From assembly GCF_009914755.1 (NCBI RefSeq), contig NC_060932.1: 64,000 bases of DNA. One strand, written 5' to 3'. This document shows, piece after piece, positions 1 through 64,000 of the stretch. Each line of letters starts with the position of its first letter. Position 1 is the first letter of the stretch. The translations under genes were made by a program, and so were the position numbers. The notes beneath the pieces were generated by a model. The model worked only from the letters and a program-made list of their open reading frames with translations, did not search any database and was not told where the DNA came from. This DNA comes from the human T2T-CHM13v2.0 reference genome, Homo sapiens.

Positions 1-1020
1 TCAAATACTTTTGATGAGGAGATGGGTTTTTTTTAATTTAAAGGCAAATACACAGGGTTTTGGCTATATCAAAATTGTGAAATACCAGTTAGCTTAGGAT
101 AACTTTATCATCCTTGAAAATGATGAAAGTAATTAATACACTTCTTTTTAAAACCACATGTAATTTTTGAGAATAGATGACTATTTCAAATAGTCATGTG
201 AAACTTCTCTTAAAATTAAAATAGATATTAGTGAAAGAGTCATAAATGCAGGCTTTCACTTTATTGGACACAAAATATAGAAGACATGGAAATGTGTTGG
301 GATAATGGTATGATCTTAGGGTAGGTAGGAATGCTATAAATATGAAATTATCCCATATCTTTGTCCAAGCTTTGTGGCACTTTCTTCCATATCCTGGATG
401 TCATACTTTTTCACCAGGGTCTTCACAGCTTTTTCAGCCCTTGATAAACCCTTCTGTTTGAAAGCAGGTGGTTGCCCCTCTGTCACCTGGAAAAGACGTG
501 GGCTTTCTCAGTCTGGAGATGGTATTCACTGGGAAAAAAGCATGGCCTCCCACCTGACAAAGAGTATAGCTGCTGTGCCTTCATTCTACAGATTATATAT
601 TTAGGCTAAGCCTTTTTTTTTTGGATTGGATCTTGGACATTATAGATTAAGTTTCTTGGACTTATTTTAGTTGTCAGTTCTAACTCTAATGATGCTCAGG
701 CCCAGTTTGCTTCCCTTTTTTCCTGATCCTGAGAGGAGGTCTCGGTATCTTCACAGCTGAGCAGTCATTGTCAGTGCACATTTTGTGATTTTTGTCATTT
801 GGGGATTTTCTTTGCCACATAGTTACAGAATTTGATTTAGCAATTGGGACCACAGGCAAACCATATCTTTGATAACGCTGACCCTTGACAAGTCATCATC
901 CTACAAAATAAATTACAGGGAAAACAGTTCTTATTCCAGTGTTCCCTTATCAAACTCTACATCAGAGTTAGCTGTGAGTGATTTCTACTTTTAGTATTGG
1001 AGATGAATATTAGATATTTT

Positions 1021-1408
1021 CTTTTTCTTTCTTTCCTTTCTTTTCTTCTTTTTTCTTCCTTTCCATTCCTTTCCATTCCTTTCCTTTCCTTTTCTTTTTC
1101 TTTTCTTTTCTTTTCTTTCTTTTCTTTCTTTGGCAGAGTCTTACTCTGTTGCCCAGGCAGGAGCACATTGGCATCATCTCATCTCACTGAAACCTCTCCC
1201 TCCTGGGTTCAAGCAATTCTCATGTCTCAGCCACCGGAATAGCTGGTTACAGGCACCTGCCACCATGCCCAGCTAATTTTTGTATTTTTGTAGAGCTGGG
1301 GTTTCACCAAGCAGGACAGGCTGGTCTAGAACTCCTGACTTCAAGTGATCCACCTGCCTCAGCCTCCTCAAGTGCGGGAATTACAGGCATGAGCCACTGC
1401 ACTCAGAC
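1021..1408 (-). mobile_element. Alu (old, J/S-type) with tail expanded into a ~110 bp CTTTT-type polypyrimidine tract
   Basis: Antisense Alu body 1131-1408; TSD-like aatattagatattt (1006) / aatattcgatgttt (1409). Confidence 0.95.
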
Positions 1409-1717
1409 AATATTCGATGTTTCTATAGATAATTCAGTTACTTTATAATCAAATAATGATTATTAATTTTTCTGATATTCTAGAGCCATCTTGAACTTTT
1501 CACTATTTTAATTAAACTTCTGTATCCATGTGCTTCTCTACCCTTTTTTGGTTCCCTCCTTCCTATCTTTGAGCTTCCATGATAAGAATACAAACCACAC
1601 TTAACTATGTTTTCCCCAACCTCACTGGATGTTCTCCTGGTTTTCATTGTTGGCTTTTATCCTAAACACATACTTTTAATGTAGATGTTCTCCACTACTC
1701 CATCCTGGGCTGCTTCT

Positions 1718-2025
1718 GTTTATTTATTTATTTATTTTTTATTTTGAGACCAGGTTTCTCTCTGTCACCCAGGCTGGAGTGCAGTGGTGTGATCTCGGCT
1801 TACTGCAACCTCCACCTCCCAAGTTCAAGCAGTTCTCTGCCTCAACCTCCCGAGTAGCTGGGATTACAGGCACCCACCACCGTGCCCGGCTAATTTTTTG
1901 TATTTTTAGTAGAGATGGGGCTTCACCATCTTGGCCAGGTTGATCTTGAACTCCTGACCTTGTGATCCACCTGCCTCGGCCTCCCAAAGTGCCGGGATTA
2001 CAGACGTGAGCCACCGCACCCGGCC
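1718..2025 (-). mobile_element. AluS element with (TTTA)n tail
   Basis: Full antisense Alu ending gagccaccgcacccggcc. Confidence 0.95.
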
Positions 2026-2049
2026 TGTTTTTATGTTTTTATATACTTT

Positions 2050-2588
2050 TCACTGATGTCTTAAAAGTAGCATGTCCAGAACTAAACTCTTGGTTTTATT
2101 CCCAAAATCTAGATTGTGCTTGTGCTTAGAGAGTAAATCTCTTAACACCTGCCTACAAGAAGGCATATAATGTCTCTGCTGCCACCTCTCCTGTTTCCTT
2201 CCAACTTTCCACTTGCTCCGTAGGTTCTAGTAACGTTAACCTTTGTTCATTTCTTGAACATTAGGAAGCACATTAATACTTCAGGACACTGTCCATCCTG
2301 AACTCTTTGCTCACCATGCTCTTTCTTTAGGTCTCATCTTAAATAAGACGTCCTCAGAGAGCCTATTCCAGCTACTCATCTACATTTATCAACTCACACA
2401 CCCATTAGTCTCTATTTCAACATCCTTTGTTTCTTAACAGTACTAATGACTCTAGTTTGCAATTATTTTGTTTTATCTATGAGAATATGTTTCAGAAAGG
2501 TAGAATCACATTGCTCTAGTATATCCTTGTATCCCTATTACCTAATTTAGTGCCTGGTGAATATACAATAAATATTTGAGTGACTGCA
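2050..2588 (+). mobile_element. L2 LINE 3' fragment
   Basis: L2-like pyrimidine-rich body ending gtgcctgg...caataaatatttgagtgactg. Confidence 0.65.
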
Positions 2589-3284
2589 TCTTAAGAATTT
2601 CTTTTGTTAAAATCACTCCCTTTTATTGTCTATGTATGCTGTGGCATTAGCTTCAGTGAAGTATCTGACCAATGGCACTAGTCTAGACTTAGAACTGATC
2701 TCCTGGGAAGGCCCAAAACTCTGCCTGGCAACAGCATATTTCAACCTATACCCAGCAGCATACCCATAGGGCCTGATCAGTTTGAATTCCCTTAAAGTCT
2801 ACCTGTTATCAATTCATTTTAAACTGCATGTGTATCTATCTCTTCAAATAGTATGCTTACCTATCCCTCTATTTGTTTGTTTCATTTAGAAATGAAATAC
2901 AATCATAATCTTTATAGTATTATATAGTACTCATAAATAATTAGTTTCCTAATTGGCAGAGGGATTCTCCTTCTCTCCATTAATGACATGATAGTTTTGA
3001 AAATAGATAGTTCCTGACAGCTGTATATCAAGAGTTTATTTGTGGGTAGAGTGACATTACACTCATATTTCCCATAAAAGTTATATAATATATGTGGTTA
3101 TTAGGCTTCTCATCTAGTCCTCAAGCTAGTTCTTAAAGCCTATTGAATATTCTTAAAGTGAAATCGTAATACTACAATTTCAAACAATATATTATTTATA
3201 ATGTTATAATGTTTGGTATTCTATAAAAAATAGGGATCTGAAGTCAAATTTGGATGTACAATATATTACATTCATTCCAGCAGT

Positions 3285-3460
3285 CAGTAGTTCTCAGGCA
3301 GGTATATAACAGAATCATTCATGGAGCTTTTAAAGTATACAAGTTACTAGGTCCAATGTGGGAGATTATAAATTAGTGAATCTGCATTGTGACATGATAT
3401 TTATGCATTGTTTAAAAGCTTCACAGGTGACTCTAATACACATCTCTTAAGAACCAACAT
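3285..3460. mobile_element. MER5-like hAT-Charlie DNA transposon
   Basis: cagtagttctca...cagaatca...caggtgactctaat...ttaagaacca pattern. Confidence 0.6.
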
Positions 3461-4367
3461 TCAGGGAATTTGCTCTTGAAATTTTCCAAATCCATGAATT
3501 AAAAGAAGGTGTGTTGGAGGAAGGGGTTTTAAGGCTTTTCACTATGTGAATGTCAAGGAAGTCCTAATTTGGGAAATGTGATAATTTTATTTTCCTATCT
3601 TACTTTACATATCTGGAATTTTCAGGTTACTTACCTTTTCTTTACCTGGAATCTAGACCTATAGTCATGATAATAATGGCTTTCTTGTTTGTAGGGGAAT
3701 GCTTTATAACTCACCTCGGTTTATAATGAAATATTCTTCTTGTATTTCAGTTCCTTTAATCTCTTGGTCTATATTATGGCCAAACAACTCTCATGGCCTC
3801 TACTAGAACAAAATGTAGTCCTTCGTGAATAACAAAAATAGCATTTGGTAAAAGTTATTTATACAGCTGATAAAATGTTATTCTAATTTGCCCTTGACTT
3901 TGTTCTGCTTATATACTATTATTTTTAACTGACTGAGAAAGTTAATATATTCAGTTTATCCAAATACATAATCAGAACTAGATTTAATTGCAGGAAAATT
4001 TGGAATATAGGAAAATATCAAAGAGGTTAAGATGAATTTTATGACATCTCACCACCGGGAAATAATTTTATATTGTTTCTTATTGAGGGAAAAAAATAAA
4101 GGCTGAGATTAAACCCTAAGTGTATCCAGCCGGTAGGGGGCAGTTCTTCTAATTCATAGGACTATTTTGTCTTTAAATTTAGCACTCGGAGGGTCCCTTT
4201 CCTTGACCTTTGACATCAGTATTTATGCACCAGATGGATAATATTTTTGTGTGAGGCAGCTTTGGCACCCTTTGGCTAAGATACGGAAATAATATATATT
4301 TATTAATACCTGATGGCATAAAAATAGTTACCATAATTCAACTCATCTAACTATTATCATTATATAG

Positions 4368-4738
<371 letters not shown>

Positions 4739-4789
4739 AAGTCAGAGTTTTTTGTACACAGAATCCTGAGCTACATAGGCTTGAAGATA

Positions 4790-7759
4790 ATTCGTACTGG
4801 AAATGAACAAAAATATCACTGTCCTGCAATTTGTTTATAGTTTGCCTCTTCCCCAGGCCTTCTTTTTCCTGATATTCCAATTTTGCTTCTTTCAGACATC
4901 TGAGAAAACAGCTAAACCATTTGCCACTGCCAGTGAGTCTGTGCATATTCTTATCTTGGCTACTTTTCTTCCCACACACAGTGAATGAATGACCTGATGG
5001 ACTGAAGCTCAGCCCATCGGGAGGATTATCCCTCACAGTTGTCCTCAGGGGCACCCTGAGTGAGGCTATGATGCAGAAACAGTGCTTTCAAAAGGTGTAT
5101 CATTTCTGCTACAAATGGCATGCACTTGCTTTATAATGCTAGGTTTCCTCCCTTTAAGTGTCCTATTGGGGCCTGCAAAGATTCCACACTGAATTATACA
5201 TAAGTGACCTCTACACATTGAATCTGCTGCTGTGTGGCCTAAGCATATTGGCAGCCTGGGCCTGCTACCATACCCTTTCTTGCTCTGGACCCCACCCAAA
5301 AATGACCTTCTGCATCACCTAATGAATGGGTCAGAGCAATAATATACGCTGCCTCCAACATCCGAAGAGGCCTACAAGATGTTGAGATTCTTTCTTTGTG
5401 ATGGGTGGCACGGGTGTAATAGCTTGTCGTTTACATTGGAGGAGTTGTCTCAGCAAGCCCCAGGCCAGTGAACCTCTGAAAACTTTATGCATATAGCAAA
5501 TATCCCCTGCCCTCCGGAGCATGTTGCTGACCAAGGGCATCCCGAGTACATGCCACTTCTGTTCATCAAGCATAATTTACAAAATATCATCAACATAATG
5601 GACTTATTTGATGTTCTTTGGAGTATTCAGTTCCTTTTAGACTATCTTGTGATAGAAGGTTAAACTAAGCCCTGGGGCAAATCAACAAATGTATTTATTA
5701 TCCACCACATGTGAATGTAAACTGTTTTTAATTCCCCTTCCTAATGGATATGGAAAAGGATGCATTTGTCAGATCAATAGCTTCATGTAACATACCAGAG
5801 ATTATGGGAATGCATTCTAGTAAAGATACCACATCTGGTATGTCATCTGCATTACAGCTACCATGTTTTCAGTGGCCCATTTTCACTTGCCATGACCTAT
5901 CTGTATTTTATATATTTTTTTGCAGGTGACAGACTGGTAAAATAAATTGAGATATAATGAGAGCTATCACTTCTGCACCTCAGAGGCTAAAACTAATCTC
6001 TGCAATTAACCCTAGGATGTTATATTTTTTGATTTACTAACGTGGTCTGTTTCAGGGACTTGCACTTGGCTTTTCCTGTAACAATAACCTTTATACCACT
6101 GGACAAAGAATCAGTGTGAGGGTTCTGACAGCTGTTAAGTATGTCCATCCCATCTGTACATTCAGGGACTGGGGAAATGACAACCAAGTAGGCCCATGTA
6201 CCCAGCAGAAAATTTTAAAAAACTTAGAACTGAGAAAAACCTAATGGAAAACCGTGGCCAGCACTCTGGTTATTATCTGATCTCATAATGTCGTTATCTG
6301 CTCAAATCCTGTATCCTATCCACAACCTTTAAAATATGTAGGTATTCCCCTTTTCTCAGTGTGTACTTACCTTGTTGCACAGCCTCTTTGGAGATGGACT
6401 TGGGGAGTCACTTCTGTATGTACCTGCCAGGGAATTGCAGTTATTCCTCAAATAGATCTGACCTCTCTCAGTTGATGCAGCCTTGGTTTGAGAACTGGCT
6501 CAGGGTTGAGAACTGGGAAAGGGATTGACTTTCCATTGAGGAAGCTGGTCAGCCTTTTGTTTAGTTATTCGTGATCTCTTTGGGTTATATAGTAAGTAGT
6601 ACTCTCGTTCAGTGCTCATGTATCCTTTCTCTAGGAACACCATAGTCTATGAGCATTTCCATGGATCCCTGTGGGTTAGGACACCCCCCTCCCGCCCCCT
6701 GCATCCTGCCATTAAGACTTTGCACTTGTTACAGTAATTACTCCCACCTTGCTGCTGACAATTAAGTACTGTTACATGTCTCTGATATTTGGGGAAGCCA
6801 TTATCTCCATTACTACCAGGGAGCTCAGTTCTGCAACTTTATCTCCTACCTACAGAGCACGTACAACTACAGAGTTTTCAAAAATGTTGGTACCTCCGTC
6901 ACCAAGACCTCCCTTATTGTTTCCGTAAACAGATTGTAAACAGATTGTCTCCTGGACACTTCTGCAGAACTGAGTCAGGTGGAGGGTCTTTCAGTCTCCT
7001 ATAATGGGTTGACTCTAGCATGTCCACTTCTCTGTGCTTTTGATTCTTCCATCATCTGCCTGCTCACTCTTGAATCTCTCCCATATTTAATGTGGGCCAT
7101 TGTCTTCTCTGAGCTTCTTATGGAGCATTGTTTTTAGTGCATCTCTAAGCATCATTGCCAGGGCGTTCAATTTTGAGTCATGGGATAGTGCCCTGTTTTT
7201 GCCAACCTTTCATCTATCCAGTTCCCCTATCTAATAAGGCCTTGATTTTGTCATGTGAGCATTGTCTAAGCTGTGAATCCTGCCTTCTCTAATGTTCTGT
7301 AACTTTCACAATTAAGTCCTAGTCTTGGTGTTCAGCTTGATTAGCCCTTCAAGTGTGGTAGATGAGGGTTTCTCTAAACCCTGACAGAGAAGCCCTCAGA
7401 TTTCCACACTTTGCTTCATATGGTTGATTAGTGATTGGAGCCTGTTGTTTCTCTCTCTAAAGCAAAAGTTGCTCTCAGGAATAGTCACTCAATTGCACAC
7501 TAATTTTGCAGTTCCTATTTTTTCCCCTTATCTTTCAAACACCAATGATAACACATACACTGGTGCATCTGTAACCTATATCTTGTATCATCCATCACAG
7601 GTGAACATTTCAGCAATTGTCCTGCTTCATCATGCCAGGGACTATCAGATGACACCTTTATCCAGTGGTGGGGACTTTATTGCATCTGGCTACTGAGAAA
7701 TTCAGTTTTAGAATCCCATCCTTAAAGAGTCTACTTCCTAAGGTACTCCTGGCACTAGC
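4790..7759 (-). mobile_element. Decayed ERVL internal region (HERV16/ERV3-16A3-like): gag-pro-RT-RNase H remnants
   Basis: Minus-strand motifs: protease DTGFE (~6301-6316), RT AIDLTNASFSISI (~5744-5782), LPQG (~5668-5680), VHYVDDIL (~5580-5603), RNase H TDSLAVANGLA (~4908-4942); many stops and frameshifts. Confidence 0.88.
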
Positions 7760-8188
7760 TGTCTTATGTCAGGTTTCCTAGCAGGGGGGCTTGATGAAGG
7801 GATTCCTTTGTGAGGCAGGGTTCTCAGAAAACAACCTGTAAAGAAGTAAGGGAAGATCAGGATGGGGGAAGAAGCTAGGACATGATATGGTCTCAAGAGA
7901 AGTACAGTTCAACCTGATCCCATAGGGAGCTCTGAAGTATAAATTGCATCATAGAGACTGTCCTCTCCAGAAGCAAAAGATCTGGGCATCGGTCAGTCAT
8001 CAGCCAAGGGCAGCCCACAGGCAGAGGGTGGATGCAGGATCACCTGGGCATCCCTGGGCAAGAGGCTAATGCCAGTCAAGGGCAATTCTTCAGAGAAGAG
8101 TTCCAGTGTGAGCCATGGGCAGTAGGTAGGGGATGCATAAGCAGCCATTAAGAGGGATTGGATGGGGACACCTATAGCATCTGCTACA
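7760..8188 (-). mobile_element. ERVL 5' LTR (LTR16-like)
   Basis: Minus strand TGTAGCAGATGC...AAGACA termini, followed directly by PBS-like ctagtgccaggagt and the internal region. Confidence 0.75.
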
Positions 8189-8231
8189 CGTCACCTCATG
8201 TTAGAATACTGAAAAATAAATTACTATTAGT

Positions 8232-8420
8232 AGGTCAGCTTTTGGAGTTTTACAGACCTGCATTCATTTGGGCAAGATAATTAACCTTTCTGACTGTTTC
8301 CTCTACAGTAAAACAGGAATAATAACTCAGCTTAAATTTGAAAGGGTTTAAGCGAGGATGAATTTGTGAAGTCTCCAGTAGAGTACTTGCTTTATAATGG
8401 GTGCTAAATTAATGTTATTA
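8232..8420 (+). mobile_element. MIR SINE
   Basis: MIR core ttgggcaagataattaacctttctg...gtttcctc...gtaaaacaggaataata. Confidence 0.7.
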
Positions 8421-8539
8421 TGTTGACAAAGAAAGTAGAACTTGGCTATTTACCAAGAAAATAATATGTATGTTTATCTAATTCTATTTAACACAGAAAG
8501 CTAATTGATATCTTTTACTTACCTCAAAAAGAAATGATG

Positions 8540-8843
<304 letters not shown>

Positions 8844-9244
8844 AGAAATGATGGCACTATGCCTCTTAGTTCATTTGCAAAATAAATTAATGTCATAATA
8901 ATGCTGTATTAATCTCACATGTAAGAATAAAAGTATAATATTTAAAATGAGGTATTATATATGCATTAATCAATATGATTAATATTCAGAGAAAGTGAGC
9001 TACTATTAGAATTTCCTTTCAACATACTACTCAGTAATTTTTGAAAAGGTTATTGATGAAATGATACATGTGCATTAAATGAAATTGCTCACACACAAAT
9101 AAATATCTCTATACATTCAGATATATATTGGCACAATTGGCCCAGCATTTGCTGAACATAAGTGATTCAGTAAATTACATTAGAGTATACAATGATTGCT
9201 TCTTGACTATTTTTCTCTTCTTTTGTTGTCATTTCATCTCCTGA

Positions 9245-9607
<363 letters not shown>

Positions 9608-10739
9608 TGAACCTTTGCAAGTACCGTGTCTGCTGTTCTTGGGTTTCTTCATTTAATTCTGAGGGCGTTTGCATTTAGGGAATGACACTGATTTACTTAA
9701 TTGCTTTGGTATACCCTTTATAACTACTACTTGTGTCTCTTTGACACAAGAACACACATGTTCACGTTCATCAGGGGCATGATTCCTATTGTTAACTACT
9801 TCCCTTTAGGAGGTTGTCTTCTAGGTAAGCATATTTCTTTTATGCTTATCAAATATGAAATAAATATACAACCAACTCAATAGAATGTCATAGGCTAATA
9901 TGGTACCACAGAATGAAGCAATTATAAAGTTAAGCTGCATAATGAGGTTACTTTTGGAGAATATTGGACCTTAATGGCAATTTAATCAACTTAACCTGCT
10001 TTACCAGAGATGATATGCAACAGCTAATATATTGAGCCATCAATAGATGGAGATAGAAACTGAATCTGTAAACATTTGCTTTGCAAAACCACATTCATCT
10101 CAGGCAAATAACCTTTTTTCACTTAAACAATTACTTTAGACAATAGCAACAATTTAAAAACTGAGATACATGCAGTACTTATCACAATAAAATCAGTATC
10201 TCTATTTTTAAAACCATTTCGAACAGTAATGTGAATTTTTTGGGAATATATGTCTAAGCTTGTCTCCATTTGTTGTGTAGATTAAGGTATTTACCATATT
10301 TTATGTTAATATTAATCATTTTACAATCATTTTCATTATGTTTGTCCTATAATTACATAAATAAGAATGAAAATGGGCAGATTTTCAAGTTGCTCACTAT
10401 TTCTATTTTTCATCCAAAAGAATAGTGCAATGAGGAGTCCATACCTGATAGACATGTGGAAATATAGCTGGACACATTTATGGAGTGGCAGTCAATGACA
10501 AGGCACAAATACATAGTGTTATGACATGGGAAATAGTTCTTAAGGTTGAAGTTCCCACTAGAGAGCTTGTGGTGTAGACACTTAGAATTGAGAGCCTAAA
10601 AAAGATGGTATGATAAGAGCAGGTTTCACCTACTGAGTACTATCTTTTCTCATGTTTTCTGTACCTCGTATCTCTCGTATCTCTAAAAGGTCAAAGATAC
10701 TGCATAAGCCCTCTGGAAGCTACCTCTTCCCAAGTCTCC

Positions 10740-11975
10740 ATATTCACACTGCTTTTGATTAATCGATCCGTTTACCTTCTCACTGTGCATCGGGCCTTCT
10801 GTCATTGTTTCCCTTTATATCCAGCTCATCATTACAAATACCTTCAATGCCAGTACAATCCTTAGATCATCCTAACCTATGAAACTCAAACTCTGAGTGA
10901 ATCCACTATCTCTTCCCTTGGAACACTCTCTTCACTTGCTTCTGTGCATTTTCCTAACTCACTGGCCATTTTTAAAATTTTAGCCTCTTTTGATGACTTT
11001 GTTTTTTCTCTATTAAACCTACAAATTTTGTCCTGGTCTCCTTCTCTTCTTTGTCTGTCTGTCTATATTCCTTTGCTATTTTATTCTATTCTCATGTCTT
11101 TTTTTTTTTTTTTTTTTTTTGAGACAGAGTCTTGCTTCGTCACCTAGGCTGGAGTACAAGGGCATAAACATGACTCACTACAGCCTCAAGATCCTGGGCT
11201 CAAGTGATCCTCTCAGCTCATGCTCTTGACTAGCTGGGACTACAGGCATGCACCACCACACCTGGCTAATTTTTGTGGTTTTTAAAGTCTTTTTGGTAGA
11301 GATGGAGTCTCACTGTGTTGCCCAGGCTGGTCTTGAACTCCTGGGCTCAAGTGATTCTCCTGCCTCAGCCTCCCATAGTGTTGGGATTACAGGCATAAGC
11401 CACTGCACCTGGTGCTCATGTCTTATATAATCTTTTTTTAAGTTACCAGAGTTATGTATTTAATTGCTTTTTATTGTCACGTTGATTTGGATATCTCACA
11501 TATTTCAGAATTAACAGGTTCAATTTCATCCTCTGTCAGTCAAATCTGTGTTCCTCATCTCCTCCCCACCTAGTCCTCCAATTTCAGTAAATGACATTAA
11601 TCTGAAGGCTTGAAATATAAAACAGAGGATGATATTTGAGATTTACTTTTCTTCATGTCTAAGCTGGTTAGGCCTGAGGTCAACTGCAATGTGCCAGGAG
11701 AGTTCTATATTAACACTACTCAAAATAACAACCTTTCAACATCTCCCACCTCAGAACAATACACACACACTCCCCTTTACCTCTTCAGGGCCCCTATTTT
11801 CTTAACAGTTCTTATTAAGTCTATTATTATATTTCTTATTTACTTACTCTTTCTGTTTTTCTTACCAGAACTTTTGAGGGCAGACAATCTGTCTTTTGGC
11901 TATTTGTCTTCATCCCCTACCACGGTGTATGGCACATAAACATCACGAAATAAATAGCTTTGAATGGCGAATTAA
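10740..11975 (+). mobile_element. L2 fragments interrupted by AluJ
   Basis: Degenerate L2-like body and 3' end ggcacataaa...ataaatagctttgaatg. Confidence 0.55.
11101..11414 (-). mobile_element. AluJ
   Basis: ctgggctcaagtgatcc in both arms; perfect TSD ctcatgtctt (11091/11415). Confidence 0.93.
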
Positions 11976-12017
11976 CCATCTTATATCTACTTGAACATCA
12001 TTTATAAGAACCACTGG

Positions 12018-12350
<333 letters not shown>

Positions 12351-12759
12351 CTAGGATAGTTGGACATGATGAGAGACACTTACTAGTTATTGACTACAAA
12401 AGAGTAGCCAAGAGAAACTGAGAGCAGCCTCACTCTAGGGACATCTTATTTCCAAAAAGACAAGCATGACTGATCAGTTTCCTCTTTTTATTTACTGCTG
12501 GTCTTTCATTATATGCTTCACAAAGTACAGGGAAGAACAATGTTTTACTGGCAGAGTTAGAAATCAAGATAAGGAGTGAGAACTAAGATAAATTGCAAAG
12601 ACTCAACTATTAGTGTAGACCTTGGACAGCTAGCTAAAAGAATACAGCCTGGTGAATTGGAGACAAAAGGTACTCCAAATATTTGGCTAAAATTTTGCAA
12701 ATATATTTGGGTTACTTAATTCATTTGAAGTGTTTAAGTCAAATTATAAATCACATTCT

Positions 12760-13530
12760 ATTTATTTAAAAATATTTATTGAGGACCTACCATGTAATAA
12801 GAACTTAGGATATATCATCAATGAACAAAACAAACTTTTCTGCCCTAGTGGTATTTATATTCTGGGGTAAAGACAATAATAAACCATAAAATATGTTAGA
12901 ATATGTTAAGCATAATTTAAAAAATAGAGCAGTATGGCTGGGCACGGTGCCTCACACCTGTAATCTCAGCACTTTGGGAGGCCGAGGCGGGCGGATCATG
13001 AGGTCAGGAGATTGAGACCAGCCTGGCCAACATGGTGAAACCCCATCTCTACTAAAAATACAAAAAATTAGCCAGGCGTGGTGGCATGCACCTGTAGACC
13101 CAGTTACTCAGGAGGCTGAGGCAGGAGAATTGCTTGAACTCAGGAGGCGGAGGTTGCAGTGAGCCAAGATTGCACAACTGCCCTCCAGCCTGGGCGACAG
13201 AGCGAGACTCTGTCTCAAAAAAAAAAAAAAAATAGAGCGGTACAACGGTATATGAGAATACCGCTGGTATTGTAGGTGGAGGTGCATGGTTCATGTATGT
13301 AAATAGGAGGGTCAGGGTGAATTTCACTGAGAAAATATTGTTTGAGAAAATTTGAAGGAGTGAACTGTGCTGATAACTGAGAAATTAATCCACCTGGCAG
13401 AAGGCACAATCAGTAGAGAAATTCAAAGGCAAGAGCAGGTTTAGTCAGTTTCTAGCGAGAGCAAAGAGGTTAGTAGGTAGCTGGAATACAGTGAACAGGA
13501 CATGGGATCATAGAGATAAGGTATAAGTAC
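12760..13530 (-). mobile_element. L2 fragment interrupted by Alu
   Basis: aaatatttattgaggacctaccatg...atgaacaaaacaaac antisense L2 3' end. Confidence 0.7.
12936..13232 (+). mobile_element. AluS (Sc-like)
   Basis: Sense Alu; TSD aaaatagagcagta/aaaatagagcggta. Confidence 0.95.
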
Positions 13531-13969
13531 CTTGTTTTTTTGTGCTGAGTGAAGGTACCTTGGCATGATTTGGGATCAAATGAACGTTCGTTATATATTC
13601 TCCTCTTAGTGGTTCCACTGGCTAATATTGGAAAGATCTCTTGTCACTTTTGCCTTCACATTTACACTTTATAATTTAACACACCTGGGAAAGGCACAAT
13701 TATATGCTTCATTAGTTTCCTGACCTAATATTTGGCAGAAGGCCCTACATATTTTTCTTTATACTTTATTTTCATCGAAATTCTTTGAAACTTTATTCAG
13801 AGAAGTAGGTAAAAGCCTCAGGCATAGGCTTACACAGTTTCATTTTTATCTTTTACATCTAAACTCACACAATTATCCATAAGCTCTATCATTTATGCAC
13901 TTTCATTTAACAAACATGTATTCAGCACCTACTGTATGCCAAGTACTGTCAAATGTATATGTGAGAACA

Positions 13970-15680
13970 CAGGCCTTTTTTGGTTCCATATGAATTTTAA
14001 GATTTTTTTTTCTAATTTTATGAAAAATGACAGCGGTATTTTGATAGAGATTGAATCAAATCTGTAGATTTCTTTGAGAAATATGGTCATATTAATTCTG
14101 ATCCATGACCATCGGATGTTTTTCTGTTTCTTTGTGTCACCTTCAATTTCTTTCATCACTTTTCTGTAGTTTTTCTTGTAGATACCTTTTACTTCTTGGG
14201 TTAAATTAATTCTTAGGGTTTTTTTTTTGGTAGTTATTGTAAGTGGGATAGCTTGCTTGATTTTTTCTTGTCTAGATAATTATTGGTGTGTAGAAATGGT
14301 ACTGATTTTTGTACATTGATTTTGTATACTGCAACTTTACTCACTTCACTTATCAAACCTAGGAGTCTTTTTGGTGGAGTCTTTGGATTTTTGTAGATAT
14401 AAGGTCATATCATCAGCAAAGTGGGACAATTTGATGTCCTCTTCTCCAAATTGCATGCCTTTTATTTTTTTCTCTTGCCTGATTGCTCTTGCTAGGACTC
14501 CCAGAATTACGTCGAATAGGAGTGGTGAAGGTGGACATTGTTGTCTTGTTCCAGTCCTTAGAGGAAATAATTTCAGTCCTTTTCCATTAAATATGATGTT
14601 AGCTATAGATTTGTCATATATGACCTTTATTATTTCAAGGTATGTTCCTTCTATGTCTAGTTTGTTGAGAGTTTTTATAGTGAAGGGATGTTGAAATTTT
14701 TCAAATGCTTTTTCTTTATCTATTGAGATCATCATATGGTTTTTGTCCATTTTGTTGATGTGATATATCATATTTATTTATTTGCATATGTTGAACTATC
14801 CTTGCATCCCTGGCATAAATACCACCTGATTATGGTGTGTTATCTTTTTGATGTACTGTTAGTGGTTTGCTGGTATTTTGTTGAGAATCTTTGTGTTTAA
14901 GTTCATCAGGAATATTGGCCCATAGTTTTCTTTTTTGTTGTTGTGTTCTCATCTGAATTTGGTATCAGGATAATGCTGGCCTCATAAAATGAGTTAGGGA
15001 AAATTACCTCCTTTTTGATAATTTTAAAATAGTTTCAGGAGAATTAGTATTAGTTCTTTGTATATTTGTTAGAATTTGTCTGTGATTCCATCTGGTTCTG
15101 GGCTTTTCTTTTTTGAGAGGCTGTTACTGATTCAATCTTGCTACTCGTTATTGGTCTGTTCAGGTTTTCTATTACTTCCTGATTCAATCGTGGTAGGCTG
15201 TGTGTTTCAAGGAATCTATCCATTTCCTCAAGGTTTTCCATTTTGTCAGTGTATAGTTGTTCATGACAGTCTCTGATGATCTTTTGTATTTCTGTGGTAT
15301 CAGTTGAAATGCCTCCTTTTTCCTTTCTGATATTGTTTATTTGCATCTTCTCTCTTCTCTCTTGGTTAGTCTAGCTAGTGTTGATGTACATCTTGTTGAA
15401 GAAATAACTTTTTATTTTCTTGAGTATTGATTTGTAGTCTATTTTGTTCAGTTTTGCTCTGATTTCTGTTATTTCTTTCCTTCTGCTAATTTTGGGTTTG
15501 GTTTGTTCTTGCTTTTCTAGTTCCTTGTGGTACAGTGTTAGATTGTTCGTTTGCCCCAATCTTTTTGCTTTTTTGATACAGGTATTTATTGCTATAAACT
15601 TCCCTGTTAGCACTGTTTTTGCTGTATCTCACAGGTTTTGTTATGCTGTTTTCATTTTCATTTGTTTAAAGTAATTTCTT
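13970..15680 (-). mobile_element. L1 ORF2 fragment (post-endonuclease to RT), inactive
   Basis: ORF fragments 14346-14771 ([12 protein letters not shown]...FADDM), 15050-15346 and 15371-15613 are L1 ORF2-like. Confidence 0.93.
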
Positions 15681-16025
15681 ATGTTGAATAACATTTAATG
15701 GTTATTTTATTAGGAATTTATCTGTCTATGTTAATGAGAGCTATTAGTCTCTATTTTTGTTTTTGTTTTGTAGATATTTTGTCAGGTTTTAGCATCAGAT
15801 TTGTGCTGGGCACATACATCAGTTGGCAAGTGTTTCCTCTAATTTTCTGAAAGCACTTGTTATAAGATTTGTGTTAATTGTTTCCCTTAAATGTTGATAA
15901 TATTTTACTATCTGGGCATGTACTTTCATTGTGGGGAGGTTTTTATATTAAATTCAGTTTGATTAATACATACAGAGTTATTCAGATTTTTTATTTAATC
16001 TAGTTTCAAGTTTTATTTTCTTTCA
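15681..16025 (-). mobile_element. Older L1M ORF2 fragment
   Basis: Degenerate antisense L1 (gtcaggttttagcatcag...ttcagatttt). Confidence 0.55.
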
Positions 16026-16274
16026 GATATTATAGTAATTTAACCAGTTGTAAAAGGCCCTACAGTTAAAAGACCAAACTTGAAAGGCTAAATATTAAAA
16101 ACCCAAACTACAAGTTATTTCCATGAAATCAGTCAAATCATGAAATAAATTTTGTGCAAATACTAAGGAAATATATACATCTATATAAATATTAGAAAAA
16201 ATAAAATTAGACTACAAAATTGTGTTAGGAAATAAGAGTGTATTTAGCACTCTTAAATAAAAATGTATTTATTA

Positions 16275-18030
16275 AAATTATTTTTATTGACAGGTCATAA
16301 TTTTATACATTTATGAGGTACAATGTGATGTTTTGATATATATATGCAATGTAGGATAATTAATTCAAGCCAATTGACATATTAGTCAACTTGCAAACCT
16401 ATCATTTTTTATGGGGAAATTAAACTTGTAATTTACTCTTCTAGTTATTTTGAAATATACATTATTATTGACTATTGTCACCCTGCTGTGCAGTATATCA
16501 CAAACCCCCCATTCATCTAAAGCTTTGTACCCTTTGATCAGCAATTACCCATTTGTTCCCTCACTGTACTCCCAATCAGCTCTTGGTAACTACCATTCTA
16601 TTCTCTACTTCTATGAGTTCAACTTTCTTAGATTTCACATATAAGTAAGACAATGTGGTATCTGTCTTTCTGTGCCTGTCATATTTCATTTATAATAATG
16701 TCTTCCAGATTAATTCAAATGTTGTCACAAATAACAGGGGACCCCCACCCTTTTTAAGGCTGTATAGTATTGTGTGTGTGTATATATATATACACACACA
16801 TATGACATATAATTTATTGTCATATATATATATATGACAGATACTTTATCCTTTCATCTGCTGATGAACACTTAGGTTGTTCCTATATCTTGGCTGTTGT
16901 GAATCATTTTGCAGTGAACATGGGAATGCTGGTATCTCTTTAATGTATTGATTTTGGTTCCTTTGGGTGTATACTCAGAAGTAGAATTACTGGGTCATAT
17001 GGTAGTTCTATTTTTAGTTTTTTGAGGAACCTCCATACCATTTTTCATAACATTTCTTTTAATTTACATTCCCACCAACAGTGTTCAAGAGTTCCCTTTT
17101 CTCTGTATTCTCACCAAACCTTATCTTTCATCTTTTTGATAAAAGCCATTCTAAAGGCGTGAGATAATATCTCGTTTTTAATTTGCATTTTTCTATAGTG
17201 ATGCTGAACATTTTTTCATGCATCTGGTGGAAATTTGTATGTCTTCTTTGAGAAATTTCTGCTCAGGAACTTTGCCCATTTTAAAATTGGCTTTATTGGT
17301 ATTGAGTTGAGTTTATTACATACTTTGGATATTAACTTACCAGGTGTATGGTTTATAAATATTTTCTCTAATTCTGTGGATTGCCTCTTCAGTCTGTTAA
17401 TTATTTTTATTTTGTGCAGATCTTTTTAGTTTGATGCCATCACTTTCGTCTATTTGTGCTTTCATTGCCTGTGTTTTAGGAGTCGTAGCCAAAAAAACTG
17501 TTGCCCAGACCAATGTCATTTAGCATTCCAGGCCAATGTCATTTAGCATTCCCCCTATTTTATTCGAGTAGTTTTACAATTTCAGGACCTATATTTAAGT
17601 CATTAATCCATTTTGAGTTGACTTTTATATAAGGGGTGAGATAAAGGTCCAATTTCATTCCTTTGCATGTGGATATTCAGCTTTCCCAAGAGCATAATCT
17701 GAAGACAGTGTTTTTCCCCATTTTGTACTCTCAGCACCTTTGTTGAAAATCAGTTAACCATAGATGTATGGGCTTGTTTCTAGGCTCACTGTCCTATTTG
17801 ACTGATGATGTAGCTGTGTTATGCTGTTTTGATTACTATAGCTTTGTAATTTGTTTTCAAATCTAGTAATGTGATGCTTCCAGCTTTGTTCTTTTGGGTC
17901 AAGATTGCTTTGACTTCAGGACCTTTTGTGATTCCATACAAACTTTAGGATTGTATTTTCTATTTCTTTGAAGAAATGCATTGGAATTTTGACAGAGAAT
18001 GCATTGAATTTATAAATCACTTTGGGCAGT
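16275..18030 (-). mobile_element. L1MA-type 3' UTR and ORF2 C-terminus
   Basis: gtacaatgtgatgttttgata, actattgtcaccctgctgtgc, ttacattcccaccaacagtgt. Confidence 0.9.
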
Positions 18031-20390
18031 ATGAACTTGAATTACACTTTAGACCAAATATACCTAACACACATAAAGAATATTCCACTCAACAGTAGCA
18101 TAATATACCATAATGTACTTTCTTCTCAAGTGCACACAGAACATTCTCCAGGCATATATATGTTAGGTCAGAAGACAAATTTTAACAAATTTAAAAGTAT
18201 TTAAATTATATCAAGTGTGGCAATGGTATGAAACTAGAAATCAGTAACAAGAAAAATCTTGGAAAAATACACAAATATGTGGAAATTAAACACGATGCTC
18301 CTAAACAACCTGTAGGTCACAGAAGTAATCAAAAAGGAAATAAATATCTTGAGACAAATGGAAACATAAACATAAACATAACACATCCCCAAATTATGGA
18401 ATGCAGCAAAAGCAGTCCTAATAAGGACATTTATAGCATTTAATGCTTATATCAAAAAAGAAAGATCTCAAATAAATAATCTAATGTTAAGCCTCAGGAA
18501 ACTAGAAAAAGATGAAAAAACCAAGTCCATAATTAGCAAAAACAAGAAAATAGTAAAAACCAGAGCAGATCTAAATGAAATAAAGACTAGGAAACAATAG
18601 AAAAATCAACAAAATGAAGAGTTGGTTTTTTGAAAAGGTAAACAATATGGACAAATTGTTAGATTAAGTAGGGAAGAAAGATGACTCAACTAAATAAAAT
18701 TAGAAATATAAGAGCACACATTATAACTGATATTACAGGAACAATTGTGAACAATTAATAACTAATTGGATAATCTAGAAGAAATTGATAAATTTCTAGA
18801 CACATGGACCCTACCAAGACTGAAACCTGAAGAAATAGAAAATCTGAGAACAATGTAAAATAAGAATGAATCAGTAATAAGAATTCTTCAATTAAAAGAA
18901 AACATCCTTGATTGGATGGCTTCACTGCTAAATTCACTCACACATTCAAAGAAGATCTGATGCCAATTATTGAAAATTTCCAAAAAAATGAAATGGAGGG
19001 AATACTTCTAAATTCTTTTTATGAGGCTGGAATTACACTGACAAAAAAGACAAGGACACTACAAGAAAAATATTTATAGGCAATTATTTCTGATGAAATA
19101 ATGCAACTTATTCTCACCTTGAGTTCAGTTTGAGAATTGAACTCAAACACATTACTTCAAAGACTCATTTTCAAGTGCACACAGCACATTCTCCAGACAT
19201 ATGTTAGGTTGCAAGACAAATCTTAATAAATTTAAGAAGATTCAAATTATATCAGGTGTCTCTGTGTGTGGCAATGGTATGAAACTAGAAATCAATAACA
19301 AGAAAAATCTTGGAAAATACATAAATATGTGGAAATTAATAATTACCACAATAAAGTGGTATTTGTCATTGGAATACAAAGATGGCTCAACATATGCAGA
19401 TCAGTAAATGTGATACACAACATTAATAAAATGAAAGATGAAAATTATATGACCATTTAATGGACATAGAAAAATCATTTGACAAAATTCAACACCCTTT
19501 TATGGAAAAAGTTTTCAACAGCTTAGATATAGAGGGAGTGTACCTCAACCCAATAAAGGCCATATATGACAAACTTGTAGGTAGCATCATTCTCAATGGT
19601 GAGAAGTTAAAAGCTTTTCCTTCAATGTCAGAAATAAGATAAGGATGCCCACTCTCACCACCTGTATTCATTATAGTACTGGAAGTCCTAGCCAGAGCAA
19701 TTAGGCAAGAGAAAGAAATACAAGCATCCGAGTAGGGAAGAAAGAAGTAAAATTGTCTGTATTTGTTGATGACATGATCTTATATAGAGAAAACCCTAAA
19801 GATACCCCTAAAGAATTTGTTACAATTAAAATTGAATTAAGTAAAGTTACAGGATACAATATTATTACACAAAATTAATAGTGTTTGTATATACTAATAA
19901 CAAATTATCTGAAAAGGAAGTTAGGCAAACAGTTCCATTTACAATAGCAACAAAAATTAAATACTTAGTTCTAAATTCAGCAAAGGAAGTAAAAGTCCTG
20001 TACAACAAAAACACTGACGAAAAAGTTAAAGAAGACACAAATAAATTGAAAGATATCCTGTGTTCATGATATATAAAAATTAATATTGTGAAAATGTCTG
20101 TACTACCCAAAGTGATTTATAAATTTGATGCAATCTCTATCAAAATGCCAATATCATTTTTCACAGTAATAAAAAAATCAATATTAAATTTGTATGGAAA
20201 CACCACAAATACCCAAAACAATCTTGAGCAAAAAGAACAAAGTGGAGGCATCACACTTCCTGATTTCAAACCATATTATAAAGAACTTATAATCAAAATA
20301 GCATGGCGCCTGCATACAAACAGGCATATCGGCCAATAAAACAGTATCCAAAACCCATAAATATGCCCATGCATTTATAGTCAAAATATT
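18031..20390 (+). mobile_element. L1 ORF2 segment in sense orientation (inverted relative to adjacent L1)
   Basis: A-rich ORF2 fragments ([26 protein letters not shown]). Confidence 0.9.
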
Positions 20391-21860
20391 TTTGTGTCAG
20401 TTTTGATGGCTACATTTTTCATTAATTTGACCATTCCATCTGAATAGTCAAATTCACTACAAAAATGTTATTCACAAATTTCTTATTTTTTAAATTACTG
20501 AAGTTCCTCTTTCCTGATTATTAAAAATTTGTGTTGTCTCTCATTCTTTCCTTTTAAAATAGCTTGTTGAGGTATAATAACCAAACAATAGGCTGTTCAT
20601 ATTAAAAGTATATAGTTTAATAAGTGTTGAGATATATGATAAATGAACACTACAATTCAGGTAATGAACATTCCCATCACTTCCTCATTTCCTCATATCT
20701 CTTTTTAATCCCTCCGTCCTAACTGTCCCAATACCACTCCTTTTTCTAGACAAAGCCTAATCTCATTTCTATTGCTATATAGATCAGTTTCCATTTCCTA
20801 AAATTTATATAAAGGAATCATATATTATTCTTTTGTTTGATTTCTTTTACTCAGCAAAATTATTATGAGATTTATATATGTTGCTGCATGTATCATTTGT
20901 TCCTTCCTTTTTATTTCTGAGTAATATTCTATTGTATGAATACATCACCATTTGTCTATCCAACATATTGTGGGTGGGCATTTCAATTGTTTATAGTTTC
21001 TGGCTATTACACATAAAGTGTTCTGAACATTCATGAACAAGTCTATTTAAAGACATGTGCTTTCATTTCTCTGGAGTAAATACCTAGGAGTGGAATAGTT
21101 TCTCCTATGGCAAGTGTATGTTTAACTATTTAAGAATTTGCCAAAGAGCTTTCCAAAGTGGTTGTACCACTTTACATTCCAGAAGGCAGTATATAAAAAC
21201 TCTGGTCTCTCCACATCCTTAGTCTTTTTAAATATAGCCATTCTTGTGATATCCCTTTGTGGTTTGAATTTGCATTTTCCTAGTGATAACTGGTGTTGAG
21301 CATCTTTCAGTGTATTCATTTCCCATCTGAACCTTTTACTTGTACAAATCTTTGTCGGTTCAAATCTTATGTCCATTTGTTTTTTAAACTGTTTTTTAAA
21401 TTACTGAGTTCTGATAAATTTTTATATATTATGGCTATATCTCCTTTATCAAATATGTAATTTGCAAATATTTTCTCCCAGTATGACCTATATGTTCATT
21501 CTCTAAATACAATCATTTTTGAAGAGTAGAAGTTTTAAATTTTGATGAAGTTTAACAGTTTTTTTTATGGATTGCACATTTGCATTTTATCATAGCAATT
21601 TTTGCCTAACTCAAAGACACAAGGAATTTCTCCAATGTATTATTCTAGAAGTTTTATAGTTTTAGGCATTCCAGTTAGGTTTATGATCTATTTTGAGTTA
21701 ATTTTTATATGGTGTGAGCTGTGGGTTGAAGTTTATTATTTTGTGTATAGATATCCAGTGGTTCCAGAACTATTTATTGAAAAACTATTATTTTCTCTAC
21801 TGAATTGCCTTTGCATCTTTGTAGAAAATTTGTTCATAAATGATTGAGTCAATTTTGGGG

Positions 21861-21943
21861 GTCTTGTTGTGAAGACAGGGTAATAGATGAGTGAAACAAA
21901 TAGTGACGCAAACTCATCTATTCCCCTGTCTTTACAACAAGAC
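21861..21943. repeat. Inverted repeat, 32-bp arms, 19-nt loop
   Basis: 21861-21892 is the reverse complement of 21912-21943 with 2 mismatches. Confidence 0.95.
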
Positions 21944-22672
21944 TACACTGGCTTGCTTACCATAGCTTTATAATAAATAAGTAATGTTTGTCCTCCAAAA
22001 TTGCTCTTATTTTTCAAAATCATTTTGGATATTCTAGGTCCTTTGAATTTCCATATGTATGTTAGAATTAGGTTGTCAACTGCTAGAAATCCTGCTGGTA
22101 TTTTGATTGGAGGTGCATTCAATTTGTAGATCAATTTTGGGAGAATTGAAATATTAATACTGTGGAGATTTCCAACATACGAACACAATATAGCTCTCCA
22201 TTTATTTTAGGTCCTCTCTAATTTCTGTCAGCAATGTTTTTAGTTTTTAATGTTTAAGTCTTGTACATCTTTTGTCAGATTTATCCCTAAGTATTTTATA
22301 AATTTTATGCTACTTTAAATTGTATTAAAAATTTTCACTATCTGGACGTTCATTGTTACAGTATAGAAATAAAATTGATTTATGTGTATTAATCTTGAAT
22401 TCTACAACCTTACCAAAATCACATATTAATTCCAGTGGATTTTTTCATAGGTTTCTTTGGATTTTCTCCATGGACAATTATGTTGTCTGCGAATAAAGAC
22501 AATTTTATTTCTTCTTTACTGTCTCTATATCACTTTTTCTTGACTTTATGTCTTAGCTAGAACCTCCACTTCAATGTTTAACAAGAGTGATGAGAACAGA
22601 CATTTGTTTCCTATATCCTGATATTAATGGAAAAGCATACAATCTTTTATCATTAAGTATTTCAGCTGTAGG

Positions 22673-23395
22673 TGATACGGACAGGAGGCAGATAAATACT
22701 GGGTAGAAGAGGATGGTTCCCCAGCAAAGGCCCCACCTTAAATCCTGGAAACCCACAGCCCTAAATGGGAACAGGCATTTATCTTTTCATGTCCCAAAGT
22801 TGCCTTTTGGTCTGCCATGCCCGCCTATCCTGTACCCATATAAACCCCAAACCCCCGGCTCCACGAGGAGACAAACAGAAGAGCAGAAGAATAGCAGAAT
22901 GGCACGATAAAGAGAAGAGAAGGAGTGTCTGAATGTCGAGAGGAGTTTGGCTGGGGATAGTCAGGGGAAGATAATCTTCCCACTCCATTACATTTCCAGC
23001 TCCCTATCCATCCCTCTGAGAGCCACCTCCACCACTCAATAAAACCCCTGCATTCATCCTTCAAGTATGTGTGTGACCTGATTCTTCCTGGAAGCCGAAC
23101 AAGTACCTGGGTACCAAGAAGGCACTGAGCTGGTTAACACTTAAGCCATCCCGGATGGCAAGGCTAAAAGAGGATACTGTAAGACAGGCCCACTTGGGCT
23201 TTGGGAGTTGCAGACACTCAACCCTGGATGCTGCCATAGGGCTGGAGCTCAGGGGCACACACCTTAGCTCCGGCACCTGCCCTCCTGCATGCTCCCTCTC
23301 GTGAAGGGGGTTTGAGCAGGGCATGGTGGCTGAACAGATGAGCCACACCCCTGTTGCAAGTTCTGTGAGGGACGTCAGGGAACTCGCCTATTTCA
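22673..23395 (+). mobile_element. MER50-like solo LTR (ERV1)
   Basis: TGATACGGACAGGAG...TTTCA termini, TATA-like ~22838, AATAAA 23038, 4-bp TSD tagg/cagg. Confidence 0.88.
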
Positions 23396-23695
23396 CAGGT
23401 TTTTCACAGATCCCCTTTATCAAGTTAAGGTAGAATTCTTTTCTTTTGCTAGTTTGTTGAAAGTTTTGAACTGTGATGGATAATGGATTTGACAAATACC
23501 TTTTCTGTTTCTATGAAGATAATCGTATAGTCTCTATTCTTTAGTTTGTTAATTTGGTGAATTACACTGATTGATTTTCAAATATTAAACCACTTTGTAT
23601 CCTTGGGAAAAACCCCACCTGGTCACAGTATATTGTCTTTTTATATATTGTTGGATTTGCTTTCCTAATATGGTGTTAAGAATTTTGCTATGTTC

Positions 23696-23962
23696 AGCCG
23701 GGTGCAGTGGCTCATGCCTTTAATCCTAGCACTTTGGGAGGCTGAGGTGGGTGGATCATGAGGTCAGGAAATCCAGACCATCCTGGCCAACATGGTGAAA
23801 CCCCGTCTCCACTTAAAAAAAAAAAAAAAAATTAGCCGGGATTGGTGGCATGCACCTGTAGTCCCAGCTACTCAGGAGGCTTGAGCCCGGGAGACTGAGG
23901 TTGCAGTGAGCCGAGATCGCCCCACTGTACTCCAGCCTGAGCCACAGAGCAAGACTCTGCCT

Positions 23963-23996
<34 letters not shown>
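23696..23996 (+). mobile_element. AluS with long middle A-tract and small right-arm deletion
   Basis: TSD aattttgctatgttc/aattttgctatcttc. Confidence 0.93.
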
Positions 23997-24002
<6 letters not shown>

Positions 24003-24725
24003 GCTATCTTCAGAAGGATATGAATCTGTAATTTTCTTTTTTGGTAATATCTTTGTGGATGGTATCAGAATCATTCTAGTTTCACAGAGTGTGTTGAAAA
24101 TATTCCCTCCTTTTCAATGTCCTGAAATAATTTTAGTAAAATTAATACTACTTCTTCCTAAAATGTTGGTAGGGTTTACCAGAAAGCCATCTGGGCCAAA
24201 AGTCGTCTTTGTGGGAAGATCTTTAGCTACAAGTTACATTTCATCTATATATCTATGTGTATCTATCTACCTATTTATCTCTCTGTTATCAATCATTATG
24301 CAGGTTATTGATTTTTTTCTGGATTGAATTTTGGTACTTTGTGTCTTTTAAGAAATCGTCATTTTTACTCAGTTGTCTCATTTGTTCTTGATCAATCTGC
24401 TGAGAGGTTTATTTGTTGGTCTTTTCTAAGACTCAACTTTTGGTTTTCTTAATTTTCTCTTTAGGTTATCTGTTTTCTATTTTATTAGTTTTTCCTCTGA
24501 TCATTTTTTTCCTTTTTGTTTTTCAAGATGTAGCTTTAGGTCATTGGATTTAGACTTTACTTTTTTAATGTAAGCATTTAAAGATATCTATTTCTTTCTA
24601 AGCAATGTTTTAGCTCTATCCATAATTTAGGTTATGTTGTTATTTTTATTCAGTCTCACATATTTAAACATTTCTCTCTCTCTTTTTTGTTTTTTTGACC
24701 CATGGATATTTTGTGAAAGTGTTAT

Positions 24726-25079
24726 TGTATTAGTCCATTCTCACACTGCTGATAAAGACATACCCAAGACTGGGGAAATTTAGAAAAGAAAGAGGTTTAA
24801 TTGACCTACAGTTTCACGTGGCTGGGGAAGCCTCACAATCATGGTGGAAGGCAAGGAGGAGCAAGTCATGTCTTAAATGGATGGCAGCAGGCAGAGAGAG
24901 AACTTGTGCAGGGGAGCTCCCCCTTATATAATCATCAGATCTCATGAGAGCTATTCACTCTCATGAGAGCAGCACAGTAAAGGCCTGCCCCCATGATTCA
25001 ATTACCTCCCACCAGTTCCCTCCCACAACACATGGGAATTCAAGATGAGATTTGGTGGGGACACAGCCAAACCATATCA
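24726..25079 (-). mobile_element. THE1 (MaLR) solo LTR
   Basis: tgtattagtccattctcacactgctgataaagac...gggacacagccaaaccatatca; 5-bp TSD gttat/gtgat. Confidence 0.93.
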
Positions 25080-25385
25080 GTGATTTTTAAAAATTGTTAA
25101 ATATTTGATTTTTATCTTAGCTACATTATTATTCTTGATTTCTCAATAATCCCATTATGGTTAGAGCACATATTTTGTGCAATTCCAGTATTTCAAAATA
25201 TACTGAGACTTATTTTATGGTTCAACATACAGTGCATCTTGATGAATTTTCCATCTGCTCTTGAAAAGAATGTGTACTCTGAAGGCTTTGAGTATAGTGT
25301 TGTATAATTTTCAGCCAAGTCATAGTGGATAATAATGTTATTTGGCCCTTCTTTGTCCTTTCTCATTTTTTCTGGTTGTCTTTTA

Positions 25386-25715
<330 letters not shown>

Positions 25716-27037
25716 TCAACTATCCAAATATGATTGTAAATTTGTCTAGCTCTCTTTTTATTAATTTTGTCAATTTTTTTGTTTATGTATTTTGGGGCTC
25801 TGTTAGATATGTGCATATCTATGATTTTATGTCTTGTGAAATCACTATTTTATCATTATGAAATGTTCTTCCTTTGCCTTAAGTTGCTATATATTATTAA
25901 TATAACAACTCCAGCCTTCTTACCCGGTTTACATAATATGTATCTGTCCATTCTTTTCCTTTTAATCTATCTGCATTTTAAAATTTAAACTGTACCTCTT
26001 GCAGAATAGTTATGTCTTGCTTTTCCAAATATTAAAAAAAAATCTGCATTCCTAATTGGAATCCTTAGTTCATTTGCATTCAATGAAATTTTCGTGTGCT
26101 TGGATTTTTGTCTACCACTTCACTACTTGTTTTATATTTTTACTACTTTTTATTTCTCTGGTATTTGTTTTCTGACTTTTTTGAGTTAATTGCATTTTTA
26201 CAAAAATATTTTACTCTAATTTATCTATTTGCTTTAAAATTATACTACTTTGGAACATTTAAAATGGTTGCTCCAAGGCATAAAATACACATTTTTAACT
26301 TTTCACACCCCACTGGGAAATGTAAAAACCTTGCAATCATATAGGTCATTTTTTCTCACTCCATTTTGGCTATCATTGTCATATATAGTACATCTATACA
26401 TGATATACTTGTATATGTCAGATTTACATGTTTTTACTTTTCTCATTAAGCATTTAAAGCTATTTCCTTATAAACATTGCTGTAGTTGTATCTCATTATT
26501 TATAATATGCTATTTTTTATAATTCAATATAAAACATTTTGCATCTCTCTTGAGAGTTTCTTTGATTCGTACATCTTTTTGATCCATAGATTTTTTTGTT
26601 TTTGTTTTAAAACATTGGAACACACATACACACAATAATTTTTGTTGTAAATAGTGATGTGTTATCAAATTATGAAAAAAAATAATTGTGTTTAACCACC
26701 TCAACTCAACTTCTGATGCTCTTATTTTCTCTATAAGACCTGAGATTTCATTTGGTATCACCTCTCTTCATTGAAAAAGACTTTCTTCATGATTTCTTAT
26801 AGTGTTAGTCTGCTGAGGATGAATATTCTTTGTGCTAGTTTGTTTCAAGACTGACTTTGTTTCCCTTCATTCTTGTAGGATATTTTCACTGGATTTATAA
26901 TTCTTAGTTCTCAGTTTTATGTTGTAGCACTTTAAACATTGCTACAGTTTCTTCTGGCCTCTATTTTTTGTTTGCCTTATTTTTATATGTATGTAATGTG
27001 TCTTGGGGCACTGCTTTTAAGATTTTTATGCCATTTT

Positions 27038-27346
27038 TTCAACACCTAAAATTAATTACTACATAATTAATATTTGTTTCCATATTATACCTTGCTTCAT
27101 ATGTTAAAAAAACTAACAATATATAATACATATAATTAATGGCACTAATAACTTTTAAAATAGCCATAACAACATTTTAGTAAGTTTGATATCTCTTGGG
27201 ACATTACTAATTGTGTTAACATTATTACTAATTGTGATAATACCTAATGTGTGTCTAGAAAGCCTTGTTAATTCATTTGACTTTGAGTTAATAAAGTGAA
27301 TATTTCTTTGTGAAAAAGATTAAATTTATAAGACAGAGAAAAGAAA
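27038..27346 (+). other. Retroposed AT-rich sequence (orphan transduction or processed 3' UTR fragment)
   Basis: Perfect 19-bp TSD aagatttttatgccatttt (27019-27037, 27347-27365), TTTT/AA site, AATAAA 27290, ATTAAA 27319, A-rich end. Confidence 0.7.
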
Positions 27347-27497
27347 AAGATTTTTATGCCATTTTGGAAGTTCAGTGGTTTGACTCTGACATGCTTGGAC
27401 ATAATTTTTTTTATTTACCCTGTATGGGGCTTGCTGAGATTCTTAAAACTGTGAATTATGTCTTCCACAAAATTTTGGAAGTTTCTCACCACTATTT

Positions 27498-27745
27498 CTT
27501 ATATATCAAGATATATATTTATGTATAATATATAATGTAATATATGATATATGTAAGATATATATCTAATATATATGATATATCTTATATATATCATATA
27601 TAGTTTCATTTATATATATTTGCATATATATGGAATTATATATAGGTTCATTTGCATATATATGGAAATATATATATCATTCAATTTGCATATATATATG
27701 TGTATATATATACATATATATATACACACACATATATATATATAG
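27498..27745. repeat. (TA)-rich low-complexity repeat
   Basis: Degenerate TATA tract. Confidence 0.85.
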
Positions 27746-29492
27746 TTCCATTTCCTCTCTTCTCTCATTTTGGGACTCAAATTACATGAAACACATGGTT
27801 TTGATAAAGTCCTACAAGTCACTCAGGTTCTATGAAATCATTCTCAATCTTTTTTCTGCTTTCTCTAAATTGAACAATATTTATTGAGCTCTCTTCAAGC
27901 CCACTGTTTTTTTCTTCTGTAAATCTAATTGACTTCTAATCCCTAAAGGATGTATATTTTAAAAAATGATCTTATACTTTTTAGTTCTATAATTTTTATT
28001 TGATTGATTTTTATATCTTCCACTTTTCTGCTAAGATTCCTTTTTTTTCATTAATTATAAGCATGTTTTTAAATAGTTTTTGACAATGGTCATACTTGCT
28101 ACTTTAAAAATTCCTTTCTGCCAGTTCCAGCATCTGTGACATCTTAGTTTCAATGTATGTTGTCTTTTCTCTTGTGTATGAGTCATTTTTTCTGTTCCTC
28201 ACATATCTAATAACTTTGACTTGTATCCTCAACATTGTGAAGTCACTGGAGTCATTTGCCTGTGTTTCTAAAATATTAACCTTTGACTCACACTCTAAAC
28301 TCCATCTTTCCTGTAGTAGCAGAAACTGAAAGCTCTGATTGGTGTTTTAGCCTTAGCTATGTGTATCAGTCAGTTTGAGCTGCTACAATAAATTACCATA
28401 AGGTAGGTATAATTATCCCCCATCATGGAAAAGTCAAAGCATGGGCCACTCTCCTGGGTTGTTCCCTTCACTCAAGTTTTCTCTTCCCTTCGGGCCCTTC
28501 TGTGGGTTCATGTTCATTTTCTACTAGGTGGGGTGCTTGCACTGATTAATAGCCTGAAATATTTGCCTTCTTATTGATTGTTATACAACCTCTTTTAAAG
28601 TAAAAAAAAAAAAAGCATATTGCACAGAGAAGTGGATTTAAAATTTTTTTATGAATGAGCTATATAATTATGTTGATTCAGGCAATCAAAACTCATTGGA
28701 CTTCAATTCTGATAATTAGGAAATGTTTGATCTTGTATACTGAGAGAATGGGGAAGCTATTTGTTGCGTGTAATTTAACCTTTTGACTCATATTTTCCCT
28801 GGAGGCTCTAATGGTAGAGCACTCAGAAGTATTTGGTTTAGCTCCTATCTCAAAATTGCTGTCTAATAAAACACTTCAGTTTCTGCTTTATACTTCCATT
28901 GATTGGTGTTAAAATTGGCTTAGGAATACCAAACATTACAGTGTTTGAATTCGAAACATATAATCTTGTTATTGGAAAAAGCATATTTACTTTTAAATGT
29001 GTTCATAAAACATATTGGAAAAGGGCTACTAACTGTGCAATTTAGTGTGAACTGTGTGACTAATTTGTTTAAAATGTAAATGCAAAGTATTTGAATGTAA
29101 TTATTGACTGTCAAATTGATGATTACTGATTAATATTATTCATCAATGCACAATAGTTAACATGGATACCAAATTAGTTATAAAATCAGGAAGCTGTGAC
29201 TTTGGAAAAGGGAGGAGATCAGTACAGATTGATGTTTTAGGAAAAAAACTTCCAGTTTCGTAAAATGTCGTTAGCAACAAAAAAGAGTATATAGTGTACA
29301 CCAATATATGTTCTTTCAGTTGCTTTGTTTCTTAATATAACTTTTATTGTTAAGTTCTGCGTTTCTAATTTGACAGTATTCTTCAGGGAAAGAATCAAAA
29401 GGAAATTCTAAAAGAATTTCAGAAAACTTTTTTAATTGTTCAGAACTTATTGTAATTGCCTTTTAAAATTCAGATTCACCTTTGTTAATTAG

Positions 29493-29812
<320 letters not shown>

Positions 29813-30571
29813 AGATTCCAATTTTAATCTTGAAAACAAACTTAAAAAATTCTGCGCTATTGTTAACAGGAAATTTTGAGGCTTATAGTGTTTATTAATG
29901 TTCACACTTAGAGTTAGGTCATTAAAAATACTTACTTTATACTTTCCTAAAAATGTATTTTGATGTTTATTCCAGTACGTAAATTTTCCATTTATAATGA
30001 GAAACACAAAATTGAGTCTGATTTCTAGATCATTTTGGTTGTTAAAACTACTCTTATACCACATGTGAATGGAAGTTACAGTAAAAGGTACATAGTGAAT
30101 AGGGCAATCACAAATATAGTACTGTCTATTAGAACATTTGATAAAGATGGTAATGAATATATATATATGAGATATATAAAATCAAATATACTAAGAGATG
30201 GAAAAGCAAATGTATTTAACAAATCAAATATATACCACTGATGTTCTATAAAATGACTACCTACTGAAAATCTTCAAAAATAAACCTCAAAGTAATCTTT
30301 TCCTTGCTTTAACAAATTTCATGTAGATATTGCTTTAGCAAATGTCATGGTAGATTACCAAATAAGTATTAAACATGTGTTGCTAGTGTATATTTTGATG
30401 ATGCTCATCTTTGCCTAATAAAGCAATACATTTAAGGGGAAAAATGTTTGTCATCCTAGATCAAAGGCATCTAATATGTATAATATATATGCTATATAAA
30501 CACATATATTCTATATATAACATCTATGCAATATATATTACATATTATATATCCTATATATAATATAATGC

Positions 30572-30725
30572 ATATAATATATATGCAATTTAAAATGATT
30601 AGCATCCTAAAACTATTTATGATCCAGATCTGATCCAACATATATATAATATAGTGGATATAATATATATGCAATTTAAAATGATTAGCATCCTAAAACT
30701 ATTTATGATCCAGATCTGATCCAAC
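30572..30725. repeat. Exact 68-bp direct duplication with 18-bp spacer
   Basis: 30572-30639 = 30658-30725. Confidence 0.95.
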
Positions 30726-31417
30726 CTTTCAGTTAAAAGTTATATAATCTTACACCTCCTATTTAGTACTAATGCATTGTGTAGCTCCATGTTAGTGGGT
30801 TAAGACAAGGAATACATAGCAAAGCAATTAACTAACAATCAATCAATTAAAGTCAGTGGTATGTATGGATAAAGTTTGGAAGTGCCTGTGTGGTTAGTTG
30901 TTCAAAAACCTATAATAGAGTATAGGCTGTTAGCTTCCAACGTCTTGATGGCATAGGTTTTATCCCTCACTTAAAATCCAACTTTTTTTGCTTGGAGAAG
31001 ATAGAATAGTTGAGAAGGTAACAATTAATACCCAAAAATAAAATCTGAAGAAGCAACTCAAAAGCAATGGAAGTATTCATAAGGGAATACTTGATTCTTA
31101 CTGAGCTATTGGTTCTCTGCTTTCCATGTCTGTCTAGGCCAGTACTTATTTTCATGGTTAATTTACATCTCAGTGACTCCATATTTTTAGAAGTAATCAT
31201 AATTTAATTCCAAAGGCAAAATACTAATATGAAATGTGGTATGATTCCTTGAATAACACATGTAATTACTTTTAACATCTCAATTAATGTGGAAGATACA
31301 GGTAGATTTTTATGGGAAATTTATAGGCTTAGAAAGCTATAATTCATTTTATTAATAGAATATGTGAGCAAGAAGCATACATTTTGCTTATTTATTGATT
31401 TTTTTACTTCCTTATTT

Positions 31418-32080
31418 TTATATTATATATAAATTATATATTATATTTATATTATATATAAATTATATATTATATTTATATTATATATAAATTATATATT
31501 ATATTTATATTATATATAAATTATATATTATATTTATAATATATATAAATTATATATTATATTTATATTATATATAAATATATATATTTATATTATATAT
31601 AAATATATATATTTATATTATATATAAATATATATATTTATATTATATATAAATTATATAATTTATATTATATATAAATTATATATTATATTTATATTAT
31701 ATATAAATTATATATTATATTTATATTATATATAAATTATATATATTTATATTCTATGTAAATTATATATATTATATTTATATTCTATGTAAATTATATA
31801 TATTATATTTATATTCTATGTAAATTATATATATTATATTTATATTCTATGTAAATTATATATATATTATATTTATATTCTATGTAAATTATATATATAT
31901 TATATTTATATTCTATGTAAATTATATATATTTATATTATATGTAAATTATATATATATTTTTATTATATGTAAATTATATATATATTTTTATTCTATGT
32001 AAATTATATATATTATATTTTTATTCTATGTAAATTATATATATATTATATTTATATTCTATATAAATTACATATTATAC
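31418..32080. repeat. AT-rich minisatellite (~22-32 bp units)
   Basis: Units like tttatattatatataaattatatattata; the later variant carries ttctatgtaaat. Confidence 0.95.
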
Positions 32081-32081
32081 T

Positions 32082-32373
32082 GCTGGAGTTCAGTGGCTCT
32101 ATCTTGGCTAACTGCAAGCTCCGCCTCCTGGGTTCACACTATTCTCCTGCCTCAGCCTCCCGAGTAGCTGGGACTACAGGCGCCAGCCACCATGCCAGGC
32201 TAATATTTTTGAATTTTTTTTTTTAGTAGAGATGGGTTTCACTGTGTTAGCCAGGATGATCTCCATCTCCTGACTTCGTGATCCGCCCGCCTCAGCCTCC
32301 CAAAGTGCTGGGATTACAGGCGTGAGCCACCGCGGCCGGCCAGATTCCAATTTTAATCTTGAAAACAAACTTA
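32082..32373 (-). repeat. Tail-less duplicate of the AluY plus flank at 29552-29844
   Basis: Shares private Alu variants and the non-Alu flank agattccaattttaatcttgaaaacaaactta. Confidence 0.93.
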
Positions 32374-32379
32374 TAACAC

Positions 32380-32515
32380 GTTATAAACACGTTATGTTAG
32401 TGTTTCCATGGGAACACCTGAGAGGAGCACCTGGCCGAAACCAAGGAGTCAGGGAAGATTTCCTGAAAGACGTGCCACCTTGTCTCGTTAAATGTTAAAG
32501 GAGTAGCAGTGGTTA
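32380..32515 (-). repeat. Inverted duplicate of 33428-33563
   Basis: 136-bp reverse-complement match with about 5 mismatches. Confidence 0.93.
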
Positions 32516-33419
32516 TTGATTTATTGATTTTTTTACTTCCTTATTTAATAAGAAATATCAAATTAAAGCATTATAGTGAATTGGAATGGGAAAGCATATG
32601 AACGGGAAAAGTTTGATTCAAAACAGTTATAAGGATGGGATGTAGAAGGATCTCTGCTCCAGAGAGAAGCTATGAAATAATAAGAGGGAAAACTACTTAG
32701 GACCTGTGTGTCTTCCATGAGGTAGTGGAATGAAGAACTTTTCAGAGTTTCTGCCATAATTATGGTTATGATTCTTCATTTTGTTCTTGAAGCCCTTGGG
32801 GGGAAAAAAGGAGAAGCATAATCTTTATTATATTTCAAATTTAACCTCATTACATAAAACCCCAAAATATCTAATTCGGATTATTTCTTAAAATGTCAAT
32901 TCTTTTCCCTGATAGTTACCAGATAGGTTAGTTGACCCAGAGAATGAGGAAAGGCACAAAAGTCCTGTTTTTCTTGGTCTCTCATCAATCCAAGAACACA
33001 GAGGGATAATTTTTGTCTTCCTATTTGTTCAGTTTTTGAATCAACAACTTTCATTTAGAACTGGAGTTCCTACTATTACACTGAATATAGTGAAGGAGGT
33101 TACCAACTGAGTGCAGTACAATTTGAGAACTTTGATGCACAAGAATTCAGGAATGTGGGAATCCAGTTGTAATCTAAGCTCTCTACCCAGATGCCTCATT
33201 CAGTGGGCAGTGGTGACCATTTGCTGTCCTTCTGCTGAATTCCTGTCAAAGATCCTTGTCAGCAACCGAAAAGAAACAAGGCAAATTCATTTATGGGTAA
33301 CTTCTCTGTTTGCAAGCATCACTTCTTACCATCCCTGTGTTACAGATAAACTTACTGCACAAACGCAGTGGTCTTTATCTGCTCCTGCTGTTTAGTGGAA
33401 ATAGTGTTTTCTCAATCTC

Positions 33420-33715
33420 TTCTGGGTTAACCACTGCTCCTCCTTTAACATTTAGTGAGACAAGGTGGCACGTCTTTCAGGAAATCTTCCCTGACTCCTT
33501 GGTTTTGGCCAGGTGCTCCTCTCGGGTGTTCCCATGGAAACACTAACATAACGTGTTTATAACTATCTGTCTTGGGGACTGTTGTCCACTGAACTATAAA
33601 TTGCATAAGGTCAGGGAATATGTCTTCACTTTTGGATTTCCATCGTCCAGGATTGATCCTGGGCAATAAAGGATTCACGATAAAGCCCTGGTGAATGAAT
33701 CAACAAATGAATTTC
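33420..33715 (+). mobile_element. L2 3' fragment
   Basis: tcaggaaatcttccctgact...ggtcagggaatatgtc...gtgaatgaat. Confidence 0.65.
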
Positions 33716-35035
33716 AATAAATGATGTACTTAAAAGGCAAATTAACTATGATATATTTTAGGAGGCTTTATTGAGTAAAAGTGATTGAGCTTTCCCATGA
33801 ATGCATCATTTGAATAACAATTTTTAAATTAACAGGTTAGAGAAGAGGAGATAATTTAGCAGCTATTGGTTGGCATAGTGGCCTCTTTTGTCGTAATTTT
33901 TCATTCAAATTCTTGTTCTTGTTGTGAAAGGATGATATTGTGAAGGTGTACACCCTTTATTTTTATAATCCCTGCAATTCCTTTGTTTATTTCTTAGTTC
34001 TTTATTTTCAAACTAGGCCTTGGCTTTAAAGCCCTGCCATGGAAAGGAAGGTGATAGCAGAAATTCAAAGTAAAACAGAAAAAGTCATAGGTTTTATTAC
34101 TCTTATTACATCACAAAAATAGATAATAAACTCTCATAGGACTGGTTGAAGAAAGGATAACACCTAACTAGAGTAGGTATTGTGAAACAATTGTGTCTCA
34201 GGAAGGAACCTGTTTCTATTTCTATTACATTGAGTTCTAACCACACAAACAAATCTTCAGACTTATTTAGGGATCTGAGGGCAGAAAGAGAACCCAGGAA
34301 GCCAGTGCAGTCCTCGTTTCATATTTCCCTGTGCCATGTGATCAAGGTTTGATAGCAGAGGAATACACTGACTAATTGGCATGTATGGGCAGAGAGAACT
34401 TGGGAACAGCCACCTTGACTGCTGCTGCCTAGAGTGGTGTCAGGGAGCAGGTGAGGTTTTTAGTTGAGTTGGAGGGCTTGGCTTGAAGGTGTCTCATGGT
34501 AGATGGAAGAGGCAGCCATAAATGATAGCACAACCAAGCCGAAGGACCGGAAGAAATGGGTGGAAAAATTGATGCCAGCAAAGACTAGGGGTCAAAGGCC
34601 TCCTCCACAAGTTGTTGATGTTGTAAGACAGCCTCTCCTCTGTAGACACTGAATATCAAAGCTTCCCCTGAGAAAAGATCAAGGAAACTGTGCAGCTTTA
34701 ACTTGTACCTCAACTGACTATGATGAACATATTGACTTGATGCTATCTACCTTTATTTGGAATGGAGGCTTGAATTACAGAATAATTTTCAGAGAGATCA
34801 AAAGTTACATTTGCAGTTCTGACTTCTTAGTGTGACATTATCTTACTCATTATATTAGTTTCACCAAGATCCAGTTCTCTAAAATGAAAAGGAAAAAAAA
34901 ATTGTAATAACTTCAAGATGGGGATCCATCTTCTGTGTCCCACACAGAATAGTCCATTAATGCTGACAAACATATTTTCCCATTTATTGCCAACAACATG
35001 TTATTTCAGGACTTTATATTGTGTATGTTAAATTT

Positions 35036-35089
35036 CTGTCTCTGTCTCTCTTCTCTCTCTCTCTCTCTCTGTCTCTCATACACACACAC
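35036..35089. repeat. (CT)n/(CA)n microsatellite
   Basis: Direct reading. Confidence 0.8.
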
Positions 35090-37724
35090 CTTGTACAATA
35101 TAGCTCACCTTACTGAAATAACAAATAATGTGAAAATGTTATGTATTCGATCAAAGCCACAAAATAAATTGCAGAGATAGGTTATAGATTGAGGTCTATC
35201 TCCCTTCAGAGATTTTGTACTTCTCATTTATTATTGTGACCTGAAAGAATTGATACTTCCTCAAACATAACCTTGTTACTTTTTTCTTACTAATTGCTGG
35301 CAAATGATAAAACCTTCAGCTTGCAGATGACTTCTAAAAAACAGTGAATGGAAAAGAGCCTTGATGGCTTAAGTAATCTGTTAATAGTAAAAAGATTGAT
35401 TTATTATAATATTGTTATTTATTGAAGTCATGAGATGGCAGGAGAGAGTACAATGGGGTATTGAATTTTTATCTAGAGAAAGAAGGCATTGTGTTATAAA
35501 TTTTTTAAGTTCAATTTTTTAAATTACAGTACTATATCAAGATTCAGTTAGAAGTATTAAAAATTCAAAGATTCAGCCATTTCAGTTGTCAAGCATGTAG
35601 AATCGCAAACTTTAATAAGAAAAAAAGTTTATCAAAAGATGAAATGGCAAGAAGCCCTAGAGTAGGCATAACTGGTGACAGTATGTGTGGTGTCATTACC
35701 ACATTCCTCTGCAGGATGCCACACATTCCAGTCCCTTGTCTTCCCATCATTAAATAATACATAGTGACTTTTTTGGGTCTCCTAAATCTTTTGTTTTCTT
35801 TAGCGAATATTAAGTTGTAAAAAAAGACCATAAAAGGAACATGTTTCCTAAAGTTTTTACTTCTGAACATTAATAAAATATTCTGTCAACGTTGTTAATT
35901 ATTTTTATTTTTAAACATGTAAAGGTTGTGCAGTTCACACATGGTATTTACTATTGGATTTTGTAGAATCAATTTACTTAGTAGAAATACCCTTAGTTTG
36001 TAAACAAGTCATCTAATTTTCATTTAGCTATATAAGTACCACATAAAAATTGATTATTCTCTTATAAAATCCTACGGTGACTTATTTCAGCATTCTATAT
36101 TTCCAGTGATATGATGTAGAAATCAATGCTGTTGTTACTAACTTAATGGAAGTATAAGAGTTGCATTTGATGTTGATTTCTATGTTCCATGAAGAGGAAG
36201 AGACTGTGTAAACATATATGTTCTTACACTGTCAATATATATGTTGACAGAATATTATAAAAGGTTAGTTCAATTACTGTGCAGACCTATATTCTAAATT
36301 ATCAGCAAATCACAGCACACAGCCAATTCTCCTAACTATAGGCAATGTCCGTTTAAGACAGCTGTTTTTCCAACCATTTTTAATATTTTCTGGGTTTAGG
36401 AATTTTCCAAGTCCTCTTAAGTACAGCTTATTTCAGTGGTTGATTTTTTTTTGGTCTCTATGTGTAATCTTTTCAAATAACAATAACTCCAAAGGGTGAA
36501 GATATAAAAGATTTGTAATAATATTAAGCAAATGAAGAGCAGCAGACGTATTATTAACATGACATATAAAATGGACAGGATAAATTAGAAAAGGTCCTAT
36601 AGGAGCACTCATAAAAGTTTTCATCTAGCCTTTTGCCCAATTATATTTTATATTCTGAAAGAATGGAAACAATCTCTTTTAAAATTTTATAGCACTCAGG
36701 GCCTATACTAAATCTTTCATATGTTTTCAAATTATTCATTTGCAAAAATTAAATTTATACTGTAATTATTTCTTTAAAATTGGGTAGACTCAACCAGTGG
36801 CAGTGGTTTTAAAAAGACTCCTTAACTGTGAAACAGAATTCATTGCATAAAATACATTGGAACATTCACATTCAGTTATTACGACACTAGTCTTTCACTT
36901 GAATGTGTCTGTTTATGAATTTATTTGTCAAGAAATTTTTGAAATCTATTTGGTGAAAGTAGAGAAGAGAGAAAAAGGATAACAGATGAGGTTACCAGGG
37001 AACGTTATGAAAAGAAGGTTGTGTTTGGGAGAGGTGTGAAAATTTGGAAGAGTGATTATGGCAAATAAGAAAGACTGCTATTTGGAGATGAGTAAAATTC
37101 TGTGAAGAAAAGTGAGGTTGGGAATAATCAGTAATGAAGTCCTTTGCCACAATTTTATGTATTTTTCCAAAAGCTTCAAGTAAGAGCAGATAAAATGAAC
37201 TGCAGGTTTTTCCACAGATAACCTGTGAAGGGTAGGATTGGGGACCGTTTGGTTGAAATATTTAGTTACGAGATTTAAGGTGGATATAGAATTACATGAA
37301 GACAGGCTTGTTTTAACATTACAATATATAACTAAACTGTAGTGTAATTAGGCTAAATACATTTAACTCTTCATAAGGTTATGAGAATGTTTAGAAATAA
37401 AACATAAAACATAAAAATTACATTAAATTGGTACTAAATCTTACATAGTGCCATATTTATCTACATATGCAAAAGTGTACATTGTGTCTCTCTCCTACAT
37501 TCATAATTATACAGAATTAATCAGTTTGTGATATCTTACTTTTTGCTTCAAATCAATCATTAATTTTGAAGAACTTTAGATTAAAAATGAATAGGCTTCT
37601 GTAGATACACTAAAATGTCGGATTCTGGTGAACATTTTCACAATCTTGGCTGTTTGGCCAGTTTTTAACAAACCTGGAGTTTTTTTGTTGTGCTCGTTGT
37701 TCGTGAGATTTTCGTGTGTCTGTG

Positions 37725-37850
37725 TATGCATTCATTCAACAAATGTTTATTGAGTTTCTGTTAGGTAGCAGACATAATTCTAGACATCCTGAATATAGTT
37801 GTGAACAAAACAAACCTAGTGTCTGTTCTCAATCTTAGGATCTGATTCTA
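37725..37850 (-). mobile_element. L2 3' end fragment
   Basis: cattcattcaacaaatgtttattgag...gtgaacaaaacaaac. Confidence 0.75.
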
Positions 37851-38719
37851 AATTAGGGGCTCTGTAAATAATTAATCACTTACAAGTCAAACCGTTTAAT
37901 TACTTGGGTACCTTGTTTATTATAGTTAATAGCTTTTACTTGGCCTTTGCACCTGGGGTCATCCTAGCTCCACTAGAAACAGGCAACTCAATTGAATTAC
38001 AGCAGGTTCACCTGCTTTTGTAGCTATGGTATAGCTAACCTTTAATTCCTAACATCAAGTCTTCATATTCTTTTCTCTACAGTATGCCAAGGGATGTCTG
38101 AAACCTTAATTCTTTGAAGTGGGCATGACATTGGTTCTAAGTTTGGGCTAACTAACCCACCATACCATTATGAATGTAGTGAGCTTTTCAAGCCGGCAGA
38201 TTGTCTGCTAAGGGCACCTACATCAACACATTTAGTTCACTCAGGTCCCCTCAAACTCAATATGTACAAATATGCTGTAGTGTTTGTTATTAAACATGCA
38301 CAGATTTCCATTTATATCAGTCTGATCAAAATAATTTACTTCCATATGTGGTTATTTTAGACATTATTTAAAGAATGTAAAGTAATCCTGAAAATGTCAA
38401 ATGAGTATTACAATAACTTCACAAGGCTATTGATTCTTTCTGATGAATATACTTATTTGTCTTATAAAATTTATACTTATTATTAAGGAATCAGAGCATT
38501 TAAAAAATAGATTTTTAATTATTGTACAAAGCAATTAAATATCCAAACCTGTGTTGAATCAGGACTGTGAGTGATCTTAGTATGTGAAATAGTAATGTTT
38601 TCTGATGGCCAGAACTACATCATCTCTATTGGGAGTTCACTGTCTTGTTTGTTACATGGAGAATAAAATCTTTTATATGTAATTTTTAAAAAACATTATT
38701 TTAAGACAAAACCTTAGTT

Positions 38720-40580
38720 TTACTTTTTGCAGTGCTGCAGAATAAATTCTGATAAAACAACTGTTAAAGGGTCCCTATGATAAAATAACACTGCGTCCTG
38801 GGTAAATTATGACAAATACAAAGTTTACTGCACTTCAAGAATTGCTAAAATAAGTTAAATCTTAAAGGTGCCTAAAATAAAATGAAATGATAAAATAAAG
38901 CAGTTTGTTCTGAAGGAAAGTGCATATTTCAGTGGTGTGATGGAAAGATAAATCCATGGGAGTCCAGCAATATAGAGAAGCTGAATTTGAAATTCCTACG
39001 TTAAGCTTGGAACCTTGAAGGGACAAAAGTGTTCTCCGGTTGATAAAACCTTCTAAAACCAGAAAGGGCAAATGCAAATTCAAATTCAAGAGAAAACATC
39101 TTTCATTTGGTTCCAAACCAATCTCACAGATTATATTTTAAAATGAGTTTACTTTAGGAAACACAATTACTAAGCATGGCAGAGAATAAGTCACCATGGT
39201 TGATATATAGGGAAACAACAATAGACTTATTTCCCCCAATGACTTCAGATATTGGAATGATCAAATTTAAGATATAAATTACTTTGAAACATATAAAGGG
39301 ATAAAAATAAAATGGAACTGATATAATTACAGGAAACAATCAATAATGTCTTGGTAGGTTTAAAAACTATCCCAATAGAAATTTTAGATGCAAAAAAATG
39401 TAATTGTAGAATCCCAGCACTTCGGGAGGCCGAGGCAGGTGGATCACCTGAGGTCAGGAGTTCAAGACCAGTGTGACCAACATGGAGAAACACCATCTCT
39501 ACTAAAAATACAAAATTAGACAGGCATGATGGCATGCACCTGTAATCCCAGCTACTTGGGAGGCTGAGGAAGGAGAATGGCTTGAATCCAGGAGGCAGAG
39601 GTTGCAGTGAGCCAAATTGCGCCATTGCACTCCAGCCTGGGCAAGGAGAGCGAAACTATGCCTCAAAAAAAAAAAAAAAAAATACTTGAGTGAAAAAGAT
39701 AGATAAAGTTTAGTAGAGAGATAGGAAAATGGATGATAGAGTTTTGGGAGCTAACCAGAATGTAATACAAAACATAAAAGGAAGTAGAATATAAAAGAGT
39801 GGTTAAGAAATATGTATGCTAAAAGGAACAGTAACAAATATCTAACTGGAGTTCTAGAGGACAGAATAAAGAAAATGGCAGAATGACAATATTTGCAAAT
39901 ATAATGGGTGATGATATTCCAGAAGTAACAAAAAATTTATAGCATATGCTATTAAGGTGTCAAAAGAAATTTTTATTTAGGTGCTTTTTAGTAAGTTTGA
40001 AGAACAAAGACAGAATGAAAATTGTCAAAGCAGCCAGTGAGAAAATACACATCAATTACAACAGAATGACAAATAGATTGGGAGTGGATAGCTTAAGAGT
40101 AAAATGAAAACTAAAGAACAATAGATTAATAATCTTTCAAATATGAAGAAAAATTAATGTCAACTTTAGAATTTGTACCTGTCAAAAATATCTTTCATGG
40201 ATGAAGGCAAAATAAATATCTTTTTAGATATGCAACATTTAACACATGTTAACCAAAGAAACTTTTAAAATACGTATTTTGGAAAGAAATGAAATAACCC
40301 CAGATCCCAGGTTTGAGATACAAAATAAAAATCATAGGCAAATAATCTAGATAACATAATGTAAATAAAATACTGTTTGTATAAAGTAATAATGATAAGT
40401 ATGAGAACAATTATTTTTAATTAAATACAAAAGGAAAGAGAATAATGAAAAACCATAGCATATAAGATGGGATTGATTAGATTTCAAGTGTTGGAAAATC
40501 CTTTTACTATTTGTGAGAGGGTTTATAATCCTTCTTGACTTTAAATGTGTTAAACCAAAATATTAACATATCTGCAACAA
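38720..40580 (+). mobile_element. Ancient L1M 5'/ORF1 region interrupted by Alu
   Basis: A-rich ORF1-like motifs (ctaactggagttctagagg, aaagcagccagtgagaaa, aactttagaatttgtacc, gaaggcaaaataaa). Confidence 0.6.
39410..39682 (+). mobile_element. 5'-truncated AluS
   Basis: Starts at aatcccagcac and ends in poly(A). Confidence 0.92.
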
Positions 40581-41399
40581 GAAAGAACAGAACACTATAG
40601 AGAAGGGTTGAGGATTTCTGGGTTGTCGACCTTTGGGGATCCTTTTATCCCTATTTCAGTTCATGGTGTACCAGACTTTCCCATTTAACAGTCCCAATTT
40701 ATACTTAACTGGTGTGTTCAACAGAAGTTAACAGTCTGCAGGATCATATTTTACTTTCTACTTTTGGCTACCTCAGCTATATTATCATTATTATAGAAAA
40801 ATATTGGTTGTATTTTATATCTCAGGATAAAAATTTAGAGATTAGGACTTATTTTCATTCCTTCTTTGACTCTGCATTGGAAGGTGAAGTCCTGTCTCCA
40901 AATATTTTCGAATTCTTTTTCAATATAAATGGTGTTTAGATTCTACGTTGCTAAAACTTAATAGTGCCCAGTGTCCTCTGTTCATTTTAGAATTACATAA
41001 GTTTTACAATTATAATTATAGACTTTTCTTTCTTCCAAGTGAGATAAAATGTCTTGCTAGTGCTTACTCTCCTAAAATTATAATATATTTGCATACAAAT
41101 AAAATTGTTATGACTGTTGGAATTATTTTAAAAATGTTAATCAAATTATCTATACTAGAACTGGTAACCCAGTTACATATTTGTGTCTACACCTTTACTT
41201 TTTCAACTGCATAATATGTGTTATGACACTTGCCTTGAGGACACCAATGAAATGGGTATTTCTAAGTCGTTTCTCCAAAGTCTTTAGTCCTAAGTGTCAA
41301 ATTGTGCTCTCAACTTAATTTATTTTGTTTAGTAATTCATTGAGCCCTATGGCTTTAAATATCATCTTTATGCTGGTAAACATAAAAGGCATAAACTTG

Positions 41400-42235
41400 A
41401 ATTCCCCTCCCCTACCCATCCTGTAGTACTGACCTCTCCATTTGGTGAGCAGTGCTGAGCCATTATCCTACTTATTCCAGCCACAGCATAGGAATTTTCC
41501 ATGGTTCCTCTTTTTCTCTTACTCCTGTCCACATTAGCAAGTCCTATTAAGTATGCATTCAAACAAACAATGTCTTGAATCTTTTAATTTTTCCATCTTA
41601 TTATGACTACCTTAGTGCAAAACACTATCATCTGTCACCTAGCTCACTGTAATAACCTCCTACTGATTTCTCTGCTTCTACTCAGGCTTTCCTCAATCAT
41701 TTATTTTTTAACCAAGGTATGTGTATATATATGTATCTATGATTTAAAAATACATTAAAGACACAAATCAAATTATGTTCATTATCTGCTTTAAATCTGC
41801 CAGTGGCTTTCTATGATACTTAAAATAAAATTGGAATCAGTTGCTTGTCTGCAAAATCCTCCCTTCCATACCATTTCCTCCATCACCACCATGCCATCAG
41901 TGCTAGCTGTTCCTTCTTTCAATTCTCTCCCTCATCTTTTTAAGACTGACCCTCTTGTCATTAAGATCTCAGACTAATGTAATTTCTTAGAGGCTTTTCT
42001 GACTACTAGAGTTACCTAGTCACTCTGTACTAAATGCCTTATTTTTTCTCTATGTGATATGTTATTATTTATTTTTATCTCTGTATATCTCTCTATCATC
42101 TATGTAATACCCCCTAATTTCCAGAATATAACATCCATGAGAGCAGCAGCAACCTCATCACTATTTTTCACACAAGCCATTAGAATACTACCTGGGCTTT
42201 TGATGGTGCTCATTAAATATCTCTTGTATACATGA
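41400..42235 (+). mobile_element. L2 fragment
   Basis: catctgtcacctagctcactgtaataacctcctactg...ccatgagagcag...gtgctcattaaata. Confidence 0.7.
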
Positions 42236-43249
42236 AGGACATACTTTTCTGCTGTTTTGAATTAATACTTTATTTTTTTTTTACTTATGTAGCAAATTTT
42301 GTTAATGTGATTGCTTATTGATAATGGCTAGTGGTCTTATCATCCAAGAATTTAAAATATATATATTTCTGACTACATTTGTAAATGTCTTATTCAATAT
42401 TTAAATTAACTTAAACCTTCTTGAAATAATGCTCAGAGTAATTTCTACTAAATTGGTTGAACTTTGAGAGCTTCTAAAACCTGCACATGAATAGTAATTT
42501 ATTTCTGTCTAGTCCAAAGTTGTTTGAATATGACATGATTTAGCCTATTTTTTTAGTACATGGGATGCTTCATAACTTCAAGAATAATAAATTTTAATTT
42601 TGAGCACCCTAGCCCAAAAAAAGGAAACTGTCAGCACTGATCTAGTTTTTAGTGAATTCCCCTGCAATGAAGGACTGATTGGGTTGTGGTTTTAAAGCTA
42701 CATTAATTCTGTTTCTAACTCTTTTACTTTCTATTTTTTAGGAGTATTTGTTACAGGTTTTCATATCTTTAGTATAAATTATCTTTCTTTATGCAGGATA
42801 CCTTTCTGAAAAGGGTCCGTTTAAAATTTCTAGGCAATGTATTTTTCTTTTAGCATGTTAAATTAGAGTTTTTTAAAAAGTTTATGTATTGAAGAAAATA
42901 CACTGTCAAATAGGAGATATTCATATATGCATTCCAATAGCAATCAGTTGAACTTTTGAATAAGTACTGTAGAAAAATATTTTTCTGAATGGTGCTTTTA
43001 CAAATTAAATTCATATAAATGATTCAGATTTTTTACCTTCAACCTTGTCAGGATTTAAAGTATTCTCTTTTTCTGTTTCCTTTTGGTTTCATCTTAGGTA
43101 GTAGTCTTTATAAAGGCATTTACATTTTTCAAAAACTTTCTTGCCTTAGAGATGGCGTGATTTGTCATTAAATTAATTGGAACTACTATATGTTGAACTT
43201 GATCGTAAACATGTGTACAAAATTATACTTTTAAATTTGGTGATTTACC

Positions 43250-43390
43250 ATGGCAAATCCTATGAAGTAGGTTTATTAATATTGTTGTCATTATTTATTT
43301 TACAGAACAGAGATTCAAATGGGTTAATGACTTTTCTGGCAAGATATAACTATGAAGAGGCAGAATTAGATTTGCATTCAGGCTGTTCTG
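43250..43390 (-). mobile_element. MIR fragment
   Basis: aatcctatgaagtagg...attttacag...gaggcagaattagatttg. Confidence 0.55.
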
Positions 43391-44736
43391 TGGCAGAGAA
43401 GGGGAATACTAATCTAGAAACAGGCATAGACTAACGTGCTGTGATGTTTAATTTAACTATGGAACACAGAGCTCCTGGGGAGAGCACTGACAGGCAACCC
43501 ACCAAGCTTTTGTAAGTCATGTGCTGCCAAAATTCCCCTGCCCTGATGAAGAGGGATCTGGATCCAACTCAAAATAATATGGTAGGAGCCTTAGTCACAT
43601 ATTCAGACCTGAGTATAAAGGATAAAAACAAATAAATTTGAGCCTATATTTTCAGAAGTCTCTGTAAGCTAGGTGATAAGTTATGACTGTTATGATACTA
43701 CAGCTGCTACTACTCATAGGGGATTAGTTGCCAAGAAAAGAACAAACAAACAAACAAACAAAAAACTCAGGCAATCTCCCTATCTGATGAAACAATTCAT
43801 TTCACTGCAAAAGGAATGAGGTCCCAGTTTTCTCACCATTCCCACCACAGTCATGAGAATTCATATCACAAAGGTGGTGGTCTACAGATTCTCTTACATG
43901 CTTTGAATCAATGGGGCACACAACTTGAATACCTAGGCTCAGAAATCTAGAGGTTGAAATGTCTTTTATTTCTTTCTGTACGTAGGTAGGATATGTTATT
44001 TCTTTGTTATTACTGCTAAATATATAGTGTGTATTGATGGTGATCACATTTAACATTGAGTGTACTGATTTCATAAAGGAAAAAAAGAATACCTGGGTGG
44101 TTTGTCACTGTACTAGAGGAGAGATGGGCCTCCCCTGGATTGAGGATTATAGTCAGACTATTGGCAAGAATTTTTTGAAATGGCATTATGACATTTTTTT
44201 CGAGATGAAGGGTTGCATAATTTTGTGTTGTCACGTGATTGGAAGTGGTGAAGATGCATTTATAGTGAATCCAAATAGGAAGGTGATGTTAAATAAGAGG
44301 CATCCTTGGCACTCTGTGCACAGGAAGAAATGTATGTGTGTTGGAAATCCAAGGGTAGAATATCCATCATAGTGTCTGCCATTTTCACATGCTGCCCCCT
44401 ATCCTGATTCAGTTGGTGGCTACAGATAAACATGTTTAAATTTCAGGTATCTTGACTCTCTTGAGCATATATAATTGGACTTGGGGATGAGACCCTGATC
44501 TAAGGTAGGGAGTTCATAGACTGACCTACAGAGCATGACGTGGACTCTTGTAAAGGGATATGATGTGTCTTTCTCTTAGCAAGTCAAACTAGAAAAAAAA
44601 TAGTTTAAATCAGGCTGTAATGAGAATAGAAGGTGAAATGATGGAGCAGATTTACGGAATAAGGATCAATGGCCATTGGTCATCCCAAATCATGAGAAAA
44701 TAGAAGATAATTAATAAGGAAAAATAATAAGGTAGA

Positions 44737-45047
<311 letters not shown>

Positions 45048-45372
45048 TCAGGTAGAAAACAGCTTTGTAGAATGGAAAAGAACAAGGCAGGTATTTGATT
45101 TAGAAAGCCCATATCATTAGGAATAGAGAAACATTTGGTTACAAAAAATGACCGTACAATAGAGTGAAGGTCTATATGGCTTTTCACTGCTGTTGAAGTC
45201 TGTAGAGTTCATTGAATCCTAAATAGTGTTTCAGTACCAGTTCCTGTGAAGCTAAACCATATTAGATTAATATTCTTTGTTTCTTTTTGAATGAGCTAAT
45301 ATTCCTTTCCTCTCAAGAAAGAGAACTAAATCTGAATTGCTTAATTTAAACCCACAATTTATTTAAAGATTT

Positions 45373-45896
45373 TGTCAAAGAAAAAGTGCATTGGATAGAA
45401 TGAAACAGGCAAGGAACGTTTTATTCAATTGTAATAGAGGTCAAAATTATTGCAGTAATGGAGATTGAACTCAACTCCTTTGATACAAAAGGCAGGTCGA
45501 TTTTTAAGCTCTGGGGTGAGCTAATGGAAAAGTACTACAGAATGTTGTGGGGAGGTTGTCAATGTGATTAGCCCATTTGTGTTTGCTAATTGATACTTTT
45601 TGAAGTTAGGCCCCTACTCCCAAACAGAGACTAGCAGATAGGGGCTGTGTCTTTCTTGATGATTATATTTCAAAGAGATAGCTCTTGGGTGCTTGAGAAG
45701 GACATTTCTGGGTTGTAAAATAACAAAGAGGCTGGGGAAAAAATTACATCTCAAGAAGCAGAGAAAGAATTTACAGTTGTAAGTGTTCTAAAATAAATGC
45801 TTTAGGAAAAAGAAGGTCGGGGCCTATCTTCAGGAAGAAGCCTATCTAAAGTTTGGCTAAGCTGAGGTAACTTTAAGGTTAATGCTGTCTTCTTCA
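45373..45896 (-). mobile_element. ERV1 solo LTR, MER31-like
   Basis: TG...CA termini, antisense AATAAA ~45420, gaactcaactcc...caaaaggc motif, TSD-like attt/atta. Confidence 0.6.
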
Positions 45897-46096
45897 ATTA
45901 CCAGAGGAATTCACAGATCTAAAAGGTGTTGCCAACCAAACTTCAGAATGGCAGGAAGCAGAAAGACTGCAGGTACCTTGGTGGCCAGAAGTCTGTATGT
46001 TTTCCCCAATACACCATCATTAAGATGTCATCGTTTTCTGTCCTTTGAAAATTACCAGGAGCATCCTTTGACCCAATTTAGATGGGGTGCGTACAT

Positions 46097-46365
46097 ATTC
46101 ATTCATTCATCTGACAAATACCAAGTATCTACAATCTACCAGATACTGTTCTAAGCACTAGGGATATGTTTATCAGTGAACAAAATGTTCAAAATTCTCC
46201 ATACTAATGAAACTCACATTCTAGTGGGAAAGCAACATATAGTAACCAAAATAAGTAATACAAGTATATAGCATGTAGATGGTGTTGTTTTGTAAGCAAT
46301 ACAAGTATATAGTATGTAGATGGTGTTAAGTTTTGCAAAGAAAATTAAAGCAAGGAAGGGGAATA
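46097..46365 (-). mobile_element. L2 3' fragment with internal 35-bp duplication
   Basis: ttcattcattcat...cagatactgttctaagcact; 46252-46286 similar to 46293-46327. Confidence 0.75.
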
Positions 46366-47182
46366 TACCACATCTACAATGTTATAGTCCAATGTATGGA
46401 CCCCTAGCCACTCTGGGGCTATTCCATGCATATTCTCTGGGCAATTGCTAGGTATGAGACAACACTTATGACATGGGGAAATAACCAAATTGGTGTATGT
46501 TACACCCTTTTGACTTCTATTTCTATGCTATACAGGCTCATTATTTACCATTAATTTGCAAATTAACTGTCTTAATTTAAGATAATTAAATGCATATTAA
46601 AAATATTTTGAAAGGCTGTATTATAACATACTAGTATTGGTTTACTAATTTAGTTGATTGGAAGGTTATGGGTCATATTTTGGTCTATACTTCTTCATAT
46701 TTTGTACATTTTCATCAATGGGCATATTTTTACCTTGATAATTAGAAAATTTTTTATACTTTAAAAGTTTAGCTTCTTATATAACTTAATCATCATCATT
46801 ATAATAATCACTTTTAGTACTAAGCACTTTCTTTTTTATCATCTTATTTAAAACCTCAAAAATGAGTCTAGGGAAGTTGAGGCTAGAATATAAAAGACCT
46901 AGTATGCACATTAAAGTTTTGACAATAAGAGAAAATTGAAAGTGTTTAATGTGAAGACTGGCATTATAATATTTATTTTGAAAAAAATTAAAAAAACCTG
47001 TAAGTTACACCCAGAGTGGAATGATTTGGGGAGGAACTGGAGTTGACTATGGTATTGATGGAGGGAGACATGAGTATAGTTACAGAGGGAAGGAAATAGT
47101 AGGGCTTTGCTAAAGAGAAAGGCTAAGGAGACATTTTGGAACGAATGATAACCAATATTTCATTTAACTCACACTTCTGTAA

Positions 47183-47411
47183 CAGGGGTGTCCAATCTTT
47201 TGGCTTTTATGGGCCACATTGGAAGAAGAATTGTCTTTGGCCACACAGAAAATACATTAACAATAATGATAGCTGATGAGCTAAAAAAAAAAAAAAAAAA
47301 TCTCAAAAAAATCTCATAACGTTTTAAGAAAGTTTACAAATTTGTGTTGGGCCATAGTTAAAGTCATCCTGGGCTGCATGTGGCCCACAGGCTGTGGGCT
47401 GGACAAGGCTG
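47183..47411 (+). mobile_element. MER30 hAT-Charlie DNA transposon
   Basis: caggggtgtccaatcttttggc...gatagctgatgagctaaaa...ggacaaggctg. Confidence 0.9.
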
Positions 47412-48494
47412 GTATCGAACCAACCTTATATTCCTGAGTGAGAGGGCTCTAGACTGAAAACTCCCAAGCCCTCTTGATACTGAGCTGTCCATCATCCCCA
47501 AATTCCAAATGCCTATATGGATGAACTCCATCCTCACATGTGTTTCACATTTTTACAGTGGGATTTCTATTATTTTTATATATTTATTTTGCAAATTATA
47601 GTAAAAATTTATCAGTTTTAAAAACAAAAGGAAATAGTTGAAAAACAAAGGTCTGCAAGTTGATTGAAATACTATACTTTTGCTGTAGGGGAGCCATTGT
47701 AGTTTTAGGAAGTTGTGTTATATTAGTTTCACCTCCATTAAGGCTTTTAACCCAGAAATTCCTCTTTTTAAATAATATCAAAACAATTTCCAGTAAATAA
47801 ACACTAGGTGCAAGGAAAATAATTATATTAGTATGATTTCCTTCAAATTTGTTGAGAAAGGAGGCTCCATAGCCTTCGTTCTACAGATGATCAACTTTGA
47901 AAAACAGTGGTAATGTGGCTGTATGCTCGCATATGTCTTTTAATTGACTAGTTAGCTATTTACTTTTCTGCTTGTTGATGACTTTCCTAATTGAATAGAA
48001 AAGCTATAGTTACCCACCACAATATAAAATATTGAAAGGTGATGGAGAAAAAGCACTTTACTAGTCTCTTGGGAAAGAAAATTGCATATTGTGTCTGTAA
48101 TTATTTTGCTCTCTGAAGAAATATATCAGACTGCCATTTCTACATCAATTTTCTGGATATCGTGGGACCCATTATTTTAATGTCAACAGAAACAAGCTCT
48201 TGTAGAGTTTCTCTGCCTTTTCTATGCTCCAGTTAACCTGAGGGACCTTTAAGCTATAATTTATAGAGAAAGACAACAGCATAACACAAATGAGTTAGAG
48301 ATTGATTTGTAAGTCATGTAAGGCATGCAGAGTAACAAATCGTGGACCAAGGCAATGCAGATCAGAAAAGAAAAGAAAAATCTGCACTCATCACACTACC
48401 TAAAAGTGGACATGTAACGGGACGTTGATTTAATAAATGTCACGAAATTTCAAATAGACCAATACTTAAAGCCTGTATGAGAAATATAACTAAT

Positions 48495-50680
48495 TGTTTA
48501 TCCATTCAATGGCTACTTATAGCTCAACTATAATGGGGTCAGACACTGTGCTGTGCAATGGAGATACATGAGTGAGCAGAGTAGATGTGGCTTCTGCACT
48601 TACATAGGATTGAAAATGAAATAATCAATGGTGATAACATTTGTAGACTATACTTTGAGAGCTGTACAAGAACATCTCATTTCTTTTTGGGAGACCGTAG
48701 AACAAAAGTGCATGAAAAATAAGTAAGGTGGTTAAGTAAGCAGAAGGTTTAGGGAGCATTGGAAAGAGGTAAAATTATATGGGAAGGCCAGAGAGACAAG
48801 TAGTGGCATGGAACTGAAGGAAGTTCAGGATGGCTAGAATATGGCAAGTGTTGAGACGAGTGGAGAGCCAGGCAGGCGGCAGGCAGCAGGCTTTGTATGA
48901 CCTGTTAAATTACAACTGACACCCAAATAAGTCCAAGTGCATTCGTCTTTCTAGGATTATTTATCAAATTCCTACATTTTTTCAAGCTGTTTAAGATACA
49001 AAGATTAAAAAAGAACGATTTTTTAACCTATCGCATCTCCAATTTGGTGTAATAGAAAGTGAAATAAAAGGATGACAGTAATACAGAGTAAAAAGTGATA
49101 TGAATGTAAAAGCCAGAAGCTGCTAAAGAAACAGAAGAAGGAAAGTCAGGAGGAAGGTCTAGAGCCTGAGAAAGACTTAAGAGGTGATTCTTGGGTTGAG
49201 TCTTAAAGGCCATCGGAAGCTGGTGAAGCAGAGGAGGGAAGAACAGTTGAGGCAGTAGTACCGACGTGTCCAGTGGCTTAGAAGCACAAGGAACAAGATT
49301 TGTTCAGAACTGCAAGGGGAATGCTTTTATTACAGTAGCATTTGTCAAAGTGTGCCTCAGTAAACAATCTGCAAGAGGATCTGGAGACACTCTGTGTACT
49401 TCTTGGAAAGTTACAATGCCTATTAGTGCAGTAAGGGATCTGAAAATATCCACAGTGGGGAGTGCTGTTTAACTTTATTTCATATGGTGTTTTTCAGAAC
49501 AATTTGACCACAGAATTTCCTCTACTGTCTTCTTTTAGTTTAAAACCTATTAACATTCATTAAATACACCTTGAAGTTGATATTAGAACCTAGACTGGGT
49601 GGTGGAGGAGGTCAGAGGATGGGGCTACAGAAGGTCAGATCATGAAGACCTTGGTCTGCCAGGCAGATCGTTAGAGTAGAACGCACCCATTTCCTTCCAG
49701 GTGAAAGGTACTCCATTGATGTGGCACATCCAACTTTACTCACTCCACGCTAATGGGGTTGTGGGGAGTGATTCATATGAAAGGTAAATTTAGGAGGAGT
49801 TAAATGAGAGTATCATAGCTGTACCATTCCTCCTCTTGGAGTGTGCTGCCAGCTGGGAGCACCTGCTCCAGGTGGGAAGATTTGCTCTAGTTCAGCACCA
49901 CCTGGGTCTGGGAGGGCAATTTTCCTCTTTTGGGATTCAATATTAAGAGGTGCATTTGACTGTAAGAATAAACAATATTTCCAACATAGTTTCATTGGCA
50001 ATAAGGGAGATGTCTTAGTTAGCCATTCCTCATTCATTGTTTTATTTCTCAATCTCTTCAACATTTTTTATAGGCAAGGAGGTGATATGTGTTGACCTTC
50101 ATGAGATCCAGATATTGAGGATTTTGTCTTTATCCTGTAGATAATTGGGAACCACTAAAGTATTTTAACAGAGGAGTGACATTGCCAGATTTGCATTTGA
50201 CGGCTTAGATAGCAGTGTAGAAGATATATTAAAGGAGGAATAAATAGAGTCTGAGAAACCAATCTAAAAGGACAGCAGTAATCCAGACAAGAATTAATCA
50301 GATCTTGAACTACATCAATGGTAGCAATTCATTGGAGAAGGGGATGAATATGGAATACACATAGGAGGTTGAATGAACAGAATTAGGAGACTGATTAGAT
50401 GTATGATATTTGAGAGAGACAATCTAGCACAACTCTCAGATTTCTGAATAGAGCTGGTTTGCATTAATTTTGGTGGAAATGAAAAACTAGTTCTAGCAGA
50501 CTGAGTGGGCATGCCTTAGGAATCCAACTGGAGATGTCTAGGTGTTTGTTGTATATACCTGTCTGCATTCCAGAGACATTTATAGTCTAGAAATACAGAC
50601 ATGGCAGTTGTTGATTAATTCGTGGTACTCAATGTCATGACATCAATCAGGTTCTTTAGGAGGGTGTGTGGAACAAGAAT
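48495..50680 (-). mobile_element. Mosaic of antisense L2 fragments with other old insertions (MER103-like near 49400-49575)
   Basis: cagacactgtgctg, tttatcctgtagataattgggaaccact, agtgacattgccagatttgcattt. Confidence 0.55.
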
Positions 50681-50689
50681 ACTACCCAG

Positions 50690-50870
50690 TATCAATACTG
50701 AATACTTATTACATGCCCACTATGTACCAGCATTACATTAAACACTTTACACACATGCTCTCATTTAATTCTCATGAAAACTTTTTAAGGTGAGCACTAT
50801 TACACTATTATCATCACTTTCCAAATGAAACTTGGGAAAACAGACGGACTAGAAATGGCATCCTAGGAAC
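50690..50870 (-). mobile_element. MIR
   Basis: cactatgtaccag...ctcatttaattctca...aaatgaaact. Confidence 0.7.
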
Positions 50871-51092
50871 ACTAACATTTACGGGGCAGTTGAAGGGAAG
50901 AAATAAACAGTAAGAAAAGAAAAAGTGGTTGAAGAGAAAATAACTTTTAACACGAAGCATGGTGCTGAAATAAAAGAAGAACTGGTCAACAATTTCAAAT
51001 ACTTCATAGATGTGAAATAGAAGCTGAAGAGTTTCCACTTGATTTGGCAACTAGGAATCATATTTATTGTGTTCATAAACCTTCCCATGATA

Positions 51093-51115
51093 TATAATAT
51101 ATACACACACACATA

Positions 51116-51188
<73 letters not shown>
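51093..51188. repeat. Compound (CA)/(TG)n/(TA)n microsatellite in Alu tail
   Basis: Lies inside the Alu TSDs tcccatgata (51083/51484). Confidence 0.92.
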
Positions 51189-51191
<3 letters not shown>

Positions 51192-51483
51192 TTTTTTTTT
51201 TTGAGACAGAGTTTCACTCTGTCACCCAGGCTGGAGTGTGCTGCTATGATCTCTACTTACTGCAACCTCTGCCTCCTGAGTTCAAACGATTCTCGTGCCT
51301 CAGCCTTCCATGTAGCTGGAATTACAGGCACGTACCATCATACCCGGCTACATTTTTTTATTTTTAATAGAAGCGGATTTTGTCATGTTGGCCAGGCTGG
51401 TCTCAACCCCTGACCTCAAGTGATTAGCCCACCTTGGCCTCCCAAAATGATGGATTTGCAGCCGTGAGCCACCGCACCTGGCC
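51189..51483 (-). mobile_element. Alu (J/Sx-type)
   Basis: Antisense Alu body. Confidence 0.93.
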
Positions 51484-52859
51484 TCCCATGATACTTTAAA
51501 AATACTTGATAAAATACACTTGTATTCAGTAACATACACAGATGGTCTTTGTGGTTTGCTATTTTAATTATTTTTTACAGGGGACGTATATTCAGAGAGT
51601 TTTGCTATGCAATGCTCTTTGACAAATTTAACTTTATTCAGGGTTGGGGGTTAAGCCTGCTATGGGATTAAAGAACAGAAAACCACAGGGCTCTCATTCT
51701 CTTATTGTTTCTTCTATTAAGGGTCAAATTCAGGAGCATAGTGTACAATAGCAATTATTCGTCAGAAACTCAGTTCCCTGTTAGAATTCTACTCAGAAAG
51801 TAAATAGAAAAAAAGGAGAATTCTATATGCATTTGGGGGAAGAGACATGGTCGATGACCTAGAATTTGATGAAAATCACCTACCTGAGAGTCAGATTGAT
51901 TATTAAATAAATTAGCACCAATCAAAACTTCTAAGGCACAGAGCTAAATGAGCTTATGACCCTGTACATTGAGGGAGTTATTAGGATGCTAAATCTTAGA
52001 ACAAGTCTCTGCATGCATGAGTTTTAATGAAGCAGATGTACAAGCAGATGAACATTATTTTAAGAAGCAATCCTCTCCAAAAAACAAGATAATATTGTAG
52101 TTTTATCAGCAATTGTTTACATACCACTTGATTTCTAGATTTAACGCTGATTAACAATGCACTTTCTTTTATAATCTACTTTTTTATCATTGGTCTGGCT
52201 AATTTATAAGATTTTGTGTCTGTGTGTTCCTTCTGAAAACAGTAGAAAAATGATATTGTAACAATAAATATGGAGCTTACACAATGGGAAACAAGGAAGA
52301 GAAATCTTAACATCAATGGCAGAGTTAATGTAGAATTGCAGAATGCAGGCCCAAAGTAATAAGGATAAGGTGACAATCTTGATCTGGTTAAGAGATATAT
52401 AGTACCTCGCGCATTATGACTGTCCTGTTACTTGGAGTCGTTGACAACTGACTAAACATAGGGACACATTTGGTATTCTTTTGCATTCAGCAGAATGCAG
52501 CAGAATAAGCTTGGCAGATATAAAAAAACATTTATGTTCCTCCTTCTGCCCTTCTCCATCCCCTTTTGAAGTGCCTATACACAGGGGCTTTGCCTGGGGA
52601 TTTCCCAGGGCTCCTCCTGCCAAACAAGCTCAGGCAGGGCAGAGGGGTCTCAAAATCCTGAGGACTTGGTTGTGAATTTGGAGTCTGAATTATTTATCTG
52701 TTTTCATTCCTAGCACATTTGCCTATTTTTTTCTTTTATTCAAAACAGTCTATTTAATTTCTGAAATGCAAAAGAATGTTTGGCATGGATAAATAGCTGT
52801 GATTTCTCTCTCTGATAAATCTTGCAATGTTAGAGTTTACCAAAGAGAACCCACATATT

Positions 52860-53320
52860 CTTGTCAGTAGCATGGGCTTTGGAGTCAGGCGACTAATTCT
52901 AGATTTACTGCTTATTGCTCATATGAGTATGAGCAAGTTACTATACTACTGATTCTTTTTTTAATGTCTAAAATTGAGTTAATAATGTTTAGTATATATT
53001 CATGAAAAATATAAGGAGTTATTGTGTACAAAGTGCATAAGACAGTGTCTAATCCTCAGAAGACACTCAATAAAGGGAGTCTACCTTAGAGTTGAGCTGT
53101 CTTGAGTCCAACTACCTGGGATAAAGTCTGGACTCCATACCTAGCAGCTATGACTTTTGCTAAGTTATATAACATTTCTCTGCCTCCATTTCCTTGTTTG
53201 CTAAGAGGGATTCATAATAGGGTCTACTGTGTAAGTTCATGAGAAGATTAAGTGAGTTACTACATAAAGCTCTTAGAACAGTGCTAGACATAGTAAAATC
53301 TTAATAAATGTTTTTGATGA
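52860..53320 (+). mobile_element. Two adjacent MIR elements
   Basis: gggctttggagtcagg...gcaagtta; second copy tctctgcctccatttcctt...ctcttagaacagtgc. Confidence 0.75.
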
Positions 53321-55879
53321 AATTGATTATATAAAAATTACTATCAGCATGCAGTGCTGTCAAAGGTATAATGGAAAACTATAATGAAAACTTGACTTCT
53401 ATCCAAGGAGCTTGTGCTAAACAGCAAATGTGTTCATTTTTAAGGGTTCACTTTCCTTTCCTCATTACTTTTGAACTCTGTTCATTACATTTGAACTTTG
53501 TCTAGTGCTTTGAAATGTGAAGATCAACATAATTTTAATGATCTCATCAACTTTATGCAGTAGATACCCCTCTGAGCCTGGGGGAGATGGGAGTTTAAAT
53601 CCAGAGACAGACATGTCTGTGGTCTTACAGCAAAGTAATGGATGCTCTGGTACTGTGTTTATGGACTTTTTACACTGAGTCCACTGCTTAGTCTGATTAG
53701 TTCACAGTCCTTCATAAAGAATGTGAGCATGCTATCCATCCAAGGGTTTATATAAACTACAAAGACAGCAAGCAAGAACTAAAACAGAACCATTTTTAAT
53801 GCACACTTTTTATTGTTAATGCAAGCGACATCATGCAGAAAATAACATATCTCATTTTCCAAGCAATTTAATGGTCTTCCAGTTATCATTTGACAGGATC
53901 AAGCTATAAATCTGTTTTTATACAATTTGAGGAAGGCTTATGGAATCCATTATTTATTTCATTTTTTTGTAAGATCTAAGTAATATTTTTTGTAGTTAAT
54001 GAGCTGCCAAACATTTAGTTTTCTTAGTAAAATCTGAGTATATCATTTTACTTGTTGAATTTTGATGGATACTTATTTGCATTAGATTATAAAAGGTTAA
54101 TACTGAATTTCAAATCAGTGCAGAGTCAGTTTCTATTAGTACCTGCCATCATCCTTGCTAGTGCATAATCCTTCAGGCTATATAAACACCAGTGGCCTTT
54201 CTTGATTTAAATGAAGCAGAGAAACATTGTTTTAGTTCAGCCCTAAAACTGAACCCCTCATATAATTTCTAGGAGTTTTCATGGGATATAAAAAGAGAAT
54301 GGGGCTGATTCAGATATTCTTCTAGCTCTTATGGAAGGTAAAATTAAAACAATAAAGTTATAATTAATGAAATACAACATTGTGCAATGGAGAGTAGAGC
54401 TCTTGCGATAGCTCCTTTGTCTTGGAGGGCTCTCTGTGCCTGGGGTGGGATAGGATGGGAGGGGAAGCTTTTGCACTTAGATGACTTTCTTCACTTTTGG
54501 GGCATGATAAATCTGTGTCCCACCTTTTAAGGTAGTGATGCTGGATGACCAGTATCACATCTGCTATAGTTGGACTGCTGGTGTGGAAATTGCTCTTTTG
54601 GACTCAGTTTCTGATGTTATCTGAGTAGCACCTCTGCAGCCAACCTAAGGCAAGAGGTCTACCCCTGGAAAGCATCCTGGCTGTGTCAGGGCTGCCAGTT
54701 CTTGGGTCTGCATTTCTGCTTCCAAAATTGCTTGTGCACTTATTCCTGGCTGTTGGGAGCTGCTTCTCATCAGACCACTGCACAAGGTGTCATTTCAACT
54801 AATGATATAGTAGCATTTATATTTAAAGGGGGTGGATATATTTTTAATATTTTAACAGATACATAGCTTTTTTTTTTTCCAGAAACAACCATACACACCA
54901 ACCAATACAGACAATGACAACAAGGCTCTCCATTAGGATGAAGCCTCATATCTGATGTTTAAGTCCAGAAAATGTCATTCCTAGATATATATACACAGAT
55001 GTGTTTTTGTATGAGTAAATTATCAAGTAAACTATAATTTTTAATATTTGGAAGATGATTATCATATCATTTGAAGTGCTTTTCACTGTAAGTTACTTTT
55101 ATGGAAATAGTATTGTGAAAAAACTTATTTCTTAATGCAACTTATAAGAACAAATTCTTATGTATTTTAATTTTATTTTTAAAAACTATATTTTTCTGAA
55201 ATATGTTATAAAATATGTTAAAATATGTCTGTCACAGGTATAGATTATTAAAAAATAATAAAGCTTTTATCTGCTTTTTACAATACATTTTTCTTTGGCT
55301 GTAGTCTATAATATCATTTTATCATAAAACAAAGCCCATCAACACTATCTAAAACTAGTACTGAAAAAGAAAAACTGGTATATAGAAATTCTCTATGACT
55401 TCGTTTGTTTCAGAGTAGCATTTGACATAAAGGTCAACATTGACTAAGCCCTTGCATTATCAATATATTCTTCCAGAAAAATTTTGGCAACAACATAAAA
55501 CAATAGGATGTTTTAAAATTATTAATAATTTCATAATCTGCTTTAAAGATAGTCTTTGAGGAAGACTTTCTCTAAGGAAATACCTTTAAAAGTCAAAATA
55601 AAAATCTGTAATCCTATCTGCATGGTAGAATCAAAAGGCACTGAGTCTTGAACTAATAAGGGATAGGGGGAGGATTCTTGAAGTACATGAAACTTCATTT
55701 ATACTATTTTTAAAAAAAACAGAAAATACCATAACCAGACACAGTGCCCCATGCCAGTTACAAACTCCAGGATGTATTATCGTGGAGAACACTCTTTGAT
55801 GATTGGCTATGTAAAGGTGAAAGTGGATTACACATTTTGGAACTACAACAGGGTGTATTTTCTATGACACAAACATCTC

Positions 55880-56380
55880 GTGTTAAGGAATTGGCTTAAC
55901 TGTTCTAACAAAAAGGTCTTAAAATGAAGTGGCATCATCAATGTTGTCTTCATTGTTATCATCATCATCATCATCTAGATTTTATTTTTCTCTTGTGTGA
56001 CAGATTAGAGAAAAGAGGTTTGGGCTGGAGGGAGCCAATTCTTCATGAGGATATTCAAGGACTAAATTTGCTTCCATTATGTTGCTCTGTCATTTCCTGG
56101 GATATGGTCCTGGAGTCAAGGGAGAATGACAGGTTACCTTCACATATGTTTTCTAGCCTGCAAGCAAAAAAGAAAGAGTGGAAGTGAAAGGAAAACAGTT
56201 TACCCTTTATGCATATAATATGGAAGTTACCCACATCACCTTCATTTAGTGGAATGGCAAGAACTTACAATCGTAGATGCAACCAGCTGGAAGGGAAGCA
56301 GCTATGGCACAGCTAACGCTTGCAGATAGTTCTACCACAAAAATTATGAAAGGAAGACTGATACTTCACAATCTGTTCTA
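55880..56380. mobile_element. Old MLT1-like LTR fragment
   Basis: Degenerate MaLR-like motifs (ggaagttacccacatcacctt...ggcaagaact...ctggaaggga). Confidence 0.45.
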
Positions 56381-56814
56381 CACTTCTTAATAACAAAGCA
56401 AGGTTGAAGAATATCAAAAAGGACTAATAAAATTATAAAATATGGATGACCTGTTTAATAAAATAAATAGAGAAGGTGGACAGCAAAATTATTAAACAGA
56501 ACAATTAAGTACACATAAAATCAGTCTAAAGTTTTAAAAATAGGAAAGATAGAGATCTTGAATTGTTAGAAATAATAAATTTGATGAGTTTTAGGTTGAC
56601 TGAAGAATTCTCTGAAGATTTTAAACCAATTTCTACAGTACTCAGTATAACTTATTCAGACAATGTATTTTGTCAGATATGCCTTACAAAAGTAATTCAA
56701 CTTATGTAAGCACATATCCACATCTAAGTACTGAAGAAAATAATGTCATATTGTTAAAACAGAGTACACATTTCACTAGTTTATTCAACATGGTAAAGCT
56801 CTTGAACAAAAAAG

Positions 56815-57127
56815 GTCTTTCTAAAACACAATCTTAGATTCTTATTTTTTGCCTACTTCTTTTGCATGAATTAGAAATGTAAAATCGAGAGTAAAACTAA
56901 AGACAAAAATATGATGATAATACGATTTCATTAGATTATGAAACAATTTCAAACTTACGTCTTGGTGTGGGAGAATTACTCTGAACAGGGACTCTTCATG
57001 GAGTCCAGAGATACTGGGAGTCTTCAAACACATGCAAAGTCTTTCTAAAACATAATCTTAGATTAATATTTTTTGCCTGCTTCTCCTTTTGCATGAATTA
57101 GAAATTTAAAATCAAGAAAAAACTAAA
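56815..57127. repeat. ~88-bp diverged direct repeat with ~137-bp spacer
   Basis: 56815-56901 similar to 57039-57127. Confidence 0.9.
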
Positions 57128-57510
57128 TAGAGCATAGAAGAATTTTTCTAAATTTGGATAATAATGCTTAGATATAATTAATACTCAGAATATGTTGAAA
57201 CAGAAAATGATAAATGATTGTACATTGCAGCTAATAGTATTTCACCATTTAATTATTCAATTTATTAAAGCTTTGTGATGGTAAAATTGTATTTAATCAC
57301 TAAGGTTTATTTTCTTGCTGCTCTCACCATTTTAAATATTTGAAAATGTCTGCTTTAAGTATCTGCATAAGTTGGAGAAATATTAACTAGCATAAAGTTT
57401 ATTTTTTAATTTTAAAATGATGCTGATGATAATTTTGTGGTAGTTGTTTTCCCTGTTGATCATAAATTGATAAAAACATAGAGGTTTTGGATTTAATAAG
57501 AGACAGATGC

Positions 57511-57741
57511 TGTCTGAATCCATTTGTGCTGCTATAACAAAATATCTTAACTGGATAATTTGTAAAAAACATAAATTAATTTTTCCACAGCTATGTAAGC
57601 TGGAAAGCCCAGATTAAGGTGCTGCCTGGTGAAGGCCTGATCTCTCTGCTCCCAAAATTGTGTGTCTTGATGCTGCTTCCTCTGGACAAAAGGAATGCTG
57701 TCTTCATGTGACAGAAGGCAGAAGGGCAAAAGGGAGGGAAG
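57511..57741 (-). mobile_element. MST/MLT1A-type MaLR LTR, 3' part
   Basis: tgtctgaatccatttgtgctgctataacaaaata...gctggaaagcccagattaaggtgc. Confidence 0.85.
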
Positions 57742-58072
57742 TGCTATGGTTTGAATGTGTTGCCTCCAGAATTCAGGTGTTGCCAACGTGATGGTAGTAA
57801 GAAGAGAGACCTTTAAGAGGTAATTAGGTCACAAGGACTCCTTCCCTCCTGAATTGGATTAGGTCCCCTTATAAAAAGACTTGATAGAAAGAGTTTGTCT
57901 CATTTTTCCTTTCTGCTTTCTGCACCATGTGGGGCCCAGCATTCCTGTCCTCCAAAAGATGTAGCTTTCAAAGCACCATTTTGGGGGCAGAGAGAGCAGC
58001 CTTCACCACATACCAAAGTACACAGTCTTAGGTATTAATATTTTGTTATAGCAGCACAAATGAACTAAGACA
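57742..58072 (+). mobile_element. MST/MLT1A-type MaLR LTR, near full length
   Basis: tgctatggtttgaatgt...ttgttatagcagcacaaatgaactaagaca. Confidence 0.88.
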
Positions 58073-58159
58073 GATGTTTTCTTGATTAGAAAGATGAAAA
58101 AGTAGATTGAACTAACAAATGTACAATATTTTGGTATTAATAACATCTCATTTCTGAGA

Positions 58160-60650
58160 TAAGCTTTGTAACATAATTTGAAATCAGGAAGTGTGATGTC
58201 CCCAGCTTTGTTTTTCTTGCTCAAGATTGCTTTGCCTATTCAGGATATTTTCTGCTTCCATATGAATTTTAGAATTGTTTTTTCCATTTCTGTAAAAAAA
58301 AAAATTAGAATTTTGATAGAGATTGCATTGAATCTGCAGATCACTTCAGGTCATATGAATAATTTAATATTAATTTCTTCAACCCATGAATACAAGGTAT
58401 CTTTCCATTTATTTGTGTCTTCTTCAATTTCCTATTCAATGTGTACAGTTTTCTTACCTCCTTGGTTAAATTTATTCCTAAGTATTTAAAATATTAAATA
58501 TTTTTTTGTTGCTGTTGTAATTGACATTTTTTAAAATTTCTTTTTTTCAGATATTTTGTTAGTGTATGAAAATGCAACTGATATTTGTAGGTTGATTTTG
58601 TTTCCTGCAAATTTATTGAATTTGCTTATTAGTTCTAACAGTTTTTTTGTTGGCGTCTTTAGGGTTTTTTTTAAATATAAGATTATGTCATCTGCAAAAA
58701 GATAATTTTACTTTCTTATTTGGATGTCTTTAATTTCTTTTTCTTGTATAATTGCTCTCATTAAAACTTTTACTATTATGTTGAAGACAGGTGAGCATCC
58801 TTGTATTGTTTTTGATCTTAGAGAAAAAGTTTTCCACATTTTACTGCTGAGTCTAAAGTTAGAGGTGGTCCTGTGATATATGGTCTTTATTGTATTGAGA
58901 TACTTTCCTTCTGTACCTAATTTGTTGAGAATTTCTATTTTTGAAAGAATGCCTAGTTTTGTAAAATGCTTTTTCAGCATTTATTGAATTGATCATATTA
59001 TTTTTATCCTTTATTCTGTTACTGTGGTATATTACATTGTTGATTTGCATATATTGAATCATCTTTGCACCTCAGGGATAAATCCCACTTAATTATGTTT
59101 TGTGATCTTTTTAATATGCTATTGAATATGGTTTGCTGATATTTCATTGAGTTTTTTTGCATCCATGTTTATTAGTGGTAATGGCCTGTAATTTTATTTT
59201 TTTGTAAAGTCTTTGTCTTTGCTATCAGGGTAATGCTGGCCTCCTCAAATAAGTTTGGAAGTGTTGTCTCTTCAATTGTTTGAAAGCAGTTGAGAAAGAT
59301 TGGTATTAATTTTTTTTAATGGTTGGTAAAATTCACCATTGAAGTCATTTGACCCTAGATGTTTTTTCCTTTTTGTTGGGAGGTGTTTAATTACTGAGTC
59401 AATTTCTTTACTCATTGATTAATCTCCTCAGATTTTCTATTTCTCCATGAATCAGTTCTGGTAGGTTCTATTTTTCTAGAAATGTATCCATTCTTGTAGC
59501 TTATACAATTTGTTGGCATATAATTGTTTACAGTAGTTTTTTTATGATCTTTTGTATTTCTGTGGTATCAGTCGTAATGTCTCCTCTTTAATTTATAATT
59601 TTATTTGAATCTTCTTTTTCTTTAGTCCATCTAAAGTTTCATAAATTTTGTTTATCTTGTTAAAAAATCTCCTACTTTCATTGCTTTTTTCTGTTGTTTT
59701 GCTAGTCTCTGTGTCATTTACATATGCTCTAATATTTATTACTCTCTTCCTTCTGCTAACTTTGGGCTCAGTTTTTTCCTTTCCACATTCCTTGAGGTAT
59801 GAAGGTAGTTTATTTATTTGAGATCTTTTGTTTTACTTAATGTATGCATTGATAGCTACTATTTTTTTTCTTAGAACTACTTTTGCTGCATCTTATAAGT
59901 TTGATATTTTGTGTTTCCATTTTCATATGTCACAAGATTTTTTTTTTACTTCTCTTTTGATATTTTCTTTTACCCATTGGTTGTTCAGGAGTGTGCTGTT
60001 TATTTCCACATATTGTGAATTTTCCATTTTTTCCTATTTTCATCCTATCATGATCTGAAAAGATACTTGATTAAATTCAGTCTCCTTAAATTTGTTCATA
60101 ATTATTTGTGGCCTAACGTATGATTTATTCTGAACAATGCTCTGTGTGCACTTAAGAAAAACATGTATTCTGCTGCTATTAAATGGAATGTTCTGTGTAT
60201 GTCTGTAACTCCATTTGGTCTGTAATGTTCAAATCTGCTGTTTCTTTATTGATTTTCTGCCTGAAAGATCTATCTAATAGTGAAAATGGGGTATTATAGT
60301 CCCCTACTGTTATTATATTGCTGTCCAATTCTTCTTTCAGTTGTTAATATTTGCTTTATATAGTTAGGTGTTCTGATGTTGGGTGAATATATATTTACAA
60401 TTATGTCCTCTCAATGGATCGACACTTTTGTTATTATAAAATGACCTTGTTTGTCTCTTGTGACAGTTTCTGACTTAAAATCTATCTTGCTTGTTACAAG
60501 CGCAGCCACCCTTGCTTTCTTTTGGTTAAGATTTGCATTGAGTAGGTTTTTCCATCCCTTCACTTTCAGCCTATGTGTCCTTAAAGCTAAAGTGATTTTC
60601 TAGTAGGCGCATATAGTTGGATCTCGTGTTTTATGATCAGCCACTCTGTG
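58160..60650 (-). mobile_element. L1M ORF2 fragment (endonuclease to post-RT)
   Basis: ORF pieces KKNKAGDITLPDFKL and LNKLGTEGKYLNTIK; antisense EN-region sequence near 60.2-60.6 kb. Confidence 0.9.
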
Positions 60651-60989
60651 TACCAAGACTCATTCATAACTCCTTCTTTACCCTAGCACTCACAATGAAT
60701 AAGTCACTAAATTCTGTCTAAACTTTTTTATTTTTTTGCATTACCACTTGGTTTTTATTTATGGACGTTCACCTATTGTTTATTTGCCATCATATATAAA
60801 GCATTATTATAAACAAATTTTTTGTCTACATTTTTATGTCCTAAATATATCTCTCTAGAAGTAAAATTTCAAAGTCAGAGGATATGAACTTGTGGAGCAA
60901 AATACAGTTTCTAGGCATTGTGAAATTATAAAAATGAATAAACCGTGACTCTGAGATCTACATTCACGTATTGAATTGTCATTTTGAAG

Positions 60990-61900
60990 GCCTTATAAGG
61001 GCATCTTCTACCATATCTGAAATAAAACTAACTCTTGGTTTCCTCTGCTGATCTGTCCCACTAATAAAACCTCTTAAACTGTTCTTTTTCCCTTCCTCTC
61101 TCTCAATAAATGAGACTAGGAATTATCCAGATGAGTAAGTGACAAACCTAAGCATCATACTTGATGCTCATACATTCTGTCCCTTTTACACCACTGTATC
61201 AGTAAGTCTTTTCAGGTCCATCTCCAATATATATCTTGGATCTGTCTGCTTGGTTCCATTTTTACTGATGTCGCTTGTCTCCAGGTCACCATAGCTTCTC
61301 GCTTTGATACTTCAATAGCCTCCTTGGCAGGTTTGTATCTTCCACTACTTCTGCATGCCAGCCTAGTATTTACATAGCTGCTGAAATGCTCTTTTCAAAA
61401 CACAAACTGATTTCATTTGTTGCCCCATTAATCTGTTTATTGACTTAGCATTGCTCTTCAAATAGAATCTAAACTCCTTAACAATGTTACACATGGCCTG
61501 AGGGATCTGGCCCAGCTCAGTTTCTCAATGTTCATTATTTCCAAAGTCCAGCCCTTCTCACAGTTCTCTGGCTCTTTCACTTTCTTGTCAGTTCCTCTTT
61601 GTTCCTCAGGTTTTCTGATATTTGCACATGTTTGTTTCTATTTGGACAGTTCTTTCCTAACTAGGCTTGTTACAAAATTTTATGACAGCCTCCGTTGCAT
61701 ATTTTGTTTACCCTTGCATTTCTCTGAGAGATGCCTGCTATGAACACCCTATGTCAGGCATTCTGCAACCCCACCACAAACTCATAATTGTTCTATTTTC
61801 CAGTATAGTATGTAACTATATATTTAATTTTTTTATTACAAAGGGAATTATATCCTATGCTCATTCTGTCATTTTGAACAGTTCTCAAAGTTATTGCTGA
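60990..61900 (+). mobile_element. L2 fragment
   Basis: aaacctaagcatcatacttgat, cttcaatagcctcc, aaatagaatctaaactcctt. Confidence 0.7.
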
Positions 61901-62159
61901 AGCTTAACCAAAATGAATGTAGATAGCAATGTGACCATATAAAATATTTTACATTTTTGATTGTAGAAATAATATGTTTATTGCAAAAGAAAGTAAAAAA
62001 TACATGGAAATATTAGGATAAAGTAATATTTACCTTAAATCCCACAACTTTGATATTGTAACCATTAACACCTCTGTGCCTACCCTTTCAAATTTTTATT
62101 TTTATATTCAATCAAGCACATTTATACTTAAATAATTGAGGTTATAACAAACATTCTTT

Positions 62160-62390
62160 GTTTCTACGGACATTTCTTTGACACGTGTATAATCTGCAGT
62201 GATCAAATCAGGGTACTTAGTATATCGAACACCTCAAACATTGATCATTTTTTTGTGTCAGAAACATTCAAAATCTGCTTTCTAGCTATTTGAAATTATA
62301 CAGTAAATTGTTATGATCATCCTTCAATTATACAGTAAATTGTTGTTATGATCATTCTATACATCCTTCAGTGTATAGAACACTAGAACA
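62160..62390 (-). mobile_element. L1MA 3' end fragment
   Basis: gatcaaatcagggtacttagtatatc...aaacattcaaaatc...ctagctattttgaaat. Confidence 0.75.
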
Positions 62391-62453
62391 TTTTTTTTTG
62401 TTGTTGTTTTGTTTTTAGATGGAGTCTCGCTCTGTCACCCAGGCTCGAGTGCA
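62391..62453 (-). mobile_element. Alu 3'-end remnant
   Basis: T-tail + agatggagtctcgctctgtcacccaggctcgagtgca. Confidence 0.85.
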
Positions 62454-62720
62454 CCAAATATCAAAATTTTAAATAGACAGAATTTTTATGACACTGCATT
62501 TTTTTTCAGTGGGTTTAACTTCCTAGCATCCCATGCTTTCTGAACCACCTGGTGGTCTGGTTCTCGCAAGGTGGATTTATAAGAGTTGACAATGGTATGT
62601 GAACCAACTGGATAATGCAGGGCTTTATACATACTCATGTTTTTTTATTATATAATTTTTATTAAGAGGTTTTATTTTCCACTTGGATCAAAATATGGGA
62701 GGATATTTGGTAAGTAAATA

Positions 62721-63070
62721 TAGTCATGTGTCACTTAACAGGAGTAATTCTGAGAAATGAATTATTAGGTGCATTTTTATTGTGCCATTTTATTGGCATT
62801 ATTATTGTGCCAATGTCATAGGGTATACTTTACACAAACCTGATAATACAGCCTAATACATACCTAGGCTATATAACATAGCTATTGCTCCTAGATTGCA
62901 AATCTCTCCAGTATGTTACTATAGGTTATTGTAACACAATGGTAAGTATTTATGTATCTAAACATAGAAAAGATACAGTAAAATATGGTATTATAAACTC
63001 ATGGGATCACTGCTATATGTGTATCCCATCATTGACCAAAATGTTGTTATGCAGTGCATGTGCATGACTG
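62721..63070 (+). mobile_element. Tigger3a-like TcMar DNA transposon
   Basis: agtcatg...catgactg inverted ends, TA on both flanks, ttctgagaaatg motif. Confidence 0.85.
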
Positions 63071-63219
63071 TATATGTATGCACAGTTTTATTTTTGCTTC
63101 AGTTTGCCTTCTGGATCCACACTGGCATTGCTATGGATCCACATGGCACTGCTAGAAGAATAAATATATGAACACATTTAAACATCCATAAAGTATGATT
63201 GCGTATCTATTTAAATTAG

Positions 63220-64000
63220 TTTTTTATTTTTATTTTATGGGTTCATAGTAAAAGAATGTATTTATGGGTTAAATGAGATATTTTGACACAGGCATGCAAC
63301 ACATAATAATCACATCAGGGTAAATAATGTATCCATCACCTCAAGCATTTATTCTTTGTGTTATGAACAATCCAATATACTCTTTCAGTTATTTTTAAAT
63401 GTACCATTAAATTATTTTTGACTATAGTCACCCTATTGTGCTATCAAATACTAGGTCTTATTTATCCTTTCCATTTTTGTATACCCATTAACCATCCCTA
63501 CTTCCCCACCCCCGACTCCCTCTGCTACCCTTCCCAGCCTTTGGTAACCATCCTTCTATTCTCTATCTCCATGAGTTCAATTGTTTTGATTTTTAGCTCC
63601 CACAAATAAGTGATAACATGCAGTTTGTCTTTCTGTGCCTCCCTTATTTCACTTAACATAATGACCTCCAGTTCCATCCATGTTGTTGAAAATGACAGGA
63701 TCTCATTCTTCTTTTATGGATGAACAGTACTCCACTGTGTATATGTGCCACATTTTTAAAATTCATCTGTTGATGGACACTTCAGTTGCTCCCTAATCTT
63801 GGCTATTGTAAATAGTACTGCAATAAACATGGGCATACAGATATCTCTTCAATATACTAATTTTCTTTCTTTTAGGTATACACCCAGGAGTGGGGTCGCT
63901 GGATTGTGTAGTAGCACCCTTTTTAGCTTTTTGAAAAATCTCCAAACCACTCTCCATAGTGGTTGTACTACTTTACATTCCCATTAACAGCATAACAGGG
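63220..64000 (-). mobile_element. L1MA-type 3' UTR (runs off window)
   Basis: gagatattttgacacaggcatgcaa...aataatcacatcagggtaaat...ttacattccca. Confidence 0.9.

What the first reader, a model, noticed from the sequence alone, without database searches (positions are those of the whole stretch)
31390..32546. Composite templated insertion stitched from three local sources
Seen: a 28-bp direct repeat atttattgatttttttacttccttattt (31390-31417 and 32519-32546) encloses ~1.1 kb. Inside are (a) an AT minisatellite, (b) a ~292-bp same-orientation copy of 29552-29844 (AluY without its tail plus 32 bp of non-Alu flank) and (c) a 136-bp inverted copy of 33428-33563. Junctions show stutters (ttataacacg then ttataaacacg; ttattgat twice). 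Copied flank and no poly(A) argue against retrotransposition. Inference: serial template switching (FoSTeS/MMBIR or Pol theta-like repair), one jump ~2 kb upstream and one downstream on the opposite strand, then return. I count about 9 substitutions and 1 indel between the Alu copies, so the event is not very recent but postdates this AluY.
Basis: partly seen in the sequence, partly recalled or inferred. Interest (0 to 1): 0.8.

Follow-up and report, generated by a model that had tools for sequence, protein, structure and literature searches.

The report
Old patchwork insertion copied from neighbouring DNA
An intron of human CNBD1 carries a 1.1-kb insertion patched together, probably about 15 million years ago, from two nearby stretches of the same chromosome plus an AT-rich repeat array; it is a clear example of a known kind of error-prone DNA repair, not a new phenomenon.

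Summary
A perfect 28-mer occurs only at 31390-31417 and 32519-32546 (0 expected). Between the two copies lie four things. First, a 662-bp AT minisatellite of about 23 units of 25-33 bp. Second, a direct 293-bp copy of 29552-29844: a tail-less antisense Alu plus 32 nt of unique flank, with 9 substitutions and 1 indel. Third, an inverted 136-bp copy of 33428-33563 with 5 substitutions. Fourth, short fillers that re-copy 8 and 11 nt of the adjoining template.

Both traceable junctions share the 3-nt microhomology TTA. The two copies are equally diverged (3.1% and 3.7%), which dates the event to about 15 My (95% CI 8-25).

The best reading is one DNA-templated repair or replication accident that copied two donors within 2.5 kb, followed by later growth of the array. 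However, only two local sources can be traced; the minisatellite has none.

The closest described class is the "repair-mediated duplications" of Pace et al. 2009: 824 proximal cases in human, 20 with two donors. This is therefore a new member of a known kind. Serial template switching (MMBIR/FoSTeS) and two-ended SDSA cannot be told apart from sequence alone. No primate or pangenome sequence was available, so the empty-site test was not run.

The parts
31390..31417 (+). Left copy of the 28-nt flanking direct repeat (duplicated target sequence)
   Evidence: Exact match to 32519-32546. These are the only two matches in the window with up to 3 mismatches, and 0 of 100 shuffles gave a match.
31418..32079 (.). 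AT-rich minisatellite, about 23 units of 25-33 bp. The left half has the unit variant ..TTATATATAAATT.. and the right half ..TTCTATGTAAATT... It has no traceable donor.
   Evidence: TRF gives period 29, 23.2 copies, 91% matches. Unit listing and composition T360 A282 C10 G10. No stand-out local source. It does not fold better than shuffles (z = -0.20).
32080..32081 (+). Two orphan bases (CT) between the array and the Alu copy
   Evidence: They match neither donor A's upstream bases nor the array unit.
32082..32373 (+). Copy A: a direct copy of 29552-29844. It is an antisense Alu lacking its last ~20 nt and its tail, plus 32 nt of unique flank beyond the Alu 5' end.
   Evidence: 293 aligned positions with 9 substitutions and 1 indel. 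96.3% identity, against at most 86% to any other Alu in the window.
32374..32379 (+). Filler TAACAC. Together with the preceding TTA it is an imperfect extra copy (one A short) of the first 11 nt of copy B.
   Evidence: Sequence read and junction print-out.
32380..32515 (-). Copy B: an inverted copy of 33428-33563
   Evidence: 136 nt, 96% complementary, 5 substitutions.
32516..32518 (+). Filler TTG. With its neighbours it makes TTATTGAT twice in tandem (32513-32528), whereas the target has it once.
32519..32546 (+). Right copy of the 28-nt flanking direct repeat. Its last 7 nt and the next 6 nt (32540-32552) form the 13-nt palindrome CTTATTTAATAAG, which spans the point where the insert begins in the left copy.
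29552..29844 (+). Donor A, part of a full-length antisense Alu (26-nt T tail at 29499-29524) plus its right flank. It lies 2.2 kb upstream of copy A and 1.6 kb upstream of the target site.
33428..33563 (+). Donor B, embedded in sequence that is single-copy within the window. It lies 0.9 kb downstream of copy B.
   Evidence: In one search the 421-nt context matched only itself and copy B.

Best explanation
One germline DNA-repair or replication accident, roughly 15 My ago, opened the chromosome at (or stalled a fork on) a small palindrome in a CNBD1 intron.

A 3' end was then extended by a poorly processive polymerase that primed on 3-nt microhomologies. It copied 293 nt from a donor 1.6 kb upstream in direct orientation and 136 nt from a donor about 2 kb downstream on the opposite strand. 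At two switches it slipped back and re-copied 8 and 11 nt. It rejoined the original template 26-28 nt behind the point it had left, which produced the flanking 28-nt direct repeat.

A short AT-rich filler next to the left repeat later grew into a 0.66-kb minisatellite by slippage or unequal exchange.

Shown: the anatomy, the donors, the direction donor to copy, the junction motifs, the equal divergence. Inferred: a single event, the enzyme class, the order of switches, the later growth of the array.

I lean to one nascent strand switching templates in series (MMBIR/FoSTeS-like). A two-ended SDSA capture gives the same product.
For: - The perfect 28-mer is found only at the two ends of the insert.
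- Copy A includes 32 nt of unique flank, lacks the Alu tail, and matches that Alu at 96.3% against at most 86% for the others.
- Copy B is inverted and matches only 33428-33563 in the window.
- A, B and one 86-bp tandem repeat are the only local duplicates of at least 92% identity and 40 bp in 64 kb.
- TTA is shared at the A/B and B/target junctions. P(microhomology of 3 nt or more) is 0.069 per random local junction and 0.005 for both.
- Tandem re-copies of 11 and 8 nt sit exactly at those two junctions.
- A and B are equally diverged: 9 of 293 against 5 of 136, Fisher p = 0.77. Zero differences in 28 nt is expected with P = 0.40.
- Private changes occur on both lineages. Of 10 differences, 6 are donor-derived, 3 copy-derived, and 1 was called copy-derived on a 4-to-3 outgroup split.
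- The class is documented. There are 824 proximal (<5 kb) repair-mediated duplications in human, 20 of them chimeras of two donors, with microhomology 2-9 nt, filler 1-68 nt and TSD 4-21 nt. None of the 39 inspected proximal cases had a poly(A)/T tail (PMC2671141, sections read).
Against: - No outgroup or population sequence was available, so neither the empty site nor the single-event claim is shown.
- Two of the four junctions (target/array, array/copy A) have no traceable template and no microhomology.
- 28 nt is longer than the 4-21-nt TSD range in Pace et al.
- The break point reads ATTT/AA on the + strand, one mismatch from the L1 endonuclease preference, and an AT-rich array sits where a tail would be for a minus-strand retrocopy.
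- There are no low-copy repeats near the endpoints, which is one of the three MMBIR hallmarks.
- My parsing of microhomology in the presence of fillers is not unique.
Confidence: 0.75

Rival explanations
1. Two-ended SDSA capture. This is a sub-variant of the same class, as modelled by Pace et al. After a staggered double-strand break, the left 3' end copied the upstream donor (and whatever seeded the array). The right 3' end folded back and copied its own downstream region in inverted orientation. The two new strands then annealed at TTA.
For: - Each donor lies on the side of the end that would have copied it.
- 3-nt complementarity sits exactly where the two copies meet. The same is shown for the chimeric example of Pace et al., which has a 3-nt overlap plus filler.
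- 20 chimeric cases are reported, 5 of them with both donors local.
Against: - It needs complementary 28-nt 3' overhangs that failed simply to re-anneal.
- The stutter at the B/target junction is not needed in this model.
- It does not explain the array.
Confidence: 0.3
2. Stepwise origin. The pieces (array seed, A, B) arrived in separate events at a locally fragile AT-rich site, and the 28-mer repeat belongs to only one of them.
For: - The region has another local duplication: an 86-bp tandem at 30555-30725, 97.6% identical.
- The array has clearly changed after its birth, with block-wise unit variants.
Against: - There is no second pair of flanking repeats around A or B alone.
- A and B abut through a microhomology-plus-stutter junction.
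- Their divergences are indistinguishable.
- Proximal captures are rare, about 824 in the TE-derived part of the genome. Two independent hits a few bases apart are therefore very unlikely.
Confidence: 0.1
3. L1 machinery. Either L1 endonuclease made the staggered nicks, or L1 reverse transcriptase copied local RNAs with template switching (a chimeric retrocopy read on the minus strand), and the tail later turned into the AT array.
For: - A flanking target duplication is present.
- The nick site ATTT/AA (32543-32548) is one mismatch from the 5'-TTTT/A-3' preference listed for class 1 TSIPs (abstract of PMC5110952).
- The AT-rich array occupies the tail position for a minus-strand element, and T exceeds A, 360 to 282, on the + strand.
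Against: - There is no poly(A)/T run within the insert.
- The Alu copy stops about 20 nt before the Alu's own 3' end and runs 32 nt upstream of its 5' end, so it is not an Alu transcript.
- The two pieces would need RNAs from opposite strands, both from within 2.5 kb. Locality is not expected for RNA templates. In Pace et al., 0 of 39 proximal cases had tails against 17 of 29 distant ones.
- An AT-rich site matching the endonuclease motif with one mismatch is weak evidence in DNA that is 75% AT.
Confidence: 0.07
4. Assembly artefact in T2T-CHM13.
For: None found. AT-rich arrays are hard to assemble, so the array length could be off.
Against: The copies differ from their donors at 14 of 429 positions plus an indel, with changes private to each copy. 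A collapsed or mis-joined assembly would give identical copies.
Confidence: 0.01

Closest known systems
[quoted passage not shown]
   Same: - Donors are on the same chromosome within 5 kb (here 0.9 and 2.2 kb from their copies).
- Copy sizes of 136 and 293 bp fall within their range (mean 162, max 619).
- No poly(A)/T tail.
- Microhomology, filler and TSD at the breakpoints.
- A chimera of two donors joined at a 3-nt overlap, as in their Figure 4 legend.
- The age falls in the hominid to catarrhine window in which they find most events.
   Different: - The TSD of 28 nt exceeds their 4-21 nt.
- A 0.66-kb minisatellite is part of the insert.
- The target is not inside an annotated transposable element, so their pipeline could not have found it. 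'CNBD1' gives 0 hits in Table S1. I saw only 15 of its chr8 rows by coordinate.
- They do not discuss stutters.
FoSTeS/MMBIR complex rearrangements (Hastings, Ira, Lupski 2009, PMC2621351, abstract read; Gu et al. 2016, PMC5120786, passages read)
   Same: - Discontinuous duplicated pieces, one of them inverted.
- 2-5-nt microhomology at junctions.
- Signs of low-processivity synthesis with repeated template switches.
- Templated insertions of hundreds of bp at junctions (376 and 815 bp in Gu et al.).
   Different: - The scale is about 1 kb, with no net copy-number change of kilobases to megabases.
- No low-copy repeats near the endpoints.
- It is an old event, not a de novo disease allele.
Polymerase-theta-mediated end joining with templated insertions (Roerink et al. 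2014, PMC4032859, passages read)
   Same: - The two stutters (re-copies of 8 and 11 nt of the adjoining template) and minimal priming homology look like iterative annealing and extension.
- Copy B could be a snap-back on the resected strand.
   Different: TMEJ inserts are short and templated from the immediate flanks, and they usually accompany 50-200-bp deletions. Here the main pieces are 136-293 nt, come from 0.9-2.5 kb away, and the target shows a duplication, not a deletion.
Class 1 templated sequence insertion polymorphisms / L1-mediated retrocopies (Onozawa and Aplan 2016, PMC5110952, abstract read)
   Same: A flanking target-site duplication, and a T-rich nick site one mismatch from the preference.
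   Different: - No poly(A).
- Donors are local and on opposite strands.
- The Alu is copied with upstream flank and without its 3' end.
AT-rich minisatellites of rare fragile sites such as FRA16B (Burrow et al. 2010, PMC2875025, passages read)
   Same: The unit is about 30 bp and almost pure A+T. 23 copies is of the order of unexpanded alleles (7-12 copies of a 33-bp unit on normal chromosomes).
   Different: - The unit sequence is different.
- No evidence of expansion or fragility at this locus.
- The array does not fold better than composition-matched shuffles.

Membership tests
Proximal repair-mediated duplication (Pace et al. 2009) | The inserted sequence has exactly one other copy, on the same chromosome within 5 kb | tested here: met
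   Within the 64-kb window, A and B each match one donor only, 2.2 and 0.9 kb away. Genome-wide uniqueness could not be tested because the own-genome search gave no answer.
Proximal repair-mediated duplication (Pace et al. 2009) | Acceptor of at least 50 bp, not in tandem with the donor (more than 50 bp apart) | tested here: met
   293 and 136 bp, at distances of 2235 and 913 bp.
Proximal repair-mediated duplication (Pace et al. 2009) | No poly(A)/T tract of 5 bp or more at an end of the insertion | tested here: met
   The insert starts TTATATT and ends GGTTATTG. The run of 5 T at 31415-31419 is 3 T of the flanking repeat plus 2 T of the insert.
Proximal repair-mediated duplication (Pace et al. 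2009) | Breakpoint signatures: microhomology, filler, TSD or deletion | tested here: met
   TTA microhomology at two junctions, fillers of 2, 6 and 3 nt, a 28-nt TSD.
Proximal repair-mediated duplication (Pace et al. 2009) | Empty orthologous site in an outgroup | not testable with these tools
   No primate or human pangenome sequence is reachable. The collections on offer are prokaryotic, viral or plasmid.
FoSTeS/MMBIR rearrangement (Hastings et al. 2009) | Complex product: discontinuous duplicated segments, some inverted | tested here: met
   One direct and one inverted segment from two sides of the site.
FoSTeS/MMBIR rearrangement (Hastings et al. 2009) | Microhomology of 2-5 bp at junctions | tested here: inconclusive
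   3 nt at 2 of 4 junctions, and none at the two junctions that touch the array. The chance of 3 nt or more is 0.069 per junction.
FoSTeS/MMBIR rearrangement (Hastings et al. 2009) | [quoted passage not shown] | tested here: not met
   No other local duplicate of at least 92% identity and 40 bp in the window, apart from an 86-bp tandem repeat. Only 64 kb was examined.
FoSTeS/MMBIR rearrangement (Hastings et al. 2009) | Arises during replication from a broken or stalled fork | not testable with these tools
   It cannot be read from a fixed sequence.
Pol-theta end joining with templated insertion (Roerink et al. 2014) | Short insert identical to sequence immediately flanking the junction | tested here: not met
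   The main pieces are 136-293 nt from 0.9-2.5 kb away. Only the two stutters (8 and 11 nt) meet this feature.
L1-mediated insertion (class 1 TSIP, Onozawa and Aplan 2016) | Target-site duplication | tested here: met
   28-nt perfect repeat.
L1-mediated insertion (class 1 TSIP, Onozawa and Aplan 2016) | Poly(A) tail downstream of a polyadenylation signal | tested here: not met
   No A or T homopolymer at either end of the insert. The copied Alu lacks its own tail.
L1-mediated insertion (class 1 TSIP, Onozawa and Aplan 2016) | Insertion at 5'-TTTT/A-3' | tested here: inconclusive
   The site reads ATTT/AA (32543-32548). That is one mismatch, in DNA that is 75% A+T.

The most novel reading that the evidence does not exclude
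The AT-rich minisatellite was born in the repair event itself. The same stuttering polymerase that re-copied 8 and 11 nt at the other two junctions repeatedly slipped on an AT-rich ~29-nt stretch and laid down the first tandem units. This locus would then record the birth of an FRA16B-type AT-rich VNTR from the filler of a templated insertion.
Probability: 0.25. Interest if true: 0.5.

Novelty: new member of a known kind. Interest (0 to 1): 0.3.

Why it matters
It is a clean, fully parsable natural example of multi-donor local templated insertion in the human germline. Both donors are still in place a kilobase or two away. The junctions keep microhomology and stutters, and there is a built-in clock. 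Such cases help calibrate how often error-prone copying, and not retrotransposition, duplicates short sequences.

It lies outside annotated transposable elements, so the one systematic survey I read could not have seen it.

It also shows an AT-rich minisatellite whose seed must have arrived with, or grown out of, a repair junction. That bears on how such arrays arise.

It has no evident effect on CNBD1: the window holds no exon, and the RefSeq enhancer lies 2.9 kb away. It does not change what is known about these mechanisms.

Tried and rejected
1. A local donor for the minisatellite. By eye, the last and the right-half units resemble the AT block at 30.50-30.55 kb. Local alignment scores against that block (18) were no better than, or below, those against other AT blocks at 27.0-28.0 and 50.6-51.6 kb (16-25). 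Rejected.

2. A longer original duplication. BLAST extended the 28-mer match to 58 columns at 84.5% into the array start and the right flank. But 480 of 5704 windows (8.4%), and 354 of 1163 AT-matched windows (30%), score as well against the array. This is chance.

3. A special hairpin or cruciform potential of the array. MFE is -86.4 against a shuffle mean of -85.7 kcal/mol, z = -0.20, with 10 of 20 shuffles as good. Composition only.

4. Search of the window's own genome for further copies. The tool gave no usable answer, and I did not repeat it.

6. Is the event already listed by Pace et al.? 'CNBD1' has 0 occurrences in Table S1. Of 151 occurrences of 'chr8' I saw the first 30 (15 rows), none between 82.3 and 96.3 Mb in hg18. 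The other rows were not checked by coordinate, and I did not convert this locus to hg18.

7. A literature search for CNBD1 with tandem repeat or structural variant listed nothing on this locus among the 8 rows shown of 4,868. Only the listing was seen.

8. Direction of synthesis (leftward or rightward). Both give the same stutters between the same native 4-5-nt repeats. Not resolvable.

9. Alu subfamily. No repeat library was available. 'AluY' rests on diagnostic positions recalled from memory and was not tested.
Full report
**What is there**

The 28-mer at 31390-31417 recurs exactly at 32519-32546. Nowhere else in the 64-kb window does it match, even with three mismatches, and 0 of 100 dinucleotide-preserving shuffles produced a match.

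Read on the + strand, the 1101 bases between the two copies are:
- An AT-rich minisatellite, 31418-32079. TRF gives period 29, 23.2 copies, 91% matches. Composition is T360 A282 C10 G10.
- Two orphan bases, CT.
- Copy A, 32082-32373, a direct copy of 29552-29844.
- Six bases, TAACAC.
- Copy B, 32380-32515, the reverse complement of 33428-33563.
- Three bases, TTG.

**The two donors**

Donor A is most of a full-length antisense Alu with a 26-nt T tail at 29499-29524. The copy starts about 50 nt inside the tail end, so it lacks the tail and the last ~20 nt of the Alu. It runs through the Alu 5' end into 32 nt of unique flank (26 nt by NCBI's mask).

BLAST of this Alu against the window gave 16 rows. 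The copy is 96.3% identical; the 13 other full or partial Alu matches are 70.7-85.9% identical; and one row is a 37-nt fragment. The copy is therefore a paralogue of this particular locus and not a new Alu insertion.

Donor B lies in sequence that is single-copy within the window. The copy differs from it at 5 of 136 positions.

A whole-window self-comparison found only three local duplicates of at least 92% identity and 40 bp: A, B, and an 86-bp tandem repeat at 30555-30725.

**Which is donor and which is copy, and when**

The 29.5-kb Alu is complete with its tail. The 32-kb copy is truncated at the Alu 3' end, which target-primed reverse transcription does not produce. The composite A+B is the one bracketed by the 28-mer.

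I polarised the 10 A differences with 9 other Alus of the window. Six changes (5 substitutions and the indel) were assigned to the donor and 3 to the copy. One further change was called copy-derived on a 4-to-3 outgroup split and is best treated as ambiguous. In addition, 25 of 267 columns carry a state shared by donor and copy but different from the outgroup majority. So both lineages have drifted since the copying.

A and B are equally diverged (9/293 against 5/136, Fisher p = 0.77). Pooled, 14/429 = 3.3% (Poisson 95% CI 1.8-5.5%). I applied the rate that Pace et al. use for donor-acceptor divergence, 2.2e-9 per year. This gives 14.8 My (8.1-24.9). Zero differences in 28 nt is unremarkable at that divergence (P = 0.40).

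By my reading of the contexts printed, about 3 of the 9 A changes and 2-3 of the 5 B changes are at CpG sites. The true age may therefore be somewhat lower.

**Junctions**

*A to B.* Donor A ends ..AAACTTA and then continues AAAAA. Donor B (reverse complement) reads ..GATAGTTATAAACACGTTATG. The product reads ..AAACTTATAACACGTTATAAACACGTTATG. So TTA is shared, and the 11-nt unit lying between the native GTTAT..GTTAT repeat of donor B is present twice, the first copy one A short.

*B to target.* Donor B ends ..GTGGTTA and then continues ACCCAG. The target reads GCTTATTTATTGATTTTT. The product reads GTGGTTATTGATTTATTGATTTTT. Again TTA is shared, and TTATTGAT is present twice in tandem.

Random junctions drawn from the surrounding pre-event sequence show 3 nt or more of microhomology in 6.9% of 200,000 trials, which is 0.5% for both junctions. 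My parsing in the presence of fillers is not the only one possible.

The other two junctions (28-mer to array, array to A) show no microhomology and no traceable template.

The point where the insert begins falls in the middle of a 13-nt palindrome of the empty site, CTTATTT|AATAAG (32540-32552).

**The minisatellite**

It lies inside the 28-mer pair, with no unique sequence between it and either neighbour. Its seed therefore came with the event or grew from the junction.

Its left half has units with ..TTATATATAAATT.. and its right half units with ..TTCTATGTAAATT... The outermost right unit is intermediate, and two units are recombinant-like. So the array has been remodelled since its origin.

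I could not find a donor for it:
- The AT block at 30.5 kb scores no better than unrelated AT blocks at 27-28 and 50.6-51.6 kb.
- The apparent extension of the flanking repeat into the array is at chance level (8.4% of all windows and 30% of AT-matched windows score as well).
- The array does not fold better than shuffles of the same dinucleotide content (z = -0.20).

**Mechanism**

The following all point to DNA-templated copying in one event:
- The copied unique flank.
- The missing Alu tail.
- The inverted second piece.
- Donors on both sides within 2.5 kb.
- Microhomology with stutters at exactly the two traceable junctions.
- Equal ages of the two pieces.

A poorly processive polymerase extended a 3' end that repeatedly dissociated and re-annealed. 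It finally re-engaged the original template 26-28 nt behind the departure point, which creates the flanking repeat without any need for a staggered cut.

[quoted passage not shown] Gu et al. regard iterative template switches and long templated insertions as its signature (passages of PMC5120786).

A two-ended SDSA capture, in which each end copies a donor on its own side and the new strands anneal at TTA, yields the same product. It is the model Pace et al. give for their 20 chimeric cases. The short stutters resemble Pol-theta iterative annealing and extension (passages of PMC4032859), but the long, distant main pieces do not. I cannot tell these apart, nor the direction of synthesis.

**Rivals**

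*An L1-based origin.* Three things stand for it: the flanking duplication, a nick site one mismatch from the preference, and the position of the AT array. Against it: there is no tail, the Alu is copied with upstream flank and without its 3' end, RNAs from opposite strands would be needed, and both sources are local. In Pace et al., 0 of 39 proximal cases had tails against 17 of 29 distant ones.

*Stepwise arrival.* This is unlikely given one repeat pair, an A/B junction of the same style as the B/target junction, equal divergence, and the rarity of such captures.

*An assembly artefact.* This is excluded in practice by the 3.3% divergence with private changes on both sides.

**Relation to what is known**

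The event meets every testable criterion of a proximal repair-mediated duplication (Pace et al. 2009) and is one of the rarer two-donor chimeras. It was probably not in their list. Their screen only looked inside annotated transposable elements, and 'CNBD1' does not occur in Table S1. I saw only part of that table by coordinate.

It departs from their series in two ways: the 28-nt duplication (their range is 4-21) and the attached minisatellite.

Against the three MMBIR hallmarks it meets complexity, partly meets microhomology, and does not meet proximity to low-copy repeats.

**Limits**

- No primate, GRCh38 or pangenome sequence could be reached.
- The empty site, the fixation status, genome-wide uniqueness of the donors, the Alu subfamily and the repeat class of donor B are therefore untested.
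- The labels AluY and L2-like rest on recall only.

**Verdict**

It is ordinary in kind: a new member of a known class. It is also unusually legible, and its AT-rich array may have been seeded by the repair junction.

Noticed in passing
window 30555-30725: An 86-bp tandem duplication (2.0 copies, 97-97.6% identical) in an AT-rich block that lies between donor A and the insertion site. Its divergence (about 2.4%) is close to that of the insertion (3.3%). It could be of similar age, or even a by-product of the same episode of instability.
   Followed up: partly
window 30304-30355: A 26-27-nt unit repeated twice in tandem (88% matches), 0.2 kb upstream of the AT-rich block. This is another small local duplication in the same 3-kb stretch.
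   Followed up: no
window 32540-32552: The empty target site holds a 13-nt palindrome, CTTATTT|AATAAG, and the insert begins at its centre. The same point reads ATTT/AA, one mismatch from the L1 endonuclease preference.
   Followed up: partly
window 31418-32079: The array has two block-wise unit variants: A..A in the left half and C..G in the right half. The rightmost unit is intermediate (C..A), and two units are G-only at 31929-31984. This shows turnover by unequal exchange after mutation. Unit size and composition recall the AT-rich minisatellites of rare fragile sites, so the array is likely length-polymorphic in people.
   Followed up: partly
window 27001-28000 and 50601-51600: Other AT-rich blocks score as high against the minisatellite unit as, or higher than, the nearby 30.5-kb block. 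They overlap stretches masked as repeats (27507-27771, 51253-51511). I did not look at what they are.
   Followed up: no
window 29489-29496 and 29813-29825: The donor Alu seems to keep its own short target duplication (AGATTACC before the T tail, AGATTCCAATTTT after the 5' end, the latter ending in TTTT/AA). The right-hand one was copied along into the insertion at 32342-32354.
   Followed up: no
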